The notes beneath the pieces are model-generated. The model was given only the letters and a program-made list of their open reading frames with translations. It was not told the origin of the DNA and ran no database searches. From Candidatus Doudnabacteria bacterium (GTDB lineage Bacteria > Patescibacteriota > Doudnabacteria > UBA920): a DNA stretch of 64,000 nt. Below, in pieces: positions 1-64,000 of the stretch. Position 1 is the first letter of the stretch, and the number at the start of each line of letters is the position of its first letter. The position numbers and the translations under genes are program-made. The stretch covers positions 100,481 through 164,480 of the forward strand of contig CAVYGQ010000001.1 of assembly GCA_963768175.1 (NCBI GenBank), in the 5' to 3' direction.

Positions 1-1
1 T

Positions 2-1294
2 AACCACTCGTCTTTGCATTTAATGGGGATGGTCAGTCCGGGCGGCGTACATAGTTTTGACGAACATCTATACGCTTTGCTTTCAATGGCCGCGGACTTG
101 GGCCAAAAAAAAGTCTACATACACATGTTTACCGATGGGCGGGATACCGACCAAAAAATCGCCACAGAGACTTTAAAAGTGTTTTATGAAAGAATTGGCC
201 GTGCCGGCGTGGGCAAAATTGCTACTGTTACCGGACGTTTTTACGCCATGGACAGAGGCGGGCATTTTGGCCAGACGTTGATGACTTATCAGGCCTTGGT
301 GGAAGGCAAAGGCGATATTGCCCATTCGGCCGAGGAAGCGATAAAAAACAGTTATAAGGCGCAAATTTTTGATGAAATGATAAAGCCTACGGTTATTGTT
401 GACGAAGAAAACCAGCCGGTGGGCAAGATTTCCGATAATGATTCCGTGATTTTTATAAATTTCCGTTCCGACAGGGCGCTTCAGCTGTCACAGGTTTTTA
501 TCCAGCCCGAAATTCTGCCCGAGGAGATGCGCCCAAAACCATTGCAGAATTTATTTTTTGCCACCATGACCGAGTACGCTCCGGATTTGCCGGCAAAGGC
601 CGCTTTTGGGCCGGTAAGCCTGAAAAATAATCTGGCCGAAGTTATCTCCGACCGCGGTTTAAGCCAGTTCCATATTGCCGAGAGCGAAAAATACGCCCAC
701 GTTACGGCCTTTTTCAATTGCCGCAAGACCGAAAAATATCCGGGCGAGGAACGGGAAATTGTCACCAGCCCGGAAAATAACGCCCGTAATTATGTTGATC
801 ATCCGGAAATGTCTGCGGAAACATTGACCGATATTTTAACGCAGAAAATATTATCCACCGAGACGAATTTTTTTGTGGCCAATTTTGCCAACACCGACAT
901 GGTGGGGCACACCGGAAATTTACAGGCTGGGATTGAAGCCGTGGAGTTTATTGACGGATGCTTAAAGAAAATTATGGATGCGTGCTTAATGAGTGATTCC
1001 GCGCTGATAATTACGGCCGACCACGGCAACTGTGAGCAAATGATAAACACCAAAACCGGCGATATAGATAAAGACCATACCACCAATCCGGTGCCCTTTT
1101 TGCTGGTGGCTAATGAATTTAAGTTCTCCAAACCTTCAGGCCATGATTATTCTTTTTTGGCCGCGCGCGTGCCTGCCGGCGTAATTTCCGACGTCGCACC
1201 CACGATTTTAGAGCTTTTTGGCCTCCCTAAGCCCGTGGAGATGACGGGGGTTAGTTTGTTTACCGAAATAGACGTCGTGCCGAGGAAGAAATAA
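2..1294 (+). CDS. gpmI: 2,3-bisphosphoglycerate-independent phosphoglycerate mutase (iPGM), 5'-truncated by window start
   Basis: The reading frame is open from base 2, so the N-terminus lies upstream of the window. The translation contains the GGVHSF motif, a metalloenzyme core (TDGRD, ADHGN) and a C-terminal alkaline-phosphatase-like domain typical of iPGM. Confidence 0.88.
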   Translation, partial: NHSSLHLMGMVSPGGVHSFDEHLYALLSMAADLGQKKVYIHMFTDGRDTDQKIATETLKVFYERIGRAGVGKIATVTGRFYAMDRGGHFGQTLMTYQALVEGKGDIAHSAEEAIKNSYKAQIFDEMIKPTVIVDEENQPVGKISDNDSVIFINFRSDRALQLSQVFIQPEILPEEMRPKPLQNLFFATMTEYAPDLPAKAAFGPVSLKNNLAEVISDRGLSQFHIAESEKYAHVTAFFNCRKTEKYPGEEREIVTSPENNARNYVDHPEMSAETLTDILTQKILSTETNFFVANFANTDMVGHTGNLQAGIEAVEFIDGCLKKIMDACLMSDSALIITADHGNCEQMINTKTGDIDKDHTTNPVPFLLVANEFKFSKPSGHDYSFLAARVPAGVISDVAPTILELFGLPKPVEMTGVSLFTEIDVVPRKK

Positions 1295-1427
1295 GATTGA
1301 CAAAAATTTGTTAAAATTTGTTTGCTTCCAGTATGGTCGGCTAAGGGACTGGCTTTTTTTATCCAGCACCTTTTTAAGGTGTTTGGATTTATTTGGCTGA
1401 AAAATGCTAGAATGAAGTTATCCTTTA

Positions 1428-1513
1428 TTCGGCGTCATCCTGAGCGGAGCGAAGGATCTCTTTCTAGGTTGAGATTCTTCGGTCGGATGCTACTGCTTCA
1501 GAATGACGCCGAA
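1428..1513. repeat. Palindromic hairpin element, family 1 (core GGCGTCATCCTGAGCGGAGCGAAGGATCTC and its reverse complement)
   Basis: An inverted repeat, ttcggcgtcatcctgagcggagcgaagg ... cttcagaatgacgccgaa, lies just upstream of recJ. Related copies occur at 3160-3247, 8594-8698, 29472-29542, 30770-30870, 30958-30995 and 32128-32172. Confidence 0.8.
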
Positions 1514-1524
1514 AAACCATAATT

Positions 1525-3408
1525 ATGCCTAAAATTTGGAAAGTAAAAACCAAAATTCCCGATGACATCGCGCAAAATTTATCGGAGTATCCGGAACTTT
1601 TGCGGCAGCTGTTTTTTAATCGTGGATTGACGGGAAAAGACCAAATTCAGGATTTTTTGGAGCCAAAATACGAAAATCTATACAGCCCGTTTTTGTTTAA
1701 AGATATGGAAAAGGCGGTGGAGCGGATTTGGCAGGCAATTGACCGGAGTGAAAAAATTTGTATTTATGGCGACTATGATGCCGACGCGATTACTGCCAAC
1801 GCGGTGCTGGCGCAGACGTTTAAATATTTAGGCGTTGAGATTTTATCGTACATCCCTGACAGGTTTACCGAAGGATACGGCATTAATATCGATGCTCTGT
1901 TAAAGATAAAGGATGAAGGATCAAAGATAATCATAACCGTTGATTGCGGCACTAATTCCGCTGACGCGGCAGAGTTTTGCAAAAAAAATAATATCGATCT
2001 AATTATTACCGACCATCATGAAATCATCGGAGAGGTTCCTGATGCTTACGCGCTGATAAATCCCAAAAATCCCGATGACAATTATCTATACCGCGATATT
2101 ACGGGAGTCGGGGTGGCATTTAAGCTGGCTTGCGGGATTTTATCAAAACGTGAAAAAATTATCGCGCGTTTTGAACCCTCACCCCTAGCCCCTCTCCCAA
2201 AGGGGGAGGGGAAGCCCGGAGTTGTGGGATGGGAAAAGTGGCTGCTTGATTTGGTGGCCATCGGCACGGTGGCGGATTGCCACAGCCTACTGGGGGAGAA
2301 TCGGATATTAGTAAAGTATGGTTTAAAAGTTTTGGCCAAGACGAAGTGGATTGGTTTACGCGCGTTGATGGAATCCGCGGGTTTGGCAGAGGTGTCCCCT
2401 CTGCAGCAGAGGGGACACCTCTGCCCGTTGAAGCCGCTTGATACCTATACCCTAGGCTTTATCATCGCGCCGAGATTAAACGCGGCGGGCAGGCTGGAGC
2501 ATGCCGGCATTGCTTTGGATCTATTGCTGGAAACCGATGCCAATCGCGCAAACGAAAAAGCCCGCAAACTGGAAGCCATAAATACGCGCCGGCAGGGGCT
2601 GACTGCGGAGGTGTTAAGCGAGGCCAAGGAAAAGGTCTTATTGCTTAAGGAAAGAAAAGTTTTGGCACTTGTAGGTGAAGGTTGGCCCAAAGGCGTAATG
2701 GGCCTGGTCGCCGGTAAATTGGCCGAGGAATTTTATAAGCCTACGATTGTGTTGGAAAAAACGGAGAATTTATGCACTGGTTCGGCCAGAACCGCCGGCA
2801 AGTTTGATATTTTGGAGGCTTTAAAGTTTTCTTCCGAGCATTTGTCCAAATTTGGCGGCCATAAACAGGCCGCTGGTTTGAGTTTAGAGGCCAATAAATT
2901 TGACCTTTTTTACCAGAAACTATTGGAATATGCCGAGGTAAAAATTGCGCCGGAATCGGCACAAAAAGCCCTTGAGCTGGAAGCAAAACTTGAGGGTCAT
3001 GACCTAATACCTAACACCTATAACCTAATATCTAAACTCCAGCCATTCGGCGTGGACAATCCCACTCCAAAATTTTTAGTTTCCAATCTTGAAGTTTCAT
3101 CAATCCGCATGGTCGGCAAGCAAACCCAGCATTTGCAGGTGAGATTTATATTGCCTTTTCGGCGTCATTCTGACCCTGAGCGGAGCGAAGGGGAAGAATC
3201 TCAATCAAAAGGAGAGATCCTTCGCTCCGCTCAGGATGACGCCGGGGTGAGTGGCAGGGAAATCGCCGGTATTATGTTTAATGCGCCGGATTTTGCCAAA
3301 ACTTTGAAAATCGGCGATACTGTAGATGTCGCGGCAGAGTTAATTGAGGACGGGTGGAACGGGAAGAGGGAAGTGAAGTTGCGCATCGTAGACCTAAAAA
3401 TTATCTAA
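1525..3408 (+). CDS. recJ: Single-stranded-DNA-specific exonuclease RecJ (DHH/DHHA1), with three in-frame palindromic insertions
   Basis: The DHH motifs (ICIYGDYDADAITA, IITDHH) and a DHHA1 region with an OB-fold C-terminus are present. Extra peptide segments are encoded by palindromes at 2189-2211, 2387-2423 and 3160-3247. Confidence 0.9.
   Translation: MPKIWKVKTKIPDDIAQNLSEYPELLRQLFFNRGLTGKDQIQDFLEPKYENLYSPFLFKDMEKAVERIWQAIDRSEKICIYGDYDADAITANAVLAQTFKYLGVEILSYIPDRFTEGYGINIDALLKIKDEGSKIIITVDCGTNSADAAEFCKKNNIDLIITDHHEIIGEVPDAYALINPKNPDDNYLYRDITGVGVAFKLACGILSKREKIIARFEPSPLAPLPKGEGKPGVVGWEKWLLDLVAIGTVADCHSLLGENRILVKYGLKVLAKTKWIGLRALMESAGLAEVSPLQQRGHLCPLKPLDTYTLGFIIAPRLNAAGRLEHAGIALDLLLETDANRANEKARKLEAINTRRQGLTAEVLSEAKEKVLLLKERKVLALVGEGWPKGVMGLVAGKLAEEFYKPTIVLEKTENLCTGSARTAGKFDILEALKFSSEHLSKFGGHKQAAGLSLEANKFDLFYQKLLEYAEVKIAPESAQKALELEAKLEGHDLIPNTYNLISKLQPFGVDNPTPKFLVSNLEVSSIRMVGKQTQHLQVRFILPFRRHSDPERSEGEESQSKGEILRSAQDDAGVSGREIAGIMFNAPDFAKTLKIGDTVDVAAELIEDGWNGKREVKLRIVDLKII
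3160..3247. repeat. Family-1 palindromic element inserted in-frame in recJ
   Basis: ggcgtcattctgaccctgagcggagcgaagg ... ccttcgctccgctcaggatgacgcc encodes FRRHSDPERSEGEESQSKGEILRSAQDDAG without interrupting the ORF. Confidence 0.8.
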
Positions 3409-3483
3409 ACATCTAAACATATAAACATTTAAGCATTCAGTAGTTGCTTATATGTTTGCATGTTTAAATGTTAATATGTTTAT

Positions 3484-3885
3484 ATGAAACTTATCATCAA
3501 CACCGACGGCGGGGCGCGCGGTAATCCCGGGCCGGCGGGGATTGGCGTTGTAATTGCCGATGGCGTTGGGCATATCATCAGCCGCCACAAAAAATATATC
3601 GGCGAAGCGACCAATAACGTAGCGGAATATAAGGCCTTGATTTTGGCGTTAAAGGAAGCGCACAAGCTCAAAACTGATCAACTGTTGGTAAATATGGATA
3701 GCGAACTAATAGTCCGGCAAATGCAGGGCAGGTATAAAATAAAAGAGCTGTCGCTCAAGCTTTTGGCGGCGGAAGCGTTAAAACTCATCAGCCAATTTAA
3801 AAACGTGATTTTCCATCACGTCCCCAGAGAACAAAATAAGGAAGCGGATAAACTGGTAAACGAGGCGATAGATAAAGTTATCTAA
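3484..3885 (+). CDS. rnhA: RNase H family protein (type 1 RNase H-like)
   Basis: The translation carries the DGGARGNPGPAGIG..EATNNVAEYKALILAL pattern of the RNase HI fold with DEDD catalytic residues. Its size (133 aa) is consistent. Confidence 0.7.
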   Translation: MKLIINTDGGARGNPGPAGIGVVIADGVGHIISRHKKYIGEATNNVAEYKALILALKEAHKLKTDQLLVNMDSELIVRQMQGRYKIKELSLKLLAAEALKLISQFKNVIFHHVPREQNKEADKLVNEAIDKVI

Positions 3886-5182
3886 TCACCAAACTTTTTA
3901 ACTCGCCGTTGTCCAAAAGCAAAACGTTTTGGCCGGCGGAGTCTATATAAAACTTTTTTACATCAGTCCCTTGGTAAAGCTGGTACTGGTTTTGGTTATC
4001 GCGCGTGTCCAGTTCTATGGCCATAAGCTTTTCGCCTTGGAAATAGAAAGCGTTGCCGATGGAATTTAAAATTTTAGGGTTGGTCAAAGTTTCGCTGCTG
4101 CGCGTGACAAAGTTTAAATTTTCGCCTAACGGGTCATAATAATCCAATTCGCCGGAATGAATTACGGATAAAAGGGAATCGCTGGGGTTAAAACTGAAGC
4201 CGGAAATATTGTCAGCAAGCTGCTGCATGCCGGAACTTACTGAGTAAAGCTTCGTATCTGCCAGCAGAAAAATTTCTTTTTCAAAAGTTACAAACAATAC
4301 GCCAAAGTTAAAGGCAGGCAGGGTATCGGCCAAGTCCTGGCTTACGGAAAAGGGCGCCTGGCTTACGAAGAGAGCGTAATTTTGGCCTTTTTGCTGGACA
4401 AAATACAGCGCTCCACCCTCGGGGGAAAAAGTTTTGACCCCGGAAAATAGGACAATTTTGGTTTTGGTTGCCGGGTTTATTGAATATAAAACATTGTTGC
4501 TTAAGGCGTAAAGCCCTCCGTCATCCCCGAATTGCAACTCAGGCAGTGTGCCAAATAGACTGCTTATGTCGTAAATTTCTCCCACGTTTTGGTTGAAAAT
4601 CAGCAAAACCGGGGAAGAGGTAGCGGCTTGGGAATTAGTAAGGGCAAAAATTTTTCCGGCTCCATCCTCGGCTAAAATTTTGTTTACGTTTTTTGGCAGG
4701 CTATAGGTTTGCGCGGCATCGGGATTATCTAAAACGGAAGTTACTAAGCCGCCTTTGGTCAAATAAATAAAATTTTTATCGTGGCTGTAAAAGTCCAAAA
4801 CTCCCTGGACCAGATTTTGAACCGAAGGATTTTTTAAAAATAAATAAATGTTGCCGAAAGAGGGGTTGGCCCAAGTTACCTGCCCGGCTTCAATAGTCAG
4901 CCTTTTGGTCCAATCTGAGTAGCCGGGTTTTTTTAAGCTGACCGTGTAACTGCCGGGCAAAAGGAAGGTCAGGTCCCCCTGGCTTTGGCGTTTTTGTTGG
5001 CCGTCCAAAAAGATCGCCGCGTCTTGGGGGTTGCTGCGCACCGCTAAAATTCCGGTCTGAACAAAACTCTTGCTGTCAAAATCAAAGCCGACGCCTTTTA
5101 CGTAAAGCACAATTATCGGAGCGGCTATGAGGAAAAAAATAAAACCTATAGCGATAATAAAATAACGGCTTTTTCTGGTCAT
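3878..5182 (-). CDS. Membrane-anchored PEGA-domain protein with beta-rich extracellular region
   Basis: It has an N-terminal TM helix and a PEGA-like segment (ILAVRSNPQDAAIFLDGQ...PGSYTVSLKKPGYSDW). No catalytic motifs were seen. Confidence 0.5.
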   Translation of the reverse strand: MTRKSRYFIIAIGFIFFLIAAPIIVLYVKGVGFDFDSKSFVQTGILAVRSNPQDAAIFLDGQQKRQSQGDLTFLLPGSYTVSLKKPGYSDWTKRLTIEAGQVTWANPSFGNIYLFLKNPSVQNLVQGVLDFYSHDKNFIYLTKGGLVTSVLDNPDAAQTYSLPKNVNKILAEDGAGKIFALTNSQAATSSPVLLIFNQNVGEIYDISSLFGTLPELQFGDDGGLYALSNNVLYSINPATKTKIVLFSGVKTFSPEGGALYFVQQKGQNYALFVSQAPFSVSQDLADTLPAFNFGVLFVTFEKEIFLLADTKLYSVSSGMQQLADNISGFSFNPSDSLLSVIHSGELDYYDPLGENLNFVTRSSETLTNPKILNSIGNAFYFQGEKLMAIELDTRDNQNQYQLYQGTDVKKFYIDSAGQNVLLLDNGELKSLVIR

Positions 5183-5252
5183 GGTTACTATATTTTAGCG
5201 TAATTTTGCCGTTGTTACAATTGGTTAGGTTTGGTATAATAAGAGCTGTTTG

Positions 5253-5352
5253 TATAATCCGAATTATCCGAATACTGCAATCCAAATGACCCGAATGGGG
5301 GAACGGATAGATTTGGGGCATTCGGATATTAATTCGGGGTATTAGGATTATA
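5253..5352. repeat. ~100-bp inverted-repeat (MITE-like) element, copy A, immediately upstream of mreB
   Basis: tataatccgaattatccgaatactgcaatccaaatgacccgaat ... cattcggatattaattcggggtattaggattatat. The same arms occur at 11212-11658 and 13926-14022. Confidence 0.8.
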
Positions 5353-5357
5353 TTTCC

Positions 5358-6365
5358 ATGTTTGAAACGAAAATCGGCATAGATTTGGGCACGGCCAATA
5401 CTTTGGTTTACGTGCCCAAGCGGGGGATTATTATTAACGAGCCAACCGTGGTTGCCATTTCTTTGGAGGACAACCGTATTTTGGCAGTGGGGCAGGAAGC
5501 TAAGGAAATGCTCGGCCGCACTCCGGAGACGATTGTCGCCTCGCGCCCCATGAAAGACGGCGTAATTGCCGACTACCGCGTAACCGAAGCTATGCTCCGC
5601 TATTTTATCAATAAGGCTTTGGGCAACATCAGGTTTTTTAGGCCCGAGGTTATGATTTCCGTTCCGGGAGGGATTACTTCTACGGAAAGAAGGGCGGTTG
5701 TGGATGCGGCGCTCGCGGCCGGCGCCAAGGCGGCCTACGTGATAAAGGAAACCGTGGCCGCGGCTATTGGCGCGGGGATTCCCATAGCCGAAGCCAGGGG
5801 CAATTTGGTCATTGATGTCGGCGGCGGTACTACGGACGTGGCGGTATTATCTTTGGGCGGAATAGTTAATTCCACTTCCGTGCGCGTGGCCGGCAACCGG
5901 CTGGACCAGGCCATAGTGGATTTTGTCAGGAGAAAACACAGCTTGGCCATTGGTGACCGCACGGCCGAGGAAATTAAAATTACCATCGGCAGCGCCGTAA
6001 TTCTAAATGAAGAAGAACTTATGGAAGTTAAGGGCCGCGATATGATTTCCGGCTTGCCTAAAACCGTTACGGTTGCCTCTAACGAGGTGGTTCAGGCCAT
6101 TACCGAGGATCTTTTGGAAATTGCCAAGGCGGTAAAAACCGTGCTTCAGGATACCCCGCCGGAACTGGCTTCGGATATTATAGACAAAGGCATGGTTTTA
6201 ACGGGCGGAACGGCACTGTTGCGCAATATAGATCATTTTATTTCCCAGAGCGTGGGCGTTCCCTGTTTTGTGGCCGAAGATCCGCTTTTGTCCGTAGCCA
6301 AAGGTACGGGCGTGGCTTTGGATAACCTTGATAGTTATAAAAAGAGCATTTTAAGCGCGAAATAG
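5358..6365 (+). CDS. mreB: Rod shape-determining protein MreB (actin-like ATPase)
   Basis: The N-terminus IGIDLGTANTLVYV, the phosphate-binding motifs and the 335-aa length are typical of MreB. Confidence 0.95.
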   Translation: MFETKIGIDLGTANTLVYVPKRGIIINEPTVVAISLEDNRILAVGQEAKEMLGRTPETIVASRPMKDGVIADYRVTEAMLRYFINKALGNIRFFRPEVMISVPGGITSTERRAVVDAALAAGAKAAYVIKETVAAAIGAGIPIAEARGNLVIDVGGGTTDVAVLSLGGIVNSTSVRVAGNRLDQAIVDFVRRKHSLAIGDRTAEEIKITIGSAVILNEEELMEVKGRDMISGLPKTVTVASNEVVQAITEDLLEIAKAVKTVLQDTPPELASDIIDKGMVLTGGTALLRNIDHFISQSVGVPCFVAEDPLLSVAKGTGVALDNLDSYKKSILSAK

Positions 6366-6444
6366 GATTTTTTTGTAATTTGATTAAAATTTAAAATTAT
6401 CCTATAATAAAAACAAATCAATTTAAAATCCGAAACAAAAATAT

Positions 6445-6915
6445 ATGGCAAGGAAATCTTTGTATCTATTTTTGGCCGCTCTTTTAGGGACGCTTTTGTT
6501 TTTGATTGCCCATCAGGTAGTGTATTTTATTTACATTTACATGCTTAGCGCGGGGCTTGTAACCACCGGTATGAGCTATGTGGAATTTTTGGCCATTGAA
6601 TACTTTACCCTGACTATTACCCTTTTGCTCGGCGCGTGGTATGGTATTTGGCTGGGCCTTTATTGGTACGAAAAAGTTTATGAAGAAAAAAGCCATAAGG
6701 GTTTTGTGCACCATGTGGCGGTTAACTATTTTCCCGGCCCCAAACCTAAAGCTCCGGAAAGCCAAATGGCCCAAGTCAAGGAGCGTCTGGAGGAAAATTT
6801 GTGGCGACTGGAAGATTTGGCCAAAAGTGAAGCAAGTTTGCCGCCCATGGTTGAGCCGGAGCCAATTAAGTGTAGGGTTGTGCGTAAGCGCGCGCCAAAG
6901 AAGTTACAACAGTAG
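6445..6915 (+). CDS. Hypothetical membrane protein
   Basis: Several TM helices are followed by a charged C-terminus. No recognisable motifs were found. Confidence 0.4.
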   Translation: MARKSLYLFLAALLGTLLFLIAHQVVYFIYIYMLSAGLVTTGMSYVEFLAIEYFTLTITLLLGAWYGIWLGLYWYEKVYEEKSHKGFVHHVAVNYFPGPKPKAPESQMAQVKERLEENLWRLEDLAKSEASLPPMVEPEPIKCRVVRKRAPKKLQQ

Positions 6916-7089
6916 GCTTACGCGTTAGACAAATAATAGTGTTCGACCTTGTGGAGAACCTATTATTTGTCATAATTCCTTAAGCTTTTTTAGAAAAATA
7001 TCTTCTCCACAAGGTCGAAGGATATTTTTCTAACGATAGTTTCGTGAAATGCGTGAGTGCCGTTTAGTTTCAAATAATTTGATGTCTCC

Positions 7090-7470
7090 ATGACCCCCAA
7101 AAAATTCTTGTTGCTACTTTTTGTACAATGGCTGGTTTTGGCTTTGCTCAAAGCCTGGTTTTTTAACAGCCAAATTTTTTCCAATCCCGGCTTCCAGCAA
7201 ACTATTTATTGGATTTTAACGGCAGCAATTACAGCGGCTTTAATAAGGCGTTTTGAACATATAAACTTTTTGGAAGCATTTTTCGTGATTATCGCCTGGA
7301 CTTTGCTGGATTTGCTCTTAGATCTTATTGTGCTCAGTCCCTATACCGGCGTATCTATTTATTCCGCTCCGGAATATTGGTGGGGCATTGTTGTTATGGT
7401 TACATCTATTTTGCTTTTTCATAAAAAGCGCCATATTAAAGTCCGGCACGATTTGCGAGCGCATCATTAG
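7090..7470 (+). CDS. Hypothetical membrane protein
   Basis: The ORF encodes four predicted TM helices. Confidence 0.4.
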   Translation: MTPKKFLLLLFVQWLVLALLKAWFFNSQIFSNPGFQQTIYWILTAAITAALIRRFEHINFLEAFFVIIAWTLLDLLLDLIVLSPYTGVSIYSAPEYWWGIVVMVTSILLFHKKRHIKVRHDLRAHH

Positions 7471-7479
7471 AGTTGAAAG

Positions 7480-7857
7480 ATGAATATAAGAACGGCTCTT
7501 CCCAAAGATTTCGAAAGAATCAAGGTATTGATTGCCAGACATCCTAAACAGCTTATTCAGATTAACCTGCCAAAGCCGAAGGATTTTTTTGTGGCGGAAA
7601 AGGACGGTGAAATAATCGCCTGTTGCGCTTTGGAGGTATATTCCAAAAGAATGGCGGAGATTCGTAGCTTGGTGGTGGACCAGCGTTATTGGAGGCAGGG
7701 GATTGCCTCTAAGTTAATTAAGGAGTGTTTAAAAAAAGCTAAAAAATTTAAGGTTTACGAGGTACTTGGCGTGACCGGCTCGGTGTTGTTGTTTGAAAAC
7801 CAGGGCTTTAAAATGTTTAATAACGAGAAATACGCGCTGTTGAAAATCATGAAGTAG
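7480..7857 (+). CDS. GNAT family N-acetyltransferase
   Basis: An acetyl-CoA binding motif, VVDQRYWRQGIASKLI (Q/RxxGxG/A), is present. Confidence 0.7.
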   Translation: MNIRTALPKDFERIKVLIARHPKQLIQINLPKPKDFFVAEKDGEIIACCALEVYSKRMAEIRSLVVDQRYWRQGIASKLIKECLKKAKKFKVYEVLGVTGSVLLFENQGFKMFNNEKYALLKIMK

Positions 7858-8068
7858 GTGTGCGCGAACGAGAACCAGATATCTAACGACGGAGAATATC
7901 CGTTGTTTTTTGTTGTTCACACCCCAAAGCTTTAGCGAAGGGGTGTGAACAACTTTAGTTGCAAAAAGGTTCACCCAGCGCTAATTTACGCTGGTTTATT
8001 ATTGATGCTGGTTTAAAATTAAGCGATTGACTTTAAGACTGTTTATGAGTATATTTAAATTAGTGCTG

Positions 8069-8090
8069 GGTGAACGAGCGTATACTATAT
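8069..8090 (+). promoter_or_regulatory. Candidate LexA operator (SOS box) in the dinB promoter
   Basis: GGTGAACGAGCGTATACTATAT matches GGTGAACGTTCGTATATTGTAT upstream of lexA (35562-35585) at 20 of 22 positions. It overlaps a TATACT -10-like hexamer. Confidence 0.45.
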
Positions 8091-8245
8091 CAATATAAAC
8101 ACTAAATCCTAAAAACTAAAAACTAAACAAATTATAAATTCTAAAATATAAAGTACAAACTGCTCCGTTTAAGGTTTCTGTTTAAAAATTTATGATTTAT
8201 GGTTTGTTTAGAGTTTAGAAATTAGATTTTAGATTTTTTGAATTT

Positions 8246-9643
8246 ATGCAATCCGTCATTATGCATCTGGACATGAATAGCTATTTTGCCTCTGTAGAAC
8301 AGCAGGATAATTTAGCCTGGCGTGGAAAGCCTGTGGGGGTATGCGAACATTTGGGAGGCATTATTATTGCGGCTTCGGTAGAGGCTAAGCGTTGGGGCAT
8401 TAAAACCGGCACGCCCGTCTGGGAAGCCCGCAAGCTTTACCCCAAAATTATCATTAGCCCCACGCATCCGGACCGTTACCGTTTTTTTAACCGCTCTATG
8501 GTTAAGGTTGTGTCCGATTACACTTCCGCCGTGGAGGTTTACAGCATAGACGAGGTTTTTGCGGATTTGACCAAGGCTTGCAATGTCCGTCTCTGCCGGC
8601 GTCATTCCGAGCGAGTGCATCCGAGCGAGGAATCTCTTATTAGGCTAAGTGTAAGAGATCCCTTGTCCTCGGATGCACTCGGACTCAGGATGACGCCTGG
8701 GGAGAGCATGGCCGACCCTTTTGAAGAAGCTGTAAACATCGCTAAGGAAATCAAGCGGCGGTTTAAGGCCGAAGTGGGAGACTGGCTAAGGTGCAGCATC
8801 GGCATCGCCGAAAATAAATTGCTGGCCAAAATCGGTTCGGATTTTAAAAAACCCGATGGACTAGTGGTTATAACCGACAAGGGGCATCCTTGTGCAGCAC
8901 AAGGATGCCCCTTGTGGCTTTCTAAAGACGATATATACGATCGTCTGCGTCTTACCGACATCCCCGGTATTGGCCGGCGCCAAGAGAATAATTTAAACCA
9001 ACTTGGCATTAAGACGCTTAAAGAATTACGTGATTTTCCCAAAAGCCATTTAGTTGCCAGGTTCGGCAACATTATGGGCCATCATTTGTATAATATCGGG
9101 CAATTGCAGGGAACTTGGAAAGCTCCCGTCCATCAGGAACAAGAAATTAAGTCCATGGGCCATATGTATACTTTGCCGCAGGAGTTCCGCCGGCCGGAAT
9201 TTTTTATGCCCGTTCTCTATAAATTATGCGAGATGGTCGGCCGGCGCCTGCGCAGGAAGAGTTTAATGGGCAACCTTATTTACTTTTATTGTCACGATAA
9301 AGATTATCAGGGATTCGGCAAAAGCGTTAAGCTTGGATATTTTGTGCAGGACGGCAGGGAAATATTTTTGGTTGCCGCGGATATATACGCGGATCTGTTA
9401 CGCGGATCTAAACGCGGAGCGTTGGGGGTAAAGCTCATCGGCGTTACCGTGGCAGGCCTTCGGCCTTATGTCCATCAGCTTAGTTTGTTTGGTGATGTTG
9501 AGCGGCGGCTTAAGGCGACAAAGGCCCTGGACAAGATTAACGACAAATACGGGGAATTTACCATTTTGCGCGCGCAAATGCTGCCGGCCGGCAAAGCCTT
9601 TGCCGATTCCATAGGTTTTGGCAGGGTAAAGGAGCTTGGGTAG
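8246..9643 (+). CDS. dinB: DNA polymerase IV (Y-family, DinB) with two in-frame palindromic insertions
   Basis: The translation shows HLDMNSYFASVE, the finger/palm motifs and a little-finger domain. Insertions are encoded at 8594-8698 (family 1) and 8879-8915 (a perfect palindrome). Confidence 0.9.
   Translation: MQSVIMHLDMNSYFASVEQQDNLAWRGKPVGVCEHLGGIIIAASVEAKRWGIKTGTPVWEARKLYPKIIISPTHPDRYRFFNRSMVKVVSDYTSAVEVYSIDEVFADLTKACNVRLCRRHSERVHPSEESLIRLSVRDPLSSDALGLRMTPGESMADPFEEAVNIAKEIKRRFKAEVGDWLRCSIGIAENKLLAKIGSDFKKPDGLVVITDKGHPCAAQGCPLWLSKDDIYDRLRLTDIPGIGRRQENNLNQLGIKTLKELRDFPKSHLVARFGNIMGHHLYNIGQLQGTWKAPVHQEQEIKSMGHMYTLPQEFRRPEFFMPVLYKLCEMVGRRLRRKSLMGNLIYFYCHDKDYQGFGKSVKLGYFVQDGREIFLVAADIYADLLRGSKRGALGVKLIGVTVAGLRPYVHQLSLFGDVERRLKATKALDKINDKYGEFTILRAQMLPAGKAFADSIGFGRVKELG
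8594..8698. repeat. Family-1 palindromic element inserted in-frame in dinB
   Basis: ggcgtcattccgagcgagtgcatccgagcgagg ... cctcggatgcactcggactcaggatgacgcc encodes CRRHSERVHPSEESLIRLSVRDPLSSDALGLRMTPG. Confidence 0.8.
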
Positions 9644-9792
9644 AAAAGACAAGGACTGTCCTTTTGCAGGTAATGCCAAGTTTTAAGGACAGTCCTTGCG
9701 GAAAATATGGAAGTTCGCCGGGGCTGATTTTGACAAACACCAAAATAAATAATATACTAATTCAAGCATAGAATTAACTGAAATTTTAAAAT

Positions 9793-10593
9793 ATGGTTAA
9801 CTTAGATAATCCCATCCCATCTGATAACGAATCTCGGCCCGGCAAAAATTTAAATTATCCAGCCAAGATTATAGGCGCGTCAATAATAATCGGCGCGGTT
9901 ATGATTTCCGGCAGCTTATATTACGGTTTTAAAGAGCTGTATAAGCATTTGGATTACCTGATTCAGACGCCGGCTACCCAGGTTCAACCCGCCGCAGCCC
10001 CTTCTGCCACAGCGCCGTCGGTCGCAGCCCCAACCGCGGCTCCCACCACTGGCGCCGTTAACATTACTTTAAAACCCAATACTCCTTATTTGGGCGCCAG
10101 CAACGCCAATGTTACCGTGGTTGAATACGCGGACTATGAGTGTCCGTTTTGCGAGCAATTTTTTAAGAATGTTTTACCCGAGTTAAAAGCAAAATACATA
10201 GATACCGGCAAAATTAAGTTTTTCTACCAGGATTTCGCTTTTTTGGGCCCGGATTCCAACACCACAGCGGAAGCCTCCCATTGCGCCGAAGACCAAAATA
10301 AATTTTGGCAGTACCACGATTATCTTTTTAGCAACCAAGGGGCGGAAGGCAGCGGCTGGGCTACGTCAGATCACCAAAAACAATTTGCCGTGGCAATTGG
10401 TTTAAACACGGCGCAGTTTAACCAGTGCCTGGACAGCGGCAAATATAAGCAGGAAGTGCTGGATGAAACCTCCGCCGGCAAAAGTTACGGGGTCAGCGGT
10501 ACTCCCACGCTCTTTGTCAACGGTACGGCCATTGTAGGAGCTCAGCCTGCCACTGCCTTTGAAAAGGCCATTGACGCGGCGCTGAATAAATAA
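9793..10593 (+). CDS. DsbA-family thiol:disulfide oxidoreductase, membrane-anchored
   Basis: It has an N-terminal TM helix, an Ala/Pro-rich linker and a thioredoxin fold with a CPFC active site. Confidence 0.75.
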   Translation: MVNLDNPIPSDNESRPGKNLNYPAKIIGASIIIGAVMISGSLYYGFKELYKHLDYLIQTPATQVQPAAAPSATAPSVAAPTAAPTTGAVNITLKPNTPYLGASNANVTVVEYADYECPFCEQFFKNVLPELKAKYIDTGKIKFFYQDFAFLGPDSNTTAEASHCAEDQNKFWQYHDYLFSNQGAEGSGWATSDHQKQFAVAIGLNTAQFNQCLDSGKYKQEVLDETSAGKSYGVSGTPTLFVNGTAIVGAQPATAFEKAIDAALNK

Positions 10594-10945
10594 TTTTTTA
10601 CAGCACTTAAGCGGCGCATCTAATTGTGTCCTACCTTGTTAATAAAAGTATTAAAGATTATTACTTCAATCCCGACTGAACCGGAAGGACAGATATAAAC
10701 AACCAACCTAGAAAATGGCATTGCCGTTAAAAAATCATTGCGTCGCGCAATGGTTTTTCTAATAGCACGCCCGTTTGTCGGACATTCATATCCGTACGCG
10801 CAGTAACGGCAATAAATCGGGGCTAGGATTTTAAGCATTTGGCCCTTTGAGCTTTTTTATTTTTTATGTTATAATTTTATTAATAAATTAATATATATAA
10901 AAATCATTATTCCCGTGTAAGTCGGGAAAAAGGAGAAATAAAAAT

Positions 10946-11209
10946 ATGTCCGATCAGGAAGAGTATGGTAAAATGCTTACCGATTTAATCCAAAAGCAAA
11001 TGGTGGTGCTTGGTCCAAACATTGCTTTGGACAAAGCCCGTAAGGTTGCCGGATTAAAAGTCTCTGACGACGGGGTCGTTTTGGAGGTGACGGGGGATCC
11101 GAAACTGGTTTTAAAAGGCGTAGCCAACGAATATATGATGCTTTCCGGGCAGATTGTCCAAATGACCTTAAATTCGCTTTTGGAAAAATATCCGCAAATG
11201 AAAATGTAA
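10946..11209 (+). CDS. Hypothetical small protein
   Basis: It is preceded by an AGGAG-like RBS (aaaggagaaataaaaat atg). No motifs were recognised. Confidence 0.35.
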   Translation: MSDQEEYGKMLTDLIQKQMVVLGPNIALDKARKVAGLKVSDDGVVLEVTGDPKLVLKGVANEYMMLSGQIVQMTLNSLLEKYPQMKM

Positions 11210-11211
11210 AA

Positions 11212-11658
11212 TATAATCCGAATTATCCAAATACTGCAATCCAAATGACCCGAATTGTGGAAAAAGATTTATCCTACAAGATAACCGGTTTGTGTTTTAA
11301 AGTTCATAAAAAGTTAGGGAGATTTGCTAGTGAAAGACAGTATTGTGATGAATTTGAAAATTATCTAATAAAGGAAAATCTTCCATATGAAAGAGAGTTC
11401 GTAATCAAAAAGTTGTTACCTGATTCACCCGCAGGGAACAGGGTTGATTTTTTTGTTAAAGGGAAAGTTATTATAGACTTTAAAGCCAAACCTTTTATTA
11501 CCAAAGAAGATTATTTTCAGATGCAACGTTATTTGCAGGCAGCAAACCAGGAGTTGGGATTAATAATAAACTTTCGGGCTTATCGATTAACACCCAAGCG
11601 GATATTGAACAGCGGTTATTCGGGTCATTCGGATATTAATTCGGGTAATTAGGATTAT
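11212..11658. mobile_element. MITE-like inverted-repeat element, copy B, carrying a GxxExxY ORF between its arms
   Basis: The left arm at 11212-11256 and right arm at 11618-11658 are homologous to the arms of copies A and C. The ~360-bp interior is occupied by ORF 11245-11652. Confidence 0.6.
11245..11652 (+). CDS. GxxExxY family protein (PD-(D/E)XK-like fold)
   Basis: The GLCFKVHKKLG..E..Y..E.E... pattern is characteristic of the GxxExxY family, and the size (135 aa) fits. Confidence 0.65.
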   Translation: MTRIVEKDLSYKITGLCFKVHKKLGRFASERQYCDEFENYLIKENLPYEREFVIKKLLPDSPAGNRVDFFVKGKVIIDFKAKPFITKEDYFQMQRYLQAANQELGLIINFRAYRLTPKRILNSGYSGHSDINSGN

Positions 11659-13340
11659 TGTTTGAAACAAAAATGATTGTTAATATCCTCCTCATAATAG
11701 ATTTTCTAATGCTGGCGGTTGTTGTCAGCGCTTATATTTACGCCTCACTGCGCGAGCGCAAATATTTGCGCAAAGAAGCGGGGCAGTCACTGGAGCTGCA
11801 GCAAAAAGTTTATCAGGCCGAAGTTTTAAAAGAAATCAGTGAACGTATCGGTTACTCCTTGGACACCAATAAAATTGTGGATATTATTACCAGCTCGTTG
11901 GGCAACCTGCTGGATTACGACGCCGTCTCTTATATGGTTTTGGAAGAAGGCGGCAGGCCCGTGTTTAAATGCCACGTGCAAAATACCGTTAACCATCAAT
12001 TCATAGAAGACGTTAAGCAGAAAATGCTTATGTCCTACGAGGCCATTTTGGACAGCAAAATCCAAAGCAGCGATATGGATGAAAGCATTACCGGTAATAT
12101 TTTGGATGATAACCTAAAAGTTAAAGTGGAATCTTTTTTTAATTTGCCGGTGGTAATTTCCCAAAAATTAGTGGGGCTGATAAACGTGGCTTCCAAAGAG
12201 CGCGGCCGTTTTGGCGAAGAACAAGCGTCTATTTTATACGCCATTACCAACCAGGCGGCTACGGCTGTTTCCAAGCTCCAGGCAGTGCTGCAGAGCGAAA
12301 AAGGCAAACTGGAGGCGGTAATTTATTCTTTGGCCGACGGAGTCATAACTGTAGATTTAAACTACCATCTGGTTGTTTATAACCCGGTGATTAGGGATAT
12401 ACTGGGCATTGCCCAAGGCAAGCCCGTAACCATGTACGATATTGTCGATGGTTTGGCTGGTAAGGTTGATTTAAGGACTAAAATTGAGCAGGCCGTGGCC
12501 GAAGGCAAGGACATAACCTTGCCCGAAGTTATTTTAAGAGATAAAGCTTTGGAGTTGACCATTGCGCCGGTTAAAGACAGCCAGGGGGAGATTATCGCGG
12601 CCAGCGTCGTTTTTCATGACATTACCACGGAAAAGACTTTGGAAAAAACCAGGCAGGAATTTACGGCTATGATGGTGCATGAGCTGCGTGCTCCGCTAAC
12701 GGCTGTCCGTTGGTCTTCGGAATCCATGATCAAAAATTTAAGCCTGGCCTCCGGAGTTGGCCAGGCCAAAATTAAAGACACCATGCTGACCATTGAAACT
12801 GCTTCTAACAACATGCTGGAGCTGGTCAACGACCTTTTGGATGTGGCCAAAATTGAATCCGGAAAGTTTGAACTGAATCTTCAAGAGTATGATTTGGTAG
12901 AGGTTATTAACGATCAGGCCAAAGTTTTCAGGCCACAGGCGGAAATAAAGCATTTGGCGATTAATGTTATTACCCCGCCAAAGTATATGTTAAAATTTGA
13001 CCGCGTCAGGGTTGGCCAGGTGCTGGGCAATCTAATGAGCAACGCCATTAAGTATACCGACAGCGGGCAAATTGATATTAACCTTAACATCAATGCCGAA
13101 GAAAAAATGGCCACGGTTTCCATAAAAGATACCGGCATCGGCGTATCCCGTGAAGACCTGGCGGACCTGTTCAGCAAATTTAAACAGCTAAAAACCGGCG
13201 ACCGGAGCCGCAAAGGCACGGGCCTTGGGCTGGTGGTGAGCAAGGGGATTGTGGAAGCGCACGGTGGGAAAATTTGGGCCGAGTTTGCCGGGGAAAATTT
13301 GGGATCAACCTTTTCTTTTTCTTTGCCTTTGGATAAGTAG
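11658..13340 (+). CDS. Sensor histidine kinase (TM, GAF/PAS-like, HisKA, HATPase_c)
   Basis: The H-box MMVHELRAPLTAV is present, with N, G1 and G2 boxes (GNLMSNAIKYT, DTGIGV, GTGLGL). Confidence 0.85.
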   Translation: MFETKMIVNILLIIDFLMLAVVVSAYIYASLRERKYLRKEAGQSLELQQKVYQAEVLKEISERIGYSLDTNKIVDIITSSLGNLLDYDAVSYMVLEEGGRPVFKCHVQNTVNHQFIEDVKQKMLMSYEAILDSKIQSSDMDESITGNILDDNLKVKVESFFNLPVVISQKLVGLINVASKERGRFGEEQASILYAITNQAATAVSKLQAVLQSEKGKLEAVIYSLADGVITVDLNYHLVVYNPVIRDILGIAQGKPVTMYDIVDGLAGKVDLRTKIEQAVAEGKDITLPEVILRDKALELTIAPVKDSQGEIIAASVVFHDITTEKTLEKTRQEFTAMMVHELRAPLTAVRWSSESMIKNLSLASGVGQAKIKDTMLTIETASNNMLELVNDLLDVAKIESGKFELNLQEYDLVEVINDQAKVFRPQAEIKHLAINVITPPKYMLKFDRVRVGQVLGNLMSNAIKYTDSGQIDINLNINAEEKMATVSIKDTGIGVSREDLADLFSKFKQLKTGDRSRKGTGLGLVVSKGIVEAHGGKIWAEFAGENLGSTFSFSLPLDK

Positions 13341-13541
13341 GTATCGTCATTGCGAGGAGTTAGACGACGAAGCAATCTTTTTTTGGAAAGGTAAAGATTG
13401 CCGCGCAATTTAGGACAAAGCCCCTAAATTGCTCGCAATGACAGGAACGATATTGCCGTTATCGGTTTTCTAAATATTGTGGTATAATAAGGTATCAATA
13501 AATCCCTTCAAATAAGGGTTTAAAATTATTAAATAAAAACT

Positions 13542-13925
13542 ATGACAAAAATTTTATTGGCAGAAGACGACAAGCTTATTTCCAATTCGCTTTGCGATGC
13601 TCTTAAAACCGCAGGATTTGAGCCTGCTGTGGCTTATGACGGCGAAGAGGCTGTGGCTAAGGTCAAGGAAGCCTTGCCTGATTTAATACTTTTGGATATT
13701 ATGATGCCTAAACTAGACGGTATTTCCGTGCTTTGGGAGCTTAAAGCCAATCCTGCCACGGCTAAAATCCCAGTGGTAGTGCTTACCAACATCGGCGATG
13801 TGGAAACTATCAGTAAAATTGTGGAAGCCGGAGCTGTGGATTACTTGCTTAAGTCGGACCAGTCGGTAGATGATATTATCCAAAAAGTAAAAGACGTTTT
13901 AGCAAGGAACGTAAAATTAGCGTAA
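13542..13925 (+). CDS. Response regulator, receiver domain only (CheY-like)
   Basis: The translation has EDD, a phospho-acceptor Asp in LILLDIMMP and the conserved T and K residues. There is no output domain. Confidence 0.85.
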   Translation: MTKILLAEDDKLISNSLCDALKTAGFEPAVAYDGEEAVAKVKEALPDLILLDIMMPKLDGISVLWELKANPATAKIPVVVLTNIGDVETISKIVEAGAVDYLLKSDQSVDDIIQKVKDVLARNVKLA

Positions 13926-14022
13926 ATATAATCCGAATTATCCAAATGGGAACAATCCAAATGCTCCGAAAAGTAGAGCATTTGGGGCATTCGGATATTG
14001 ATTCGGGGAATTAGGATTATAT
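13926..14022. repeat. MITE-like inverted-repeat element, copy C
   Basis: tataatccgaattatccaaatgggaacaatccaaatgctccgaaaagtagagcatttggggcattcggatattgattcggggaattaggattatat. Confidence 0.8.
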
Positions 14023-14025
14023 TAA

Positions 14026-14444
14026 TGAAAATTATTTTACAAGACAGCAACCTTTACATCCTGCGTTTTGATAAAGGAGAGGAAGTTTTGGAAGGTATAA
14101 AAAAGTTTATGGGAGAGCAGGCTGTTTCGGCCTGCGCTTTTTTTGGCATTGGCGCTTGCTCCGTCGTTGAATTGGGGTATTTTAATATTCATATTAAGGA
14201 TTACCGGAAAAAACCTTTTACGGAAGAGCTAGAGATTTTATCTTTTAGCGGCAACGGAGGGTTAAGCAACGGTGAGCTGGTAATCCACAGCCATGGATTG
14301 TTTGGCAGGACGGATTTTACCAGCGTTGGCGGGCACGTTTTTAAGCTGATTGCTTCGATTACCTGCGAGATTTTTTTAATAGTATTAAATGGCGCTTTAG
14401 AACGCAAATTTGAAACTGATCTAAATTTAAATCTATTGGTTTAG
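14026..14444 (+). CDS. PPC/DUF296-domain protein (PD1-like DNA-binding fold family)
   Basis: The pattern EILSFSGNGGLSNGELVIHSHGLFG....VGGHVFK matches the DUF296 core. The likely start is the ATG at 14026, since the listed ORF start lies inside repeat copy C. Confidence 0.55.
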
Positions 14445-14453
14445 TGTTTCTAA

Positions 14454-14956
14454 ATGCCAAAAATAGGCAAGGAATTTTTTGTTATCGCCCATAACATCCG
14501 TTCCCTTTATAACGTCGGCTCAATTTTCCGTACAGCCGACGCTTTTGGAGTCCGCAAGATTTATTTGACCGGCTACACCGGCACGCCGGCAAACCCTGTC
14601 CATAAAAAGAAAATCGGCAAAGTGGCGCTTGGGGCAGAGGAGTGGGTGAGTTGGGAGTATTTCAAATCCGCTCAAGCGGTTATTCGCGTCCTCAAAAAGC
14701 GAAAGTTCACCATCGTCGGTTTGGAAAACAACGTCCCCCCTCTTATTTTAAGAGGGGCCAGGGGGTGATATTATTACCAAAATTCAAGCCCAAATTCCCG
14801 CTAGTCTTAATTTTGGGCGAGGAAGTTTCCGGAATTAACCACGCCTTGATAAAATCCTGCGATCGACTGATTGAAATACCGATGTCGGGCAAAAAAGAAA
14901 GCCTGAACGTTTCCGTGGCTTTTGGCATCGCGGCATACCAGATATCAAAAAAATAA
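14454..14956 (+). pseudogene. SpoU/TrmH-family RNA 2'-O-methyltransferase interrupted by a frameshift at a palindromic insertion
   Basis: The N-terminal half runs in frame 0 to a stop at 14766-14768. The C-terminal half (LVLILGEEVSGINHAL..IPMSGKKESLNVSVAFGIA) continues in the +2 frame. The junction lies in ccccccTCTTATTTTAAGAggggcc, flanked by C6 and G5 homopolymers. Confidence 0.65.
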
Positions 14957-15097
14957 TAAGATTAAGATATACTTGGTTATCGTTGGAAATTTGCAAAAAA
15001 TTGTAAAATTATGGTTTAATAATAAAAAATAGAAAAACAAGCGGTATTTTTCTAAACTACTGTGGATACAGGTTGGGTAAAGTTATAAAAATATTTT

Positions 15098-15128
15098 GAT
15101 ATCCCTTATTTAAGGGATATTTTTATTG
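15098..15128 (+). terminator. Rho-independent terminator-like hairpin
   Basis: gatatcccttatttaagggatatttttatt has a stem followed by a T-run. Confidence 0.5.
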
Positions 15129-15197
15129 TTTGGCGAGGTTTTATGAGCTTTGACTTATGGGGTTTTGTGGTATATAATATATGAGCAATGGTAAAAA

Positions 15198-15222
15198 GTG
15201 GATAAAGGTGGGGGTAAGTGGG
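15198..15222 (+). promoter_or_regulatory. Candidate MraZ operator: three GTGG(G) direct repeats with exact 10-bp phasing
   Basis: GTGGataaagGTGGgggtaaGTGGG lies ~100 bp upstream of mraZ, downstream of a TGgTATATAAT extended -10. MraZ is known to bind tandem GTGGG repeats in the mra promoter. Confidence 0.5.
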
Positions 15223-15324
15223 TATTTCTGTGTATAACTAAATCATAAAACATAAAACATTGAGCAAAAAGCATAGGACAAAATCAGTACTACCAAATGC
15301 TTCATGTTGTATGTCGTATGTTAA

Positions 15325-15765
15325 ATGATTTATATGTTTATCGGCGAATATCAGGCAAGCATAGACGACAAAGGCAGAATCTCCATTCCGGCCAAGTTTC
15401 GCCCGAGTTTGAAATCAAAAATAGTAGTTACCAGGGGTTTAGATAATTCATTGTTTTTGTATAGCATGGACGAATGGAAAAAGCTCGCGACCAAGTTGGC
15501 TAGTCTCCCAATTTCTACCGCTAACACGCGCGCTTTTTCCAGGCTCATGCTGGCAGGCGCCATGGATTGCGACATAGATAAGCAGGGCAGGATAATCTTG
15601 CCGGCTTATCTAAAGGCATTTGCCAAAATCGGCAAAAAAGTTATTGTGGCCGGTTTGTATAACCGCATAGAAATTTGGAGTGAGGAGCTGTGGGTCGCCT
15701 ATAAAGCGCAGACCGAAGCGGCGTCAAATCAGATTGCGGAACAGTTGGGGAGCTTAGGGGTTTAA
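15325..15765 (+). CDS. mraZ: Transcriptional regulator MraZ
   Basis: A duplicated SpoVT/AbrB-like fold with the DxxxR motifs (DDKGRISIP, DKQGRIILP) is present. Confidence 0.9.
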   Translation: MIYMFIGEYQASIDDKGRISIPAKFRPSLKSKIVVTRGLDNSLFLYSMDEWKKLATKLASLPISTANTRAFSRLMLAGAMDCDIDKQGRIILPAYLKAFAKIGKKVIVAGLYNRIEIWSEELWVAYKAQTEAASNQIAEQLGSLGV

Positions 15766-15901
15766 TAAATCCGAAGCACGAAATCCGAAATTCGAAACAA
15801 ATCCTAATATTTAAATTCAAATGTTTTAAACCCAAAGTTTTGAATTTCTGATTTTAAAATTTAGATATTGTTTCGGATTTCGATATTCGGATTTCGAATT
15901 T

Positions 15902-16840
15902 ATGACACCATATGAACACATTCCGGTTTTACTTAATGAGGTTTTGGAATATTTGGACCCTCGTTCCGGTCAAAATATTATCGACGCGACTTTGGGAGGC
16001 GGAGGGTATAGCCGGCAAATTTTAGACAGCATCGGATCGCGGGGAAGATTGTTATCTATTGATTTGGATGGGGACGCGATAAAATTTGCCGAAAATCAAA
16101 AATCAAAAATCAAAAATCAAAATTGGATTTTGGTTCAAGGAAATTTCGCGCACATTAATAAGATCGTAAAGAATCACAAGTTTCCGGCGCCCGACGGAAT
16201 TGTCGCCGACCTCGGGCTGTCTACGTATGAGCTTCAGCATCGCGGTATTAGTTTTCAGGCAAACCAGCCTTTGGATATGCGTTTTGATCTGTCACAGCCG
16301 CTGGACGCGAAATTTATTTTAAATAATTACAACCAAAAAAATTTACAAAAAATATTCAGCGAGTATGGGGAGGAAAAGTTTAGCAGGCAAATAGCGAGAA
16401 AGATTACAGATTACAGATTACAGATTAAAGAAATCAAATACACAAACGATCTTTATCAAATTATTGTAGAGGCGCTGCCCAAGCCGGTTAAACATAGGGT
16501 CGACGACAGCGCACGCAGGATTTTTCAGGCTTTAAGGATAGAAGTCAATCATGAGCTGGAGAATTTGAGGGAATTTTTACCAAAAGCCTTTGACTTACTG
16601 GCTCCGGGCGGCAGGCTGGTTGTGGTGTCTTTCCACTCTTTGGAAGACCGGATTGTTAAGCAATTTTTTACGGGACTGGCAAAAGGCTGTATTTGCCCGC
16701 CGGAATTTCCCCAATGCCTGTGCGGCAAAAATCCTAAAGGCAAAATTTTAACCAAAAAGCCCATCAGTGCTAATTCGCACGAATTAGCACTCAACCCAAA
16801 AAGCAAGCCCGCAAAATTGAGAGCGATAATTAAATTATGA
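15902..16840 (+). CDS. rsmH: 16S rRNA (cytosine1402-N4)-methyltransferase RsmH, with in-frame tandem-repeat insertions
   Basis: The translation has the HIPVLL start and the SAM motifs (DATLGGGGYS, VADLGLS). An in-frame AAAATC x4-5 repeat lies at 16093-16125 and a GATTACA x3.7 repeat at 16402-16427. Confidence 0.9.
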   Translation: MTPYEHIPVLLNEVLEYLDPRSGQNIIDATLGGGGYSRQILDSIGSRGRLLSIDLDGDAIKFAENQKSKIKNQNWILVQGNFAHINKIVKNHKFPAPDGIVADLGLSTYELQHRGISFQANQPLDMRFDLSQPLDAKFILNNYNQKNLQKIFSEYGEEKFSRQIARKITDYRLQIKEIKYTNDLYQIIVEALPKPVKHRVDDSARRIFQALRIEVNHELENLREFLPKAFDLLAPGGRLVVVSFHSLEDRIVKQFFTGLAKGCICPPEFPQCLCGKNPKGKILTKKPISANSHELALNPKSKPAKLRAIIKL

Positions 16841-17016
16841 GATACTGATATACGGATGCATTCGGATAATACCGATAATGCGGATATGGCGAAGCAGTAT
16901 TATCCGTTTCATCAGTATCAATCAGCATATCGGCATCAAATCTATGAAAATCAAAATCAAATCCGGCAAAAGCCAGAAATATAAAATCAAAATAAAGAAA
17001 CTAAAATAAAACAACC

Positions 17017-17412
17017 ATGTTAAAAGCTTTAGCTTTAGATAATTTTTGGTCGTCTCTTCCAAGGCGTAAAATTTCCGGCATACATACAATCAAGAAAACC
17101 GAAAGCCGCTACAGCATTTTTAGGTTTTGGTTTTCAATTTCCCTAATTGTTGTAAACGTTTTTTTGCTGATGAGTTATATTTATGGCGTTAATCAGTTCG
17201 CCAATACCGGATACCAGATTGCCGTTTTACAAAAACAGTTAACTAATCTAAACGACAGTAATAAAGCCATTACCTTGCAGGTTTCCGAAGCTTCATCCAT
17301 GGTGCAAATCCAAAATGACTTTTTAAGCGCTAATTTTGTTCCTGCCGGAACGCCAAAGTTTTTGCGGGTTTCGCAGGTTGCGGAAAGACAGTTTTTTGGG
17401 GGTGGTAATTAG
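17017..17412 (+). CDS. ftsL: FtsL-like cell-division protein (septum formation initiator)
   Basis: It lies between rsmH and ftsI and has a single TM helix followed by a coiled-coil (AVLQKQLTNLNDSNKAITLQ). Confidence 0.55.
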   Translation: MLKALALDNFWSSLPRRKISGIHTIKKTESRYSIFRFWFSISLIVVNVFLLMSYIYGVNQFANTGYQIAVLQKQLTNLNDSNKAITLQVSEASSMVQIQNDFLSANFVPAGTPKFLRVSQVAERQFFGGGN

Positions 17413-17564
17413 TTGTTAGTTTTAGGGGCCAGCGTTGTAGAAATTAATTTGTTGTAAGTTATAAAGACCAGTGTAGTCGTAAGGAATAAGTTGTAAAGTT
17501 CTTAAAACATATACTTATTACCACACTGGTTTCTACAACTTATAACCTATAACCGCCCCCAATC

Positions 17565-19298
17565 ATGGTCCGCAAAATAGTCCAAAGTTCTTTCAACCGC
17601 AGAAGCAGTTTTTTAACTGCTTTTTTATTGCTGTGTTTTGCCGCCATTGTCTGCAGGCTGTTTTATCTGGAAGTAATCCACGGCGCCCAGGCCAGGCAGG
17701 AAGCCGACTTGCAGCACAGCATCTATCAGAAATTATTTCCCAGCCGCGGGGAAATTAAGCTGGCTGATAAATTTTCCGGGCAGACCGTTCCGGTGGCCAC
17801 CAATACTAAGAGTTATTTGGTTTACGCCGTGCCAAGCGATATTTTAAACGCCAACTTAACCGCTAACAGCCTCGCGTTCGTGCTGGGGCTTGATCCCAAA
17901 GAGATTTTGGCAAAAATTACCGCAACCGACAAAAAATACGTGCCGTTAAAAAAACAGCTTACGGATACGGAGCAGCAAAAAATTAAAGATTTGGCTTTGC
18001 CGGGAATTTATTTTGACTCCGAAGACACGCGCGTCTATCCGCAGAATAATTTGTTAAGCCAGACTTTGGGCTTTGTGGGCTTCAACGCGGCGGGGCAAAA
18101 GGCCGGCCTGTATGGGCTGGAAAGATATTTTGACAAAGACTTGGCCGGCACGCCGGGAGAACTGGTGGCCGAAAAAGATCCCTCGGGAGCGCAAATTTTT
18201 GGCGCGACCATGAATGTTACGCCTGCGCAGGACGGTGTAGACTTAATTTTGACCGTGGACAAGACTATCCAGTTTCAGGTTCAAAGCGTACTGCAGACAA
18301 TGGTTACCAAAAATGGCGCCGACAGCGGCGATGTAATAGTCATGAACCCCAAAACCGGCGCGATTTTGGCCATTGCCAGCTATCCGGATTTTGACCCGAA
18401 TAACTATGGAAAAGTTACGGATCCTTCGGTGTTCAACAACCAGGCCGTGACCGGCACCTATGAGCCCGGTTCCACCTTTAAAGCCATTACTCTGGCCGCG
18501 GCTTTGGATGAAGGGAAAATTACTCCGGATACGACTTATACCGACACCGGCAAGGTTTCGGTGGATAATTATGTAATTAAAAATGCCGAACCGGGCGCGC
18601 GCGGCGTCCAGAGTATGACCCAGGTTTTGGATTGGTCTTTAAATACGGGGGCGATTTTCGCGGAAAATCAGCTAGGCAATCCGGACTTTTTAAAATACGT
18701 GCAAAACTTCGGTTTCGGCAAACTTACCGGAATTGAACTGCCGGAAGCCAAGGGCGACATAAGCGGGCTTAACGGTAACATCGCGGTCAATTATGACACC
18801 GTAAGTTTCGGCCAGGGGATTTTGGTAACTCCTCTGCAAATGCTCCAGGCTTACGGCGCTTTGGCCAACGGCGGGAAAATGATGAGGCCATATATTGTGC
18901 AGTCAAAAATTTATCCCGACGGGACGATAAAAAATACCCAACCGCAGGCGGCCGGACAGGTTGTCTCCCAGCAGACCGCCGCTACCATAGACGCCATGCT
19001 GGTGGACGTGGTGGAAAACGGTTATGGGAAAGAGGCTAAAGTTCCGGGTTATTATATAGCGGGAAAAACAGGAACGGCGCAGGTGGCGCAAAACGGCAAA
19101 TACATAATTAACGACAACATCGGCTCATTCATCGGTTTTGCGCCGGTGGAAAATCCGCAGTTCGTAATGCTAATAAGGGTTGACCATCCGCGCAACGCCA
19201 GCTTTGCCGAAAGCACAACCGTACCGCCCTGGGGGCAGCTGGCGCAGTTTATTTTAAATTATATGCAAATCCCGCCGACAAGGGCGGCGGGGAAATGA
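17565..19298 (+). CDS. ftsI: Peptidoglycan D,D-transpeptidase FtsI / PBP (class B)
   Basis: An N-terminal TM helix and PBP dimerisation domain are followed by a transpeptidase domain with STFK, SxN (SLN) and KTGT motifs. Confidence 0.9.
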   Translation: MVRKIVQSSFNRRSSFLTAFLLLCFAAIVCRLFYLEVIHGAQARQEADLQHSIYQKLFPSRGEIKLADKFSGQTVPVATNTKSYLVYAVPSDILNANLTANSLAFVLGLDPKEILAKITATDKKYVPLKKQLTDTEQQKIKDLALPGIYFDSEDTRVYPQNNLLSQTLGFVGFNAAGQKAGLYGLERYFDKDLAGTPGELVAEKDPSGAQIFGATMNVTPAQDGVDLILTVDKTIQFQVQSVLQTMVTKNGADSGDVIVMNPKTGAILAIASYPDFDPNNYGKVTDPSVFNNQAVTGTYEPGSTFKAITLAAALDEGKITPDTTYTDTGKVSVDNYVIKNAEPGARGVQSMTQVLDWSLNTGAIFAENQLGNPDFLKYVQNFGFGKLTGIELPEAKGDISGLNGNIAVNYDTVSFGQGILVTPLQMLQAYGALANGGKMMRPYIVQSKIYPDGTIKNTQPQAAGQVVSQQTAATIDAMLVDVVENGYGKEAKVPGYYIAGKTGTAQVAQNGKYIINDNIGSFIGFAPVENPQFVMLIRVDHPRNASFAESTTVPPWGQLAQFILNYMQIPPTRAAGK

Positions 19299-19329
19299 TT
19301 TTGAAATAATAATGCTTGTTATTTTAAAA

Positions 19330-19360
19330 TCATCCCCGCGAAAGCGGGGATCTTTATTTA
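19330..19360 (+). terminator. Rho-independent terminator after ftsI
   Basis: The hairpin catccccgcgaaagcggggatc is followed by tttattt. Confidence 0.7.
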
Positions 19361-19413
19361 AGAATAAGATTCCGGATATTTTTGGTATCAATGCAAAAAT
19401 TCCGGAATGACAT

Positions 19414-19791
19414 TTACTGTCCCAGTTCCTGAATTTGCTGGGGGGTGATTTTTTCAATTTGGCTCATATTCGCCCCGGTGCCGGCAAACAACAATTTCAT
19501 GCCAACGGCATACAGCAAAATGGATACGGCGGTTAAGGTTACGCACATCCAGGCAACATCACGCGCGTCGTCTTCGTCGCTGAAAAAATATTTCAGCGCG
19601 AACAGCAGGCCAAAAGGCGGCACTCCGATGGAAATCAAATATGCCCATTTTTTCCATTTGCCGGGGACTTTATTTTTGTCTTCATTCTGCAGCGCGTTTA
19701 ACATCAGCATCCCCACGTCCACATTGGGGTTGTCTTTGGCAACGCTTTGGTATAAATCTACTTTTTTTTCAAGATCTTTGTCCGGATCCAT
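19414..19791 (-). CDS. Hypothetical membrane protein
   Basis: Two TM helices follow a charged N-terminus. The overlapping plus-strand ORF at 19445-19795 looks low-complexity and is likely spurious. Confidence 0.4.
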   Translation of the reverse strand: MDPDKDLEKKVDLYQSVAKDNPNVDVGMLMLNALQNEDKNKVPGKWKKWAYLISIGVPPFGLLFALKYFFSDEDDARDVAWMCVTLTAVSILLYAVGMKLLFAGTGANMSQIEKITPQQIQELGQ

Positions 19792-19907
19792 ATAGTTTAA
19801 TTATACCATTTTTTAATAAAACTAAAAAACCGTCCTTTTGGGCAGTTTGGCTGGCCTTATTTGACTTAATCGGAGCTGAAATAGCTAGACTTATAAATAT
19901 TCCTTAA

Positions 19908-20537
19908 TTACTGGCAATTTTCATTTTTACTATGGGACACGACTTTTGCAAGGTCAGTTAAACCAATAAAAAATCCAGAATCAGATTTTTGAGAGCTAGC
20001 AATATAATTTTGGATTTCAGGATTTTTGCTCGTAATTCCAATAAAATAGGAAAATGAATCGCACAAATCTGGCTCGCTTAATAAACCCTCATCGTATGAA
20101 CTCTCAACAGTATCAAATTCTCCAAGATAATTATCAAGTTGTGCGTCTGTATACTGCCCGTGATTTTCTGTTAGTATGGGTTGCTTGCTCTCAATAGCGT
20201 CAATAATTTTTGTATTTGTATTATTGAAAAAAGCAGAATTTAAAGCGATGTTGTTCTCTGAAGCAGTTTGTTTTTTTGCATCATCAATAAGAACATAGGT
20301 CATAATAACTAGAATGACTGTAAAAGTCACTAAAGCCCAAGTAAGATACAAAAGCCTTTTTGAATATTTATCGCTACTGTTACTAAAATTTATTATATTG
20401 GTATTCAGTTCTTTTATGCCACCTCCAAGATTCCGCAATTCTATTACTGTCGTTTTCATCCTATCGTTAGTTGTTGCGGCTAAATCACGGTCTATACCGT
20501 TACCAGTTTTTATTTCTTTAAATTCATCTTCTCCCAT
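19908..20537 (-). CDS. Hypothetical single-pass membrane protein (island cargo)
   Basis: A ~60-aa cytoplasmic N-terminus and one TM helix precede an Asn/Ser-rich extracytoplasmic domain. The gene is AT-rich and is the last gene of a three-gene minus-strand operon. Confidence 0.45.
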   Translation of the reverse strand: MGEDEFKEIKTGNGIDRDLAATTNDRMKTTVIELRNLGGGIKELNTNIINFSNSSDKYSKRLLYLTWALVTFTVILVIMTYVLIDDAKKQTASENNIALNSAFFNNTNTKIIDAIESKQPILTENHGQYTDAQLDNYLGEFDTVESSYDEGLLSEPDLCDSFSYFIGITSKNPEIQNYIASSQKSDSGFFIGLTDLAKVVSHSKNENCQ

Positions 20538-20561
20538 AAATAAATTTAAAATTCAGGATAG

Positions 20562-21026
20562 CTATTTTTTCTTTAAAATTATCTCCGCCAAAATTTTAGA
20601 ATCCTCTTTTTTTAATTTCAGCTTTCCGTCTGGTTTTGTTTCTCCCTGATTACCCATTTGAGATTGGGAGGCAGTCCAAATACTTATCTCTGACAGACCA
20701 AATGTGCCTAGCAACGCTCCAGTTTTCACATTGACATTTTGGACTTTATCAAACGGCATTATTTTACTGCTCTTGGCTACGACGCCGCTGTTTATTGTTA
20801 TTTTGTCATCATCAAAAACAAAAGTTATAGCGTGATTTTCAATCATTAAAATAATAAAAATTGGTAGCACTAGAATAATAAAAAAGCCCCAAAAAATACC
20901 CCAAAAACTGGAATTAGGAATAAAGGAAAAAATCAGGGCAAATATCAAGGCCATTATTACCAGAGTAGTAAACTGATACCACTTTAAAATTTTAGGCAAA
21001 TGATTCAATTCATTTTTATTGAGCAT
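20562..21026 (-). CDS. Membrane protein with bacterial PH domain (DUF304/YdbS-like)
   Basis: Two N-terminal TM helices are followed by a PH-like segment (ITFVFDDDKITINSGVVAKSSKIMPFDKVQNVNVKTGALLGTFG). Confidence 0.5.
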   Translation of the reverse strand: MLNKNELNHLPKILKWYQFTTLVIMALIFALIFSFIPNSSFWGIFWGFFIILVLPIFIILMIENHAITFVFDDDKITINSGVVAKSSKIMPFDKVQNVNVKTGALLGTFGLSEISIWTASQSQMGNQGETKPDGKLKLKKEDSKILAEIILKKK

Positions 21027-21085
21027 TAGTTTGTGGACTTAATTTTAATTACAAATTCCGCTTATATTACACACCTTTTAAAAAT

Positions 21086-21706
21086 TTATGCGAACTGTTG
21101 CAACTGTCCTAAAATGGCCTGTTCCAGCTGAACAGTATCATAATGGCGTTGAGGCTTGATGTGTAAAATATTTAACTCTGAGGCTCTCAAAGCCCCGTCT
21201 AAAAAATCATCTCTTAATTTTCTATTGAAATAATTATGGGTATAATCATCCAGTTCAATAACCAAAAGTGGCGACAAATAAACTTTGTCAAAGATTACAA
21301 AATCTACTGTCTTTTTGTTTATCCTGTTAAAGTTGCTGTAAGTGGAATTTGTGCCGTATCTTTCCAGTCCGCCTTGGACTTCAATGATTCGGGATAAGGC
21401 AACCTGTGGCATAATAAAATACCTGTCCTTGATTATTTCCTGTAGCACTCCGAAAAACTTGTATTCGGTTTGGGTCATCAGGTATCGCTTTTTTCTGAAT
21501 GGATAAATTTTATCGTCTTTTTTTACTTCCTGAATTTTTGTATTGCCAGCATTACTAGGCGGTAAAGGTATCTCGGAATAATTTTGCTTTGAGCTTTTTA
21601 TGATGTAACTGGCAAGAATGATTATGATTATTAAACCAAATAAAAAATCCATAAATTTGCTTTTAGAAACACAAAGCCCCGGTCCAGCCGGGCTTTTACA
21701 CCCCAT
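21086..21706 (-). CDS. DUF2726-domain protein (NERD/restriction-endonuclease-like fold), membrane-anchored
   Basis: An N-terminal TM helix precedes the DUF2726 signature (TVDFVIFDKVYLSPLLVIELDDYTH ... RDDFLDGAL...LNILHIK). Confidence 0.55.
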   Translation of the reverse strand: MGCKSPAGPGLCVSKSKFMDFLFGLIIIIILASYIIKSSKQNYSEIPLPPSNAGNTKIQEVKKDDKIYPFRKKRYLMTQTEYKFFGVLQEIIKDRYFIMPQVALSRIIEVQGGLERYGTNSTYSNFNRINKKTVDFVIFDKVYLSPLLVIELDDYTHNYFNRKLRDDFLDGALRASELNILHIKPQRHYDTVQLEQAILGQLQQFA

Positions 21707-22000
21707 ACCCCTTTCGGGATATGACCATAAGACAGTAGCTGAACGCGGGGTTCAGTATGTCTTATGGTTTTACAGCCGTGCCTGATTAAAGGTTTAGGCC
21801 ATTCAGTTGTGATTAAATTATACCAAACTTGACAACAATTTTAAAGGGGTGTATGGTGGAGTTAGTTCATTAAAAAGTTAATAATTAAACGTAAGTTTTA
21901 TTTCTCCTCCCTCGGAGTAAGACAGGGGCTATGCCGTTTTGAACACAAAAACGGTGTGGCGTTTTGACCGCTTGTCTCAGCCATTAGAGGCCTTACAAAA

Positions 22001-22207
22001 GTGTTTGTGGGGTTTAATATGTCTGGGTTCAGTAATGAGCTAAAACAGCGTTTAATTGATTATTTTCAAACGAAATACGGACAAAAACTAACCTCAGAAC
22101 AAGCTGAGGCTTTTTTATTGTCCCTTGCGAATCTGTATTCGCTGGTGGTAGAGCGGCGGGCGGGCCCGCAGGGCCAGCCCGACCGCCGCTCTACCTGTAT
22201 TACTTGA
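22001..22207 (+). CDS. Small hypothetical protein upstream of the recombinase (possible accessory or directionality factor)
   Basis: The 68-aa ORF ends in a GC-rich hairpin (gagcggcgggcgggcccgcagggccagcccgaccgccgctc). No motifs were recognised. Confidence 0.25.
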   Translation: MFVGFNMSGFSNELKQRLIDYFQTKYGQKLTSEQAEAFLLSLANLYSLVVERRAGPQGQPDRRSTCIT

Positions 22208-22322
22208 ATTAAGCTACACATAAGGGGATTTAATAATTACATAATTAATTTTAAGTTCTGTCAAAATAATTTGTATTTTTCTTTTGGTTAGATATATAAT
22301 CAAGCTAATTAAAAAATCAAAT

Positions 22323-23792
22323 ATGAAATATATAATCTACACCCGTAAATCATCCGAGGCCTCTGACCGCCAAGTCCTGTCCATTGAATCGCAGGAAAAT
22401 GAGTTATTGGCTTTGGCTGATAGGAATGGGGCTAAGGTTGGTAAAATATTCCGTGAGAGTATGTCAGCCAAACAGCCAGGCCGTCCTGAATTTGAAAAAT
22501 TAATAAAACTGATTGAACAAAATCCCTGCTCTGTGCTATTCGTCTGGAAACTTGACCGCCTCGCTCGTAACCCCGTTGATGAGGGTAAAATTAAGTGGCT
22601 CCTGCAAAACAAGACCATAGCCCAAATTATTACGCCTGACAGAATTTATAATCCCAATGACAATGCCTTAATCGCTTCTGTGGAATTTGGAATGGCTAAT
22701 CAGTATATTCGTGATTTATCGTCCAATGTAAAACGAGGCAATAGGACTAAACTTCAAAAAGGTGAAATGCCTGGTGCGGCTCCTATCGGCTACTTGGATA
22801 ATCCCTTAACCAAATTAAAAACTATTGACGCTCTAAAAGCTCCACTGATAAAACAAGCATTTGAACTTTATGCGACTGGGGCATACAGCTTAAAAACAGT
22901 TGGTAAAATGATTGAGACTTCAGGCCTTAGAAGTAAACTCGGCAATCCTCTAAAAAAAGCCATACTGCACCATATGTTTACAAATCCTTTTTACTACGGA
23001 GCCATTAGGCATAATGGAGAAATATATCAAGGAGTTCACGAGCCAATTATTTCCAAAACATTATTTGATACAGTGCAATATGTCTTAAGCGGTAAAACCC
23101 GCCCTAAAAAACAAAAACACTTCTTCCCTGTTAGAGGCTATATGCTCTGTCATTCCTGCGGCTGTCTGCTTACTGCCACAACTAAAAAAGGCCATTCATA
23201 TTATTATTGCACTAATGGCAAAGGCAACTGCCAACAACACAAAAAATATTTAAGAGATAAAGCCGTGGACAAACTCGTGGCTAAAACCTTAAACGAAATT
23301 AAATTTGATACCTCAATGATTGAAATGGCTTATCTCGCTTACAAGGAAAAAATCCTAAATGGCAACGATAATTCTCAAACTAGAAAATCTGAACTCTCCT
23401 TACAGCTCAAATCTGAACAGGACAAGCTCTCTAATCTCGCCAAGGTTATTTCCTCTAAGCCGACACTCGCTAACTCCCTAGAGGCTGAAATTTTATCTCT
23501 AGAGGTAAAGATTAAATCCATTGAGCAACAGATTAAGCAAACTGACAAACAGACCCTCCAGGAGCAATTATTTACTTTGGAACAAACAAAAAAGGCCTTT
23601 TTACAGGCCAGTTCCGCATCTTTTGACTATTTGGATAGCGATGATTACCAAAAATTTGAACTGCTAAAAAATTTACTTTGGAACCTCAAGGTAGAAAATC
23701 AGAAAGTCCAACAATATCAGTTCAAAAGTTATTATCAACTTATGGCTGAAAGCCCTAAAAACCTTCAAATTTCTGGTTGGCTGGGGTGGTAG
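22323..23792 (+). CDS. Large serine recombinase (resolvase/invertase catalytic domain, recombinase domain, zinc ribbon)
   Basis: The N-terminus YIIYTRKSSEASDRQVLSIESQ carries the catalytic Ser, with a Cys cluster (CHSCGC...C) and a C-terminal coiled-coil. The likely start is the ATG at 22323. The 3' end overlaps a tRNA-Gln-derived repeat. Confidence 0.85.
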   Translation: MKYIIYTRKSSEASDRQVLSIESQENELLALADRNGAKVGKIFRESMSAKQPGRPEFEKLIKLIEQNPCSVLFVWKLDRLARNPVDEGKIKWLLQNKTIAQIITPDRIYNPNDNALIASVEFGMANQYIRDLSSNVKRGNRTKLQKGEMPGAAPIGYLDNPLTKLKTIDALKAPLIKQAFELYATGAYSLKTVGKMIETSGLRSKLGNPLKKAILHHMFTNPFYYGAIRHNGEIYQGVHEPIISKTLFDTVQYVLSGKTRPKKQKHFFPVRGYMLCHSCGCLLTATTKKGHSYYYCTNGKGNCQQHKKYLRDKAVDKLVAKTLNEIKFDTSMIEMAYLAYKEKILNGNDNSQTRKSELSLQLKSEQDKLSNLAKVISSKPTLANSLEAEILSLEVKIKSIEQQIKQTDKQTLQEQLFTLEQTKKAFLQASSASFDYLDSDDYQKFELLKNLLWNLKVENQKVQQYQFKSYYQLMAESPKNLQISGWLGW

Positions 23793-23803
23793 GATTCGAA
23801 CCT
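23778..23803 (-). repeat. Partial copy of the tRNA-Gln 3' end (candidate att-site direct repeat)
   Basis: tggctggggtggTaggattcgaacct matches the 3' 26 nt of tRNA-Gln at 26228-26253 with one mismatch. Confidence 0.6.
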
Positions 23804-23931
23804 TATTAGGTCTAGAACCAAACCCTTTTAATTATGGCCATAAATGTCCTTTAATATAAGTTGGGGCAATTTAGTTTCCAAAAGTATAAAGTGCTATACT
23901 ATAATTAAATAGATTATTATAGTATATAACT

Positions 23932-24639
23932 ATGGGGAAATATCCAAAAATTAAATTTATTATTGATTTTAAAGAAGACAAAAAAAATGCGCTGAGATTT
24001 TTAGGAGATACTAATGAATGGAAAAAGGAGCGTTTTTTTCCGTCTGAGTTACAATATGTTCTACAGAATAAATTAGCACAGAAAGAAAAACAAAGGATTG
24101 TTAATAACTTTGTTAAACAGTATTTTTTAAAAAATGAGTTTGAAATTAAAATTGGGGTAAGAGCAATTGCAAATGAATGGATGTCGATTGGAAGGTATTT
24201 TTTTGATCTAGTTGACAAGCTATTTTACGACCACCCTTGGCCAAAAGGAAACTACGTGGGATATGCAAGTATTTTTAATATGTTTCCTAGAGATATTGAG
24301 AAAAAAACCTTTTCATTTCCATATCGGAAGGAAGATGTCAGTTGGGCAATAAAAGTGATAGCCCATGAAATGTTACACTTTATTTTTTTTGACTATTTAA
24401 ATAAAGTGTATAGGTATACTCAAAATACCCAAATAAAAAATAAAAATTCAAACTTCATTTGGCAATTATCAGAGGCTCTAAACAATATAATAGAAAATTC
24501 GCGATCATACCGTAAGGTCATACCAATAAAAAAATTGAGCAAGCCATATCCAGGAAACGAAAAAATTTATAAAAAACTACTGGCCCAATGGAATAAAAAA
24601 AACGATATAAAAAAGTTATTGGATAGCGCTTTAGGGTAA
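23932..24639 (+). CDS. Hypothetical protein with an HExxH motif (possible zinc-dependent hydrolase)
   Basis: It has an IAHEMLH motif and an AT-rich composition. No other similarity was recognised. Confidence 0.45.
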   Translation: MGKYPKIKFIIDFKEDKKNALRFLGDTNEWKKERFFPSELQYVLQNKLAQKEKQRIVNNFVKQYFLKNEFEIKIGVRAIANEWMSIGRYFFDLVDKLFYDHPWPKGNYVGYASIFNMFPRDIEKKTFSFPYRKEDVSWAIKVIAHEMLHFIFFDYLNKVYRYTQNTQIKNKNSNFIWQLSEALNNIIENSRSYRKVIPIKKLSKPYPGNEKIYKKLLAQWNKKNDIKKLLDSALG

Positions 24640-24796
24640 ATAAAACGGAGCCCCAATCTTGGAAGAGAGGGGCTCCGCTACGATAGCGGCAGGAACGAGT
24701 CCTTGCCTAGGCGCAGTCGTAACCGCTGTTGACAGGTACCCCAAATTCTAGACACTTAGTCTGAGGTATAATAAGGCTAGAAAGGAATCTAACTTT

Positions 24797-25063
24797 ATGC
24801 CCAAAGGCAAATACAAAGTCAGTCCGGAAGTTAAAACTCAAATTCTAAAACGAATTAAGGAAGAAGGTGTCAGCGTCACCCAGGCGGCCGAGGAGCACGG
24901 CCTGTCCACCCAAACCATTTACGGCTGGATAGCCAAAGGGGTTACAGCTCCGCCGTCCGTGCTTGAACTCTCCCGCCTGAAGCGGGAAAATCAAACCCTC
25001 CACGAGATTATCGGCCGGCTGACAGTCAAACTGTCATTGGCGGAAAAAAAGGACATTGGTTGA
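24797..25063 (+). CDS. IS3 transposase OrfA (HTH plus leucine zipper)
   Basis: An HTH (VSVTQAAEEHGLSTQTIYGW) and a heptad-Leu C-terminus are present. The gene ends inside an A7G run at 25044-25051. Confidence 0.85.
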   Translation: MPKGKYKVSPEVKTQILKRIKEEGVSVTQAAEEHGLSTQTIYGWIAKGVTAPPSVLELSRLKRENQTLHEIIGRLTVKLSLAEKKDIG

Positions 25064-25895
25064 AGACCTGTCCGCCGCTATGCACCTTGAAAATCCGACT
25101 AAGACCGAGTTGGCCAGGAGCTTGGGAGTCAGCAGAGCCAGTCTGTATTACGAACCTACCCTGCCGCAAAAAGACTGGCTCCTTAAAATCCGCATTGAAC
25201 AAACCCTGCATGACCACCCCAGCTACGGCCACAAACGGCTGGCTCCGGCGCTACATGTTAACAAGAAAAGAATCCGGCGCACCATGAGGCTGTTTGGTAT
25301 TAAGCCTTACCGCAGGACAGGCAGAAAGCTAAGAAAAGCAAGGGATTTGGGACAAATTTCCGCTCCTTACCAAAACTGGCTGATGCTGATTCCGTTTCCA
25401 GAAGAGCCGGGAATTGTCTGGGTCAGTGACTTTACCTACATATCATTCCACGGCCGGTTTGTTTACCTGGCGACGATAATAGATTTATTCACCAGGGAGG
25501 TTGTCGGCTGGTCAGTCTGGACCGCGCATAGCAGCCAGCTAGTTCTACTGGCTTTAATTGACGCACTGGAAAAACATCCGGCGGCCAAATATCTCCATTC
25601 CGACCAGGGGCAAGAATACAAATCCCGAACCTACTGTAGGCTGGCCGAACAGGCCGGTATTACAATTTCCATGAGCCACAAATCATCACCGTGGGAGAAC
25701 GGCTACCAAGAATCCTTTTATGGCAAGCTCAAGACTGACTTAGGTGATCCGGGGAGGTTTAAGACCTTGGGAGAGCTAACGGCCGAAATTTACCTCCTCA
25801 TCTACAGCTACAACCACGACAGAATCCATACATCATTAAAAATGCCGCCGTCAGCATTTGCCGACCGGCAGCGGAATCAAGTATCATTAACTTAA
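25023..25895 (+). CDS. IS3 transposase OrfB (DDE integrase core), frame open from 25023 and overlapping orfA by 41 nt
   Basis: An rve-type DDE core is present (WVSDFTYI ... HSDQGQEY ... with a downstream E). It lies in the +1 frame relative to orfA. Confidence 0.85.
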   Translation, partial: QSNCHWRKKRTLVEDLSAAMHLENPTKTELARSLGVSRASLYYEPTLPQKDWLLKIRIEQTLHDHPSYGHKRLAPALHVNKKRIRRTMRLFGIKPYRRTGRKLRKARDLGQISAPYQNWLMLIPFPEEPGIVWVSDFTYISFHGRFVYLATIIDLFTREVVGWSVWTAHSSQLVLLALIDALEKHPAAKYLHSDQGQEYKSRTYCRLAEQAGITISMSHKSSPWENGYQESFYGKLKTDLGDPGRFKTLGELTAEIYLLIYSYNHDRIHTSLKMPPSAFADRQRNQVSLT

Positions 25896-26141
25896 CCTTA
25901 AAAAACCGCAGAGAAGGTGCCTAAAGAAATGGGTACCTTACAGGGGAAATTTCTTTCAGCTCTGTATAAAATTTAGCTATTAAAAGACAAAAAAGTGTAC
26001 CTGGAATGAAGTAGGACTTCGAACCAAGATAAACAATAGTTTAGACAAAAATAAGAGCATGGACTAAAATTCATGCTCTTATTTTCTATAAGTTCTTGTC
26101 CTTTAACTTAGGGTTGGTAGGTCTGTAGGAACCAAAATTTC

Positions 26142-26205
26142 TGGCTGCCCGGGTTGGATTCGGACCAACGCATGGAGGCTCCAAAGGCCCCCTTGCCCCG
26201 CACCA
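26142..26205 (-). other. Degenerate tRNA-Gln-like remnant (pseudo-tRNA)
   Basis: tggctgcccgggttggattcggaccaacgcatggaggctccaaaggccc... parallels the tRNA-Gln 3' two-thirds, including the CTTTGGAG anticodon region. The acceptor stem cannot pair and the length is only ~64 nt. Confidence 0.4.
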
Positions 26206-26227
26206 ATTTTTAACAAATTTATTCTCT

Positions 26228-26302
26228 TTGGCTGGGGTGGCAGGATTCGAACCTGCGAATGGCGCCTCCAAAGGGCGCTGCCTTACCACTTGGCGACACC
26301 CC
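26228..26302 (-). tRNA. tRNA-Gln (anticodon UUG)
   Basis: The minus strand reads UGGGGUGUCGCCAAGUGGUAAGGCAGCGCCCUUUGGAGGCGCCAUUCGCAGGUUCGAAUCCUGCCACCCCAGCCA. It folds as a cloverleaf with U1-A72, a 7-nt anticodon loop CUUUGGA and an encoded CCA. It is close to E. coli tRNA-Gln. Confidence 0.9.
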
Positions 26303-26439
26303 AAAATAAGACAACTAAGGTATATTATAAAATAAATTCGGGAAAAAAGAAAGCCCAACCTTGAGTATGGGGAGCTTGCGGAATTTGCGTTTGACAGCCA
26401 AAATGTGCTATAATTTCTTTAGGATTAATCCCTAAATTT

Positions 26440-26700
26440 ATGTCCAATGTAACCCTTGAGGGCATTGCCGCCCTTCTTAAGGTAGAGCTCGATCCAATCA
26501 GAGAAACCCTCGTTGAGCATACTAAAATTTTAACTGAGCATACTAAAATTCTTTCTATGCACACGGCGGCCCTTGACCAATTGCTCACAGAAAAAAAGAA
26601 CAGAGACGACAACAAAACGGTTGGTGATGGCCGCCTTGATTACCTCGAAAAATGGGCAAAGCAAGTCAGCCAGAAATTTGGAATTGAGTTTAAACCATAG
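26440..26700 (+). CDS. Hypothetical small protein (coiled-coil-like)
   Basis: It contains a repeated EHTKIL heptad-like segment. A TTGACA / TGtGcTATAAT promoter-like sequence lies upstream at 26391-26418. Confidence 0.3.
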   Translation: MSNVTLEGIAALLKVELDPIRETLVEHTKILTEHTKILSMHTAALDQLLTEKKNRDDNKTVGDGRLDYLEKWAKQVSQKFGIEFKP

Positions 26701-26784
26701 GCCGTCCAATATTTTTACAATCCGCCAACCGGCGGATTTAATTTTGCCATTTTTGCTTTGGGTTGGTAAGATTAAGGTAGGTAT

Positions 26785-27909
26785 ATGCCAAAACATCAAA
26801 AGGAAAAGGAAATAATTACCAATTTACTGGCGTTTGCCGATATAGTGCCGGGAGGCAGCCGGCCGTGGGATATTGCTGTGCATAATGACGCTTTATATGG
26901 CCGGGTGCTAAGCCAAGGCAGTCTTGGTTTGGGCGAAAGTTATATGGAAGGCTGGTGGGATTGCCCGGAGCTTGACCAGTTTTTTCACAAGCTGATGGCC
27001 GCGGATTTGAACCACAAAATCAAATATACTTTCAGCCTGGCTGCGCATTATTTAAAAAACCGTTTTTTTAACCTGCAAAAGAAAAAGTCCGCCTTTGAAC
27101 TTAAACATTATGACATCGGCAACAAATTGTTTTCCAAAATGCTGGATAAGCGCATGACCTATACTTGCGGCTATTGGGACAAGGCGGCGGATTTGGACGC
27201 GGCGCAGGAAGCGAAATTGGAATTGGTCTGCCGCAAAGTGGGGCTAAAACCGGGAATGAAAGTTTTGGACATCGGCTGCGGCTGGGGCAGTTTTATGAAA
27301 TACGCCGCGCAACATTACGGCGTCAGCTGTGTGGGCATTACCATTTCCCAGGCCCAGGTGGATTTGGGTCGGCAAATGTGCCAAGGATTGCCCGTTGAAT
27401 TTTATTTGCAGGATTATCGCGACCTAAAAGGGCGATACGACGCCGTAGTTTCTTTGGGTATGTTTGAGCACGTGGGCTATAAAAATTACCGGACATACAT
27501 GGAAATAGCCCGTGGCTGTTTAAAGGAAGGAGGCCTGTTTTTGCTCCATACTATTGGCAGTAACACTTCTGACCCGGCCGATACCTCCGACCCCTGGATT
27601 AGAAAATACATATTCACCAAAGGCGCTTTGCCTTCGGTTAAACAAATCGCCAAAGCCGCGGAAAATTTATTTATTCTGGAAGACTGGCACAGCTTCGGCG
27701 CGGATTACGACAAAACCTTAATGGCCTGGTTTAATAATTTCCAGTCAGCCTGGTTGGAGCTGAAACAAAGCTACGGCGATATTTTTTTCCGGATGTGGAA
27801 ATATTATTTGCTGTCTTGCGCCGGAGCTTTCCGCAGCCGCTCTATCCAGTTATGGCAAATCGTGTTTTCCAAAACCGGCATGCCGGGAGGGTATAAATCT
27901 ATTCGGTGA
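26785..27909 (+). CDS. cfa: Cyclopropane-fatty-acyl-phospholipid synthase family SAM-dependent methyltransferase
   Basis: The SAM motif VLDIGCGWGS is present and the overall architecture is CFA-synthase-like. Confidence 0.8.
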   Translation: MPKHQKEKEIITNLLAFADIVPGGSRPWDIAVHNDALYGRVLSQGSLGLGESYMEGWWDCPELDQFFHKLMAADLNHKIKYTFSLAAHYLKNRFFNLQKKKSAFELKHYDIGNKLFSKMLDKRMTYTCGYWDKAADLDAAQEAKLELVCRKVGLKPGMKVLDIGCGWGSFMKYAAQHYGVSCVGITISQAQVDLGRQMCQGLPVEFYLQDYRDLKGRYDAVVSLGMFEHVGYKNYRTYMEIARGCLKEGGLFLLHTIGSNTSDPADTSDPWIRKYIFTKGALPSVKQIAKAAENLFILEDWHSFGADYDKTLMAWFNNFQSAWLELKQSYGDIFFRMWKYYLLSCAGAFRSRSIQLWQIVFSKTGMPGGYKSIR

Positions 27910-27994
27910 TTGTTAATTAACGTTGAGATGGGCACCTTCTCGTAGCGAGAAGGTGCCCATATTTTAAGTATAAAAGATGTTATAATTAAGCTGT

Positions 27995-28573
27995 ATGAAA
28001 AGATTTCGGAAAATCGTAAAATATCTTTTATATATTATCGTAAGCTTTTTGCTGGTAGATTTGGCTGTGGTCGTTTTTTTTAGCGTTTATCGGCCGCCGC
28101 TACAAAAAGCAGATGCAATTATTATTTTAGGCTCGGCCATAAATACACCTTCCTTATATAACCGTACGATGGACGGGTTAAAATTGTATAATCAGGGCAA
28201 AGCCGCCGTAATGGTGCTTTCCGGCGGCGTGGATTATCCAAGGTCCATGCCGGAAGCGGACTATATGGAAAAAGTGATTTTGCAAAACGCTTCCAGCCCG
28301 CTGCCGAATTTAATTTTGGAGCCGAACTCCAACTCCACTTACCAAAATATTGTGAATTCCAAAGCCTTAATCCCGAATGCCAAAAGCATTATTGTGGTCA
28401 GCGACAGTTTCCATTTGGCCCGCGCCGTTTTGATGGCCGAGCGCGAAGGTTTTAGCCCGGTTTACTGGAGCTCGCCCGATCCGGTTTATTACAACAAAAC
28501 CGAACTGGCTTTTTACTATTTGCGCGAAGTTTTTGCAATGATAGATTATATTCCGAAGTTCATTTTTGGATGA
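27995..28573 (+). CDS. DUF218 (YdcF/SanA/ElyC-like) membrane-anchored protein
   Basis: An N-terminal TM helix is followed by AIIILGSA...VLSGG...IIVVSDSFHLARAV, typical of DUF218. Confidence 0.65.
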   Translation: MKRFRKIVKYLLYIIVSFLLVDLAVVVFFSVYRPPLQKADAIIILGSAINTPSLYNRTMDGLKLYNQGKAAVMVLSGGVDYPRSMPEADYMEKVILQNASSPLPNLILEPNSNSTYQNIVNSKALIPNAKSIIVVSDSFHLARAVLMAEREGFSPVYWSSPDPVYYNKTELAFYYLREVFAMIDYIPKFIFG

Positions 28574-28656
28574 ATTTTGCCCTTGACACTGCACCTTTTT
28601 GCTTGTAAGATGATTGGTCTTGCATAACCTGCAAGCGGAAAGAGGAGGATGTAAAC

Positions 28657-29124
28657 GTGAGAGCTTTCTTAGTATTCTTGACATTGTTGGCCCCGACGAT
28701 GGCCAGCGCCCAGCAGGTGGACAAGATTCTGTTCTTCGGTCCGGGGTTTTCTTCGTCCTTGGCGAACGGTGCCAAAAGCGTCTCTGCCATCGGCGGAGCC
28801 AAGCTGGTCATCCACCTTGGCACCGGCGGCTGGTTCTCGCAGCTGTCCTGCTCCGCGAGTTTCGTGGAGCCGCAGATGACGGGAGCCAAGTCGTATTGGT
28901 CCATGCGACCGTCTGTCACTTTGGGTTACCGGTTCCGCAGCGGGAAAAGCCGATTCTCGGTTTTTGACGGGTTCGGCGAAACCCGCAACAAGGTTGGCGA
29001 TTTCCTGCCGACAGCAGTCGGCGGGGTGATTGTCAATCTCAAGGGTCGTTGGGGCGACCTCACTGACGTGAGCAGGAATGCTCAGTCGTGGGGGTTTTCC
29101 ACAACACTCGGCTACCGTTTTTAG
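28657..29124 (+). CDS. GC-rich signal-peptide protein resembling a small outer-membrane beta-barrel (C-terminal ...LGYRF)
   Basis: The gene is ~58-60% GC against a ~42% background. It has a signal peptide (MRAFLVFLTLLAPTMASAQQ), alternating hydrophobic beta-strand patterns and an aromatic C-terminal Phe. Confidence 0.45.
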   Translation: MRAFLVFLTLLAPTMASAQQVDKILFFGPGFSSSLANGAKSVSAIGGAKLVIHLGTGGWFSQLSCSASFVEPQMTGAKSYWSMRPSVTLGYRFRSGKSRFSVFDGFGETRNKVGDFLPTAVGGVIVNLKGRWGDLTDVSRNAQSWGFSTTLGYRF

Positions 29125-29225
29125 GAGGCCACTTTTATGTGGTACTCCGATGCATGAGGCGCGCGGATGCGACAATCCGCGCGTTTCAATCTTAAATTTG
29201 ACGGATTTTGGGGGGTTTGGTATAA

Positions 29226-29476
29226 TATCAGCAATTAAACCCCCACACCAATTTGATATAAATTTGTTAAGGGTTTAGCAAAATCCTCCAACCATTTCAA
29301 AATGAATTGGTGTGGGGGTAAACCAAAGACAGTTGGCCTCCGACTGAAACGTCGGAGTTAATTATCATCGCAAGATGATTGCCCACCGAGGAAGTGTAGC
29401 GCGCCCATTCATGGGCTGCAGCCGATAAATCGGCGCGCTACATCACACTCGGGTAAGCCCGAGTATTTTTGTTCGG
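29226..29476 (+). ncRNA. Candidate structured sRNA (promoter, five consecutive hairpins, intrinsic terminator); class unknown
   Basis: A TGGTATAAT -10 at 29217-29225 is followed by stems aaacccccacaccaatt/aattggtgtgggggtaaacc, ctccgac/gtcggag, atcatc-gcaa-gatgat and gtagcgcgcc/ggcgcgctac. The final stem cactcgggtaagcccgagtg is followed by atttttg. Confidence 0.3.
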
Positions 29477-29542
29477 CGTCATCCTGAACGAAGTGAAGGA
29501 TCTCATTAAAGAGATTCCTCGCTGCGCTCGGAATGACGCCGG
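29472..29542. repeat. Family-1 palindromic element in the rplJ leader region
   Basis: ttcggcgtcatcctgaacgaagtgaaggatctc ... gagattcctcgctgcgctcggaatgacgccgg. Confidence 0.8.
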
Positions 29543-29728
29543 TGAGAGTTGACGGATATTTATTGGTTCACCCTGTTAAATAATTCGCCAAAGGCGAATT
29601 GCCGCGAAGCGGCATTTAACAGGGACACCCTGTTAAATAATTTTTTAGTAAAAAATTACTGCGTAGCAGTATTTAACAGGGTAAAGGTCGATACTAGGCA
29701 CTTAGCACTTAGCACTAATAACTAACTT

Positions 29729-30244
29729 ATGCCAAAAGCTAAATCACAAAAGATTGAAGATCTTAAAGAACTTACGGCCAAACTTAAAGAGGCCAAAGGC
29801 GTGGTCTTTTCCGATTACCGCGGCACAACCGTAAAAGACATGGACATTTTCCGCAAAACCCTGCGCAAGGAAAAAGTCTTTTGCAAAGTCTACAAATTGA
29901 CTTTGGTTAAAAGGGCCATGAAAGATGCCGGCTTAGACGGAGAAATCGCCGACTATAAGACGCCGGTAATACTTTCGGTCTCCAGCGACGACGAAACCAC
30001 CCCCGCCCGTTTGGTCAAAAACTTGTCCAAAGACTTAAAGACTATTTCGGTTTTGGAAGGCATTGTGGACAACAAATTGGTCAACAAGGCGCAAGTTTTG
30101 GCTCTAGCCGACTTGCCGAGCAAAAACCAGCTGCGCGCGCAAATCATCGCCACCATCAATGCGCCGGTTACGGGATTTGTCAATGTTTTGGTTGGCAATA
30201 TCAGAGGCTTGATAAACGTGCTCAACGCAGTCGTAACTAAATAA
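29729..30244 (+). CDS. rplJ: 50S ribosomal protein L10
   Basis: The N-terminus KSQKIEDLKELTAKLKEAKGVVFSDYRGTTVKDM is typical of L10. Confidence 0.9.
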   Translation: MPKAKSQKIEDLKELTAKLKEAKGVVFSDYRGTTVKDMDIFRKTLRKEKVFCKVYKLTLVKRAMKDAGLDGEIADYKTPVILSVSSDDETTPARLVKNLSKDLKTISVLEGIVDNKLVNKAQVLALADLPSKNQLRAQIIATINAPVTGFVNVLVGNIRGLINVLNAVVTK

Positions 30245-30332
30245 TCATTTAAACATCAAAACATTTAAACATATAAACACGAGGCAGACGCTTAAATGCT
30301 TATATGATTAAATGTTTAAATGAAAGGAATAT

Positions 30333-30744
30333 TATGTCAGATGACAAACAAACGATAGAAGTTCCCGCAAAGTTTAAAGCTTTGGTGGAACAAATTGAAA
30401 AGCTTTCCGTTTTGGAGCTTTCAGAATTAGTTAAAGTTTTAGAAGGCAAGTTCGGCGTTTCGGCCGCCGCTCCCGCCATGATGACCCCGGCATTCGCCGG
30501 GGCAAGTGGGCCAGCTGCTGCTGCCGAGGAAAAGACCGAATTCAATGTGGAATTGACCGAAACCGGCGCGAGCAAAATTAATGTCATTAAAGTTGTCCGC
30601 GAAGTTACCGGCGTAGGGCTAAAGGAAGCCAAAGACTTAGTAGACGGCGCTCCTAAAATTGTCAAAGAAAATATGCCAAAAGCCGAAGCGGAAGCATTAA
30701 AGAAAAAGCTGGAAGACGCCGGCGCTAAAGTGACATTAAAATAA
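30333..30744 (+). CDS. rplL: 50S ribosomal protein L7/L12
   Basis: The translation has an Ala-rich hinge and a conserved C-terminal domain ([28 protein letters not shown]...). The ATG at 30333 is the preferred start. Confidence 0.92.
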
Positions 30745-30769
30745 TTTTTATTGCTATAAAATTATTTTA

Positions 30770-30870
30770 ATGTCATCTCGAGCGAGTGCATCCGAGCGAA
30801 GGATCCATTCTTTGATAATATAGCATTATTATTTCAAAGTCATCCCGAGGGCTTTAGCCCGAGGGATCTC
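30770..30870. repeat. Family-1-related palindromic elements (two units) downstream of rplL
   Basis: gtcatctcgagcgagtgcatccgagcgaaggatc and gtcatcccgagggctttagcccgagggatc are each hairpin-forming. A further unit lies at 30958-30995. Confidence 0.7.
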
Positions 30871-30902
30871 TTCTAAGATAATATCGATTAAAATTAAATA
30901 TT

Positions 30903-30936
30903 TAAAACCGCCCCCGTTGCAAGGGGACGGTTTTTA
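30903..30936 (+). terminator. Rho-independent terminator of the rplJL operon
   Basis: aaaaccgcccccgttgcaaggggacggttttt is a GC stem followed by a T-run. Confidence 0.8.
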
Positions 30937-31005
30937 ACTTAAAATGTATTATAAATAGATCCCTCGTCGCTTTGCTACTCGGGATGGCAGCTATAATGTA
31001 AATTT

Positions 31006-32094
31006 ATGTTTGTCAATTTTTGGCAACAATTAAATAAGCCCATTTTTTGCCTGGCGCCCATGGAAGGCGTTACGGACGTGGCTTTTAGGGAAATGTTTGC
31101 GAGATATAGCGGGAATGGTTCCCCCTCATCCGGTCCGCCTACTGGCGGGCCACCTTCTCCCTCAGGGAGAAGGTGTAATGAATTTGTTCTTTTTACGGAG
31201 TTCATTAACGTGGACGGATTAACGCATCCCGAAGGCCGGAAAAAATTGGAAATTGATTTAAAATATACGGGAAATCAGCGGCCGATAGTCGCCCAGTTGT
31301 GGGGCAGATCGCCGTTAAAATTTGAAGAAGCGGCCAAGATTATCGCTTCTTTAGGTTTTGACGGCATAGATATAAATATGGGCTGTCCGCAGGACAAAGA
31401 AATTAAAATCGGTGCCTGCGCCTCCCTTATTAAGGAACCCCAATTGGCCATGGAAATCATCAAGTTTACAAAAAAAGGGGCGGGAGATTTGCCGGTATCG
31501 GTCAAAACGCGTTTGGGATACAGCGAAAACATTATTGGCACGTGGCTCAGGCATTTGTTATCAGCTGGGCCCGCGGCCATAACTGTGCACGGCCGCACCA
31601 AGCAGGAAAAGTCCAAAGTTCTGGCCGACTGGGGGGCTATCGGTGAGGCGGTAGTAATTCGCGATGAGATGTTCCCTCAAAACCCTCACCCTTCACCCTC
31701 TCCCAGAGGGAGAGGGAAAGAAGTTGGCCTGCGGCCGCTAATAATCGGCAACGGCGACATTAAATCGCGGCAAGAGGGTTTACAGCGCGTTAAAGAGTCC
31801 GGAGTTGACGGGGTTATGGTAGGCAGGGGAGCGTTTGGCAATCCGTGGTTCTTTAGATTGGATAGTTATCAGCCAAATATAAAAGAGCGCCTGTCCGTTA
31901 TGCTGGAGCACGCCGAATTGTTTAACGATATTTTGGGCGGCCAAAAATCTTTCTTTATTATGCGCAAGCACTTTAAAGCCTACTGCTCAGGTTTCAACGG
32001 CGCCCATGAACTCCGCGCCAAACTTTTAAGTGCCAAAGATTTGGAAGAAACTAGATTGATAGTCAGCGAATACTTAAACTCCGCCCCGGTATAA
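31006..32094 (+). CDS. dus: tRNA-dihydrouridine synthase (Dus family) with two in-frame palindromic insertions
   Basis: The LAPMEGVTDVAFR start and a TIM-barrel FMN-binding core are present. Insertions encode GSPSSGPPTGGPPSPSGRR (palindrome ccttctccctcagggagaagg at 31163-31183) and PHPSPSPRGRGKE (ccctctcccagagggagaggg at 31695-31715). Confidence 0.85.
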   Translation: MFVNFWQQLNKPIFCLAPMEGVTDVAFREMFARYSGNGSPSSGPPTGGPPSPSGRRCNEFVLFTEFINVDGLTHPEGRKKLEIDLKYTGNQRPIVAQLWGRSPLKFEEAAKIIASLGFDGIDINMGCPQDKEIKIGACASLIKEPQLAMEIIKFTKKGAGDLPVSVKTRLGYSENIIGTWLRHLLSAGPAAITVHGRTKQEKSKVLADWGAIGEAVVIRDEMFPQNPHPSPSPRGRGKEVGLRPLIIGNGDIKSRQEGLQRVKESGVDGVMVGRGAFGNPWFFRLDSYQPNIKERLSVMLEHAELFNDILGGQKSFFIMRKHFKAYCSGFNGAHELRAKLLSAKDLEETRLIVSEYLNSAPV

Positions 32095-32127
32095 ACAAGG
32101 GCGGTTTTAAAAATATTTTTGCGGGTT

Positions 32128-32172
32128 GCGAAAGGAAAGATCCCTCGCTTCGCTCGGGATGACTTTTCTATA
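32128..32172. repeat. Family-1 palindromic element half (gaaagatccctcgcttcgctcgggatgac)
   Basis: It is the reverse-complement version of the family-1 core. Confidence 0.7.
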
Positions 32173-32178
32173 AATAAA

Positions 32179-34218
32179 TTATGGTAAAGTCACTTTGAGC
32201 AAGCCCCCGTCGTTTAGCACGTAAATCGTTTTATTTTTTTCGTCAACCTGGAAATCTTTTAGGCCGGTAAAGCTATCGGAAAGCAGGGTGTTCATTAGAT
32301 TGCCGCTTTTGTCAAAAATTAAAATACGGTTGTTGCCCGGATCCAAAATATAAAGATATTTAAAATCTTTTTGGGTATAAATTTTGCTGTTGCCGGAAAG
32401 CGGGACGGGCAGATTTTGCAAAGCAAAATCGGTTAGCCGGCCGCTTAAAAATTTATTTACGCCGCTTTGGGTTAGCACGTAAATTCCGGTGTCAATGGTT
32501 ATATCCGCCGCCTGGCTTATGCTTGGGTCCGAGGCCGCCACCACGGGTTTGGAAAAAGCGGTTTTGCCGGGCAAAAAGCTGACTATCCGCGCGGTTTTTT
32601 TGTCGGCAACATAAACCCTGCTGTTGGTAGGATACGCCGCTATACCGCCAAAATCGTCCTTGCCCGGCACATTTTGCGCAAACCCTGTGCCCAAAATAAG
32701 GCCTTTGGAAAAATCCCAAATATATAAATTACTGCCGTCGTAAACGCAGGCCTGGGTGCCGCTTAAGTAAATGCCGGACACAGCGTTTAGGCTTAAATTA
32801 AGGGAGCCGTCGTGGATTTGCCCGGTGCTTTTTTGATAGCTAATAATGGCGGAATTTACCTGCGTGGCAACAAAATCCGGCAGTTTGATTAAAGTGTCGC
32901 CCGCCCCCAAACTGCCCAAATTAGTAACCTGGGGTTTAAAGATTTTTTCCATTTGGATTTCTATGTCGTTTTCCTGGGCAACCAATTTGTTGTAAAGGGC
33001 TTTATTCGTGGTGTTTACGGTATTGGCTTTGGGCAGCTTGCTTTTAGCCTGTTGCAAGAAGTTTGAAGCCGAAGTGTCGTCTTTGTATAAAAGCGAGGAC
33101 TGGGCGTTTGACAAAAGCGTCTGGATTTGGGAAAGCTGGGCGGCGGCTTGGCTTTGGGCAGTGCGAACTTTTTTTAAATGGATGGCAATACCGATGTTGG
33201 CAATCACGGCAATAAATAAAATTATTGCGGAAGCCAAAAAAAACTTTTTTGTTGAGCTTAATTGTTTAAAGTTTTCCAGGTTGGCGGTCGTGCGGACAGT
33301 TCTTGCTTGAGCTTTGGTAAATTGCCAAAAACCTTTGCTCTTGGCTAAAAAATTTTTTGTGTTTCCGGAAAAATTTTTTAGTTTTTGGCTGAAAGAAATA
33401 CCGGGCAGGCTGACTTTGGGCACGCGCGTCGGGGCGCTGCCCGGGGCAAAAGCGCTTTTAATGTAGTTAAAAATTTTACCGAATAAACTGGACTGCCCAC
33501 CGGGGGTTTCCACTACGTAATTTTCTAAATCCATTTCCTCTTCCGGAGTTTCGCCTTCCGGAACCTGTAGGTTCAACAAAGTGCCGAAACTGATTTGTGG
33601 TTCCGCATTTTCTTTCAGCAATTGGATAACGGTTTGTGTGGCCGTTAAAAAGTCCGTGTTGCCGAAAACATTCAGCAGGCGGTCCATGGAAACGTAATTG
33701 AACAGCTGGGCCGTGGAAAGCAAAATTAAATCGCCAAGGCGAATCTTGCCTACGGCGAAATTTTCAAAAGTTTTAAGCGGGTGGCTTTTTGACTGGGAGC
33801 ACGAAATGTCGGTGAGTTCGCCGCTTCGTAAAAGGTAGGCCGAAACCTTGCCGCAACTGGCCACGCTTAACTCCTGGCCTTCCTTAACCCCGATAATGCA
33901 GTTTAATTTATCTATCCATTGTGTTTGACCCACGGCGGCCAGCTTGCCGAGCTCTTCGTTGATTTGGCTTACGGCGTTTTCAAAATTGTTTTCTAACGCC
34001 ACTGTCCTGCGGTAACTGCGTTTTAAGGTGGAGGCGATTGCCAGGCAGATTCTTTCACAGGCTTCTTCGGCTGCCGGGTTAAGCAGCGGCAGCTCCGCTA
34101 CCAAATATAGCTCCGCTAAGCCCACCGGTGCTTTTTCCGCCATCACATAAACATAAGTCTGGGAAGATTTATTGTTGCCTAATTGGATTTTAGCGATTTG
34201 TGATTCTAATGCTTCCAT
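32179..34218 (-). CDS. Hypothetical single-pass membrane protein with C-terminal extracellular beta-propeller-like (NHL-like) repeats
   Basis: It has an N-terminal ~330-aa cytoplasmic domain, a TM helix (FFLASAIILFIAVIANIGIAI) and a C-terminus with repeated ...YV.D..N.RI..F... strands. Confidence 0.45.
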   Translation of the reverse strand: MEALESQIAKIQLGNNKSSQTYVYVMAEKAPVGLAELYLVAELPLLNPAAEEACERICLAIASTLKRSYRRTVALENNFENAVSQINEELGKLAAVGQTQWIDKLNCIIGVKEGQELSVASCGKVSAYLLRSGELTDISCSQSKSHPLKTFENFAVGKIRLGDLILLSTAQLFNYVSMDRLLNVFGNTDFLTATQTVIQLLKENAEPQISFGTLLNLQVPEGETPEEEMDLENYVVETPGGQSSLFGKIFNYIKSAFAPGSAPTRVPKVSLPGISFSQKLKNFSGNTKNFLAKSKGFWQFTKAQARTVRTTANLENFKQLSSTKKFFLASAIILFIAVIANIGIAIHLKKVRTAQSQAAAQLSQIQTLLSNAQSSLLYKDDTSASNFLQQAKSKLPKANTVNTTNKALYNKLVAQENDIEIQMEKIFKPQVTNLGSLGAGDTLIKLPDFVATQVNSAIISYQKSTGQIHDGSLNLSLNAVSGIYLSGTQACVYDGSNLYIWDFSKGLILGTGFAQNVPGKDDFGGIAAYPTNSRVYVADKKTARIVSFLPGKTAFSKPVVAASDPSISQAADITIDTGIYVLTQSGVNKFLSGRLTDFALQNLPVPLSGNSKIYTQKDFKYLYILDPGNNRILIFDKSGNLMNTLLSDSFTGLKDFQVDEKNKTIYVLNDGGLLKVTLP

Positions 34219-34405
34219 GAAAAAGTTGGCGGATTTAAGTTTTAAGATTTAAGCCAACCCAAAACTCGGGCTTTAATCTTTAATCCTAAATCATTAATCT
34301 GCCTATAATTATACAACATTTTTTGTCAAATTCAAAACCCAAATATGGATAATCTTTATAAGTATGCTATAATTGGAATAATGACATGAATTAAAAGAAT
34401 TAAAT

Positions 34406-34471
34406 GATTGACAAGATTAGACATAGATAATTCTTGTCAATCTTGGTCAATTATGTCATTCTTGTCAATCC
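34406..34471 (+). promoter_or_regulatory. Operator-like cluster: three copies of an 11-bp site (GATTGACAAGA, then TTCTTGTCAATC twice)
   Basis: An inverted copy lies at 34406-34416 and direct copies at 34431-34442 and 34459-34470. The cluster overlaps TTGACA and TAGATAAT promoter-like hexamers upstream of ORF 34476. Confidence 0.45.
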
Positions 34472-34475
34472 TACT

Positions 34476-35057
34476 ATGCTCGAAGAAATAATAGATTCCA
34501 AGGTAAATTCCGGTGTTTTAAGTTTTTTCCTGGCTATGCCCGAAAGGAGTTTTTCGGTCCTGGAGGTTTCCAGAAGGCTGGGTATTCCATATTTAAAGGC
34601 CGCACACAACTTGGCCAAATTAGCCGGCGTTGGTCTGTTAATAGTTTTTACCAAAAAGACCAAAAAGTATTATTACATTAATCCGCATTACAAGCTTCTT
34701 CCGGAAATAAAAAATTTTTGGGCAAAAAACGGGCAAAAGGGCAAAGACGAATTATTTTTGGCCATAAGAAGTCTGGGCGATGTCCGTGCCGCGTTTTTAA
34801 GCGGCATTTTTACCGGCTATTCCAATTTGCCGGTGGACGTTTTGCTGGTGGGCAAAATCAATTTGTGGAAACTTTCCGATTTCCTTAAAGCCGCAGAAAA
34901 AATGATGGGCCAGGAAATCAATTACAGCATAATGACCGTGGAAGAATTTTTACAACGCCGCGATACTTTTGATAAATTTATTAAAGACGTTTTTGACTAT
35001 CGGCATTTGGCAGTGGTCGACACGTTGCGCAAAAAATCCCCTAAAAGCGCAAAGTAA
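34476..35057 (+). CDS. Hypothetical protein with N-terminal winged-helix DNA-binding domain
   Basis: A MarR/ArsR-like wHTH (SVLEVSRRLGIPYLKAAHNLAKLAGVGLL) is present. The ATG at 34476 is preferred over the listed TTG start at 34434, which lies inside the repeat cluster. Confidence 0.45.
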   Translation: MLEEIIDSKVNSGVLSFFLAMPERSFSVLEVSRRLGIPYLKAAHNLAKLAGVGLLIVFTKKTKKYYYINPHYKLLPEIKNFWAKNGQKGKDELFLAIRSLGDVRAAFLSGIFTGYSNLPVDVLLVGKINLWKLSDFLKAAEKMMGQEINYSIMTVEEFLQRRDTFDKFIKDVFDYRHLAVVDTLRKKSPKSAK

Positions 35058-35081
35058 TCAAAATATGTTATAATTTAGTAT

Positions 35082-35324
35082 ATGTCTATAGCCGATATTC
35101 AAAGTTTATACCTGCAATTTTTAAGTAACTTTCCGGTGACTTTGCGCCCGCTAATTTCTATCGGCGTCGCTATATTAATAGTCTATTCCATTTTTAAGGT
35201 CATTAAAAAAGATTGGATTTTCCTTATCGCTTTGGTTATCCTCTTGCCGGCCAGCCAGCCCATTCTGCAAAGCGTCTGGCAGGGGATTGTGGCCTTTATT
35301 AAGTTTTTGTTGAATACAAAATAA
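35082..35324 (+). CDS. Small two-TM membrane protein
   Basis: Only the hydrophobic profile supports this call. Confidence 0.3.
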   Translation: MSIADIQSLYLQFLSNFPVTLRPLISIGVAILIVYSIFKVIKKDWIFLIALVILLPASQPILQSVWQGIVAFIKFLLNTK

Positions 35325-35552
35325 CAATAACAACAACTATAACTATAACAAACCCAAGATGAGCAAGTTATAGTTATTTTTATTTTATTGTTATAGTTAA
35401 ACTTGTGGATAACTTTAAGGTAAACGTTAGTTTACCCCGTACCAAATTTGGTGGATAACCAAATTTGGTGTTTTTTTATAATTATCAAAAAAAATCAAAA
35501 TGTCCAATAAAATAAGCATTTGATGCGGGGTTTACCTTGTTTTTATTGGTAT

Positions 35553-35585
35553 TTGACACTTGGTGAACGTTCGTATATTGTATAT
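35553..35585 (+). promoter_or_regulatory. lexA promoter (TTGACA -35) with candidate SOS box GGTGAACGTTCGTATATTGTAT
   Basis: TTGACA lies at 35553-35558. The motif shared with the dinB promoter contains the palindromic core GAACGTTC. Confidence 0.5.
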
Positions 35586-35609
35586 ATGTGAGCATTAACG
35601 AACAACAAT

Positions 35610-36227
35610 ATGGAAAAAGATATCACCCAGCGCCAAAAAGAGTTATTAAGCTTTATTACAAAACAGATTCGCGACCATGCTTTGCCTCCAAGCATATCAG
35701 AAATGGCCACTTATTTAAAAGTAAAGTCCAAGAACGGGGTTGCCAAACTTTTAAATGCGCTTGAGGCACAAGGTTATATTCGGACTAGCGGCAAGGCCCG
35801 CGGTATTGAAGTGTTAAATTCTTTGGGGGAAAGTTTGCAAAAGGGCTTGGTGGCGGTGCCGCTGCTCGGCAACATTCAGGCCGGAACCCCGCACTTGGCG
35901 GAAGAAAACATTGAGGAATGGATAAATTTGCCGCAAACCTTAATTAAAAGCCGAAGGGACGTGTTTTTGCTAAAAGTCAGGGGCGACAGCATGATAAACG
36001 CCGGAATTTTTGAAGGAGATTTGGTTATAGTCCGGCCAACCCATGACGTAAGAAATAACGACATTGTAGTGGCTCTGCTCCACGATGAAGCCACGGTCAA
36101 GCGGTTTATCCAAATAAAAAACCGGGCCTATTTGAAAGCCGAAAACCCGGACTACAAAAATATTTACCCCAAAGAAGAATGGATAGTCCAGGGCAAGGTG
36201 GTGGGGGTGATAAGAAATTTAGAGTAG
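35610..36227 (+). CDS. lexA: LexA repressor (S24 peptidase)
   Basis: An N-terminal wHTH is followed by the cleavage-site region and GDSMINAGIFEGDLVIV, with a Ser/Lys dyad. Confidence 0.92.
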   Translation: MEKDITQRQKELLSFITKQIRDHALPPSISEMATYLKVKSKNGVAKLLNALEAQGYIRTSGKARGIEVLNSLGESLQKGLVAVPLLGNIQAGTPHLAEENIEEWINLPQTLIKSRRDVFLLKVRGDSMINAGIFEGDLVIVRPTHDVRNNDIVVALLHDEATVKRFIQIKNRAYLKAENPDYKNIYPKEEWIVQGKVVGVIRNLE

Positions 36228-36263
36228 GTGGGTAGCTTGTAGGGATGTAGCTTAAAAAGATTT

Positions 36264-36617
36264 ATGCAAACTTATAAAGATCTTATTGTTTGGAAGAAGT
36301 CCATGGAATTGGTTGTCGTTGTTTACAAACTTACCGATTTTTATCCGGCCTCTGAACAATATGGTTTGACTTCTCAATCACGCCGATGCTCAGTTTCCAT
36401 ACCTTCAAATATAGCTGAGGGTAAACGGCGCGGGACTATTAAGGAATTCAGACATTTTTTGTTAATTTCTTATGGCTCCGGAGCCGAATTAGAAACTCAA
36501 ATTGAGATCGCAAAACGGTTATCGTGGGGGCAAAAATTAGATTTTACAAAAGTGGATAGGCTGTTAGAAGAAGTTATGAAGATTTTAAACAAAATGATTA
36601 ATAACTTACAAGGTTGA
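36264..36617 (+). CDS. Four-helix-bundle protein (TIGR02436-like, the '23S rRNA intervening sequence protein' family)
   Basis: YKLTDFYPASEQYGLTSQ.RR...SIPSNIAEG...EF..FL.IS.GS..ELETQ matches the family pattern. Confidence 0.7.
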   Translation: MQTYKDLIVWKKSMELVVVVYKLTDFYPASEQYGLTSQSRRCSVSIPSNIAEGKRRGTIKEFRHFLLISYGSGAELETQIEIAKRLSWGQKLDFTKVDRLLEEVMKILNKMINNLQG

Positions 36618-36868
36618 AGTTACGCATTGCAGGTTCCCCTACATTCTTACTAACCTACAAGCTACTTGCTAAGCTTATGTCCGAGCTCCAGAAACAAAAA
36701 TTAAATATCCTTGCCCAGTTACGCGGGCTTTGCGCGCATTGTTCCTGTGGTTCCTCCCACCCGCATCGCTGCCCGGTGCAGGAAATTTCCGCGCGTATCT
36801 CTTCCTTGCGCGGCGTACCGTTGATTGTGAACAACGAATTCAAAGGCGTGTTTTTTTCAAAAATTTAA

Positions 36869-37304
36869 AGGTTAAATAAACACCCTCAGCAGAGACGGTC
36901 TTCCGGTAAGCTGGAAGACCGCTCTGCGAGGGCGCCCTGCGCCAAGAGGGGTTAACACCGGAGGGGCTGGCGCAGGATTTTTTGGGGGGAAGAGGCCTGA
37001 GGAGGCACTACAGTTTGGCCTCAACCCCCTGCTGCCTAAGGAACTTTTGACACCTCTCCAGAGCACGAGAGAGGAGAGGGCTTAGGAGGTTACCTCCCGG
37101 AATCTAAAGTATCCGGGAATGTCCCTGGGGGCAGCGAGCTTATGATTCCGTCCTATAATGAATTTTTGAGCCGGCGGGAGCCCACAGGCGTGGGTCTCGG
37201 AGGAGAAGGATCCCCCGCCGGCTGTCCCGAAGTATGTAAATATATTATAGGATTTTCTGTAAAGAAAGCAAGACTAAAAACACCCCAAATAATTGGGGTG
37301 TTTT
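36869..37304 (+). ncRNA. GC-rich, highly structured non-coding region ending in a bidirectional terminator; candidate ncRNA of unknown class
   Basis: The region is ~55-60% GC with nested stems (cagagacggtcttccggtaagctggaagaccgctctg; gccggcggg...cccgccggc). No plausible ORF is present. The terminator caccccaaataattggggtg lies at 37281-37300 with flanking A/T runs. Confidence 0.3.
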
Positions 37305-37379
37305 TTGGTAGCGCTACAGGGAATCGGACCCTGATTTGTTGGCTGAGAACCAACCGTCCTAACCATTAGACGATAGCGC
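37305..37379 (-). tRNA. tRNA-Glu (anticodon CUC)
   Basis: The minus strand reads GGCGCUAUCGUCUAAUGGUUAGGACGGUUGGUUCUCAGCCAACAAAUCAGGGUCCGAUUCCCUGUAGCGCUACCA. It folds as a cloverleaf with anticodon loop UUCUCAG and an encoded CCA. Confidence 0.85.
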
Positions 37380-37619
37380 CATAATTGTATCAAATAATTC
37401 TTGCCTAGCTTTATAATAATGTTTAAGGTGGTATTCTCTTTTTCGTGCTTCCGTTAAGGTAGGGCATTCTTCAGTATAGACAATTTTAAAAGGTCTGTAT
37501 GGTTTGGTTGATTTGACCTTACCGTTGTTATGGTATCGCAATCTTTGTTCTTTATCTTCTGTACATCCGATGTACTTCCAATTTTGCTTTAAGCTTTGTA
37601 ATACATATATCCAAGCCAT
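37359..37619 (-). CDS. GIY-YIG nuclease superfamily protein (small, stand-alone)
   Basis: WIYVLQS...WKYIGCTEDKEQRLRYHNNG...FKIVYTEE..T.TEARKREYHLKH matches GIY-YIG motifs. The last 7 codons overlap the 5' 21 nt of tRNA-Glu. Confidence 0.7.
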   Translation of the reverse strand: MAWIYVLQSLKQNWKYIGCTEDKEQRLRYHNNGKVKSTKPYRPFKIVYTEECPTLTEARKREYHLKHYYKARQELFDTIMALSSNG

Positions 37620-37672
37620 AAAATCGATTTAATCATAGACCGTTTCCGCCGAAGGCGGACCCGCCTCCGGCG

Positions 37673-37694
37673 GGCTAACCATTAGACGATAGCG
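37673..37694 (-). repeat. Duplicate of the first 22 nt of tRNA-Glu (ggcgctatcgtctaatggttag), a direct repeat flanking the GIY-YIG gene
   Basis: It is an exact copy of 37358-37379 and lies ~290 bp upstream of the tRNA on the minus strand. It is followed by the hairpins cccgccggaggcggg and ccgccttcggcgg. Confidence 0.7.
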
Positions 37695-37928
37695 CCTCGT
37701 CGCGCTTTACTTCGCGCTTTCGTTCCGACTTCGATCGGAACTTTCGCGCTTCGTAAAGTGCTCCTCTTCCCCAAAAATCCGTGCTCGTCCCGACTAGTCG
37801 GGACTGCGCTCCTGATTTTTGGGGACCCCTTTATTAGGGGGTCTGTGATATTCTATCAAATTTTGAGAATTTAGCCAAGTGTGGCATAATTAAATAAAGC
37901 ATGTAACATAAAACATGTAGCATTTTGC

Positions 37929-39149
37929 ATGACACAAAAACAGATATTAAAATTCCCAGAAGGTTTTTTGTGGGGAGCGGCTTCAAGCGCTTATCAGACC
38001 GAAGGCAATAACACCAACACTGATTGGTGGGCATGGGAACATTCGCCCCGCCGGGAAGACCAGCTATTGGCGGAACGCAAAAACCTTATCGATTACCAAA
38101 GCGGGCTGGCTACGGATTTTTGGCATCGTTATGACGAAGACTTTGCTTTAGCACAGCAATTAAATCACAATGCCACGCGTTTTAGCGTTGAATGGTCGCG
38201 GATTGAACCAGTAGAAGGGAGGTTTGATGAACAGGTTTTGGACCATTATGAAAAAATGCTTCAGTCGGCCAAATTCCACGGTTTAAAAGTATTTTTGACC
38301 ATCCACCATTATACTTCGCCGGTTTGGTTTATGGAGCGCGGTGGTTTTACCAAACGTGGCAATTTGTTCCATTTTTTGCGCTACGCGCAAAAAGTCGCGG
38401 AGCGATTCCATGAATACGTGGATTTCTGGGTGACTATTAACGAACCCGGGCTTTACGCTGGGCAAAGCTATTGGCTCGGCGTCCATCCGCCGCAAGTTAA
38501 GAATTTCCGCCTGGCTTGGAAAGTCGCCGACAACATGATATTGGCCCACAACCAGCTTAGCCAGTTTCTCCGCACAAATTTTTCCCAACCAGTAAGCCTT
38601 GCTTTTAACCTGTGCGACTTTCAGCCGGCCGGATTTTTGGGCGGACTGGCTACGGATTTGGCCGATTACGTTGTTAACGAATATATTATCCGGCGGACAA
38701 TTGACGCCTGTGATTATATTGGCGTGAATTATTATTTTCATCACCACATCGGTATTTTTGGCATCCGCAAGCATAGCCACAGCCAGCATGACAACACCGA
38801 CCGCGGCTGGGGCATCCATCCAGACGGCATTGAACGGGTGCTTTTAGGATTAAAAAAGTTTCGCAAGCCGATTTACATTATTGAAAACGGAGTTGCGGAC
38901 GCTAAAGATGAAAAGCGGGAGCAATTTATTAAGGATCATCTGTTTTACGTATACAGCGCCATCCAAAAAGGCGCGGACGTGCGCAGTTATTTGTACTGGT
39001 CACTGACCGATAATTTTGAGTGGGAAGAAGGCTTCTGGCCCAGGTTCGGGCTTATAGAAATCGAGCGGGAAAATCTGCTTCGGCGCAAAGTGCGCTTTAG
39101 CGCCTTAAAGTATGCGGAAATATGCAAAACTAATACTTTAGAGTATTAG
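37929..39149 (+). CDS. Glycoside hydrolase family 1 beta-glucosidase
   Basis: The GH1 signatures are present: FLWGAASSAYQTEGN, the acid/base TINEP and the nucleophile I(I)ENG. Confidence 0.9.
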   Translation: MTQKQILKFPEGFLWGAASSAYQTEGNNTNTDWWAWEHSPRREDQLLAERKNLIDYQSGLATDFWHRYDEDFALAQQLNHNATRFSVEWSRIEPVEGRFDEQVLDHYEKMLQSAKFHGLKVFLTIHHYTSPVWFMERGGFTKRGNLFHFLRYAQKVAERFHEYVDFWVTINEPGLYAGQSYWLGVHPPQVKNFRLAWKVADNMILAHNQLSQFLRTNFSQPVSLAFNLCDFQPAGFLGGLATDLADYVVNEYIIRRTIDACDYIGVNYYFHHHIGIFGIRKHSHSQHDNTDRGWGIHPDGIERVLLGLKKFRKPIYIIENGVADAKDEKREQFIKDHLFYVYSAIQKGADVRSYLYWSLTDNFEWEEGFWPRFGLIEIERENLLRRKVRFSALKYAEICKTNTLEY

Positions 39150-39151
39150 TT

Positions 39152-39240
39152 TTTCTACTAAATACTAAAGTAACTAAATACGAAAGTGAGCAAAAGAAGG
39201 TTTAGTATTTCGCCCCCTTCGTATTTAGTAGAAAAAAAGA
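39152..39240. terminator. Long hairpin (bidirectional terminator-like) after the GH1 gene
   Basis: tttctactaaatac ... gtatttagtagaaaaaaa is an extended stem with flanking T/A runs. Confidence 0.4.
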
Positions 39241-40125
39241 ATGATAACCCTTCTAACAATCTTCCAATATCTAATCCAGGCGGTTGTAGATTTAATGGAT
39301 AAATTTTTGATTACCGCTCGGAGGGTGGAACCGGTAAAGTATACTTTTTATACCGTGGTAACGGGGTTAGTTATTTTGGTTATTTGGCCCTGGAATTACT
39401 ATTCTCTGCCGGCGCATTTTATTTTTTTGTGCTTGCTTTCGGGCGCCGTATTTTCTTTGGCGATGTATGTGTTTTTTAAAGCGCTTGCCCAAGGCGAAGT
39501 CTCCCGTGTGGTGCCGTTTGTATTCGGTCTCGTGCCAGTTTTTGACATTTTAATATCGGTAGTAACAGGCAGGGACGTATTGCGTCCCAATGAAGTAGCG
39601 GCGATGTTTTTGCTCATACCTGGCGCTTTATTAGTTTCCCACCAAAAAGCCGGCGGGTGGGGCAGCCACGCGGCGCTAAAGACTTTAGCCGCGTTTTTGA
39701 TGAGTTGTAATTACGCTCTTTGGCAATATGCCGCCCAAAAAGGCCCGGTGCTTAATAATTTGATGTGGAACCGTCTGGGTGCAGCTTTGGTTTTGTTTGT
39801 TTTGCTGATTTTGCCTAGTTTTAGGCATAAGGTTTTTTCTGTCGATGAAGTAAGAAGTAAATCTGGAACATCGGTTATATTTTTATTTAAACAATTGCTG
39901 GGCGGCCTGAATTTTGTATTTTTTAGTTTTTTGCTGGTCTTGGGCAAAATTGCCATTGTTAACGGCTTGCAGGGTTTCCGCTACGTATTTTTGTTGTTTT
40001 TCAGCCTGTTTTTGACTAAGAGACGGCGTTACTTGATATCGGAAAATCATAATAGTCAAATCCTAACCCAAAAGAGTTTTGGAATAGTTTTGATTTTTAT
40101 CGGTACGATTTTGCTATTTATGTAA
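39241..40125 (+). CDS. Polytopic membrane protein, DMT/EamA-like transporter
   Basis: It has ~10 TM helices arranged as two similar halves. Confidence 0.45.
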   Translation: MITLLTIFQYLIQAVVDLMDKFLITARRVEPVKYTFYTVVTGLVILVIWPWNYYSLPAHFIFLCLLSGAVFSLAMYVFFKALAQGEVSRVVPFVFGLVPVFDILISVVTGRDVLRPNEVAAMFLLIPGALLVSHQKAGGWGSHAALKTLAAFLMSCNYALWQYAAQKGPVLNNLMWNRLGAALVLFVLLILPSFRHKVFSVDEVRSKSGTSVIFLFKQLLGGLNFVFFSFLLVLGKIAIVNGLQGFRYVFLLFFSLFLTKRRRYLISENHNSQILTQKSFGIVLIFIGTILLFM

Positions 40126-40132
40126 ACTGCCT

Positions 40133-41122
40133 ATGCCGAAGAAAATTTTTATTGCTTTAATTGTGGTTATCATGGCCGTTTGGCTGGTGACTCTAAATGC
40201 CGGGCCAAAGGCCAAAACCATCCGTTATGGCGTGACTTTTAGCGTACCATACGCGCAGGGCCTTGGGATAGACTGGAAAGCGGCTTACTCCAGTGTAGTA
40301 ACCGATCTTAACGTAAAATTAATTCGCATTCCGGTTTATTGGGATGAAGTGGAAAATACACGTGACCAATATAATTGGGGCGACATAGATTATATGTTAA
40401 GTCTGGCTGAGCAAAATCATGTGCAGGTTATTTTGGTTGTCGGCAAAAGACTTCCGCGCTGGCCGGAATGCCACGAACCTTCGTGGGCTTCCAAATTGTC
40501 AAGCGCCGACGAACAAAACGCTCAGCTGTCTTATATGGAAACAGTAGTGCAAAAATATGAAGGCAATAGCGCCGTAACAACCTGGCAAGTGGAAAATGAG
40601 CCATTTTTGTCTTCTTTCGGCCTATGTCCGCCTTTGGACGTAAGTTTTTTTGATAAAGAAATCGCTTTGGTAAAAAGTTTGGACCCAGCCAGGCCGGTGT
40701 TGATTACCGACAGCGGCGAGCTTAACTGGTGGGTTTACGCCTCCGCCCGCGGAGACGAATTCGGCACTACCTACTACCGCTATGTTTATTCCGACGTGCT
40801 ACACCGCTACTGGACAAATTTTTATTTTTTTTCGTGGTTTTATCGTTTTAAGGCCGGTATGTTAAGATTAATGCATCCTGGGAAACCTGTTATAATATCC
40901 GAGCTTGAGGCCGAGCCTTGGACTACGGCCGGTATTCCTGACACCCCCATTGATCAGCAGTTTAAGACAATGAGCATGTATAATTTTAATACTATAATAG
41001 CCCACGCCTCCGGAACCGGATTTTCACCGCAGTACCTGTGGGGCGTGGAATGGTGGTATTGGATGAAGCAGCACGGGCATCCGGAGTTTTGGGAAAGAGC
41101 AAAACAACTTTTTGATCAGTAA
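40133..41122 (+). CDS. Membrane-anchored glycoside hydrolase, GH5-like (cellulase superfamily)
   Basis: An N-terminal TM helix is followed by a catalytic acid/base TWQVENEP (NEP motif) and a candidate nucleophile in IISELEAEPW, consistent with a TIM-barrel clan GH-A fold. Confidence 0.55.
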   Translation: MPKKIFIALIVVIMAVWLVTLNAGPKAKTIRYGVTFSVPYAQGLGIDWKAAYSSVVTDLNVKLIRIPVYWDEVENTRDQYNWGDIDYMLSLAEQNHVQVILVVGKRLPRWPECHEPSWASKLSSADEQNAQLSYMETVVQKYEGNSAVTTWQVENEPFLSSFGLCPPLDVSFFDKEIALVKSLDPARPVLITDSGELNWWVYASARGDEFGTTYYRYVYSDVLHRYWTNFYFFSWFYRFKAGMLRLMHPGKPVIISELEAEPWTTAGIPDTPIDQQFKTMSMYNFNTIIAHASGTGFSPQYLWGVEWWYWMKQHGHPEFWERAKQLFDQ

Positions 41123-41234
41123 TTAGTTTTAGGGTATGGCGGCCAGTGTAGTTATAAGGTGCTGGGTGTAAGGTATCCACTTTAAACTTACAACTAAAGA
41201 CCAAACCGGCTTCTAAAACTAACAACATACAACT

Positions 41235-42026
41235 ATGAATAAAATTATAGGAATTGACATTGGAGGGACAAAAATTACCGGTATTGTGTTTGACCCGTCT
41301 CGCTCTCGGCTCGCCGAGGCGGGCGGAAAAAAAGTTTTAAAAGAGTTGACTATCGTGACGCCAAAAACAGCCGCCGATTTTGCCTACAGCTTAAAACACC
41401 TTGTTGGTTTTTTATCGGCGGGACGTAAAATCCACGCTGTCGGCGTCGGCATGGCTGGGGTAATAGACACTAAGCGGAAGATCGCGGTTTATTCACCGAA
41501 TATTAAATGTATTAATAACTTTAATTTTAAGAAGTTGTTTGGCCGGCGGTTTAAGATTGAGGTTGCCAACGATGCCAAGTGTTTTGCTTTAGCGGAGGCC
41601 AGGTTAGGCCAAGGAAAAAATTACAACAGCGTTGTAGGAGTAATTTTAGGTACCGGCGTAGGTAGTGGTTTTGTTTTAGGCGGAAAAGTTTATACCGGAG
41701 AGCATTATGGAGCCGGGGAAGTAGGTCGGATGCTTTATGATGGCAGGCATACTTTTGAAAGCTTGTATCAAAAAGCCCGTGATTCCTATAATAACAAACA
41801 GTTATCGCAAATAGTAGGCGTCTTGCTGTGGGATTTTTGCCGCATGCTTGATCCGAATATTATTGTTTTGGGCGGGGGAGTCGCAACCGATAGAAAACGT
41901 AAATTCGTGGAAGAGGCTAAAACAATTTGTGCTGGTATGTTTTCATCTTACAGAATAAAGCCGCGCATAGCGGTTTCCAAATTAAAAAATGCGGGTGCTT
42001 TGGGCGCCGCGCTGTTGGTCGAATAA
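41235..42026 (+). CDS. ROK-family sugar kinase (glucokinase)
   Basis: The IGIDIGGTKI ATP motif and the overall ROK glucokinase pattern are present. Confidence 0.8.
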   Translation: MNKIIGIDIGGTKITGIVFDPSRSRLAEAGGKKVLKELTIVTPKTAADFAYSLKHLVGFLSAGRKIHAVGVGMAGVIDTKRKIAVYSPNIKCINNFNFKKLFGRRFKIEVANDAKCFALAEARLGQGKNYNSVVGVILGTGVGSGFVLGGKVYTGEHYGAGEVGRMLYDGRHTFESLYQKARDSYNNKQLSQIVGVLLWDFCRMLDPNIIVLGGGVATDRKRKFVEEAKTICAGMFSSYRIKPRIAVSKLKNAGALGAALLVE

Positions 42027-42033
42027 AAAAATT

Positions 42034-42168
42034 ATGGTTACAAACAAAAAGAAGTTTTTTTTACTCTTGGGACTGTTAACTTTACTGGCCGCGGCTTGCG
42101 CTAAAATTCAGTTGCAGCAGACGGTTCCGACTTCGCCAAAGGAATCTTACGAACAATTGCCGCAGTAG
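42034..42168 (+). CDS. Small putative lipoprotein (44 aa)
   Basis: MVTNKKKFFLLLGLLTLLAAACAK... has a signal peptide with a lipobox-like LAAC. It is below the ORF-track length cut-off. Confidence 0.3.
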   Translation: MVTNKKKFFLLLGLLTLLAAACAKIQLQQTVPTSPKESYEQLPQ

Positions 42169-42186
42169 GTTTGGGTTTTACGCTTT

Positions 42187-42981
42187 TTAGTTTGCCTCTT
42201 TCCCTTCGTCCTCGCCTTCTTTACTATTAATATTCTCTTGACTAGCGGGCTCTTGCGTTATAGATTTCGCGGTTTCGGTTTGCGCCGGCGCGGCTTCGGC
42301 AGGAGATTGGGGGCTTGATTCAAAAGTTAATGCTTGCTGGTTTAGACCTGGAGTTTGGGGAAGCTTAATTTGCTCCACTAATTTTGAAAATTCCGGCAGC
42401 TGGTTAACCGAAGCCAAACCCAAATGCATCAAAAATTCCGTTGTGGTTTGGTATAGGAAGCTCCGGGCATCGGCCGGGTTGCTGATTTTTTCTACTAGGC
42501 CGCGCATGAGCAAATGGCGCAGGCTGTATTGGGAGTTTACGCCTCTAATGGCTTCTATTTCTCCTTTGGAAATTGGCTGGCGGTAGGCGACTATGGCCAA
42601 AACTTCCACCGTGGCATCGGTTAGTTTTTCGCGGAGTTCGGCGTTTAGGAAATTTTTTACTTGTGTTGAGCAAGTGCTGTTGGTGGAAAGCTGGTATTCA
42701 CCATTATTTTTTAAAAGTATAATTCCGGAATCTTTTTTTTCTTCGGCCAAAGCTTCCAGCGCCATTTTAACGTCAGCTTCTTCCAATTCCAAAATCTTGG
42801 CAAAATCTTTAGCCTTAAAAGGTTTGCTTGCCACAAACAGTAAGGCCTCTAAAGTTTTCTTTACCCAGTTAGCGGACAACTTTGAAGGTTTTTCTTTCGA
42901 AACTTGTTTGGTAGTCGCCGTAAGCCCATCTTTCGTTTGATCACCCGTTCCGCTAATGAGGTTTAACTGTTCCTGTTCCAT
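42187..42981 (-). CDS. scpB: Segregation and condensation protein B (ScpB) with disordered terminal extensions
   Basis: Tandem winged-helix motifs are present (LEALLFVASKPF ... GEIEAIRGVNSQYSLRHLLMRGLVE). Confidence 0.85.
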   Translation of the reverse strand: MEQEQLNLISGTGDQTKDGLTATTKQVSKEKPSKLSANWVKKTLEALLFVASKPFKAKDFAKILELEEADVKMALEALAEEKKDSGIILLKNNGEYQLSTNSTCSTQVKNFLNAELREKLTDATVEVLAIVAYRQPISKGEIEAIRGVNSQYSLRHLLMRGLVEKISNPADARSFLYQTTTEFLMHLGLASVNQLPEFSKLVEQIKLPQTPGLNQQALTFESSPQSPAEAAPAQTETAKSITQEPASQENINSKEGEDEGKEAN

Positions 42982-43202
42982 AAAATGAATAATCCGATAA
43001 TTATTAAAATGCCTGCATATAATAAAATTGTCGGTTTGCGGCCTAAAAAGTTGCTTAAGCTTTTTTTATCCTGAAGCGGCGGTTTTATCCAGTCATGAGC
43101 CAGCAGCCAGCCTAGCGTGTGGTTGTAAATATCGTCTATGGCCAAAGAGCCGTAACAGACTCCGGCTAAAAGAAATATTAATCCAATAAGCGTCTTATCC
43201 AT
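42963..43202 (-). CDS. Small two-TM membrane protein
   Basis: Only hydrophobicity supports this. It overlaps the scpA start and scpB end by a few codons, consistent with an operon. Confidence 0.3.
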   Translation of the reverse strand: MDKTLIGLIFLLAGVCYGSLAIDDIYNHTLGWLLAHDWIKPPLQDKKSLSNFLGRKPTILLYAGILIIIGLFILWNRNS

Positions 43203-43917
43203 TGTTTGTGGTTTCCTGATTATACTTTTTTATTACCACATCCGCGAACAGCGCTTCCTGGTCGGCCACAAAAATTTTTTGCTTTATCAGCTCCAAAAGG
43301 GCTAAAAAAGTCACAATTATTTCACCCCTGTTTTTTGCGGTCGCGATTAAATCGCTGAGCTTGGTTTCTATTTTGGTGCTTAAAAAGTTCCTTAAATGGT
43401 CAATCTTTTCTTGAATAGAAATGGCTTCCTTAAGTTTGGCTTTGGGCAGGTTGTCCAGTTCTTTTAAGCCTTTCAAAACGGTTAAAATTGCCGCGTAAAG
43501 TTCTTTGGTGCTTATGTTGGGGTCGGGATAAAAATTAACCCTTTGTTCAAAGGTTATTGAACGTAAAAATCCTTGCCGTCTTTTATTGTCTAACTTTTTA
43601 AGGTATTTTGCGGCTTCTTTAAACTGTTTGTATAAAATCAGCTTGGCCTCCAAATCAAACCCGGCGTCTTCTTCTTCCGGCTCCAGCTCCAGCGTGGGCA
43701 AAATGGCTTTGGATTTTATAACCAAAAGTTTGGCGGCAATAGCTAGGTAATCTGCCAACACCGTCGGGTCAATTTTTTCCAAATGCTTGAGGTATTGCAA
43801 AAACTGCTCGGTAACTTCGGCCAGGGCGATTGTCGTAATATCCAATTGCCGCTGCTCAATAAGCGAGAGCAGCAAATCCAGCGGTCCTTCAAATTGTTTA
43901 ACTTTTGTTTGTAACAT
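43195..43917 (-). CDS. scpA: Segregation and condensation protein A (ScpA, kleisin)
   Basis: The FEGPLDLLLSLIEQRQLDI N-terminal motif is present. Confidence 0.85.
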   Translation of the reverse strand: MLQTKVKQFEGPLDLLLSLIEQRQLDITTIALAEVTEQFLQYLKHLEKIDPTVLADYLAIAAKLLVIKSKAILPTLELEPEEEDAGFDLEAKLILYKQFKEAAKYLKKLDNKRRQGFLRSITFEQRVNFYPDPNISTKELYAAILTVLKGLKELDNLPKAKLKEAISIQEKIDHLRNFLSTKIETKLSDLIATAKNRGEIIVTFLALLELIKQKIFVADQEALFADVVIKKYNQETTNNG

Positions 43918-43929
43918 CAGGCAGACAAA

Positions 43930-43969
43930 CCAGTGGGAAAGTTGTACAAATGTACAACTTTCCCACTGG
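43930..43969. terminator. Perfect 40-bp palindrome (ccagtgggaaagttgtacaaatgtacaactttcccactgg) between the ybaK-like gene and scpA
   Basis: A 17-bp perfect stem sits between tandem minus-strand genes. Confidence 0.5.
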
Positions 43970-43973
43970 CGGA

Positions 43974-44528
43974 TTATTTTTTATTTTTTGAAAAGTTACC
44001 CAAGACTGGTTTAACAAGTTTTTCAAAATCCTTGAGCGCGATTTCCACGCTGTCGGTGTAAGTGCCGGCGCTTGCAACCATTTTCTTGGCTCGCGACATG
44101 CCTTTGTCCAGTAACGTCTGAAGATTATATTCGGAGCCAAACGGGTGCAACAAGCCGACTTTGGTTTTTAGGTATACGGTGATATCTTTTTCCGAAGCCA
44201 TCGATACCTTTTTGGCCTTAAGCGCTTTTTTGATGCCGGAAAAGTCCACGTATTTGCCAGCGGGCAATACAATTAACACGAGATCAGAGGACAGTCCTTT
44301 TTTTAAGGGACTGTCCTCTTTCCATCCGTCAACCTTAACCAAAACCACTTTCGCTATTTCGTTAAGTTTCTTTTTAGTCGTTTGCGCGGCATCGTGTGCT
44401 GTATAAACCACCTTATGGCTTAAAGTTTTATATTTAACCTTGGCTTTGTCTAAAAGTTTGGTAACTTTGGTTTCCAGCTTTTTTACTTGCTTTTCAATGG
44501 TTGGTTTTTTTGATGCTTTTTTCTTCAT
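43974..44528 (-). CDS. YbaK/ProX-like aminoacyl-tRNA deacylase domain protein with a Lys-rich N-terminal extension
   Basis: A YbaK-like core (HKVVYTAHDAAQ ... LVLIVLPAGKYVDF..IKKAL ...) is present. An in-frame palindromic insertion lies at 44288-44319 (gaggacagtcctttttttaagggactgtcctc). Confidence 0.55.
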   Translation of the reverse strand: MKKKASKKPTIEKQVKKLETKVTKLLDKAKVKYKTLSHKVVYTAHDAAQTTKKKLNEIAKVVLVKVDGWKEDSPLKKGLSSDLVLIVLPAGKYVDFSGIKKALKAKKVSMASEKDITVYLKTKVGLLHPFGSEYNLQTLLDKGMSRAKKMVASAGTYTDSVEIALKDFEKLVKPVLGNFSKNKK

Positions 44529-44794
44529 AGGCTTTGAGCTTTTTTCTTATTCTTTACAAAGAAAATAATAATTAAAGCAACAATCAGATATACCACAACT
44601 GGCAAAAAAGCATTATTGAAAATATATTGTGCTTTAGAACAAAGACTTATTGTTATTTGCCTGTAAAAAATATCATGTGCGCAAAAAAATATTGCTTTTC
44701 CGCTACCGGGGTCGATAACACCCGAGCTTGGAGTTAAATACGGTAGCAGGATAATTAAAAAGCCCGCTGACAATCCGATAATTGTTTTTTTCAT
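44525..44794 (-). CDS. Hypothetical small membrane protein
   Basis: It has N- and C-terminal TM helices. Confidence 0.3.
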   Translation of the reverse strand: MKKTIIGLSAGFLIILLPYLTPSSGVIDPGSGKAIFFCAHDIFYRQITISLCSKAQYIFNNAFLPVVVYLIVALIIIFFVKNKKKAQSL

Positions 44795-44937
44795 AGGTTT
44801 TTTGTTATTTTTTAAAAGAAAAAACTTTTAATTTTACTGAGCTTTGTGTCCCGGATTTTTTTGCGGCTCATGATAATCATCAACGCAAAAAATTTCGGGA
44901 TGGGACTTGAAGATTCAGCGACAAATCAGTGTACTAA

Positions 44938-46788
44938 TCAGCGACCATTCGGCGGTTTTTTCGGCAAATCCAATTTAATATGCAATTCTTTCAGCTGCTT
45001 TTCTTCCACAGCGCTCGGAGCGCCCATCATTACGTCTTCGGCCGAGCCGTTTTTGGGGAAAGCAACGACTTCGCGGATGTTGGGCTCGTTTTCAAGCATC
45101 ATCAGTATCCTGTCTATTCCGGGCGCAAAACCGCCGTGCGGCGGCGCGCCGTATTCAAAGGCGCGGATCATGCCGCCGAATTTTTGGTCCACGGTTTCTT
45201 TGCTGTAGCCGCAAATCTCGAAGGCTTTATACATAATTTCCGGCTTGTAGTTGCGGATGGCGCCGGAAGAGAGCTCAAGCCCGTTACCAATAATATCGTA
45301 TTGATAAGCCCGTATCTCGTCGGGTTTCTGTGTTTCCAAAGCTTTCAGCCCGCCCTGCGGCATGCTAAACGGGTTATGCATAAAGTCCCAGCGTTTTTCC
45401 AAAGTGTTGTATTCAAACATCGGGAAATCGGTAATCCAGGCCCACGCAACCACGCTGGGATCTTTGAATCCAAAAATATCTCCCAGCTTGTCTCGGAGTT
45501 TGCCTAGTACTTTGTTCACGATAACTTTTTGATCGGCGCCAAAAAAGATTATGTCTCCGGTAGCGGCGCCGGTTTTGTCGATGATGGATTTTATTTCCTC
45601 AGGAGATAGGAATTTAAGGATGGGAGATTTAAGATATTTTTCAACCTCTCCCTCGGTCCCTCCCCAAGTCTTGGGGAGGGAAGACCCATTTGGTTGGTCT
45701 GCGACCACAATATACGCTAATCCGCCCGCGCCTTCTTTTTTTACCATTTCGGTTAATTCGTCAATTTGGGAGCGCGCTAGCTCGGCGCCGCCCTGGCAAC
45801 AAATGGCTTTTACCACGCCGCCGTTTTTTATGGCGTTGCCAAAAACGCTGAATTGCGTATTCTTTAAATCTTCGGACAAATCCACCAATTTCATTTCAAA
45901 ACGCAGGTCGGGTTTGTCGGAGCCGTACAAACCCATAACCTCAAGGAAGGGAAGGCGCGGAAAAGGTTTCCGCGCGCACTTTTTCCCGGCGAATTTTTCC
46001 GTCAGCTCCACAAATAACGGTTCCATTTCCTGAAAGACAATTTCATCTCGATCCGCAAAAGCTATTTCTAAATCTAATTGATAAAATTCGCCGGGGCTTC
46101 TGTCCGCTCGCGGATCTTCGTCGCGAAAGCACGGGGCAATTTGGTAATACTTGGGCACTCCGCCTATCATCAGTAATTGTTTAAATTGTTGCGGCGCCTG
46201 CGGCAACGCGTAAAATTTTCCGGGGTGCAGGCGGGACGGCACCAAAAAGTCGCGCGCGCCTTCAGGACTGCTGGAAGTTAAAATCGGCGTAGCCACCTCA
46301 ATAAAACCATGAGCCGTCATGTAGCGGTGGATGGTTTGAATCATCTCGTGCCGCTTTTTTAGCATCGCTTGCATTTTTTCGCGGCGCAAATCCAAAAAGC
46401 GGTACTTGAGGCGCAAGTCTTCGTTAATTTCCTGTTCCTCGCCGTGGCCGTGCGCTACGGGGAAAGGCAAAGGTTTGGAAGTGTTGAGGATGGTAATTGA
46501 TGAAGTTAAAATTTCCACGCCGCCGGTCGGTATATTTTCGTTTTTGGTTTCGGCGCTTCTTTCAATAATTTTGCCTTCAGCCTTAATTACAAACTCGTCG
46601 CGGCATTTGTCGGCCGCGGCAAAAGCTTCTTTGGCTTCCGGATGAACGGCAAGCTGGACAAGGCCGGTGTGGTCGCGCAAATCAATAAAAATAACGCCCC
46701 CGTGGTCGCGCCGGGAGTTTACCCAGCCCGAGACCGAGGCGTTTTGCCCGATTTTTTCGGGCGTTTCTGCGGATAGTGTTCGTTGCAT
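44938..46788 (-). CDS. aspS: Aspartyl-tRNA synthetase
   Basis: An OB-fold N-terminus (GWVNSRRDHGGVIFIDLRDHTG) and class II motifs 1-3 (FRDEDPRADR..., GGGIDR) are present. An in-frame palindromic insertion lies at 45658-45680 (ccctccccaagtcttggggaggg). Confidence 0.95.
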   Translation of the reverse strand: MQRTLSAETPEKIGQNASVSGWVNSRRDHGGVIFIDLRDHTGLVQLAVHPEAKEAFAAADKCRDEFVIKAEGKIIERSAETKNENIPTGGVEILTSSITILNTSKPLPFPVAHGHGEEQEINEDLRLKYRFLDLRREKMQAMLKKRHEMIQTIHRYMTAHGFIEVATPILTSSSPEGARDFLVPSRLHPGKFYALPQAPQQFKQLLMIGGVPKYYQIAPCFRDEDPRADRSPGEFYQLDLEIAFADRDEIVFQEMEPLFVELTEKFAGKKCARKPFPRLPFLEVMGLYGSDKPDLRFEMKLVDLSEDLKNTQFSVFGNAIKNGGVVKAICCQGGAELARSQIDELTEMVKKEGAGGLAYIVVADQPNGSSLPKTWGGTEGEVEKYLKSPILKFLSPEEIKSIIDKTGAATGDIIFFGADQKVIVNKVLGKLRDKLGDIFGFKDPSVVAWAWITDFPMFEYNTLEKRWDFMHNPFSMPQGGLKALETQKPDEIRAYQYDIIGNGLELSSGAIRNYKPEIMYKAFEICGYSKETVDQKFGGMIRAFEYGAPPHGGFAPGIDRILMMLENEPNIREVVAFPKNGSAEDVMMGAPSAVEEKQLKELHIKLDLPKKPPNGR

Positions 46789-46949
46789 ATATTTTGACCG
46801 TAATTGCGATAAACAGTCGCCACGGCAGTTAAAAATGAATACAAAAGTATTTTACAATAAAATCGTAAATATGGCAAAAATAATTAAAGCTACAGGGGAC
46901 ACTTCTTCCAGAAGTGTCCCCTGTAGCGGTTGATCAGTTTTTGACAAAA

Positions 46950-47385
46950 ACAGAGAGAGGGTTAGAATAAATTTAACCAATCCAAAGGGACAGGAGCCAA
47001 ACTGTGTCCTTCGGGGCACTCAATAGGCTGAAAGGCCTTATCAGTTTGGTTTAAAAGGGAGGGAATGGCCATATGACTGTGACCAATTCCGTCATGAAGA
47101 ACGGCTAAGAAGATAAGTTGTCACCCCACGGACGCGATCGTGGGGACAAAATCGCCTAAGGATCCGGCTAACGGACTGGAGACCAAAGGTGCCCGGGAGA
47201 TAGCCTGCCTATTTGCCGTGGGTAAGGTTTGTACCGGGCAGCAATCATAAGCTTGGCTGCGGGCGCAGCCACTCCTTCGGCGAAGTTTTTAGGAGAATTC
47301 AGGGTAGCACAAGCTACCAAGGAATAGCGATATTCCGCCCCACTTGATGCCGGCAAGTGGGGTTCGTTTTTGTCTTTTTACAAAA
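46950..47385 (+). ncRNA. Structured ~430-nt non-coding region with an intrinsic terminator; candidate ncRNA (RNase P RNA-sized, class unconfirmed)
   Basis: It has multiple stems (ctgtgtccttcggggcac; caccccacggacgcgatcgtggggac; ggctgcgggcgcagcc). The terminator gccccacttgatgccggcaagtggggttcgtttttgtcttttt lies at 47337-47380. It sits in a 750-bp divergent intergenic gap between aspS and the exonuclease gene. Confidence 0.3.
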
Positions 47386-47540
47386 AATTTTCTATACTAT
47401 ATGAGTAAAAATCAATTAAAAGGTATGATTGGATTTCCCCTCTTAAAATAAGAGGGGATTAAGGGGTGATATTTATCATCGGCGATATCCCCTCCTAGCC
47501 TCCCCTTATACTAAGGGGAGGGAAATCGCAGGAAACCAAA

Positions 47541-48123
47541 ATGGCTTTAAAAAAAATCATACTTGATTTAGAGACACAAAAATCTTTCCAAGATGTCGGG
47601 GGGCGGGGGAAGAACCATTTGCTAAAAGTCAGCGTGTGCGTAATTTACGATTACGCCACAAATAAATATACGGCTTACGAGGAGCACGAGCTGGGCAAAC
47701 TCGCGCCGGTTTTGCAGACGGCCGACCAGATTATCGGTTATAACATAAAAGATTTTGACTTTGAAGTCTTAAGGCCTTATTTGAATTTTAATATCCACGA
47801 AGTGCCGTATTTGGATTTGTTGGAAGAAATAGAAAAAGTTTTGCAGCATCGCATAAAGTTAGAAGTCAGTCGCCCAGGGTACACTGGGCAGCGGTAAATC
47901 CGGCACTGGGCTGGAGGCACTTTTGTATTATAAGAACGGTCGTATGGATTTGCTGAAGAAATATTGTCTGGACGACGTAAAAATTACCAAGCAAATTTAC
48001 GATTACGCGCTAAAAAACCAAAAAGTTTTGTATAAAGATTTTTTTAAGACCAAAGAGATACCGTTAAAGATTGCGGAAGCCGTGCCGAGGGTTGGGGTAA
48101 AACATCAAGCGTCTTTATTTTAA
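47541..48123 (+). pseudogene. Predicted 3'-5' exonuclease (RNase H-like fold, YprB/PolB-exo-like) carrying a +1 frameshift near 47862-47866
   Basis: The N-terminal part has exo motif I (IILDLETQ) and motif II (GYNIKDFDFEVL). The C-terminal part (…TLGSGKSGTGLEALLYYKNGRMDLLKKYCLDDVKIT, the motif III region) continues in the +1 frame from 47863. The ORF track shows two pieces, 47541-47897 and 47923-48123. Confidence 0.55.
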
Positions 48124-49013
48124 TGACAAAAACGACGGAAATGACAAAATTGACAAAAATAAGAATCATGCTTTATTTTTGCTCATTTTTGCTCATTTTT
48201 TTAATTTTTGTCATTTTATTCGGTTTTGTTTTTCCGGAGCGCGTTATCCTTCCCCAGTATTTCCATCTAGGACCGCTAATTATCCGTTATTACGGCGTTA
48301 TAATAGCCCTTGCCGCCGTTAGTGGCTTTTACTTGGCGATAAAAAGAGCGCCGCAATTTGGCCTTGAGCAAAAACGTGCCGAGGATATTTTGTTTTGGGT
48401 AGTTTTAGGAGGTTACGTTGGCGCGCGGTTGTACCATGTATTATCATCAATCGGTTATTATTCGCAAAACCCCACAGGTATTTTTAAAGTCTGGAACGGC
48501 GGTCTGTCCATTTACGGCGCCGTCCTCGGTGGCATTTTAAGTCTGTGGGTTTTAAAAAGATTGTACACCGTGCACTGGCCACTGCTTGCTCTTTTGGACT
48601 GGCTCGCGCCTTGCGTCTTAGTTGGGCAAATCATCGGCCGCTTTGGCAACCTGTTTAATTACGAAGCTTTTGGCTATCCGACCAATTTGCCTTGGAAAAT
48701 GTTTGTGCCCGAAATATTCCGCCCAATCCAGTACGCGTCGGCGGCATTTTTCCACCCATGGTTTTTGTACGAGGCTTTAGGCAATATCATTATCTTAGTT
48801 TTTTTGCTTAAAATTTTTAAACCCAAAGCCGCCGGAGAGGTTGTTTTTATGTACCTTTTATTGTATAATAGTTTAAGATTTGCTTTGGAATTTTTGAGAA
48901 TAGACAGCACTTTTATAGGTTGGGCGAGGCTAAACGCGAGTGTAAGTCTGTTTTTGATATCGGTATCTTTGGGTGGGTTATTTTATGTCAGAAAACGTGT
49001 TAAAACATCATAA
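48123..49013 (+). CDS. lgt: Prolipoprotein diacylglyceryl transferase
   Basis: It is polytopic and has the Lgt signature G(Q)IIGRFGNLFNYEAFG, with a conserved Y..H region. Confidence 0.85.
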   Translation: MTKTTEMTKLTKIRIMLYFCSFLLIFLIFVILFGFVFPERVILPQYFHLGPLIIRYYGVIIALAAVSGFYLAIKRAPQFGLEQKRAEDILFWVVLGGYVGARLYHVLSSIGYYSQNPTGIFKVWNGGLSIYGAVLGGILSLWVLKRLYTVHWPLLALLDWLAPCVLVGQIIGRFGNLFNYEAFGYPTNLPWKMFVPEIFRPIQYASAAFFHPWFLYEALGNIIILVFLLKIFKPKAAGEVVFMYLLLYNSLRFALEFLRIDSTFIGWARLNASVSLFLISVSLGGLFYVRKRVKTS

Positions 49014-49740
49014 GCTAATTTCTATCTGCATTGGACTGATGTTTTTGTTGGTTGTCCAGAATTTTTCCCAGCCTATGCCGGTTTTCAGATTTTTATTGCC
49101 CGCCGTTTTATTTTACGTAGGTTTAGTGGCAGCTTATAACCGCTGGTATTTGAAGCAGATTGGGAAATATAATTTTTGGGCGCTGCTCTTGCCCGAGCTT
49201 TTAATGGCCGCGGGGTTTGGCGCTTTTTTGGTTATCCATTCACAAAATTTGCGCGGTTTATTTTTAACTGCGACCGTTGTTTTTATAGCTTTTGCTGAAA
49301 TTATTTTAGGCAATATGTCGGAAAATTTAATGCTGAACCAAACCTTGATTATTGCCTTTGGCCTGTTTTTAAGTTTTTTCGGTGCTTATTATTACACCCC
49401 AAGTTTTCAGCCGATGTATTTAATCGGCGTGTTTTTAGGCGGCGGGATTTTGGCCAGGGTTTTTTATGAATCGGTCCCGCAGCCGGAAAAAACCAAATTA
49501 ATTGGCGCTATGGTTATTGGGCTGTTTTGCGCGGAATTATTTTGGGTTTTAAACTTTTTACAGTTTCATTTTAGCGTTTTAAGTTTAATTTTGTTTAATA
49601 TTTTTTATTTCTGTTTGGTTTTAAATTACTACCATCTGTTTCATAACTTGAATTTTAAAAAAGTCCAGTTTCATTTATTGCTGATTGCTTTTTGCAGCAT
49701 ATTGGTTGTAATGGAAACACCTTGGGCCATCCGTCCTTAA
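48973..49740 (+). CDS. Hypothetical polytopic membrane protein
   Basis: It has ~7 TM helices and overlaps the 3' end of lgt in another frame. Confidence 0.4.
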   Translation: MGYFMSENVLKHHKLISICIGLMFLLVVQNFSQPMPVFRFLLPAVLFYVGLVAAYNRWYLKQIGKYNFWALLLPELLMAAGFGAFLVIHSQNLRGLFLTATVVFIAFAEIILGNMSENLMLNQTLIIAFGLFLSFFGAYYYTPSFQPMYLIGVFLGGGILARVFYESVPQPEKTKLIGAMVIGLFCAELFWVLNFLQFHFSVLSLILFNIFYFCLVLNYYHLFHNLNFKKVQFHLLLIAFCSILVVMETPWAIRP

Positions 49741-49746
49741 AATTAT

Positions 49747-50811
49747 ATGTCAAAAAAACAAGCAATAGGAATAGTTATAGTTGCGGTTTTAATAGGCTGG
49801 ATTTTTAACGTTTTTGCCGGGCGTTTTTTAATGGCTAGAGTTTCCACTTGGCCGCTTTTAAATAAGTGGAAAATTTTAAGCCCGCAGGCGCCGATTGTCA
49901 TTAATAACCATGAGACGGTGCGCGTTAGCGACAGCGGCGATATTGCCGCGGCCGCGGACGACGTTAAATCAAAAATTAGCAGCGTGGCGCAGGTTTTCGG
50001 CAGCTCCGTGATTTTTTCCGGTACCGCGGTAAATTTGACTTCTGACGGAAGCTTTGTCACCGCCCCCGGAAGTTTTAAAAGCAAGTCCATAGGGGCTTAT
50101 TATGTTGTTTTAAACGACGGCACTTTTGGCAAAGTTAGCCAGCAAACAACTGATCCGGCGACTTCTTTGATATTTTTTAAAGCGGAGTTAAGCGGGGTGC
50201 CGGCGGCTAACCTGGCAGTTTCCGGCGACATTAAAGTCGGAGATAAAGTTTTATTCGCGCAAGACTCCCTGCAAAAATTTGACATTAAAGCGATTGCGGC
50301 TTCTGTCACCCAGGGGCAAAATGACGTCGAGGGGCAGATTTTTCAAACCGATTTTCCCAGCCGTTCTTTCGCTGCTTCAGCGGATACCACTTTGGCGCCC
50401 GGAGAAGCGGTGGTTGATACCAGCGGAAACATAGCGGGCGTTTGGAACGGCAGCGCCATAGTTTCTTCCGATGTGCTAAAACAGGCTATCGCTGTGTATT
50501 TTAACAACCCGCAAAACATTATTCGCCCAAGTTTTGGTTTTAGTTACTCCATAATTACGCAAAGCGACAGCAAATTAATTAGTTTGCCCGAAGGGGCTAT
50601 GGTAAAAGAGGAGGATGCCAATTCGCCTGCCCGTTTGGCGGGGCTGCAGGTTAACGATGTAATAACCGCTCTTGGCGGCCAGGCGGTAAGCGAAAGTTCG
50701 CCGTTTGAGCAAATGTTGGAACAATTTAAACCTGGCGATAAAATGGTTTTAACAATAACGCGTAAAAGCCAGACAGTAAATTTAACTTTGACCGTCGGAC
50801 AATTAAAATAA
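49747..50811 (+). CDS. HtrA-like protein: TM anchor, trypsin-like domain (catalytic Ser motif not evident) and C-terminal PDZ domain
   Basis: The PDZ pattern is present (GAMVKEEDANSPARLAGLQVNDVITALGGQAV...GDKMVLTI). The upstream region is beta-rich, and GEAVVDTSGN replaces the canonical GDSGGP. Confidence 0.5.
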   Translation: MSKKQAIGIVIVAVLIGWIFNVFAGRFLMARVSTWPLLNKWKILSPQAPIVINNHETVRVSDSGDIAAAADDVKSKISSVAQVFGSSVIFSGTAVNLTSDGSFVTAPGSFKSKSIGAYYVVLNDGTFGKVSQQTTDPATSLIFFKAELSGVPAANLAVSGDIKVGDKVLFAQDSLQKFDIKAIAASVTQGQNDVEGQIFQTDFPSRSFAASADTTLAPGEAVVDTSGNIAGVWNGSAIVSSDVLKQAIAVYFNNPQNIIRPSFGFSYSIITQSDSKLISLPEGAMVKEEDANSPARLAGLQVNDVITALGGQAVSESSPFEQMLEQFKPGDKMVLTITRKSQTVNLTLTVGQLK

Positions 50812-50967
50812 TAGGATTTACGTGGTCGCCAGTTGAGGACAGCCCTCTGGCACAGTATCGGTAATAATTAAAACGATTTATAAATATCAAGTCATTATTT
50901 ATTTAGTGGCGTTGGCTTGCCAGAGGACTGTCCTCAAGCTCGTTGGCATCAACAATTTACTCAAATG

Positions 50968-51414
50968 GAAATATCAAAATTGGGATTAGAAGAGGCCAAA
51001 AAAGTTAAGACTTACGACCACCGGGGCAAAGAAAACGGTTGGTTGGTGGAACTGTATAAAGATAAGGGAACTGGCAAAAAAACCGAAAGCTACCTTACAG
51101 CGGTTTTGCCCGGGGCCTTTAAGGGTTACCACTTGCATCGCGTACGCGCAGCGCGCTATGTGGCCATAAAGGGTAAAATGAAAATTACTTGCTACGAAAA
51201 CCACGATGGCAAATGGCAGTCTACCGAGTTTATTTTATCGGCTGACAACCCCCAAAGATTGTTCATTCCAAAAAATGTGGCAACCGGTTTGAAAAATATC
51301 GGCAACGAAGAAGCCTGGCTAATAAATTATCCGGACCCGGCCTACGATCCATTATTGGAAGATGAACAGGTGGAATATACGAAGGAGGAATTAGAGCAAG
51401 GGATTATTAAATAA
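50968..51414 (+). CDS. rmlC: RmlC-like cupin (dTDP-4-dehydrorhamnose 3,5-epimerase family)
   Basis: It has a cupin beta-barrel pattern (D.RG...G.......GYHLH......YV.IKGK) and sits directly upstream of rmlB-rmlD-rmlA. The ATG at 50968 is preferred over the listed start at 50917. Confidence 0.6.
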   Translation, partial: EISKLGLEEAKKVKTYDHRGKENGWLVELYKDKGTGKKTESYLTAVLPGAFKGYHLHRVRAARYVAIKGKMKITCYENHDGKWQSTEFILSADNPQRLFIPKNVATGLKNIGNEEAWLINYPDPAYDPLLEDEQVEYTKEELEQGIIK

Positions 51415-51438
51415 ATCCGAAATTTAGAGCGGAGATTT

Positions 51439-52458
51439 ATGAAGATATTAATTACCGGCGGAGCTGGATTTATCGGTTCCAACTTTGCGCATTATTGGAT
51501 AAAGCATTATCCGGACGGCCAAATTGTGGTTCTGGATAAGTTGACTTATGCCGGGAATCTAGAGAATTTATCTGATGTTATCAATCGCATAGAGTTCGTC
51601 AAAGGAGATATTTGCGATGAAGCGGTTGTCGGACGGGTAATGAAAGGCGTGGATGTGGTGGTGCATTTTGCGGCGGAAACTCATGTTGACAGGTCAATCC
51701 AAAATCCTGATGTTTTTGTCCGGACTAATGTTTTAGGCACGCAAGTTTTGCTTGAGGCGGCAAAAAAATATCAGGTAAAAAGATTTCATCACGTCTCCAC
51801 CGACGAAGTTTTCGGTAGCCTGCCGCTGGGCTCAAAAGAAAAGTGGAATGAGCAAACGCCTTACAACCCACGCAGCCCTTACTCGGCCAGTAAAGCCGCA
51901 AGTGACCATTTAGTCCGCGCTTATTATCATACCTACGGCTTGCCGATAACTATCAGCAACTGTGCCAATAACCTTGGCCCTTATATGTTTCCGGAAAAAT
52001 TAATTCCTCTTGCAATTACCAATCTTTTGGAAGGCAAAAAGGTGCCGATTTACAAACCAGGCAACCAAGTCCGCGAATGGCTGTATGTGGAAGACCATTG
52101 CAGCGGCATTGATGCGATTTTGGAAAAAGGGAAAATCGGTGAAACGTATTTTATCGGGCCCGACAATCCCGAGTTTACAAATTTGGAAGTTATCAGGAAA
52201 CTTTTGGTGCTTATGAAAGCGGGCGATGATATGCTGGAAATGGTCAGCGACCGCCCGGGGCACGACCAAAAATATGCGATGGATCATAGTAAAATATCAC
52301 GCGAACTTGGCTGGCGACCAAAGTACGGGCTGGATGATTCTTTAAAAATGCTTGTTGATTGGTATACGAAAAATCAAGACTGGTGGAAAGAGGTTAAAAG
52401 CGGGGAATATCAAAAGTATTACGAACGGCAATATAAAGGGAAAACAAATAACCGATAA
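51439..52458 (+). CDS. rmlB: dTDP-glucose 4,6-dehydratase
   Basis: The motifs ILITGGAGFIGSN and YSASKAASDHLVRAY (YxxxK) and an SDR-extended fold are present. Confidence 0.95.
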   Translation: MKILITGGAGFIGSNFAHYWIKHYPDGQIVVLDKLTYAGNLENLSDVINRIEFVKGDICDEAVVGRVMKGVDVVVHFAAETHVDRSIQNPDVFVRTNVLGTQVLLEAAKKYQVKRFHHVSTDEVFGSLPLGSKEKWNEQTPYNPRSPYSASKAASDHLVRAYYHTYGLPITISNCANNLGPYMFPEKLIPLAITNLLEGKKVPIYKPGNQVREWLYVEDHCSGIDAILEKGKIGETYFIGPDNPEFTNLEVIRKLLVLMKAGDDMLEMVSDRPGHDQKYAMDHSKISRELGWRPKYGLDDSLKMLVDWYTKNQDWWKEVKSGEYQKYYERQYKGKTNNR

Positions 52459-52521
52459 TTGATAATTAATAACTCTGGAAACTGTAAGTAGTTATCGGTT
52501 ATAAATTAATAGTTATAAGTT

Positions 52522-53376
52522 ATGGGCACTATTTTAATTCTAGGGTCGCAAGGCTTGCTAGGCGGGGAGTTTAAAAGGACTTTTTCGCGCGCTTTGGGTT
52601 GGGACAGAAAAGAAATCGATATTAGCGAGGCGGAAAGTTTGGAAAACAAAATTTTAGCGCTTGGGCAAAAGCCCGCCGCCATTATTAATTGCGCGGCATA
52701 TAATAACGTTGACGGCGCGGAAAAAGAAAAAGACAAAGCTTTTTTAATAAATGCCACGGCTGTGGGCAATTTGGCCAAGGTGTGCGGTAAATTGGATATT
52801 TTATTGGTGCATTTTTCGACTAATTACGTGTTTGACGGCGAAAAAGGCGAGTACGCGGAAATCGACCAGCCTAACCCCATATCCGTATATGGGCAGTCTA
52901 AATATGAAGGGGAAAAATTGCTGGAGGCAAACTGCTTGAGATACTATTTGATTCGGACTTCGGTTTTGTTTGGCCAGGAGGCGGAAAGCCCGTATGCGAA
53001 AAAGAGTTTTATAGAAGTTATGTTGGGTTTATCAGAAAAAACTGCTACAATTAAGGCAGTAAATGACGAAACCAACAGCCTGACCTATGCAGCCGATTTG
53101 GCCAAAGCCGTAGAGGATTTAATTGTTAAAAAGTTTTCTTACGGCATTTACCATATAATTAACAGTGGGCAAGCGTCTTGGTATGATTTTGCCAGGGAAA
53201 TTTTTAGCATCAGCGGCAAAAAAATTAATTTGGTTCCGGTAAAGTCTACGGAATTTTTGCGCCAAGCCAAGCGGCCGAAAAAAGCCGTCTTGCTGAATAC
53301 CAAACTGCCGCCGCTTCGGAGCTGGCAGGAAGCGCTGAAAGAATACTTGAATCAGGAATCAAGAAGTATGAATTAG
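52522..53376 (+). CDS. rmlD: dTDP-4-dehydrorhamnose reductase
   Basis: An ILGSQGLLGGE Rossmann motif is present, and the length and YxxxK are consistent with RmlD. Confidence 0.88.
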   Translation: MGTILILGSQGLLGGEFKRTFSRALGWDRKEIDISEAESLENKILALGQKPAAIINCAAYNNVDGAEKEKDKAFLINATAVGNLAKVCGKLDILLVHFSTNYVFDGEKGEYAEIDQPNPISVYGQSKYEGEKLLEANCLRYYLIRTSVLFGQEAESPYAKKSFIEVMLGLSEKTATIKAVNDETNSLTYAADLAKAVEDLIVKKFSYGIYHIINSGQASWYDFAREIFSISGKKINLVPVKSTEFLRQAKRPKKAVLLNTKLPPLRSWQEALKEYLNQESRSMN

Positions 53377-53381
53377 GGTCT

Positions 53382-53440
53382 CCTAATTCCTAATTCCTAA
53401 TTCCTAATTCCTAATTCCTAATTCCTAATTCCTAATTCCT
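53382..53440 (+). repeat. Heptanucleotide microsatellite (CCTAATT)x8 plus a partial unit, ending 5 nt before the rmlA start codon
   Basis: It is a perfect tandem repeat in the rmlD-rmlA intergenic spacer and replaces any recognisable RBS. Confidence 0.9.
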
Positions 53441-53444
53441 TTTC

Positions 53445-54179
53445 ATGAAAGGCATTATTCTCTCCGGCGGCAGCGGCACGCGCCTGCATCCTTTAACCAA
53501 AGTTACCAGTAAACAGCTTTTGCCGGTTTACAATAAACCGATGATTTTGTATCCGCTGGAAACCCTGCTTAAGGCCGGCATCAAAGACATTTTGATAATT
53601 ATCGCGCCGGACCACCCGGGTGACTATATGAAACTGTTGGGCTCAGGCCGCGAGTTTGGCGCCCGTTTTTCTTACGAAATTCAAGATAAGCCGGAAGGCC
53701 TGGCCCAGGCTTTTATTATTGCCGAAGATTATATTGGAAGCGATAACGTTTGCATGATTTTAGGCGACAATATTTTTGAAGACGATTTTTCCAAAACTAT
53801 CAAAAATTTCAAAAAAGGCGGGCACGTTTTTGCCAAAAAGGTGACCGATCCCCAGCGGTTCGGCGTTGTTAAATTCAACGAAAATATGGACGCGGTTAAA
53901 ATTGAAGAAAAGCCCAAGGAGTTTTTGTCCGATTACGCAATTACCGGGCTTTATCTTTACGACAATCGCGTAGTACAAGCGGCAAAATCGGTTAGGCCAT
54001 CGGCGCGGGGCGAATTGGAAATTACGGAATTGCACAACTGGTATTTAAAAAGGAATGAACTGAAAGTAGACATAGTCAAAGGGCAGTGGATAGACGCCGG
54101 CACTTTTGAATCGCTGCACCGCGCCGGCGAGCTTATGCGCCGGAAGGCATTAAATAAACCGACACCAATCCACGAATGA
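53445..54179 (+). CDS. rmlA: Glucose-1-phosphate thymidylyltransferase
   Basis: The motif MKGIILSGGSGTRLHPLT is present, with a short (244 aa) nucleotidyltransferase fold. Confidence 0.9.
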   Translation: MKGIILSGGSGTRLHPLTKVTSKQLLPVYNKPMILYPLETLLKAGIKDILIIIAPDHPGDYMKLLGSGREFGARFSYEIQDKPEGLAQAFIIAEDYIGSDNVCMILGDNIFEDDFSKTIKNFKKGGHVFAKKVTDPQRFGVVKFNENMDAVKIEEKPKEFLSDYAITGLYLYDNRVVQAAKSVRPSARGELEITELHNWYLKRNELKVDIVKGQWIDAGTFESLHRAGELMRRKALNKPTPIHE

Positions 54180-54226
54180 GACACGAATGACGCGAATCCA
54201 AACCTAAATCCGTATTCGTATCATTC

Positions 54227-55210
54227 GTGTGCGATCCGTATATTAGTGTCGCTATTATGACCAATAAAACCCAGAAAATTATCGCCGTCTCCCTTATTGC
54301 CATTGTGGTTTTTGGCGGTTTTGAGGCGCTGATTTATATTTTAAACCTTAATCAGCCGGTAATATATTTGCAGACGGCTCTGTGGATTTTTTTGTATCTG
54401 CTTTTTAATATTGTATTTTTCTTTGACCTGCATTTTAAAACTCCGGGCAGTTGGCAGAGAGCCAAAACCAAGCATCAAAATTTGGCTAAGGGGTTGGGAC
54501 GTTTTATAAAAACCGTTTTTTCCGCGTTCTGGGACCGCTTTGAGCATTTGCGGGAGCTGGAGTATTTAAAGCGATGGATTTATTTTTTACTGTTGCCCGG
54601 GTTTATTTTTTGGGCGTCGGTTTCTTTGTTTTACTCAAACTTCGGTTTCTATAAAAACCAGCAAATTATTGCCTTGTTTTCCGGTGTCGCTTTGGTGGTC
54701 TATTATTCCTATATAAAAGAAATTTTTAACCGCAAAAAAGAAGTTGTTGATAGCGATATTTTTATTGTTTTGTCGGTGATAAAAATTTATACGGCTGGCG
54801 TGCTGTTCGCGGCCAGCATGGCCATGCTAAGGAGCTATTGCCTGCAGCCTTTATATTTTAGCGCTGAGGTTTTTTGCTATACTTTTTTGCTGATTTATCA
54901 GGCGCTTTACCAGCACCGCAAAGCTAACGGTGCCACAACAGCCCAGGCTTTAATTATTTCTCTGGTCATGGCCGTTATTGGCCAGCTGGTTTATGTTTAT
55001 TGGGGATTTAATTATTTCACCGCGGCTGTGTTTTTAACCGCCTGCTATAATTTTTTCTGGGGCGTTTTCCATTACCACTTGGACAGAGCCTTGACCTGGC
55101 GGGCTTTTTTGGAAATCCTGATCATTAGCCTGATAATGGGAGGCATGGTAATTTCCGTGACCAACTTTAACGCCCGGCTTTTGGATAGCTGCCAGTATAG
55201 GGTGTTTTAA
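54227..55210 (+). CDS. Hypothetical polytopic membrane protein downstream of the rml cluster
   Basis: It has ~9 TM helices. A glycan-processing role is possible, but no motif was seen. Confidence 0.35.
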   Translation: MCDPYISVAIMTNKTQKIIAVSLIAIVVFGGFEALIYILNLNQPVIYLQTALWIFLYLLFNIVFFFDLHFKTPGSWQRAKTKHQNLAKGLGRFIKTVFSAFWDRFEHLRELEYLKRWIYFLLLPGFIFWASVSLFYSNFGFYKNQQIIALFSGVALVVYYSYIKEIFNRKKEVVDSDIFIVLSVIKIYTAGVLFAASMAMLRSYCLQPLYFSAEVFCYTFLLIYQALYQHRKANGATTAQALIISLVMAVIGQLVYVYWGFNYFTAAVFLTACYNFFWGVFHYHLDRALTWRAFLEILIISLIMGGMVISVTNFNARLLDSCQYRVF

Positions 55211-55283
55211 ACTGATCATTTAAGATTTTAAAACCCGTGGGTTTACCGCGGGTTTTTTGTTAGTTCTTGTTAATTCGTTTATC

Positions 55284-56339
55284 TTATAGCCAATACATAA
55301 ACGCAATAACGACCAAGGAAATTATCAGGACAATAAGATTGTTGAATTTTTTGTCCAAATGCCCAAGTTTTTTTTGCACGTGTTTTTGGATGTCGGAAAG
55401 CATGAGAAAAAGCAAAATAACCCCGGCAAACAAAACCAAATAGCGGTTGGCTTGGTAACCGGCCAGAGCGGAGCTGTTTAAACTGCCAATAACGGGGAGC
55501 GAAGTTTGAAAGGAGGTGGAAGAAGTCGAAGAGGCGGCAGGCTGAGAAGACACGGAAAAATTGCTTTGCGGGTTGTTTTGCGCAAACTCCTGTCCCGCTC
55601 TGGGTAAAACGGGCTGGGCAAGAGGCGAAGGTGTGGCAGGAGCGGGGGAGGGGGTTTGTGATTGCGCAGTCGTGGTTGCTGGTGCCTGTTGCAAGCCTAA
55701 AGTTTGTGGCTTAGGTGCCGGGGAAACCGGTTTGGGCGTGGCGGCAGGAGTGCTTGCGGGTACGGCAGGCGTTTTAGGTTTTGGAACGGGAGCCAGCGTG
55801 CCAAAAGTGTTGTCTATTACGGAATGGTATTGGCCGGCTGCGCTGTTACCAAAAGCAAGCCCCATGCCCTGATCCCGGAAGCCATCGTTTAAAATGTTGG
55901 CGCGGTGTTCCGGGCTGTTCATCCAGGCGTTTATTAAACTGTCGGTGTCGTAAAATTCTATGGCGATATTTTCGCCAAGCTCCAAATAAGGGGTATAGCC
56001 CGCGGCCACGATTTTATCCCAAATGTAATGGCCGTCGGGATCCACATGGGCAAAGTAGTGCCTGGCCTGCATGTCATCGCATTTGCTTTGCGCCGCCCAG
56101 GTCAGTTTGTTGTTGGTGTTTAATGTCGTTAAATCCCTTAGGGAACGTTGCTGGTTTACGGCGTTAAGAATATTGCCTGTGGTTAAATCCGAAGCTTGAG
56201 AAATCCCGTTTTGGGGGATTACCAGGGCAATAAAAACCTTTACGGCTAAAAAGGCAAGCAATAAAAGTCCAAGGGTATTGGGTTTTAGTAATCCTTGGTA
56301 ATTATCCGAATTTTGCTTAGGTAAGGGCTTTTCTGCCAT
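55284..56339 (-). CDS. CAP/SCP (PR-1-like) domain protein with Pro/Thr/Ala-rich linker and C-terminal TM anchor
   Basis: It has an N-terminal TM/signal and a CAP core (QQRSLRDL...HYFAHVDPDGH...NAWMNSPEHRANIL). The low-complexity linker is PAVPASTPAATPKPV. Confidence 0.75.
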   Translation of the reverse strand: MAEKPLPKQNSDNYQGLLKPNTLGLLLLAFLAVKVFIALVIPQNGISQASDLTTGNILNAVNQQRSLRDLTTLNTNNKLTWAAQSKCDDMQARHYFAHVDPDGHYIWDKIVAAGYTPYLELGENIAIEFYDTDSLINAWMNSPEHRANILNDGFRDQGMGLAFGNSAAGQYHSVIDNTFGTLAPVPKPKTPAVPASTPAATPKPVSPAPKPQTLGLQQAPATTTAQSQTPSPAPATPSPLAQPVLPRAGQEFAQNNPQSNFSVSSQPAASSTSSTSFQTSLPVIGSLNSSALAGYQANRYLVLFAGVILLFLMLSDIQKHVQKKLGHLDKKFNNLIVLIISLVVIAFMYWL

Positions 56340-56436
56340 AAAAAGAGGTTATGATATTCCTATTTTACCACGTAATTAACAACTTGACAAATTTTAACTT
56401 TTATGCTAGTATGCTATGTTGATATAAATTCCATAT

Positions 56437-57756
56437 ATGACCCAAGATTCTTCAATCAAAAAATATCCCCATACAACCGCTGAAGTGGCGCAAATGTTAG
56501 GTATGCACCCGACCGGCCAGAATTTGCCCATGGGCAGTTTTGCTGTTTCCGATTTGCCGGTGGCAGACTTGCCGGTGGCCGAGGATGTTGTCTCCGGCCA
56601 AAAGCAGGCGGAGCCGGCAGCTTACGCGCCTGAGTTATCCGAAAATATGGGCAATGAAAAAGCCGCTTTACCTGACGAAAGCGAACTTGAGTCAATTCAG
56701 GAAAGGGCGGCTGACCAGCCTGTTTATGTTAAAGTGGGCAAAGCGCTTTTGCCTTACGCCGCTATTTTTTTGATCGGGATATTCTTGTATTATTTCTTTT
56801 TTACCAAAGTGGATTTTACCACGGTGTTTAAATTTTCTCCCAAAGCCGCCACCCCGCAAATAACGGAAATTCAGAAATTGGAACAACAGGACGCGGCTTC
56901 ATACCAAAGTTGGGTTGCCAGTTACTATTATGATGTCAGCGACCCCAACATTTTAGACCCCGAAGCCGACAATTCCGGCAACGGCTTATCTAATTTTCAA
57001 AAGTACCTTTTGAATTTAAACCCCAAATCTTACGATACTTTGGGCTTGGGGCAAGCCGACAGCCAGAGTATTGCCATGGGCATTAATCCGCTTACAGGCG
57101 GCCCTGAAACGGATGCCCAAAAAGCCATTGTCAGCAAATATATAGACATGGAAGTGGTGATGAACCGCTTGACCTTGTCTAATATGCAAAACCCTCCGGA
57201 AGTGGCCGGAGCCAATACCTCTGACGGCAACTCCGCGGAAAGCCAAAAGTTTTCCATCAGGGGCGGGACGTCCGCAAACCAGATTAACAGCAGCCAGGTG
57301 GACATTAATACCGGCGTGCCCGGTCTTTTGGAAATTCCCGATTTAAAAATAAAGGTCCCGATTATTTGGAGCACGGATCCTAAAAATTTCGACAATGATT
57401 TACAAATTGGCGTAGTCCATTATCCGAGCACGGCTTTGCCCGGGGAAATCGGCACCGCATACATAGCCGGCCACAGCAGCAATTATGTTTGGGCCAAAGG
57501 CAGTTATAACCAGATTTTTTCCAAGTTAGGGGATTTGGCCCTTAATACCTCGTTCAAAATTACGGTTACGCAACAAAGCGGCAAAACCGCGGTGCTTGAT
57601 TATGTTGTCACCAAAATCCAGCAATACAGCCCCACCGATCAGGCGCAATTTGAGAGCTCGGATAAATCCGTTGTCGCCCTTTCCACCTGCTGGCCGGTTG
57701 GCAGCACGGCAAAAAGATTGGTTGTGTTTGGACAGCTGACGCAAGTAGTAAAATAA
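56437..57756 (+). CDS. Sortase-family transpeptidase with long N-terminal extension
   Basis: A TM helix is followed by the sortase His (YIAGHSSNY), the catalytic Cys (VVALSTCWP) and the Arg (KRLVVFG). Confidence 0.75.
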   Translation: MTQDSSIKKYPHTTAEVAQMLGMHPTGQNLPMGSFAVSDLPVADLPVAEDVVSGQKQAEPAAYAPELSENMGNEKAALPDESELESIQERAADQPVYVKVGKALLPYAAIFLIGIFLYYFFFTKVDFTTVFKFSPKAATPQITEIQKLEQQDAASYQSWVASYYYDVSDPNILDPEADNSGNGLSNFQKYLLNLNPKSYDTLGLGQADSQSIAMGINPLTGGPETDAQKAIVSKYIDMEVVMNRLTLSNMQNPPEVAGANTSDGNSAESQKFSIRGGTSANQINSSQVDINTGVPGLLEIPDLKIKVPIIWSTDPKNFDNDLQIGVVHYPSTALPGEIGTAYIAGHSSNYVWAKGSYNQIFSKLGDLALNTSFKITVTQQSGKTAVLDYVVTKIQQYSPTDQAQFESSDKSVVALSTCWPVGSTAKRLVVFGQLTQVVK

Positions 57757-57913
57757 TCTTAAATTTTACTGAGTAGACAGTGCCTATCATCGCAGTAATT
57801 TACGATGGTAGGCGTTACTCTACTCGGGCTTCGGCCGCGAGTTGCATCCCGATTTGTAAATCGGGGTGAAGTTCGGCCGATGTGCCGAGATTACAGTTCG
57901 GATCGGAGGATCC

Positions 57914-58702
57914 ATGAAAATCGCTCGTTTGAATGTAGGCCAGATTTTGGCTGTGACTATGGCAGTGCTTTTGGCACTCGCCGGCGTCCAGCCCGTTGTC
58001 GCTGCCGAACCGGCCGCGGCTTCTGATCCGGCAACCCTGACTAGGGAACGGGTCAACAAGGTCGGCCGCGGACGTTACGTAGCGGCTGATGATTTCCGGG
58101 TTAACTCGACCATAAGTTTCTCGCAGCCGGACTACAAGTTCGAGAGCCGGCTGCCGCAGGGCTTCGGTCGCGCTACCGCTAAGCATCTGGGCGTCGCTGG
58201 GAAGAGGTTCTGGAATGAGTATCCTGGCATCGGTGCGGCGCTAGTCGTAATGGCACCGGAAACGGTCCTCATTTACGACACGGTCTCCCGTGTTGCGCTG
58301 TATGTAACCGGTTGCCATCGGGAAGGGAAGAAAGGCGGACTCAACCGTATTAAGGAAGAGAATCCTCCACAACCCGAACTAACTTCCGTACCTTCTGTGG
58401 TTCCTCCCACAGAACTGAAAGGAGAACTGAAGGGTTCGCAGCCGACCCCAACTCCTACGCCTACACCGGTGCCAACGCCGATGTTGCGTGTCGACCACAA
58501 CACGACGAACGTGCACGTTGATAACAGCACGCGCATCGTCAACGTGACCGAACACAAGGCGAAATGCGGCCGAGGCTGCAAGGTAGCGATATTCATCGCC
58601 ATCGGCGCGGCCGGAGCTGCCGGAGCTGCTCTCGCGATCGGGCACAAAGGTGGCACTACCACTTGTGCCTCCTGCACAGGAGGCCCAGGACCCAGGCCAT
58701 AA
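57914..58702 (+). CDS. GC-rich secreted/anchored protein (signal peptide, PT-repeat linker, C-terminal hydrophobic segment)
   Basis: The gene is ~60% GC. It has a signal peptide (MKIARLNVGQILAVTMAVLLALAGVQPVVAAEP), a PTPTPTPTPVPTP linker and a C-terminal VAIFIAIGAAGAAGAALAIG segment. Confidence 0.45.
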   Translation: MKIARLNVGQILAVTMAVLLALAGVQPVVAAEPAAASDPATLTRERVNKVGRGRYVAADDFRVNSTISFSQPDYKFESRLPQGFGRATAKHLGVAGKRFWNEYPGIGAALVVMAPETVLIYDTVSRVALYVTGCHREGKKGGLNRIKEENPPQPELTSVPSVVPPTELKGELKGSQPTPTPTPTPVPTPMLRVDHNTTNVHVDNSTRIVNVTEHKAKCGRGCKVAIFIAIGAAGAAGAALAIGHKGGTTTCASCTGGPGPRP

Positions 58703-58823
58703 GGACCCAACGAGCACACTGGAAGGGGGTCGTCGCTTGCGACTACCCCCTCATCCTCTCCTCAATTTTTATATACTTTCAACTTTTTCGCTTATTTAAA
58801 AGGTAAATTATTTGGCTTAGGTC

Positions 58824-58852
58824 TTGACAAAACGTCAATTTGATACTATAAT
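58824..58852 (+). promoter_or_regulatory. Canonical sigma70-like promoter of the giant surface protein gene
   Basis: TTGACA (58824-58829), a 17-bp spacer, then TATAAT (58847-58852). The gene starts ~70 bp downstream. Confidence 0.65.
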
Positions 58853-58919
58853 GTGAAGTTATTAAAATTAATCATGGATTTAAGTTTGAGATAGTTTAAT
58901 AACATTTTAAGTAAATGAT

Positions 58920-61900
58920 ATGAGCATCAAAACATTCTCTAAATTTAGTATGGGCTTAAAGGTCATCGCTATTTTAGGTATTACCTCTATGGCTGTTTTG
59001 GCGTTAGTCCCTAGGGAGGCTGGCGTTTTGCTGGCAGATAATAATGCTAATTGCACTACTTCCACCACGCCGACGTTTAACCCGTATCCGGTTTCAAATA
59101 ATCCCGGTAACTGTCAGGACTACCCGTTCATCGCTTCCAAAGTAATACACAGCGATGGTTCGCAAACCGGTTTTAGTACTGGTTCAATACAAGCCCAACC
59201 CGGTGATAAAGTTGAAGTCCAATTATACATAGATAACGGAGCCGCTTTAGGTTCTCCTGCTCTAACAAATATTCAATTAACAACCAGTGCCGTTCTAAGC
59301 GCAGGTTCTTCCCATTCCGTTTCGGCTTCCGTTACAGCCAGCAATGCCAATAACTCTTTAAGCGGTAGCTTAAACATTTTAACCCCAAACAGTTCCACTT
59401 TGCAGGTTGATCCTTTAACCGGGCAATGGTACCAGCAAACTACCTCCATGGGCAATTTGGGCAATATTGTTAACACTACGACCCATTTGCCCGACCAGGC
59501 CGCTTGTTTCCCTTATGTCCGATTTATTAATATGGTTTTTGATGTTGTCGGGCAACAGGTAACCCAATCCGTTACCTTAACCGCCACGCCAAACCCTGTT
59601 TGTATTGGAGCTTTAACTACCTATTCAATAACTTCTACTGTAAATGGCCCGATTGTTTGGACCTCAACTTTTAACGGCCAACCGACCGGTGAGAACAATT
59701 CTTATCCCGGACAGAATTTAACCCCGCAAAACGGAGTGTATGTTTGGAGCGCCGTGGGTGATTATTGGGGCGATCATTTCCACAGCGGCAATCCCTTGGC
59801 CGATGTCGGTACTTGGACTAAAACGGCGACCATTAATGGCGTGCAGAGCAATACCGTAACTTTTCAGGTTAAGGATTGTACGCCCCCCGTACAAAAATCC
59901 GCCAGCATCACCGCCACTTTAGGCAGCGCCAATAAAGCTCAGTGTTTATATAACGGCAATGTGACTTGGCAGAGCAGTGGTTATGATGCCGTGGCGGTTT
60001 ACGTCCAATCGGTTGGCGCCAACGACTATTCGCTGGTGGCTGCCAACCTTCAGGGCAGTACCAATATTCCCTGGTTCATTCCGGGCAGAAATTACGAGTT
60101 TACCCTTTGGACGGTCAGTGTTTCCAACGGCGTATACACCAAAGTAAGCCAGATTGCCGATCCGGCGATTGTCAACGTGCCTGCTTTGGATTGTACCGTG
60201 CCGGTGACTTTAACCTGCAGTGCTTCTCCTATTTTAGCCAATATCAACGATCCAGTAACTTTTGGTGCTTTAGGCGGTTCCGGTCCATACTCTTGGACTA
60301 ATGGCGAAAATCCCGCCACTGGTAGTGGCCAGAGTTTTACCACCAGTTTTTCTTCAGCCGGTAACAAAACCGTGACTGTCCACAGCCAAGACGGCCAGAT
60401 TGCCTATTGCAGTGTGACTATAAAACAGCCGGTTCAGAAACCCGCGACTTTAAATTGTGCTACCCCGACCATCCAAGCCAATATTGATGATACCGTAACC
60501 TTTGGTGCTAATGGCGGCACCGCTCCTTATTCCTGGAGTAATGGTGGCAATCCTTCCAACGGTAGCGGCCAGAATTTTTCTACCAAGTTTTCTTCTTCCG
60601 GCAACAAAACGGTTACCGTCTCTAGTTCCGACGGTCAGACTGCCTATTGCAGTGTGACTATAAATCCGCCCCCCGTAAACAAATCCGCCAGCATCACCGC
60701 CACTTTAGGCAGCGCCAATAAAGCTCAGTGTTTATATAACGGCAATGTGACTTGGCAGAGCAGTGGTTATGATGCCGTGGCGGTTTACGTCCAATCGGTT
60801 GGCGCCAACGACTATTCGCTGGTGGCTGCCAACCTTCAGGGCAGTACCAATATTCCCTGGTTCATTCCGGGCAGAAATTACGAGTTTACCCTTTGGACGG
60901 TCAGTGTTTCCAACGGCGTATACACCAAAGTAAGCCAGATTGCCGATCCGGCGATTGTCAACGTGCCTGCTTTGGATTGTACCGTGCCGGTGACTTTAAC
61001 CTGCAGTGCTTCCCCTAATCCGGTTGACATTAACAATCCGGTTATCTTTACCGCCACTGGCGGCGCCGCTCCTTATAATTGGAGTAACGGCGGCTATCCT
61101 TCCACCGGCAGCGGCCAGAGCTTTTCCACTACTTATTCCACAGCCGGCACCAAGACAGCTACGGTTTCCAGTTCCGACGGCCAGACCGCTAACTGCAGCG
61201 TGGTTGTCAAGCCGACAGTACAGCAAAATGCCCAGTTAACTTTGACTAAACAGGTCAAGAATCTGGGTCCCAGCCAGACCACCCTTTATGATAAAAGCGT
61301 GCTGGCCGAGCAAGGCGATGCCGTCCGCTATCTAATAACCGTAACCAATATCAGCTCCGTAACCGCCAACAATGTTTCAGTGACGGATACTCAAGGATCA
61401 AGTGCCGGTAATGTTACGACTTCCGGGTCAAACGGCAGTGCTGTTCCAATTTCTGGCAGCTTACAAAACGGTTTAAACTTCGGCTCTTTAGCCGCCGGAA
61501 GTTCGGTTTATATTACCTATACTTTACCGGTAAATGTCAACAGCGGCAGCATTGACAATACGGCAACGGTCAGCGCTTCCAATGCCAACAGTGCCAGCGA
61601 TTCGGCCGTTGTTACTATTACAGCAATTCCTATTTGCCAGGCCGACAGCAATTTTGCCTTAAACGCTTCTACTCCGGTCAAAAACGGCTCAAGCTATTCG
61701 GTTACTTTAACTTGGTCTTCCACAGGGAATAATCAAATTAAAATCACCCAAATTAATCCGGGCGCCGGTTATGAAAATACTATAGCCATCGGCAGTTCGA
61801 GTGGCAGTCAAACTATTAACGGCCTACTTCCGGGCAGCACTTACATCTTTAAGATGTATGATGTTTCTTGCAGCCAATTTTTAACCTCCGTCCAGGTTGT

Positions 61901-63338
61901 TACTCCTTCTAATCCGGGTCAGCTGACTTGTTCTGTTCAAAGTTCAACCATCAATTCGGGCTCTGCGGCTAACTTTACCGCCCAGGGCGGCATGGCTCCT
62001 TATAACTGGAGCGGTGATGGCAGTCCGTCAAGCGGAAGCGGTTCTTCTTATAATCCGGTTTACACCAACACTACTACGTCTTCCATAAATCACAGTGTTT
62101 CGGTTACAAGTTCCGACGGCCAGACCGCTAACTGCAGCGTGGTTGTTAACGGCCAGCAGCAAAATAACGGTAACATCAATAATAATTGCGTCAACAATTC
62201 CTGCAACGACACGACTAATAATACGGATAACTCTGTCAATAACAGCAATAATCCAATCACAACCAACACCGACAATTCCATTAATAATAGCTATAATAAC
62301 ACCAGCTCAATAAATGACAGCTACAACAATTATACCTATAACAACACGGTATATATTAGCAGCAACGGCAATGTGGTGCCGGCTAATCAGTTCAGCCAGC
62401 TCTCTATAACCAAAAGCGTCAGGGATGTTTATAACAATTATAACAGTTACAACAACTATTATAACGGAAGCTTCAGCAACAGCGTCAGCGCCAATAACGG
62501 CGATACCGTGCAGTTCCAAATTGTGGTCAGTAACAGCGGCTCGGCGACCGCCAACAACGTGCGCGTTACCGACATCCTGCCTTCGGGATTGAATTTGGTT
62601 TACGGCAGCGTAACGGTTAACGGGAGCCAGGCTTCCGACAACAATCTTTCCAACGGCATGTATTTGGGCAGCTTAAGCTCCAGCCAGTCGGAAACCATAA
62701 CCTTTTCGGCTACGGTTTCGGGATACGGCTCTTCCAGTAGCATCCAAAATACGGCTACAGCCAGTTCAGATAATGCCGGTTCGGTTCAGGCCAGCGCTTG
62801 GGTATTTGTTAACGGCAACGGCAATGTTTTGGGCGGCAACGTTAATTTAACCTACAGCAAGAGCGCGCTTAACAACACCAAAAATCAAGACGCCACCGCG
62901 GTAGCCGCATCCAGGGAAGACTTTATTACCTACACTTTGACCGCTTCCAACAGCGGCAACACGCCAGCTACCAATTTCATTATTACCGATGATTTATCCC
63001 AGGTTTTGCCTTATGCCGACATGACAGACTTCGGCGGCGGCAGCCTAAACGGCAATGTGATTACTTTCCCCGGGATAACCGTGCCGGCCAACGGTAGCGT
63101 CACCAGGAGCTTTGAGGTTAGGGTTAAGTATTCGCTCTCTAGTAATTTAAGCTATGTTATGACTAACACTTACGGCAATACCGTGACCATTAGGATTAAC
63201 ACCCCGCAAGTCTTAGGCGCCTTTACCGCTCCCAAGACCGGCGCGGACACCAATGCCTTTGTCTTTGCCGGAATCTTAACGTCCGGACTTGCGATCTACA
63301 AAAAGAAAAATTTGCTGATGAAATTGATATTTAATTAA
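58920..63338 (+). CDS. Giant (1472 aa) repeat-rich cell-surface protein with candidate sortase sorting signal
   Basis: The N-terminus has a signal/TM segment. Several ~90-aa Ig-like modules are present (TFGA.GG.APYSW.NG.NP..GSGQ.F.T.FSS.G.KTVTV.S.DGQ.A.CSV.), with three DUF11-like domains and an Asn-rich low-complexity tract. The C-terminus reads TAPKTG, then a hydrophobic stretch, then KKKN. Confidence 0.8.
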   Translation: MSIKTFSKFSMGLKVIAILGITSMAVLALVPREAGVLLADNNANCTTSTTPTFNPYPVSNNPGNCQDYPFIASKVIHSDGSQTGFSTGSIQAQPGDKVEVQLYIDNGAALGSPALTNIQLTTSAVLSAGSSHSVSASVTASNANNSLSGSLNILTPNSSTLQVDPLTGQWYQQTTSMGNLGNIVNTTTHLPDQAACFPYVRFINMVFDVVGQQVTQSVTLTATPNPVCIGALTTYSITSTVNGPIVWTSTFNGQPTGENNSYPGQNLTPQNGVYVWSAVGDYWGDHFHSGNPLADVGTWTKTATINGVQSNTVTFQVKDCTPPVQKSASITATLGSANKAQCLYNGNVTWQSSGYDAVAVYVQSVGANDYSLVAANLQGSTNIPWFIPGRNYEFTLWTVSVSNGVYTKVSQIADPAIVNVPALDCTVPVTLTCSASPILANINDPVTFGALGGSGPYSWTNGENPATGSGQSFTTSFSSAGNKTVTVHSQDGQIAYCSVTIKQPVQKPATLNCATPTIQANIDDTVTFGANGGTAPYSWSNGGNPSNGSGQNFSTKFSSSGNKTVTVSSSDGQTAYCSVTINPPPVNKSASITATLGSANKAQCLYNGNVTWQSSGYDAVAVYVQSVGANDYSLVAANLQGSTNIPWFIPGRNYEFTLWTVSVSNGVYTKVSQIADPAIVNVPALDCTVPVTLTCSASPNPVDINNPVIFTATGGAAPYNWSNGGYPSTGSGQSFSTTYSTAGTKTATVSSSDGQTANCSVVVKPTVQQNAQLTLTKQVKNLGPSQTTLYDKSVLAEQGDAVRYLITVTNISSVTANNVSVTDTQGSSAGNVTTSGSNGSAVPISGSLQNGLNFGSLAAGSSVYITYTLPVNVNSGSIDNTATVSASNANSASDSAVVTITAIPICQADSNFALNASTPVKNGSSYSVTLTWSSTGNNQIKITQINPGAGYENTIAIGSSSGSQTINGLLPGSTYIFKMYDVSCSQFLTSVQVVTPSNPGQLTCSVQSSTINSGSAANFTAQGGMAPYNWSGDGSPSSGSGSSYNPVYTNTTTSSINHSVSVTSSDGQTANCSVVVNGQQQNNGNINNNCVNNSCNDTTNNTDNSVNNSNNPITTNTDNSINNSYNNTSSINDSYNNYTYNNTVYISSNGNVVPANQFSQLSITKSVRDVYNNYNSYNNYYNGSFSNSVSANNGDTVQFQIVVSNSGSATANNVRVTDILPSGLNLVYGSVTVNGSQASDNNLSNGMYLGSLSSSQSETITFSATVSGYGSSSSIQNTATASSDNAGSVQASAWVFVNGNGNVLGGNVNLTYSKSALNNTKNQDATAVAASREDFITYTLTASNSGNTPATNFIITDDLSQVLPYADMTDFGGGSLNGNVITFPGITVPANGSVTRSFEVRVKYSLSSNLSYVMTNTYGNTVTIRINTPQVLGAFTAPKTGADTNAFVFAGILTSGLAIYKKKNLLMKLIFN
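59895..60226 (+). repeat. 332-bp internal direct repeat, copy 1 (identical copy at 60681-61012)
   Basis: By eye the two stretches are nucleotide-identical, with a period of 786 bp (262 aa). Confidence 0.85.
60681..61012 (+). repeat. 332-bp internal direct repeat, copy 2
   Basis: See copy 1. Confidence 0.85.
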
Positions 63339-63589
63339 GACGCGAATTTTGCGCGTAAGTAGGGGCGGCCATTGGCCGCCCCTAACTTTGTTTTACTGAT
63401 TATTTCGGGCAGGAATTACATTGTTTGTGGATATGTTACAATAGCTTAGAGTTTTAGCCGTATTTAAGACTACTTGCAATAAAGGATAAAAGTGCTATTA
63501 TAAATTAAACGGCGTAATAATAAACAAAAACAAACAGCCCAAAAGAGCTGTTTTATTTGTAATATTGGAAAAATCAGAAAATCAGATAA

Positions 63590-64000
<411 letters not shown>

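Follow-up and report, generated by a model that had tools for sequence, protein, structure and literature searches.

Within a 64,000-nucleotide stretch of DNA from a Candidatus Doudnabacteria bacterium (the 64-kb window), a small open reading frame (ORF) encoding a GIY-YIG nuclease domain runs into the 5' end of a tRNA-Glu gene, and the segment of tRNA that it enters is present a second time on the far side of the ORF. This arrangement raises the question of whether the ORF belongs to a mobile cassette that integrated into the tRNA gene and regenerated its 5' end, as an original prediction made from the letters alone had proposed, and if so what kind of element the cassette is.

The tRNA-Glu locus and its uninterrupted counterparts

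The layout of the locus is given in Table 1. On the minus strand, the 22-mer GGCGCTATCGTCTAATGGTTAG is present in two exact copies (37359-37380 and 37675-37696), and 100 shuffles yielded no match to this repeat even with up to 3 mismatches allowed. The cassette measures 316 bp and consists of the 86-residue GIY-YIG gene and a conserved 30-nt double-hairpin palindrome, hereafter the double-hairpin element (DHE). The original prediction had placed the direct repeat and the intervening ORF correctly to within one or two nucleotides, and it had also seen that the ORF reads into the tRNA: its last codons (ATG GCG CTA TCG TCT AAT GGT TAG) are tRNA positions 1-22, so that the tRNA supplies the final 7 codons as well as the stop, which is the TAG of the D-loop. 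In the upstream tRNA copy, positions 1-22 are followed by the 30-nt palindrome and then by about 6 tRNA-like nucleotides; because this AACGGT resembles tRNA positions 23-28, the upstream copy probably continues past the DHE. Relics of tRNA beyond the DHE are also seen in two related loci, L005 and L007 (GACAC), and in the anticodon-loop type of cassette (CATCCTG).

Table 1. Features of the tRNA-Glu locus, in window coordinates
Feature	Positions	Strand	Basis
Intrinsic terminator 3' of the tRNA, 13-bp stem then T run	37276-37305	minus	
Intact tRNA-Glu(CUC), regenerated gene	37306-37380	minus	ARAGORN and Rfam, 58.7 bits
GIY-YIG nuclease ORF, 86 aa, minimal Slx1/UPF0213 type	37359-37619	minus	
Short 5' untranslated spacer of the ORF	37620-37638	minus	
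AACGGT, probable relic of tRNA positions 23-28 (GACGGT)	37639-37644	minus	inference
DHE, 30 nt, CCCGCCGGAGGCGGGTCCGCCTTCGGCGGA	37645-37674	minus	
Displaced 5' remnant, exact copy of tRNA-Glu positions 1-22	37675-37696	minus	
Hairpin-rich leader, presumably transcribed	37697-37849	minus	
Sigma-70-like promoter, TTGGCT-17-TAGAAT with TG	37850-37878	minus	

Four syntenic relatives (L205-L208) carry a tRNA-Glu(ctc) gene that adjoins the orthologous GH1 gene (73-90% amino acid identity), and at each of these sites both the GIY-YIG ORF and the hairpins are absent and the 22-mer occurs once. The empty-site tRNA of L208, the closest relative, shares 98.7% identity with the tRNA-Glu of the window. Because the site is empty in these four relatives, the cassette has, on this comparative evidence, been inserted into the tRNA-Glu gene and the tRNA left intact; both the integration and the regenerated 5' end had been foreseen, and the search for relatives with an uninterrupted tRNA-Glu had been suggested as a check. 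At gathering thresholds, Rfam finds only tRNA in the whole window, with no known RNA at the hairpins, and a search of 36600-38000 at E ≤ 1 likewise returns only tRNA, with no intron and no ribozyme. A group I intron with an endonuclease ORF was rejected, as no Rfam intron appears at E ≤ 1, too little sequence lies outside the ORF, and the tRNA is whole, with part of it duplicated, rather than split.

The minus-strand leader at 37620-37880 folds far better than its shuffles (z = -7.9). A hairpin-rich flank had been noted at 37700-37860, and its hairpins do exist (gtcccgactagtcgggac at 37787-37804 and ggggacccc..ggggtc at about 37821-37843), but they are lineage-specific and absent from other cassettes. 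The leader at 37697-37849 is absent at the four empty sites, and BLAST of both hairpin flanks (36850-37305, 37697-37930) against about 1.1 Mb of related loci reveals no dispersed copies; these flanks are therefore not shared across the family. A short leader motif, GAGCACG.ATTTTTG..GAGGAGCA, is common to the window and a related locus, L006. The hairpin module that is conserved had been overlooked; it comprises the two GC hairpins of the DHE, between the remnant and the ORF. In L205 and L208 the same promoter block is kept some 45 nt ahead of the uninterrupted tRNA-Glu, and the sigma-70-like promoter of the window is, by this comparison, the native tRNA-Glu promoter, now about 470 nt upstream of the intact tRNA. 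The unit is bracketed by this promoter-like site and the terminator, and cassette and tRNA appear to be read together from the native tRNA promoter to the tRNA terminator, which would make them a single transcription unit.

The nuclease and its relatives in tRNA genes

The ORF matches the Pfam GIY-YIG family (PF01541) over residues 1-71 with an E-value of 1.7e-15 and 57.5 bits (cutoff 22.6). In an alignment with 12 relatives, R26, H30 and E62 are invariant, Y5, Y16 and G18 are at least 90% conserved, and there is no invariant Asn after E62. The closest solved relatives are UPF0213 proteins and SLX1 (1zg2, 6.7e-15; 1ywl, 2.8e-11; SLX1 chains, 3e-6 to 4e-4). The only other domain match in the 86 residues is T5orf172, which overlaps GIY-YIG; the protein has no DNA-binding domain and nothing beyond the 70-80-residue catalytic core, and its C-terminal tail is translated tRNA sequence. 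Members of the Slx1/UPF0213 lineage are stand-alone minimal domains without auxiliary domains and without the conserved C-terminal Asn, and the lineage was earlier regarded as a vertically inherited repair family and not as homing endonucleases, which were classed in a UvrC-like lineage (PMC1564403). The window protein shares these Slx1/UPF0213 (YhbQ-like) features, namely a minimal stand-alone domain and no C-terminal Asn, and dN/dS in pairs of related ORFs is 0.04-0.34. Judged from these alignments, it is a minimal predicted nuclease of Slx1/UPF0213 type under purifying selection. No named NCBIfam family matches the ORF, and a look-up of the exact protein returned no record. The label 'homing-type' that the original prediction gave to the cassette is plausible, but the protein is of Slx1/UPF0213 and not of classical homing-endonuclease lineage, and it lacks a DNA-binding domain.

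Relatives of the protein are abundant, with at least 592 in GTDB species representatives and 24,627 clusters at 50% identity (E ≤ 1e-3) in the family as a whole. Among 91 related ORFs from many phyla, 56 lie at most 120 nt upstream of an intact tRNA on the same strand, and 13 are found just downstream of a tRNA. The tRNA is overlapped by 32 of the 56 upstream ORFs, by 9, 14 or 21-22 nt, and the host tRNAs of this set are Glu, Ser, Arg, Gln, Pro, Cys, Ile and Met. Other GIY-YIG copies flanked by tRNA fragments, which had been proposed as a check, are thus common: an exact fragment (at least 11 nt) of the ORF's own tRNA lies upstream in 45 of the 56, and the usual finding is a partial tRNA copy further upstream that is broken up by GC-rich palindromes, located at tRNA positions 9/10, 12, 15, 22, 26/27 or 35-39 or in the T loop. 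The orientation and the co-transcription geometry are constant across the family. Our literature searches (GIY-YIG with tRNA, Patescibacteria, Bacteroidetes, palindromes and YhbQ/UPF0213) found no description of this arrangement in openly accessible papers, and the cassette is one of a very large and apparently undescribed class of units that reside in bacterial tRNA genes.

Several relatives bear on how such cassettes spread. Two copies in one MAG (L053 and L074) are 91% identical over the 267-nt cassette only, their flanks being unrelated, and the only block common to L005 and L007 spans 341 nt at 88.6% identity. In L007, the ORF tail is a foreign tRNA-Glu 5' segment, and the remnant and intact tRNA are of host type. 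Cyclobacterium xiamenense carries four identical 337-nt units upstream of tRNA-Arg, and cassettes also occur in tandem arrays and as multiple divergent copies per genome. Nearest neighbors share the tRNA type in 36 of 52 cases, and protein clades track the tRNA D-arm type.

We consider it probable that the locus holds a selfish nuclease cassette resident in a tRNA gene, which spreads in a homing-like manner and makes use of the homology and the promoter of the tRNA. The unit, some 300 bp in length (double-hairpin palindrome, short spacer and 86-aa GIY-YIG gene), entered the 5' part of tRNA-Glu(CUC), pushing the original 5' end (positions 1-22 plus a few nucleotides) upstream, where it is split by the palindrome; since a complete tRNA follows the cassette, tRNA function is kept. 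The predicted nuclease may cut the tRNA gene or the palindrome-marked copy, after which repair would copy from a cassette-bearing template with flanking tRNA sequence serving as homology, and tandem arrays could stem from re-invasion of the regenerated tRNA or from unequal exchange. Selection maintains the palindrome as part of the cassette, most probably as a DNA structure bound or cut by the nuclease; alternatively, it may act as an insert that breaks up the remnant and prevents re-cutting or recombination with the intact tRNA.

Several observations sit uneasily with homing. The protein comes from a lineage regarded as repair enzymes and, with 86 aa and no DNA-binding domain, has no evident means of recognizing a tRNA gene; the regenerated tRNA has the same sequence as an empty target, so that the cassette-bearing allele is not obviously immune; and the variable extent of the tRNA copy and the varied palindrome positions do not fit a single fixed cleavage site.

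Known systems resemble the cassette in part. The Seg proteins of T-even phages, such as SegB in the T4 tRNA cluster, are also encoded by stand-alone GIY-YIG genes near tRNA genes, are patchily distributed among relatives and presumably spread by break repair that co-converts flanking markers (PMC2330249). Presence and absence at a conserved site, as expected of a free-standing homing endonuclease gene, is what the empty tRNA-Glu sites display. However, Seg proteins are larger and have DNA-binding regions, whereas here a bare 86-aa domain resides in cellular chromosomes, and Seg genes have no duplication of part of the target gene, no tRNA overlap and no conserved palindrome. An I-TevI/Seg-type homing endonuclease was rejected, as the nuclease domain lacks the DNA-binding module that gives such enzymes a long recognition site. 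In fungal mitochondria, partial C-terminal duplications of atp6 and cob are flanked by GIY-YIG or LAGLIDADG ORFs (PMC6279837). Those insertions likewise bring a duplicated segment that keeps the gene working and leave the displaced segment beside the ORF, but they affect the 3' ends of protein-coding genes in organelles and involve larger enzymes, whereas the cassettes described here usually occupy the 5' end of a bacterial tRNA gene and have a remnant peppered with palindromes. Allomyces atp6 is a case of a mobile endonuclease ORF with a duplicated gene terminus. Islands and prophages with tyrosine integrases also enter tRNA genes and keep the tRNA intact through a direct repeat; they are, however, kilobases long and encode an integrase, and it is almost always the 3' part of the tRNA that they duplicate, whereas the units here are about 300 bp, have no integrase and usually duplicate the 5' part to a variable extent. 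An integrase-mediated element is excluded, as the 316-bp insert holds only the 86-aa GIY-YIG ORF. The original prediction had taken the repeat for a 22-nt target duplication, but it is not one of a fixed transposase type, since the retained tRNA portion in relatives ranges from 11 nt to the whole tRNA; for want of a fixed-length duplication and of terminal inverted repeats bounding the unit, a transposon or MITE was likewise discarded.

The double-hairpin element

The DHE, which may alternatively be viewed as an inverted repeat of 12 bp around a 4-nt spacer, has changed little while the adjoining genes diverged. The copies in the window and in L001 are identical at 29 of 30 positions although pS is 0.78 and synonymous sites are saturated, and those in L005 and L007 are identical at 30 of 30 (pS = 0.31). 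Compensatory changes preserve both stems (pairing in 98.6% of cells, with 8 of 12 pairs changed on both sides), where the hairpin finder admits only Watson-Crick pairs and the lack of G-U pairs is partly its effect and not evidence. Conservation was judged on cassettes retrieved by protein similarity, loci selected by the pattern itself being biased by that selection; on these alignments, the DHE is conserved beyond neutral expectation. GC-rich hairpins lie at most 80 nt upstream of the start codon in 58 of 88 ORFs, as compared to 31 of 327 control segments, and in relatives the distance from hairpin to start codon is 6-40 nt. The palindrome does not stand at a set distance from the ORF junction, as the tRNA relic after the palindrome measures from 5 nt to more than 16 nt. 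Cassettes in Bacteroidota have a 20-nt palindrome instead, CCTGCCTGCCGGCAGGCAGG.

A tentative alternative centers on these palindromes: the mobile element may be the 30-nt double hairpin or the Bacteroidota 20-nt palindrome, with the GIY-YIG protein as a trans-acting mobilizer and the tRNA gene merely a safe harbor for the enzyme-encoding 'autonomous' copy, in the manner of REP sequences and RAYT transposases. It is supported by dispersal, as nearly invariant DHE copies occur at no fewer than 120 loci in metagenomes, in 95 distinct contexts, including solo copies in Patescibacteria (Candidate Phyla Radiation, CPR) metagenomes that may lie inside genes. In 43 cases the copy is in frame within a long ORF, where it amounts to 10 codons (e.g. 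GyrA, RecR, Obg, DnaJ and GAPDH), and RecR orthologues are found in empty, perfect and decayed states. About 90% of the sampled contexts hold the DHE alone, far from any GIY-YIG gene, and it may therefore be an independent element, which also counts against homing as the full account. In 7 of the 95 contexts a GIY-YIG ORF begins 6-36 nt away, a proximity that we estimate to be hundreds of times above chance, and in all seven a tRNA 5' fragment adjoins the opposite side of the DHE. Relative to the ORF the DHE may point either way, an indication of a role at the DNA level; of the 14 copies that the 20-nt palindrome has in 367 kb, 13 have a GIY-YIG ORF no more than 250 nt away, and hairpin type tracks protein clade. 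Against this reading, GIY-YIG nucleases hydrolyze DNA and, to our knowledge, none performs strand transfer; self-BLAST of the 64-kb window finds no second DHE besides the cassette-linked one; and the linkage could reflect mere joint inheritance within the cassette. The palindrome-centered reading overlaps the homing-like explanation rather than excluding it.

A kindred and slightly more doubtful proposal is that protein and palindromes are the two parts of a single mobile system, in which the minimal GIY-YIG nuclease, safely housed in a tRNA gene, acts in trans on palindrome structures. Its targets would be hairpin or cruciform DNA, or it would be guided by remnant-plus-hairpin transcripts, and mini-elements of 20-30 nt would be driven into tRNA loops and, in frame, into essential Patescibacteria genes.

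With its two GC-rich hairpins, dispersed copies and compensated stems, the window element fits the descriptive class of double-hairpin or repetitive hairpin elements. Mitochondrial DHEs of chytrids and fission yeasts (PMC10085805) and the repetitive hairpin-forming elements of sponges (PMC2800124) also consist of two adjacent GC-rich hairpins of about 30-40 nt, with near-identical copies dispersed across species, in intergenic regions or inside rRNA and other genes, and with suspected mobility by no known mechanism. The likeness is one of descriptive class, with no sequence relationship expected; the element here is bacterial (Patescibacteria), often lies in frame in housekeeping proteins and is physically linked to a nuclease gene. 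Rickettsia palindromic elements, which measure about 100-150 bp and lie in frame in essential proteins with no known enzyme, are likewise small palindromic repeats tolerated within proteins. The REP/RAYT system shares invading palindromic repeats that are physically linked to a dedicated enzyme gene, but RAYTs are HUH tyrosine transposases and REPs are extragenic, whereas here a 30-nt repeat accompanies a GIY-YIG hydrolase; membership in that system was rejected, the linked gene encoding no HUH (Y1) transposase.

Other readings and significance

It is unlikely that the cassette is a host-beneficial operon, in which the nuclease would be co-transcribed with the tRNA and serve a physiological role at tRNA genes or on tRNA, for instance in RNA metabolism or in resolving R-loops and other structures at highly transcribed tRNA genes, with the tRNA remnants as by-products of local recombination and no sign of selfish spread. 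Purifying selection on the ORF, the very wide and old family and its constant geometry would agree with such a role, and a TrmH-GIY-YIG fusion in the Slx1 lineage has been taken as a hint of a function in RNA metabolism (PMC1564403). However, close relatives have the same locus without the cassette, the family occupies many tRNA species, in tandem arrays and divergent copies, foreign tRNA segments travel along with cassettes, and palindrome-carrying remnants are the rule and not the exception.

We think it very improbable that the protein is a guided minimal nuclease, for which a transcript or single strand of remnant and hairpin would provide guide and scaffold to direct it to an uninterrupted tRNA gene. 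Omega RNAs encoded at transposon ends guide TnpB or IscB in this way, and in nearly all cassettes a conserved hairpin module adjoins a variable, target-identical segment; all seven GIY-linked DHE copies have a tRNA 5' fragment on their far side. The 86-aa protein has no recognition domain, and retargeting seems easy, with at least 8 tRNA species in use. Yet the occurrence of the hairpin module in both orientations relative to remnant and ORF is awkward for a fixed guide-scaffold geometry, the palindromes often cut the remnant into pieces of 9-17 nt, 86 residues are very few for R-loop formation, and the correspondence of clades with D-arm types fits specificity encoded in the protein. We know of no precedent for a guided GIY-YIG enzyme.

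An assembly artefact or plain tandem duplication in which the ORF arose by chance, the outcome that would have undone the original prediction, can be set aside as extremely improbable: the region is difficult to assemble (a short-read assembly from this organism is interrupted at 36931 and 37760), but usual assembly k-mers are longer than the exact 22-mer, the GIY-YIG match is significant with conserved catalytic residues, the empty sites have one 22-mer and differ by exactly the cassette and leader, and an artefact is excluded because the architecture recurs in dozens (more than 45) of independent assemblies, including a complete isolate genome. No second GIY-YIG copy is present in the 64-kb window by tblastn or self-BLAST.

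Stand-alone GIY-YIG proteins of the UPF0213/YhbQ/Slx1-like kind are among the largest uncharacterized nuclease families, with about 25,000 clusters at 50% identity. If the homing-like explanation is true, at least a large branch of this family would consist of selfish residents of tRNA genes and not of repair enzymes, which would account for many tRNA pseudo-fragments and metagenome contig breaks and for the odd C-terminal tails (...ALSSNG) on annotated proteins. Cyclobacterium xiamenense, which is cultured and has a complete genome with a fresh four-unit array, offers experimental access, and the 30-nt palindrome in CPR tRNA loops and in the frames of gyrA, recR, obg and dnaJ provides a handle on how mini-elements move. 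If the two-part system were true, it would supply the first enzyme identified for palindromic 'selfish DNA in protein genes' that is carried in frame, and the nuclease, with its roughly 85 residues, might even be programmable; an enzyme of that size directed by structure or by a guide would be of interest to tool developers.

Structure and insertion of the cassette at tRNA-Glu

The 5′ 22-mer of the tRNA-Glu(CUC) gene (GGCGCTATCGTCTAATGGTTAG) occurs exactly twice in the window, at 37359-37380 and 37675-37696, and the repeat had 0 matches in 100 shuffles with up to 3 mismatches allowed. The direct repeat described in the original prediction is therefore present, with coordinates shifted by 1-2 nt. 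As also predicted, a GIY-YIG ORF reads into the tRNA: tRNA positions 1-22 supply its last codons (ATG GCG CTA TCG TCT AAT GGT TAG), so that its stop codon is the D-loop TAG. The hairpins reported at 37700-37860 exist as well, within a leader (37620-37880) that folds with z=-7.9 relative to shuffles; the 30-nt double-hairpin element (DHE) next to the displaced tRNA copy, or remnant, was absent from that prediction. The geometry of the locus suggests a single transcript from the tRNA promoter.

Features of the cassette and its surroundings in the window
Feature	Position	Strand	Remarks
Promoter, sigma-70-like	37878-37850	minus	
Leader, hairpin-rich	37849-37697	minus	
tRNA remnant	37696-37675	minus	tRNA positions 1-22
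Double hairpin, 30 nt	37674-37645	minus	CCCGCCGGAGGCGGG then TCCGCCTTCGGCGGA
AACGGT	directly after double hairpin	minus	near-match to tRNA positions 23-28 (GACGGT)
Spacer, 19 nt	between AACGGT and ORF	minus	
GIY-YIG ORF	37619-37359	minus	86 aa; PF01541, E=1.7e-15
Intact tRNA-Glu(CUC)	37380-37306	minus	ARAGORN, Rfam
Intrinsic terminator	37305-37276	minus	after intact tRNA
Non-coding region, ~400 nt	36870-37275		GC-rich, hairpin-dense; directly beyond tRNA-Glu terminator; folding vs shuffles z=-7.9 minus, -5.7 plus; no Rfam match; 0 copies across ~1.1 Mb of related loci
20-nt segment	36975-36994		80% complementary to 37761-37780, on opposite side of cassette
84-aa ORF	36614-36868		no family; after PF05635 gene
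23S rRNA intervening-sequence protein family gene	36264-36617	plus	PF05635, E=1.9e-35; weak bAvd-like match; flanked by LexA and hairpin-rich region
LexA	35610-36227		
LOOT RNA (RF03000)	21690-21800	minus	70.3 bits vs gathering score 46.4 (Rfam)

That this arrangement arose by insertion into the tRNA-Glu gene, as originally proposed, is borne out by relatives that lack it, a comparison that the original prediction had itself proposed. The neighbouring GH1 gene has orthologues at 90, 87, 76 and 73% amino acid identity on contigs that are syntenic downstream, and each of these four contigs carries a minus-strand tRNA-Glu(ctc) 60-215 nt upstream of GH1, with no GIY-YIG match or double hairpin. 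In both contigs checked (L205 and L208), the tRNA's own 5′ 22-mer is single-copy. In L208, the closest relative, whose tRNA is 98.7% identical to that of the window, a conserved promoter block lies ~45 nt from the tRNA, as compared to ~470 nt in the window. Because the syntenic sites lack it, the 316-bp block of remnant, hairpins and ORF was gained by the window, and the same comparison indicates that the ~150-nt leader, in place of one of ~40 nt, was also gained. L208 has a ~66-nt hairpin-forming insert of its own (ccccgta...tacgggg, 143-208) between the divergent tRNA-Glu and GH1 promoters, which is absent from the window. Contigs of a public short-read assembly made from this organism (ERR10755942) are 100% identical on either side and stop at 36931 and 37760, leaving 828 bp (the tRNA, the cassette and parts of both hairpin regions) unassembled; this stretch may be a repeat or may vary within the population.

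Residence of the family in tRNA genes and signs of its mobility

The best solved relatives of the protein are UPF0213 proteins (1zg2, 6.7e-15; 1ywl) and SLX1. Residues Y5, Y16, G18, R26, H30 and E62 are conserved, and the protein contains no conserved C-terminal Asn or additional domain. A 2006 superfamily survey described prokaryotic Slx1-like proteins as stand-alone minimal domains, vertically inherited and probably acting in repair, placed homing endonucleases in another, UvrC-like lineage, and mentioned a TrmH fusion as a hint at RNA metabolism (PMC1564403).

With E≤1e-3, the profile finds matches in 24,627 clusters formed at 50% identity. A scan of GTDB species representatives identified no fewer than 592 relatives, from which 80 loci were retained; among the hosts are Patescibacteria, Bacteroidota, Ignavibacteria, Marinimicrobia and Omnitrophota. 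Positions were counted for 91 ORFs at 81 loci. Fifty-six of the 91 lie ≤120 nt upstream of an intact same-strand tRNA (Glu 16, Ser 15, Arg 12, Gln 6, Pro 2, Ile 2, Cys 2, Met 1), which 32 of them overlap by 9, 14 or 21-22 nt; 13 are directly downstream of a same-strand tRNA, and the other 22 are mostly array-internal, at contig ends or beside disrupted tRNAs. The C-termini of close homologues (...MALSSNG or ...MVPSSNG) are tRNA-Glu sequence in translation. GIY-YIG copies flanked by tRNA fragments, which the original prediction led us to seek, recur widely: an exact fragment (≥11 nt) of the same tRNA is found ≤260 nt upstream of the ORF in 45/56 cases. These remnants mostly end at tRNA positions 11-12, 15-18, 20-22 or 34-36, reach full tRNA length in two loci (L057 and L081), and are broken up by inserts of 14-44 nt. 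Because the retained extent varies and inserts interrupt it, the repeat is a truncated, palindrome-ridden tRNA copy rather than a target-site duplication of fixed length. At L001 (300-435), the locus of the closest homologue (80% amino acid identity), the ORF enters a collapsed tRNA-Glu in which the 5′ 16 nt are fused to the 3′ 17 nt. Another T-arm-like hairpin, with an acceptor 3′ strand and CCA, follows 90 nt downstream, and ARAGORN predicts no intact tRNA anywhere on the contig (1.9 kb).

Two copies within one MAG (L053 and L074) share 91% identity confined to the 267-nt cassette, with unrelated flanks. Similarly, loci L005 and L007 have only a 341-nt block in common (88.6%), extending from the remnant through tRNA position 25; the L007 ORF tail is a foreign tRNA-Glu 5′ segment (GCCGCTATCG...), and its remnant and intact tRNA are of the host type (GGCCCCTTCG...). 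Cyclobacterium xiamenense carries four identical 337-nt units in tandem upstream of tRNA-Arg(cct) (L078 2400-3830; NZ_CP159481.1, about 249,500-250,900), each ordered as tRNA 1-9, a 20-nt palindrome, 10-26, palindrome, 27-36 and ORF. Nearest-neighbour proteins have the same tRNA amino-acid type in 36/52 cases, a figure that host taxonomy confounds. Purifying selection acts on the ORFs (dN/dS 0.04-0.34). In syntenic Ignavibacteria whose GIY-YIG proteins are 99% identical (L063 2828-3583, L041 2828-2875), a ~700-bp insertion difference begins precisely at the 3′ end of the tRNA-Ser after the cassette.

Palindromes inside and outside the cassette

GC-rich hairpins precede the start codon by ≤80 nt in 58/88 ORFs, as compared to their presence in 31/327 control segments. 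The Bacteroidota insert is a perfect palindrome, CCTGCCTGCCGGCAGGCAGG, and 13 of its 14 copies in the 367 kb searched lie ≤250 nt from a GIY-YIG ORF. The Patescibacteria insert is a double hairpin with several sequence variants, found in either orientation with respect to the ORF; compensatory changes preserve both stems (pairing in 98.6% of cells), with 8/12 stem pairs changed on both sides. The window and L001 elements are 29/30 identical despite saturation of synonymous sites (pS 0.78), and those of L005 and L007 are 30/30 identical at pS 0.31. In this comparison, which used cassettes retrieved via the protein and not via the hairpin, conservation of the double hairpin exceeds neutrality; selection thus acts on the palindrome as well as the ORF.

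The cassette-linked DHE is the only copy in the window, and the degenerate 30-mer is present at ≥120 metagenomic loci. The matches listed comprise 95 distinct contexts, in which the sequence is almost invariant and flanked preferentially by T at -2 and AA at +1/+2. Among them, 43 copies lie inside long ORFs, nearly always in a Gly-rich frame (PAGGGSA[SF]GG, or SA[EG]GGPASGG in the opposite orientation). From flanking peptides, we take the host proteins to include GyrA, RecR, DnaJ, Obg, GAPDH and an MgsA-like ATPase; RecR is the sole identity confirmed (homologue names, Pfam domains). Ten in-frame Gly-rich codons are thereby contributed to RecR (L090, L119, L196) and, as judged by flanking peptides, to GyrA (L111, L128, L143), Obg (L114), DnaJ (L085) and GAPDH (L099), at the same site in Patescibacteria orthologues despite flanks only 61-80% identical. 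Among RecR homologues (76-100% identical), the site can be empty, contain a perfect insert or contain one that has decayed or lost part of its sequence, which is a pattern of insertion and decay. The L119 RecR seems to hold a second DHE at another site. About one third of the copies listed cap long (GGTTTCAG)n inverted repeats; in L091, L101, L110, L115-L117, L120 and ~25 more loci the DHE lies precisely in the middle of long, imperfect inverted repeats of GGTTTCAG-like units, and the whole looks like a hairpin element of larger size. In L119 (contig start), L098, L135, L148 and L162, a contig boundary falls within or beside a DHE, and the element appears to break assemblies. A GIY-YIG ORF starts 6-36 nt from the DHE in 7 of the 95 contexts listed, all seven with a tRNA 5′ fragment on the far side, a linkage that we estimate to be hundreds of times above chance.

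Proposed mechanism and relation to known systems

On balance, we favor a selfish tRNA-gene cassette, which would reside in tRNA genes, be expressed from the tRNA promoter, keep the tRNA intact by duplicating its sequence, and spread by nuclease-initiated recombinational copying that uses tRNA homology; the nuclease activity, its target and this copying are what we infer from the arrangement. The palindrome could be a binding or cleavage structure, or an insert protecting against re-cleavage and deletion. If RNase P cleaved at tRNA position 1, the ORF would lose its last 7 codons and its stop, so only unprocessed transcripts would encode a terminated protein. Several points count against a selfish cassette: a recognition domain is missing from the protein, nothing obvious would make the regenerated tRNA immune to cleavage, the palindrome does not sit at a constant position, and solo copies make up most DHE copies among the matches listed. 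A palindrome-centred system with the nuclease as its mobilising enzyme, a reading that overlaps with the selfish cassette, is a less likely possibility. It is unlikely that the ORF is a tRNA-linked nuclease beneficial to the host, and a guided nuclease is less plausible still; alongside four syntenic empty sites, an artefact or simple duplication has almost no probability.

The hairpin module resembles the palindromic elements of Rickettsia. It is also similar to mitochondrial double-hairpin elements (PMC10085805, PMC2800124), and the cassette recalls endonuclease ORFs of fungal mitochondria that leave genes duplicated in part (PMC6279837). The selfish cassette would work by analogy with the free-standing GIY-YIG homing genes of T-even phages, such as SegB in the T4 tRNA cluster (PMC2330249). 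A classical homing endonuclease was rejected, as the DNA-binding module is absent and the lineage differs; tested for membership, the cassette also fell outside integrase elements, transposons or MITEs, group I introns and REP/RAYT systems. Openly accessible full-text literature yielded no description of the tRNA/GIY-YIG/palindrome arrangement. We rate the cassette among free-standing endonuclease cassettes, and consider it doubtful that the nuclease-palindrome link makes the system more novel than these. C. xiamenense, which is cultured and has a complete genome, places an experimental system at hand.

Follow-up and report, generated by a model that had tools for sequence, protein, structure and literature searches.

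The gap between the divergent aspS and exonuclease genes of a Candidatus Doudnabacteria genome contains a discrete, structured and terminator-ended transcription unit, predicted on the plus strand and ending before the exonuclease gene. We interpret this unit, with moderate confidence, as a separate gene for a structured RNA of approximately 400 nt, a regulatory dual-function small RNA that carries a small ORF and belongs to a new family. The gene is probably highly expressed. Judged from the relatives compared, the family is fast-evolving and, in the data available, restricted to Candidatus Doudnabacteria. In the following, the window denotes the whole 64-kb stretch of DNA that was analyzed, and loci from relatives are designated by L numbers.

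Boundaries of the transcription unit

The aspS–exonuclease gap measures 752 nt from the aspS start to the exonuclease ATG (Table 1), in line with a preceding sequence-only reading, which had pointed to a conspicuous divergent gap of about 750 bp. The ORF list of the window includes several gaps of more than 500 nt, and this gap is conspicuous among them, not unique. No ORF in the gap produced a Pfam match on either strand, and a protein-coding gap was rejected on this basis.

A sigma-70-type promoter, absent from the sequence-only reading, was found by a consensus scan and agrees with the consensus (TTGACA-16-TAGAAT) at 11 of 12 positions. The predicted start at ~46975 lies 7 nt past the -10 element, and the transcript opens with AACCAAUCC, as do its homologs. 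The strong plus-strand intrinsic terminator that had been read at 47337-47380 was located at 47337-47379. Its stem comprises 10 bp, including 6 G-C pairs (47337-47363), and is followed by a T tract extending to ~47379. The promoter and terminator together predict the plus-strand transcript of about 400 nt, stopping before the downstream gene, that the same reading had proposed. The stem top and loop of the terminator fit the family pattern ..YUG-A..YNGG-CAR.., which occurs once in the 64-kb window and, in the relatives, almost only in the aspS–exonuclease gap. The promoter pattern TTGACAAA..(C/T)AGAGAGAG..TAnnAT is likewise found upstream of the homologs in L001, L002, L012, L030, L040, L054, L057, L061, and L066. 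By prediction, the unit thus possesses the promoter and Rho-independent terminator of its own that a dual-function sRNA requires, and both are conserved in homologs.

A promoter resembling that of the exonuclease gene is also present in relatives whose gap is free of the RNA. Since the exonuclease gene has its own promoter, also in these relatives, the RNA is regarded as an independent unit and not as a leader.

Table 1. Features of the aspS–exonuclease region (window coordinates)
Feature	Position	Strand	Details
aspS	44938-46788	-	Pfam tRNA-synt_2, GAD, OB fold
Sigma-70-type promoter	46941..46968	+	-35 TTGACA 46941-46946; 16-nt spacer with CAGAGAGAG; -10 TAGAAT 46963-46968
Predicted primary transcript	46975..47379	+	~400 nt; ends inferred from promoter and terminator
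5' end and small hairpin	46975..46994	+	conserved AACCAAUCC; hairpin CC..UCC-AAAG-GGA..GG
Three-way junction	46997..47049	+	P2 46997-47004/47042-47049; P3 47005-47018, UUCG loop; P4 47026-47037, GAAA loop
Shine-Dalgarno-like element	47057..47063	+	GGGAGGG; 9 nt upstream of AUG, preceded by U-rich linker
Small ORF	47073..47108	+	11 codons and stop; MTVTNSVMKNG
Hairpin P5	47124..47145	+	CCCCACG/CGUGGGG, then ACAAAAUCGCC
Hairpin P6	47163..47180	+	UCCGG/CUGGA; ACGG-containing loop, then conserved GGAGAC
Expanded hairpin P7 and family motif	47190..47248	+	UGCCCGG 47190-47196/CCGGGCA 47234-47240; GCAAUCAU 47241-47248
Four further hairpins	47255-47270, ~47272-47295, 47303-47318, 47321-47336	+	without comparative support
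Intrinsic terminator	47337..47379	+	GCCCCACUUG-AUGCCGG-CAAGUGGGGU, then U tract
Exonuclease promoter	47370..47398	+	TTGTCT-17-TATACT; overlaps terminator tail; boundary of the RNA unit, outside it
Exonuclease-leader hairpins	47437-47457, 47464-47493, 47499-47521		5' leader; 47464-47493 is a third hairpin between the other two
RNase-H-like exonuclease gene	ATG 47541	+	PF13482; lgt next downstream

Fold of the RNA

The plus strand folds at -159.7 kcal/mol, which corresponds to z = -4.96 relative to dinucleotide shuffles, and none of the 100 shuffles folded as well. The structured candidate RNA of the sequence-only reading is thereby borne out. The opposite strand yields z = -3.17. Many of the stems in the RNA are capped by UUCG, GAAA, or GCGA loops.

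In the small hairpin at the 5' end, the stem sequence is invariant, so that covariation speaks neither for nor against it, and the loop is of the GNRA type (GAAA, GCAA, or GUAA) at the same place in L054, L057, L061, and L066. The adjacent three-way junction was returned by independent minimum-energy folds of the window RNA, L061a, and L012. The MAFFT columns were offset for the 5' domain and for P5 and P6; formal pair counts were consequently dropped in favor of direct reading and independent folds, and the helix comparisons for P2-P6 cover four to six sequences read by eye. Read in this manner, the junction stems of the window RNA, L057, L061a, L012, and L066 differ in sequence yet pair. P2 is formed by CCAAACUG/CAGUUUGG in the window, CCUGUCUGG/CCAGAUGUGG in L012, CCAUCUGG/CCAGUUUUGG in L061a, and CCAACUGAU/AUCAGUUUGG in L066. 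P3 consists of UGUCC/GGGCA in the window, compared with GUGUCCC/GGGACGC in L012, GGCUU/AAGCC in L061a, and GCCCC/GGGGC in L066. In P4, the GGCU/GGCC of the window corresponds to GGGUC/GAUCU in L012, GGGUC/GACCU in L061a, and CCGACU/AGUCGG in L066. A single long hairpin replaces the junction in L054 and L002.

Downstream of the small ORF, P5 and P6 were also followed by eye into the homologs. P5 reads CCCCGCG/CGCGGGG in L067, CCCCG/CGGGG in L057, CUCCC/GGGAG in L066, and CCCCU/AGGGG in L030, while P6 reads UCCGG/CCGGA in L066, L057, and L067 and CUCGG/CCGAG in L030. The expanded hairpin P7 and the directly adjoining motif show the same arrangement in L067. The four hairpins between 47255 and 47336 have no counterpart in any relative compared and appear specific to the window lineage.

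The Shine-Dalgarno-like element and the small ORF

The sequence-only reading described the gap as non-coding. That description holds in part, as a Shine-Dalgarno-like sequence and an 11-codon ORF lie inside the RNA. The AUG of the window ORF follows the element at a spacing of 9 nt; in most units the spacing is 6-12 nt, and the ORFs span 3-33 codons. Of 24 long gaps, 17 contain AGGAGG, where 2.9 would be expected. Codons 4-6 of the window ORF can base-pair with the Shine-Dalgarno-like region (GGGAAUGG with CCAAUUCC), so that the AUG lies in the hairpin loop.

Homologs of the small ORF encode MTALNSVNVNTL in L066, MNVTSSVVVNSSLL in L057, MSATMSVNLLSR in L030, MIALNSNDK in L012, and MIAANTTS in L061. 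The peptides fall into several groups: M.[AV][TL]NSV.. (the window, L066, L057, and L030), MIA.. (L012 and L061a), Asn/Lys-rich peptides of 28-32 residues (L001, L010, and L013), M[AS][DE]FR[KR].. (L061b, L028, and L067), ..RLWWS (L027 and L035), and ..VIW[VI] (L017 and L049). In the window group, codons 3-5 carry synonymous changes, and third-position variation is seen in the codons for Ala, Thr, Leu, and Asn. The MKGRLWWS ORFs of L027 and L035 exhibit three synonymous and no non-synonymous differences in eight codons. These synonymous-type changes, like the AUG and its spacing, lend indirect support to translation of the predicted small ORF. The conserved early codons also form the strand that pairs with the Shine-Dalgarno-like element, and RNA structure can explain part of the pattern. 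Past this element, L054 has no plausible start codon and L002 has no AUG, only a possible UUG (5 codons). The RNA elements are nevertheless kept in both loci, while conservation at the peptide level in other units suggests a role for the peptide there; the family may accordingly be functionally mixed.

Family signature and covariation

GCAATCAT is found in 7 of the 24 long gaps, compared with 0.2 expected. The combination of a tight GC-rich hairpin and, no more than 3 nt after it, GCAAT[CT]AT occurs in 10 copies, all located in the gap on the RNA strand, and no copy with a tight hairpin was detected outside the gap in 433 kb (window and loci). The window copy is additional to these 10, and its hairpin bears a 37-nt insert. 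A covariance model of the hairpin and motif, built from seven copies, recovered two non-seed copies (E=1.7e-4 and 1e-3). Three weaker matches likewise lie in the gap, and one likely false match falls inside aspS of L012. Because of its 37-nt insert, the window copy reached only E=3.3. Compensatory changes are present in 7 of 8 pairs of the hairpin, as counted in a model-fitted alignment to which fitting bias applies. The covariation score of 0.479, versus 0.156 in shuffles, was exceeded in 0 of 500 and collapses when the partners are slid. The discrete unit proposed by the sequence-only reading is now joined by a conserved promoter and by homologs with compensatory base-pair changes. A second site combining a hairpin, GCAATCAT, and a T-tract, approximately 1 kb beyond aspS in L006, L011, L015, and L019, was rejected as conserved tRNA_edit coding sequence in reverse.

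Several relatives show complementarity between the loop of the terminator and a stretch that lies 6-24 nt past the motif. The pairs comprise UUCCGGA/UCCGGAA in L001, CUCAAGC/GCUUGAG in L054 and L061a, CCAAGC/GCUUGG in L012, UCCAGC/GCUGGA in L010, and UCCACU/AGUGGA in L048, with individual shuffle p-values of 0.01 to 0.3; the complementarity is not convincing in the window. In relatives, the two segments may thus form a long-range contact that covaries.

Distribution and evolution

Comparison with AspRS relatives assigns the window to Candidatus Doudnabacteria (CPR/Patescibacteria). In 33 species-representative genomes, aspS lies next to the exonuclease gene in divergent orientation, with 112 to 2751 nt between the two. 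Extra contigs (L054-L062, L066, and L067) were obtained via AspRS and exonuclease homologs, and 44 syntenic Candidatus Doudnabacteria loci have a measurable gap. In 12 of these 44, the gap is shorter than 400 nt and contains nothing beyond the two promoters and the leader of aspS. The others hold one or two units, with two complete tandem units in L010, L013, L030, and L061. Homologs were found in more than 25 species-level genomes. The family was sampled at aspS-adjacent loci, where it occupies a fixed slot between aspS and the exonuclease-lgt operon, and all members are known from there.

Sequence similarity within the family is low. An nhmmer search with the window RNA matched only L012 and L030 among 51 loci, whose AspRS are 75-88% identical, and the RNA is unalignable over much of its length between genomes with 80-88% identical AspRS. 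Despite this low similarity, the promoter pattern and the transcript start AACCAAUCC recur. The closest homologs are L066:607-987, which is full length, and L057, in which the first 270 nt are available before the contig ends. The first unit of L030 is related to the window RNA, L067 shares its 3' half, and L061a, L012, L054, and L002 are more distant. Since L067 joins a MAEFRK-type ORF to a window-like 3' half, parts are exchanged between units.

Two wider scans returned only unrelated sequences. The promoter pattern TTGACAAAANCAGAGAGAGN{2,4}TANNAT gave two matches in a metagenome scan, and both were rejected, one as a protein-gene promoter and the other as a different structured region. Three matches to the 5' motif AACCAATCCNNNNGGACAGGA in a scan of viral contigs were rejected on inspection as chance matches.

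Leaders of the neighboring genes

The two hairpins that the sequence-only reading placed after the RNA both exist, although at coordinates that differ by 4 and 2 nt from those given there, namely 47437-47457 and 47499-47521. They are considered to lie outside the RNA because they are located in the exonuclease leader, after the promoter of the exonuclease gene. The exonuclease-leader hairpins are nearly identical in L054 and L066. The hairpin at 47437-47457 belongs to a dispersed family whose pattern, CCCCT..AGGGG, has 8 occurrences in the window where 1.1 would be expected; the same GGGGTGATATT also follows a close copy at 14737-14757.

On the other side of the gap, the aspS 5' UTR contains a covarying hairpin that immediately precedes the start codon and whose 7-nt loop, YUGUYUA, is invariant. 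The loop reads U33-G34-U35-Y36, and its anticodon position is GUC (Asp) in 15 loci, whereas 18 loci have GUU (Asn). The variant YUGUUAA occurs in 2 further loci, and the hairpin is present in 35 of 41 loci. Judged by this loop, the hairpin looks like a mimic of the tRNA-Asp/Asn anticodon arm, which would suit autoregulation by a non-discriminating AspRS. The thrS operator of E. coli would provide an analogy for such autoregulation.

Proposed mode of action

Each unit comprises a near-consensus promoter of its own, a 5' structured domain (hairpin and junction in the window), a Shine-Dalgarno-like element with a very short ORF, a 3' hairpin domain, and a terminator with a conserved loop that closes the unit. 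The start of the small ORF would lie inside a hairpin, and ribosomes would load on the tiny ORF. The 3' hairpin domain would present single-stranded GCAAUYAU next to a GC hairpin, and the RNA body could act via such exposed elements. The RNA would thus have two functional handles, the exposed GCAAUYAU and the mini-ORF on which ribosomes load.

The most likely mode would be pairing of GCAAUCAU with AUGAUUGC-like start regions, either in trans or on the small ORF of the same RNA. GCAAUCAU is the exact complement of AUGAUUGC. The two elements are perfectly complementary in L012 and L061a, and the pairing is weak in the window, L013, L010, and L001; the pairing of the window start codon region with the motif is no better than that of 13% of control windows. 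Sequestration of the ORF start by GCAAUCAU was therefore rejected as a general rule, being strong only in L012 and L061a. The 8-mer AUGAUUGC occurs at chance level in the 64-kb window. Two further candidates were rejected: pairing of the RNA with the aspS leader is no better than in shuffles, and a role as a decoy with anticodon-like GUC/GUU loops found only scattered, unconserved matches.

Alternative explanations

The sequence-only reading noted that the size of the RNA would fit RNase P RNA or tmRNA, and a length of ~400 nt together with rich structure is all that favors a divergent housekeeping RNA (RNase P RNA, tmRNA, or 6S RNA). The scan that it proposed for RNase P, tmRNA, 6S, and large ornate RNAs returned no match in the gap. 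Rfam 15 gave three matches over the whole window (LOOT and two tRNAs), none at gathering score in the gap. A permissive scan of 46750-47600 at E<=10 yielded nothing relevant, only sub-threshold eukaryotic miRNA/snoRNA models on a palindrome at 46889-46927 upstream of the promoter. At gathering score, 19 homologous loci gave no match either, and 8 loci scanned at E<=5 gave no consistent one. ARAGORN detected no tmRNA in the window. The size-based assignment is rejected because Rfam and ARAGORN are negative and the 3' end is a terminator. In addition, the window RNA matches neither RNase P model (RF00010/RF00011) and lacks the conserved P4 core, in which the strands GAGGAAAGUCC and ACAGAA...GGCUUA lie ~290 nt apart; two strings with a loose resemblance, at 47059-47070 and 47097-47108, are separated by just ~35 nt and unable to form P4. 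An essential, single-copy, and slow-evolving RNase P RNA is also at odds with a slot that is empty in 12 of 44 loci and holds two units in others, and with an nhmmer search that matched only 2 of 51 loci; the RNA is too variable for tmRNA or 6S RNA as well. A tmRNA would carry a tRNA-like domain, a 3' CCA, and a tag frame without Shine-Dalgarno sequence or AUG but with a hydrophobic tail, whereas the window RNA has a terminator in place of a tRNA-like 3' end, and its ORF has a Shine-Dalgarno-like element and an AUG and ends in ..MKNG. 6S RNA, SRP RNA, riboswitches, T-box, and the other Rfam 15 models are equally unmatched. A housekeeping RNA is thus extremely improbable. A non-functional origin, as a hypervariable spacer or as inserted DNA in decay that folds by chance, would account for the variation in presence and copy number between close relatives, the mosaic parts exemplified by L067 with its different small ORF and window-like 3' half, and the four window hairpins that lack a counterpart. 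Against it, many species have kept both the near-consensus promoter and the terminator, helices stay paired through compensatory changes, and short motifs remain fixed amid changing surroundings; we regard this origin as quite improbable.

The remaining alternatives concern the role of the small ORF. If the unit were a small-peptide mRNA, the 11-residue product, or products of 3 to 33 residues in relatives, would be functional and the long folded 3' region would only stabilize or terminate the message. The strong Shine-Dalgarno-like element and AUG of most units are consistent with such an mRNA, as are the synonymous-type substitutions in the MKGRLWWS, M[AS][DE]FR[KR].., ..VIW[VI], and M.[AV][TL]NSV groups, and L005 has the same 3' elements behind an ORF of 234 codons whose start resembles a signal peptide. 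Nevertheless, ORF length ranges from 3 to 33 codons, the RNA elements persist where a plausible start (L054) or an AUG (L002) is missing, the pairing of early codons with the Shine-Dalgarno-like element can account for part of the conservation, and the covarying 5' and 3' structures and sequence-specific motifs exceed what a terminator needs. A peptide mRNA is accordingly unlikely. Alternatively, the unit could be a ribosome-dependent attenuator of the exonuclease-lgt operon, in which translation of the small ORF decides whether the terminator forms. It lies directly upstream of the operon on the same strand, ends in a terminator, and in relatives contains leader-like ORFs with tandem Trp ends (L027, L035, and L061b, all with terminal WW) or an Asn-rich composition (8 Asn in 32 codons in both L010 and L013); the window ORF has 2 Asn in 11 codons. 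Measured against a leader ORF enriched in codons of the regulated amino acid, this composition is suggestive but not uniform. In an attenuator, however, the terminator would be the sole route into the gene and an antiterminator would overlap the leader ORF. Here, the conserved promoter of the exonuclease gene lies just past the terminator, also in relatives free of the RNA, and no alternative antiterminator pairing was seen by eye. The stop codon of the small ORF is ~230 nt and about eight stable hairpins upstream of the terminator, the slot holds two complete tandem units or none in different relatives, and the operon is unconnected with the supply of Trp or Asn. These observations make attenuation improbable. 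Finally, the slot may represent a new class of translation-coupled riboregulators, built as modular recombining cassettes. A tiny ORF, which is Asn-containing, Asn-rich, or Trp-Trp-ended, would report charged-tRNA or ribosome status and act on a 3' effector domain formed by the hairpin-GCAAUYAU element and the terminator loop contact; together with the aspS anticodon mimic, the slot would constitute a local RNA-based hub for the control of Asp/Asn decoding in a reduced CPR genome. We consider this scheme improbable.

Implications

The locus, read here as a probable dual-function small RNA of a new family, provides an RNA gene defined from promoter to terminator. Its members can be recognized by the Shine-Dalgarno-like element with its mini-ORF, by the hairpin-GCAAUYAU element, and by the loop of the terminator. 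An annotation as RNase P RNA or tmRNA, tempting as it is, is thereby corrected. The family evolves unusually, through presence and absence, tandem copies, and mosaic parts, and it can be modeled and sought in Patescibacteria genomes and metatranscriptomes. CPR/Patescibacteria are mostly uncultured, and literature searches turned up no work on their regulatory RNAs or on this locus. If the RNA is indeed a small-ORF-bearing riboregulator, this class would extend to ultra-small symbiotic bacteria.

Comparison with known systems

RNase P RNA and tmRNA resemble the window RNA in length alone, and their defining features are absent from it. The raiA motif, ROOL, GOLLD, OLE, and LOOT of Rfam are, like the window RNA, long for bacterial non-coding RNAs, rich in hairpins with stable tetraloops, and narrow in phylogenetic range. 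In contrast to these, the window RNA matches no model, is much less conserved and mosaic, and contains an internal Shine-Dalgarno-like element and ORF. LOOT itself occurs elsewhere in the window (Rfam 15).

Dual-function small RNAs include SgrS/SgrT, RNAIII/delta-hemolysin, and SR1/SR1P. The window RNA shares with them a predicted independent promoter and intrinsic terminator, a body rich in structure, a short ORF preceded by a putative ribosome-binding site, and a conserved, presumably exposed segment that could serve as a pairing seed. It differs in having no sequence or Rfam relation to them and in its CPR host. Furthermore, its ORF of 11 codons (3-33 in relatives) is far shorter than theirs and is dispensable in some members.

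Another point of comparison is rnTrpL/peTrpL of Sinorhizobium meliloti, which two reports outline as a small RNA that derives from an attenuator and encodes a leader peptide with an additional action in trans (PMC6614838, PMC7298713). As outlined there, rnTrpL lies upstream of trpE(G) and attenuates it, whereas the gene downstream of the window RNA has its own promoter and is unrelated to Trp, and the window ORF contains no Trp codon. Both RNAs, so far as these reports outline rnTrpL, are terminator-ended small RNAs with a tiny ORF (PMC6614838, PMC7298713), and some relatives of the window RNA have ORFs that end in tandem Trp codons (MKGRLWWS and MADFRRWW). Taken together, the window RNA is best described as representing a family that is new and lineage-restricted but falls into a known category, that of small-ORF-bearing or dual-function sRNAs.

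A conserved hairpin in the aspS leader

The aspS 5′ UTR contains a conserved hairpin lying directly 5′ of the start codon, which is present in 35 of the 41 Doudnabacteria loci and has no match in Rfam. Its upper stem covaries, with the pairings GCGA/UCGC, CCGA/UCGG, CCCA/UGGG, CCCG/CGGG, and CUGA/UCAG. The loop has the fixed 7-nt sequence YUGUYUA, which reads as U33 followed by an anticodon: GUC (Asp) in 15 loci and GUU (Asn) in 18. Two more loci carry the variant loop YUGUUAA. The hairpin is a candidate mimic of the tRNA-Asp/Asn anticodon arm, through which a non-discriminating AspRS might regulate its own synthesis.

Locations of the features (window coordinates unless a locus is named)
Feature	Location	Strand	Basis
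aspS 5′ UTR hairpin	46792-46835	-	
Perfect palindrome, 18+18 nt, GCTACAGGGGACACTTCT-GGA-AGAAGTGTCCCCTGTAGC	46889-46927		
RNA promoter spacer (-35 to -10), AAAACAGAGAGAGGGT	46947-46962		
Three hairpins, exonuclease 5′ leader	47437-47457, 47464-47493, 47499-47521		
Broken exonuclease gene	47541-48123	+	
LOOT RNA (RF03000)	21690-21800	-	Rfam, 70.3 bits (gathering score 46.4), E=3.5e-11
Second, tandem RNA units, gaps upstream of aspS	L061:1720-2010; L027, L035, L028, L067	- (L061)	
Unrelated promoter-pattern match	L053:2530-2870 (JGI contig Ga0334722_10057537)	+	

Putative regulatory sites at the promoters

The palindrome is situated between the divergent promoters of aspS and the RNA, and its outer arms consist of CTACAG and CTGTAG. 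Repeated CTACAG(A) words fill the exonuclease promoter region in many relatives (loci L018, L019, L027, L028, L035, L043, L049, L055, and L061). The palindrome and these words may serve as an operator for a transcription factor. The spacer of the RNA promoter retains a (C/T)AGAGAGAG core in at least nine species; such conservation is unusual within a promoter spacer, and the core may mark a regulator site.

The exonuclease gene and its leader hairpins

The three leader hairpins are near-identical in two relatives (L054 and L066). The first of them, together with the adjoining GGGGTGATATT, recurs at 14737-14775 of the window, apparently within a coding region. Hairpins of the CCCCT..AGGGG type number 8 in the window versus 1.1 expected, and the gap of locus L043 is rich in similar GGGGAGGG hairpins. 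Together, these hairpins appear to form a small, dispersed repeat. The downstream exonuclease gene is itself interrupted: frame 1 ends 118 codons in, at a TAA (47895-47897), and the remainder of the coding sequence continues in another frame to approximately 48123, whereas the protein comprises 192-193 residues in relatives. The public assembly records the 118-residue product as such (P0121). The break reflects one of three things: a frameshift, a pseudogene, or an error in the assembly.

Other RNA elements and tandem units

The LOOT RNA match is located at the 3′ end of an ORF (21086-21706). In L053, a metagenomic locus, the promoter-pattern match is followed by approximately 330 nt of structured sequence, with a tRNA-like T arm (GGTTCAAGTCCCTGG) at its end and then a terminator; the sequence could be that of a tmRNA or of a tRNA-like element.

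The second, tandem units share the build of the RNA units and differ in their mini-ORFs, the tiny reading frames that follow a Shine-Dalgarno-like element. Across the units of the five loci, these encode MADFRRWW, MKGRLWWS, MKGRLWWSAPVA, MSDFRKLLISLLQGF, and MAEFRKFVFVLVSNGC, each followed by a stop codon, and tandem Trp codons terminate some mini-ORFs of the second units.

Comparison with known systems

Tandem Trp codons likewise occur in trp leader peptides; the hosts here are not expected to make tryptophan. As a proposed autoregulation site, the anticodon-arm mimic in the aspS leader would be analogous to the thrS operator of E. coli.

Follow-up and report, generated by a model that had tools for sequence, protein, structure and literature searches.

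Does a perfect heptanucleotide repeat that leads up to the start codon of rmlA in a CPR bacterium switch the gene that it precedes, serve that gene in some other way, or merely fill a gap? Members of the CPR have so far escaped cultivation, carry very small genomes, and are presumed to rely on host cells, and surface glycans probably matter for their attachment; to our knowledge, almost nothing is known about gene regulation or about the start of translation in these organisms. An earlier note on this DNA had taken the repeat, (CCTAATT)x8, for a possible phase-variable switch of dTDP-rhamnose synthesis. We examined the repeat in the window, by which we mean the whole 64-kb stretch of DNA that was analyzed, and in related loci centered on rmlA.

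The rmlD-rmlA junction and its heptamer array

In this CPR bacterium, which is Doudnabacteria-like, the array sits in a gene cluster with the order cupin-rmlB-rmlD-rmlA. The features that matter for the argument, all on the + strand, are as follows.

50917-51414, +, cupin gene, upstream in the same-strand cluster
51439-52458, +, rmlB (TIGR01181, 458 bits, above the NCBIfam equivalog cutoff)
52459-52521, +, rmlB-rmlD spacer, with another heptamer family (GATAATT/AGTTATA) of the same class in the same operon
52522-53376, +, rmlD, dTDP-4-dehydrorhamnose reductase, the upstream cistron (TIGR01214, 257 bits against a cutoff of 224; PF04321)
53339-53378, +, inverted and degenerate version of the repeat (AGGAATC AAGAAGT ATGAATT AGG), predicted to pair with the first 5 to 6 units
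53377-53381, +, GGTCT, loop or linker joining the inverted arm to the array
53382-53437, +, (CCTAATT)x8, perfect heptanucleotide array, whose period runs on as CCT to 53440
53438-53444, +, CCTTTTC, nonrepeat flank between array and ATG, kept in the related locus L165 as CCTTTTCT
53445-54179, +, rmlA-like glucose-1-phosphate thymidylyltransferase gene, the downstream cistron (TIGR01207, 304 bits; PF00483, 5e-60)
54180-54226, +, rmlA-DUF5656 spacer, in which degenerate units (ACGAATG/ATTCGTA) make up the two arms of a short hairpin (sense fold, -10.2 kcal/mol; z, -2.9), same class

The gene names of the earlier note were borne out for rmlD and rmlB, both of which pass their equivalog cutoffs, and need qualifying for rmlA, whose product is a short form of 244 aa with 304 bits against the TIGR01207 equivalog cutoff of 361. 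The start of rmlA was set by about 160 orthologs, each of which begins with MKG or MRG. With RmlB and RmlD above and RmlA below the cutoffs, the cluster may encode a dTDP-L-rhamnose pathway, but no canonical RmlC was found in it. The profile matches of the upstream cupin were to Polysacc_synt_C, FdtA, and Cap5F (E = 0.007), and it is best described as weakly FdtA/Cap5F-like. The genes lie on the same strand with no promoter or terminator close by, an arrangement which implies that rmlD and rmlA are probably cotranscribed.

A regular expression placed eight perfect CCTAATT units at positions 53382 to 53437, and TRF called a repeat from 53381 to 53440 with a period of 7, 8.6 copies, a 100% match, and a score of 120. 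The junction reads GGTCT (CCTAATT)x8 CCTTTTC ATG, with GGGTCT upstream of the array and CCTTTTCATG downstream of it. The periodic tract takes up 59 of the 68 nt of spacer from the rmlD stop codon (TAG, 53374 to 53376) to the rmlA ATG (53445), and its base composition is 16 A, 18 C, 25 T, and no G. The description of this junction as a perfect heptamer filling the rmlD-rmlA spacer was therefore right about the eight units, but the end point given with it, 53444, takes in the nonrepeat flank CCTTTTC. The related statement that the repeat ends 5 nt before the ATG has to be corrected: the periodicity gives out 4 nt short of the ATG, from which the last full unit is 7 nt away. When the window was searched with a three-unit CCTAATT probe at up to two mismatches, all six matches fell within the array, against a chance expectation of 0.01 (100 dinucleotide shuffles), and a CCTAATT tandem occurs nowhere else in the 64 kb. 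The inverted arm at 53339 to 53378 codes for the nonconserved C-terminal tail of RmlD (NQESRSMN) and the TAG stop; the RmlD profile match stops at residue 278 of 284.

An independent Logan assembly of run ERR10755942 was 99.97% identical to the window, with one SNP per ~3.5 kb. RmlA and RmlD encoded by its contigs were identical to those of the window, and each of two contigs carried a single SNP. Both contigs terminate inside the array, one from each side, and since a k=31 graph breaks only for an array of at least 38 nt, the run must contain at least five units. A telomere-like repeat or an assembly artifact was ruled out by reasoning from three observations, namely, the syntenic operon in L165, an array shorter than the read length, and the second assembly.

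Orthologous junctions and the heptamer spacers of the lineage

The relatives of RmlA were found in Patescibacteria (CPR), mostly in Candidatus Doudnabacteria and then in Falkowbacteria and Yanofskybacteria, with best identities of 86% among species-representative genomes, 86% among JGI metagenomes, and 91% in a collection of 5.8 billion proteins. No second strain was found in the genome, metagenome, and protein collections or in the 90% clusters, and the sequence is represented by the 949-kb source contig and the one Logan run.

Of 164 related loci, 16 carry CTAATTY units where rmlA begins, with two units in four loci, three in eight, four in two, five in one (L021), and eight here only; an array-level census counted CTAATTY arrays upstream of rmlA in 12 CPR loci. 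The five-unit junction of L021 is a two-armed hairpin, and the exact CCTAATT unit is also found upstream of rmlB in that locus, in 4.7 copies. In four loci (L025, L039, L058, and L084), the array starts within the rmlD tail (GAA TTT CTA ATT TCT AAT TTC TAA, encoding EFLISNF and the stop), which indicates that the unit arose when the region around the rmlD stop was duplicated. In L165, which comes from an independent JGI metagenome, (CCTAATT)x3, CCTTTTCT, and ATG follow one another at the start of rmlA; its RmlA is 89% identical to that of the window by BLASTP and 87% by global alignment, and the shared genes are ~83% identical at the DNA level. The gene upstream of the array in L165 is rmlB, with a product ending in GETLIPNS before the stop. 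This tail is the RmlD tail of relatives, from which it follows that rmlD was deleted there and the array was kept with rmlA. The array is thus orthologous between species, with 8 copies here, 3 in L165, and 2 to 5 in other relatives, and among these CTAATTY alleles, the present one has expanded the furthest. The expectation that unit number changes was correct at the level of species.

The junctions of other close relatives look different. L163 (91%), L167, and L168 have no array, L164 (90%) has a 9-mer array, and the junction of L084 (= L166) reads (TTTCTAA)x3; such differences among the closest RmlA relatives indicate fast turnover at the junction. The junction upstream of rmlA is mostly tight, with a 4-nt ATGA overlap in 43 of 152 loci and a spacer of 1 to 10 nt in another 29, while the longest orthologous spacers exceed 100 nt. 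Where the rmlA-junction spacer was at least 18 nt long, period 7 was the best period in 30 of 69 cases, and it was the best in 14 of the 17 strongly periodic spacers.

We next considered heptamer spacers as a class, using the window plus 165 related loci, 1.37 Mb in total, in which all related loci are centered on rmlA. Arrays of at least three copies numbered 147 for period 7, against 27, 38, 37, and 17 for periods 6, 8, 9, and 10, and 90 of the 147 fall in the ~9.5% of the DNA that is non-ORF. Copy number in these heptamer arrays has a median of 4.3 and a 95th percentile of 5.4. The present array, with 8, is far above both and is the second-longest of the 147, which upholds the view of the earlier note that a long, perfect, slippage-prone heptamer stands directly before a surface-glycan precursor gene, here in a CPR bacterium. 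Eight perfect copies could reflect selection for length or mutability rather than drift.

Spacers in the window are rich in short-period repeats, and many same-strand spacers consist of degenerate 7- to 9-nt units in two inverted arms. Within the window, the repeat units change from junction to junction, with no shared consensus unit. Predicted folds with z below -2 were obtained for 43% of same-strand spacers (35 to 160 nt), 62% of convergent spacers, and 15% of divergent ones. Heptamer-type spacers in the window precede the genes for MreB, RsmH/MraW, a PBP transpeptidase, L10, L7/L12, RNase H, and a Y-family polymerase, and because they precede housekeeping genes as well, we regard them as a generic spacer type and not as the mark of a contingency gene. 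Distances in this data set are approximate, since the gene maps are crude longest-ORF calls; by these maps, no more than 15 nt separate the array from a start in 54 of the 147 cases, and stops are abutted about as often as starts (29 versus 39, not significant). The present array ends 4 nt from its ATG, without a Shine-Dalgarno (SD) site.

Three further properties were considered for the class and rejected. Placement specific to starts was not supported, with 41 arrays nearer a start and 31 nearer a stop (P = 0.29), and arrays simply fill short spacers. The idea that heptamer arrays stop all three frames failed because 25 of 45 did so in the sense direction and the same number in the antisense direction, compared with 24.6 ± 2.5 in unit-shuffled controls. 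A strand-biased composition of start-adjacent arrays was not significant either (C>G in 32 arrays versus G>C in 20, P = 0.13).

The earlier note had named as an opposing possibility that the same repeat occurs at many unrelated loci as a generic satellite. This is half true: heptamer arrays are generic in the genome and in the lineage, housekeeping genes included, and CCTAATT arrays occur in unrelated viral contigs, but the CCTAATT tandem itself occurs once in the window. In the viral collection, where (CCTAATT)n itself was searched, 21 stretches were found in diverse genomes, and arrays of at least four units occurred in unrelated viral contigs of 27 to 70% GC; the large DNA collections were scanned by a protein-guided search. 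A dispersed satellite of the unit was rejected for the CPR loci, where 13 of 29 CTAATTY arrays are immediately followed by rmlA or rmlB, and several others are the opposite arms of rmlA/rmlB junction hairpins.

Much of this could be accounted for by neutral slippage, in which a 7-nt bias of polymerase or repair fills short spacers and the present array has drifted to eight copies. A period-7 excess spread over many loci, each with its own unit, is what such a bias would leave, as is the rapid turnover at the rmlA junction among relatives, and polymerase slippage is the explanation given in the literature for intergenic heptamers (PMC4692102). The lack of a start-over-stop preference, of a strand composition bias, and of an excess of all-frame stops agrees with it, and so does the appearance of CCTAATT arrays in unrelated viral contigs across that range of GC. 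We nevertheless consider this reading quite unlikely, because the unit and its flank are kept across ~17% DNA divergence where neighboring spacers are unalignable and because the tract is the only leader that rmlA has in an organism without SD sites.

The conservation is seen when the window is compared with L165. The 30 nt upstream of rmlA are identical at 28 positions, compared with 54% identity at the 4-fold degenerate sites of rmlA and an unalignable next spacer (rmlA-DUF5656; 25 of 52), and comparable conservation was found only in the divergent promoter region of the CAP-domain/sortase genes (76 of 100). Even when the unit is counted only once (7 + 7 sites), the chance of identity is ~0.54^14, or ~2e-4. 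Judged by this comparison, constraint appears to act on the unit and on its 3' flank, which a purely neutral reading leaves unexplained. The array is also 31% C, compared with ~12% C in leaders of the lineage. Both C-richness and unit conservation exceed what a generic unstructured leader needs, and there may be a sequence-specific reader.

In the most explicit form of that possibility, each array would offer several sites to a sequence-specific factor that binds RNA (or DNA) and controls the rml genes, as was proposed for the TAACTGA heptamers next to start codons in Beggiatoaceae (PMC4679880), with S1, Csp, and CsrA-type proteins as candidates. The 28 of 30 identical positions against 54% at neutral sites and a C-rich composition atypical of lineage leaders fit such an array, as do the exact unit before rmlB in L021 and the CTAATTY arrays before rmlA in 12 loci. 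There is also a similar layout in the TAACTGA repeats, where 2 to 6 copies end a few nucleotides before starts in spacers poor in ribosome binding sites (PMC4679880). However, no candidate factor was found, and most relatives, including those with 90 to 91% RmlA identity, have no array or another unit, so that the cell would have to be able to do without a dedicated regulator. Elsewhere in the genome, junctions are built from different units, in contrast to TAACTGA, which is one unit throughout, and common descent accounts for the enrichment before rmlA. We give this reading little credence.

The spacer as a leader and the effect of copy number

The earlier note had expected a ribosome binding site at the end of the array. 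This expectation does not fit the lineage. By the same approximate gene maps, an SD-like 4-mer lies upstream of ~10% of genes compared with 7.4% of shuffled upstream sequences, and at 710 unambiguous starts, G does not exceed 0.15 at positions -20 to -1 and shows no peak, A+T is 75 to 85%, and T is favored at -1. No SD sequence was present upstream of the ~160 rmlA orthologs examined. The lineage initiates essentially without SD sites. Since the tract occupies the sole leader of rmlA in such an organism, it cannot be irrelevant to initiation.

We therefore asked what a leader of this kind could do. The reading that we favor, at roughly even odds, is that the tract is the SD-independent leader of rmlA and would act as a single-stranded track on which ribosomes land or scan (a standby site). 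Replication slippage would build a heptanucleotide simple-sequence repeat (SSR) as the intercistronic leader of rmlA, starting from a seed at the 3' end of rmlD (...GAA TTY CTA A...), and the array would then have been carried along with the 5' flank of rmlA in a subset of species. In the mRNA, a tract without G, start codon, or structure would begin at the stop of rmlD and reach to 4 nt short of the rmlA AUG, and ribosomes, either new or just terminated on rmlD, would reach the first downstream AUG along this track. Approximately six units would be sequestered by the complementary 3' end of rmlD, and units past that number would add free leader. Any effect of copy number would then be at most graded and saturating, as the stop-to-start distance grows in 7-nt steps. 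Both the standby or reinitiation role and an effect of copy number on expression are what we infer from the sequence.

The folding results that bear on this leader are predictions. For the spacer alone (53377 to 53444), the predicted folding energy was 0.0 kcal/mol (z, +0.7), and between the rmlD stop and the rmlA ATG, G is absent, as are ATG, GTG, and TTG. When the rmlD arm is included, the sense strand folds with -26.2 kcal/mol (z, -2.3) and the antisense strand with -40.1 kcal/mol (z, -4.7; none of 200 shuffles folded as well). This difference arises because G-to-A decay in the arm produces A.C mismatches in the sense strand and G.U pairs in the antisense strand. The sense hairpin was accordingly set aside as a functional unit, as the antisense strand folds far better, and we make no claim for it. 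The wider picture is mixed: antisense was more stable in 13 of 19 structured rmlA-junction spacers, whereas the sense strand was favored across the whole set of structured same-strand spacers (81 versus 53). No Rfam family was matched at gathering scores over the array, where the matches were to miRNA-like hairpins at chance level (E of at least 0.03).

In the window, the predicted unpaired tail before the AUG is 41 nt long. In the other structured rmlA-junction hairpin spacers, the helix ends no more than 11 nt from the AUG (median, 6 nt; 19 spacers), the exception being L159, whose 36-nt A-rich spacer holds only a 6-bp helix. This difference argues that the window state is probably derived, with one arm modeled as having expanded and homogenized past the pairing capacity of its partner. 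We modeled the fold for unit numbers from 0 to 14, each with the preceding 150 nt included. The minimum free energy became flat from 6 to 7 units onward, and the predicted probability of being unpaired at positions -25 to -1 was 0.24 to 0.33 for 1 to 6 units, 0.50 for 8 units, and 0.54 to 0.57 beyond. At positions -12 to +12, this probability was ~0.27 from five units on, whatever the copy number. The flat value at the AUG, which counts against the leader that we favor, is consistent with a mini-hairpin that does not depend on the array (CCUUUUCAUGAAAGG, -5.0 kcal/mol): the CCTTTTC flank and ATGAAAGG are predicted to form a weak mini-hairpin of -5.0 kcal/mol with the AUG in its loop.

These results also bear on the switch that had been proposed. 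Two routes had been suggested by which unit number could act, and neither is compatible with the junction. The RBS-to-start context would not be altered, as identical units keep the 25 to 30 nt next to the AUG constant. Nor would the spacing of an internal promoter, as there is no sigma-70-like hexamer pair in or across the array, 56 bp is too long for a -35/-10 spacer, and the nearest promoter-like site lies within rmlD (53159 to 53187). With no change in AUG-proximal sequence or in promoter spacing, copy number cannot switch rmlA on or off. The array has the long, perfect, slippage-prone tract of a contingency locus but not the position from which a change in length would alter expression, being intercistronic and outside both ORF and promoter.

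A graded version of the proposal has more in its favor. As a contingency locus or rheostat, the array would be hypermutable within populations, and its length would tune rmlA output and rhamnose-type surface glycans in the manner of hmw. The array is the second-longest of 147, its perfect units imply recent slippage, and 8, 5, 4, 3, and 2 copies are found across species at the rmlA junction. There is a complementary upstream arm, which in our model sequesters ~6 units, so that extra units would shift accessibility ~2-fold, and rmlA feeds cell-surface glycan synthesis. A precedent exists in hmw, where a heptamer SSR in the 5' UTR with a hairpin arm gives expression inversely proportional to n (PMC12721329). 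Other observations are harder to reconcile with this version. Among class arrays, 0 of 49 comparisons, from near-identical to ~9%-diverged loci, revealed a change in copy number, a result of low power because the arrays are short and the pairs mostly near identical. Pairing of the arm is weak in the sense strand and better in the antisense strand, while hmw requires a minimum of 11 repeats and a 122-nt hairpin of great stability (PMC12721329). Neither a promoter nor an ORF is involved here, and the AUG-adjacent sequence is the same at every n. In relatives, an ATGA overlap, a spacer of >100 nt, and lengths in between are all tolerated at the rmlA junction, and the class also stands before housekeeping genes. 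We regard a rheostat of this kind as unlikely. A more far-reaching version, in which units past the approximately six sequestered by rmlD tune RmlA and hence the supply of rhamnose-type surface glycan in an episymbiont population, as the first contingency-type rheostat in CPR/Patescibacteria, and in which period-7 spacers are a translation-coupling device that replaces SD sites, strikes us as very doubtful.

Relation to known repeats and leaders

The intercistronic spacers of a Doudnabacteria-like lineage are largely built from 7-nt repeats, and before rmlA, one repeat has been kept, in unit and flank, across species while the copies went from 3 to 8. If copy number varies within populations and tunes RmlA, this would be the first contingency-like locus in CPR. 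If it does not, the array would be a clean example of how operon junctions in reduced genomes are made and reshaped by slippage, with gene tails and gene loss included.

Standby sites for ribosomes, like unstructured leaders on mRNAs without SD sites, are an established concept. As modeled here, the tract would resemble them in being single-stranded and G poor, in lying beside the start codon, and in having no SD pairing; unlike it, standby sites are not normally perfect tandem repeats.

A close parallel comes from H. influenzae, where hmw1A and hmw2A have a heptanucleotide SSR, (ATCTTTC)n, of 11 to 63 repeats in a 5' UTR with its own promoter; a very stable 122-nt hairpin holds 10 of the repeats, and both variation and processing by RNase III, on which expression and repeat change depend, have been proven (PMC12721329). 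As in hmw, a tandem 7-nt unit lies upstream of a surface-related gene and, to judge from gene order, is probably transcribed. One hairpin arm likewise consists of repeats and the other of their degenerate complement, with surplus repeats staying free. The effect of copy number in hmw is graded and not on/off, and the same graded effect is predicted by our model. In contrast to hmw, the present array has 8 repeats, fewer than the minimum of 11, and a weak sense hairpin (-26 kcal/mol), and its repeats form the 3' arm, abut the AUG, and are intercistronic instead of lying in a promoter-proximal 5' UTR.

TAACTGA heptamers are known from marine Beggiatoaceae, some cyanobacteria, and Bacteroidetes, in 169 sets of 2 to 6 copies, and also stand before essential genes, e.g., those for ribosomal proteins; a translational role is suspected but unproven (PMC4679880). 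The layout is shared by the present array, with direct heptamers that end a few nucleotides before start codons in spacers without a canonical ribosome binding site. However, TAACTGA is one unit genome-wide and strongly oriented to starts, whereas here the units are junction specific, many form two-armed hairpins, and there is no preference for starts over stops.

Another known class is that of over-represented intergenic heptameric SSRs, which PMC4692102 (citing Mrazek 2007) illustrates with the STRR of Calothrix and Nostoc, GGGGATT x26 between pecE and pecF in Nostoc, and GGGAATC in Xanthomonas. The likenesses are an intergenic period-7 excess, arrays between operon genes, some of them inverted, length and sequence that differ at one junction between close species, and slippage as the proposed cause. 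However, those repeats are G rich, are candidates for G-quadruplexes, and follow a genome-wide consensus, whereas the CPR units are A/T rich and locus specific, and CCTAATT has no G.

We found no description in the literature of intergenic heptameric SSRs in this lineage. The present array nevertheless belongs to that known kind, as it consists of direct 7-nt repeats in noncoding DNA and comes with a period-7 excess. It is set apart from the known families by a locus-specific unit, by an A/T-rich composition without G, and by its place at an intercistronic junction of an SD-less organism.

Hairpin-forming spacers between same-strand genes

Folding of the spacers between same-strand genes in the related candidate phyla radiation (CPR) loci gave z values (folding energy relative to shuffled sequence) below -2 for 43% of them. 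In the window, such spacers are made up of degenerate tandem units of 7 to 9 nt, set as two inverted arms. The resulting hairpins reach from the upstream stop codon nearly to the downstream start, and the repeat unit differs from junction to junction. We found no description in the literature of this inverted-arm repeat-spacer architecture in CPR genomes.

Inverted-arm repeat spacers between same-strand genes in the window
3409-3483
5270-5357
8090-8245
13926-13997
15766-15901
16841-16900
30245-30303
34230-34300
35325-35400
39150-39240
52459-52521
54180-54226
63570-63656

Translation starts and a conserved promoter

Shine-Dalgarno motifs are nearly missing from the gene starts of the window and the related loci (L003-L168), being present at about 10% of genes compared with 7.4% in shuffled controls. 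Across the 710 unambiguous starts in this set, there was no peak of G upstream of the start, and position -1 favored T (59%). The AUG of rmlA is placed in the loop of a predicted weak mini-hairpin, CCUUUUC AUG AAAGG (window 53433-53457; -5.0 kcal/mol), the CCTTTTC half of which is kept in L165, the locus of a relative about 83% identical in DNA. The divergent spacer between a CAP-domain gene and a sortase-like gene is 76% identical between these two species (window 56340-56436 versus L165 6977-7076), and both keep a promoter consisting of TTGACA, a 17-nt gap, and TAGTAT with an extended -10 (TGC) element. This conservation shows that sigma-70-type promoters are in use and recognizably conserved in the lineage.

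The rmlA locus in relatives and heptamer arrays elsewhere

Synteny is kept at L165 2387-3422 (JGI 3300037086 Ga0334812_002661), but the locus is without rmlD and without the cupin. Its rmlB carries the terminal tail LIPNS*, which is the RmlD tail of other relatives; a deletion therefore took rmlD, with an endpoint just upstream of the heptamer array. In another related locus, L151, a perfect (ATAACAC)x18 array (3604-3730), the longest heptamer array of the data set, starts 9 nt past the rmlA stop and reaches the contig end.

Arrays of at least four CCTAATT units were found in 21 stretches of viral contigs from IMG/VR (L169-L189; 27 to 70% GC), among them IMGVR_UViG_3300013383_000066 and 3300028178_000001. 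In several of these contigs, CCTAATT or near variants such as TTCCTAATTCCTCTT occur at multiple separate sites, so that the unit acts there as a contig-wide repeat family.

Palindromic element, long intergenic regions, and an RNA match

The 25-nt element GTCATCCTGAGCGNAGCGAAGGATC has four copies in the window at no more than 3 mismatches, compared with 0 expected. It lies mostly within a longer palindrome (...GGCGTCATCC...GGATGACGCC...) and resembles a small palindromic repeat. Further copies resembling it are visible at window 30745-31005.

Copies of the 25-nt element in the window
1434-1458, + strand
3216-3240, - strand
29478-29502, + strand
32139-32163, - strand

Four intergenic regions are unusually long (390 to 750 nt), G+C-rich, and visibly self-complementary; they had no match in Rfam at gathering scores and could represent structured RNAs or the remains of mobile elements.

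Long G+C-rich, self-complementary intergenic regions in the window
46789-47540
36869-37358
29176-29728
7858-8245

The last of these is among the largest repeat-rich spacers of the window, and a Y-family (DinB/IMS) DNA polymerase gene (8246-9643) lies directly behind it. A part played by error-prone or slippage-prone polymerases in the period-7 bias is conceivable. A divergent spacer of 577 nt (21707-22283) is the location of a match to a known family, the LOOT RNA (Rfam RF03000; window 21690-21800, - strand), which scored 70.3 bits against a gathering score of 46.4.
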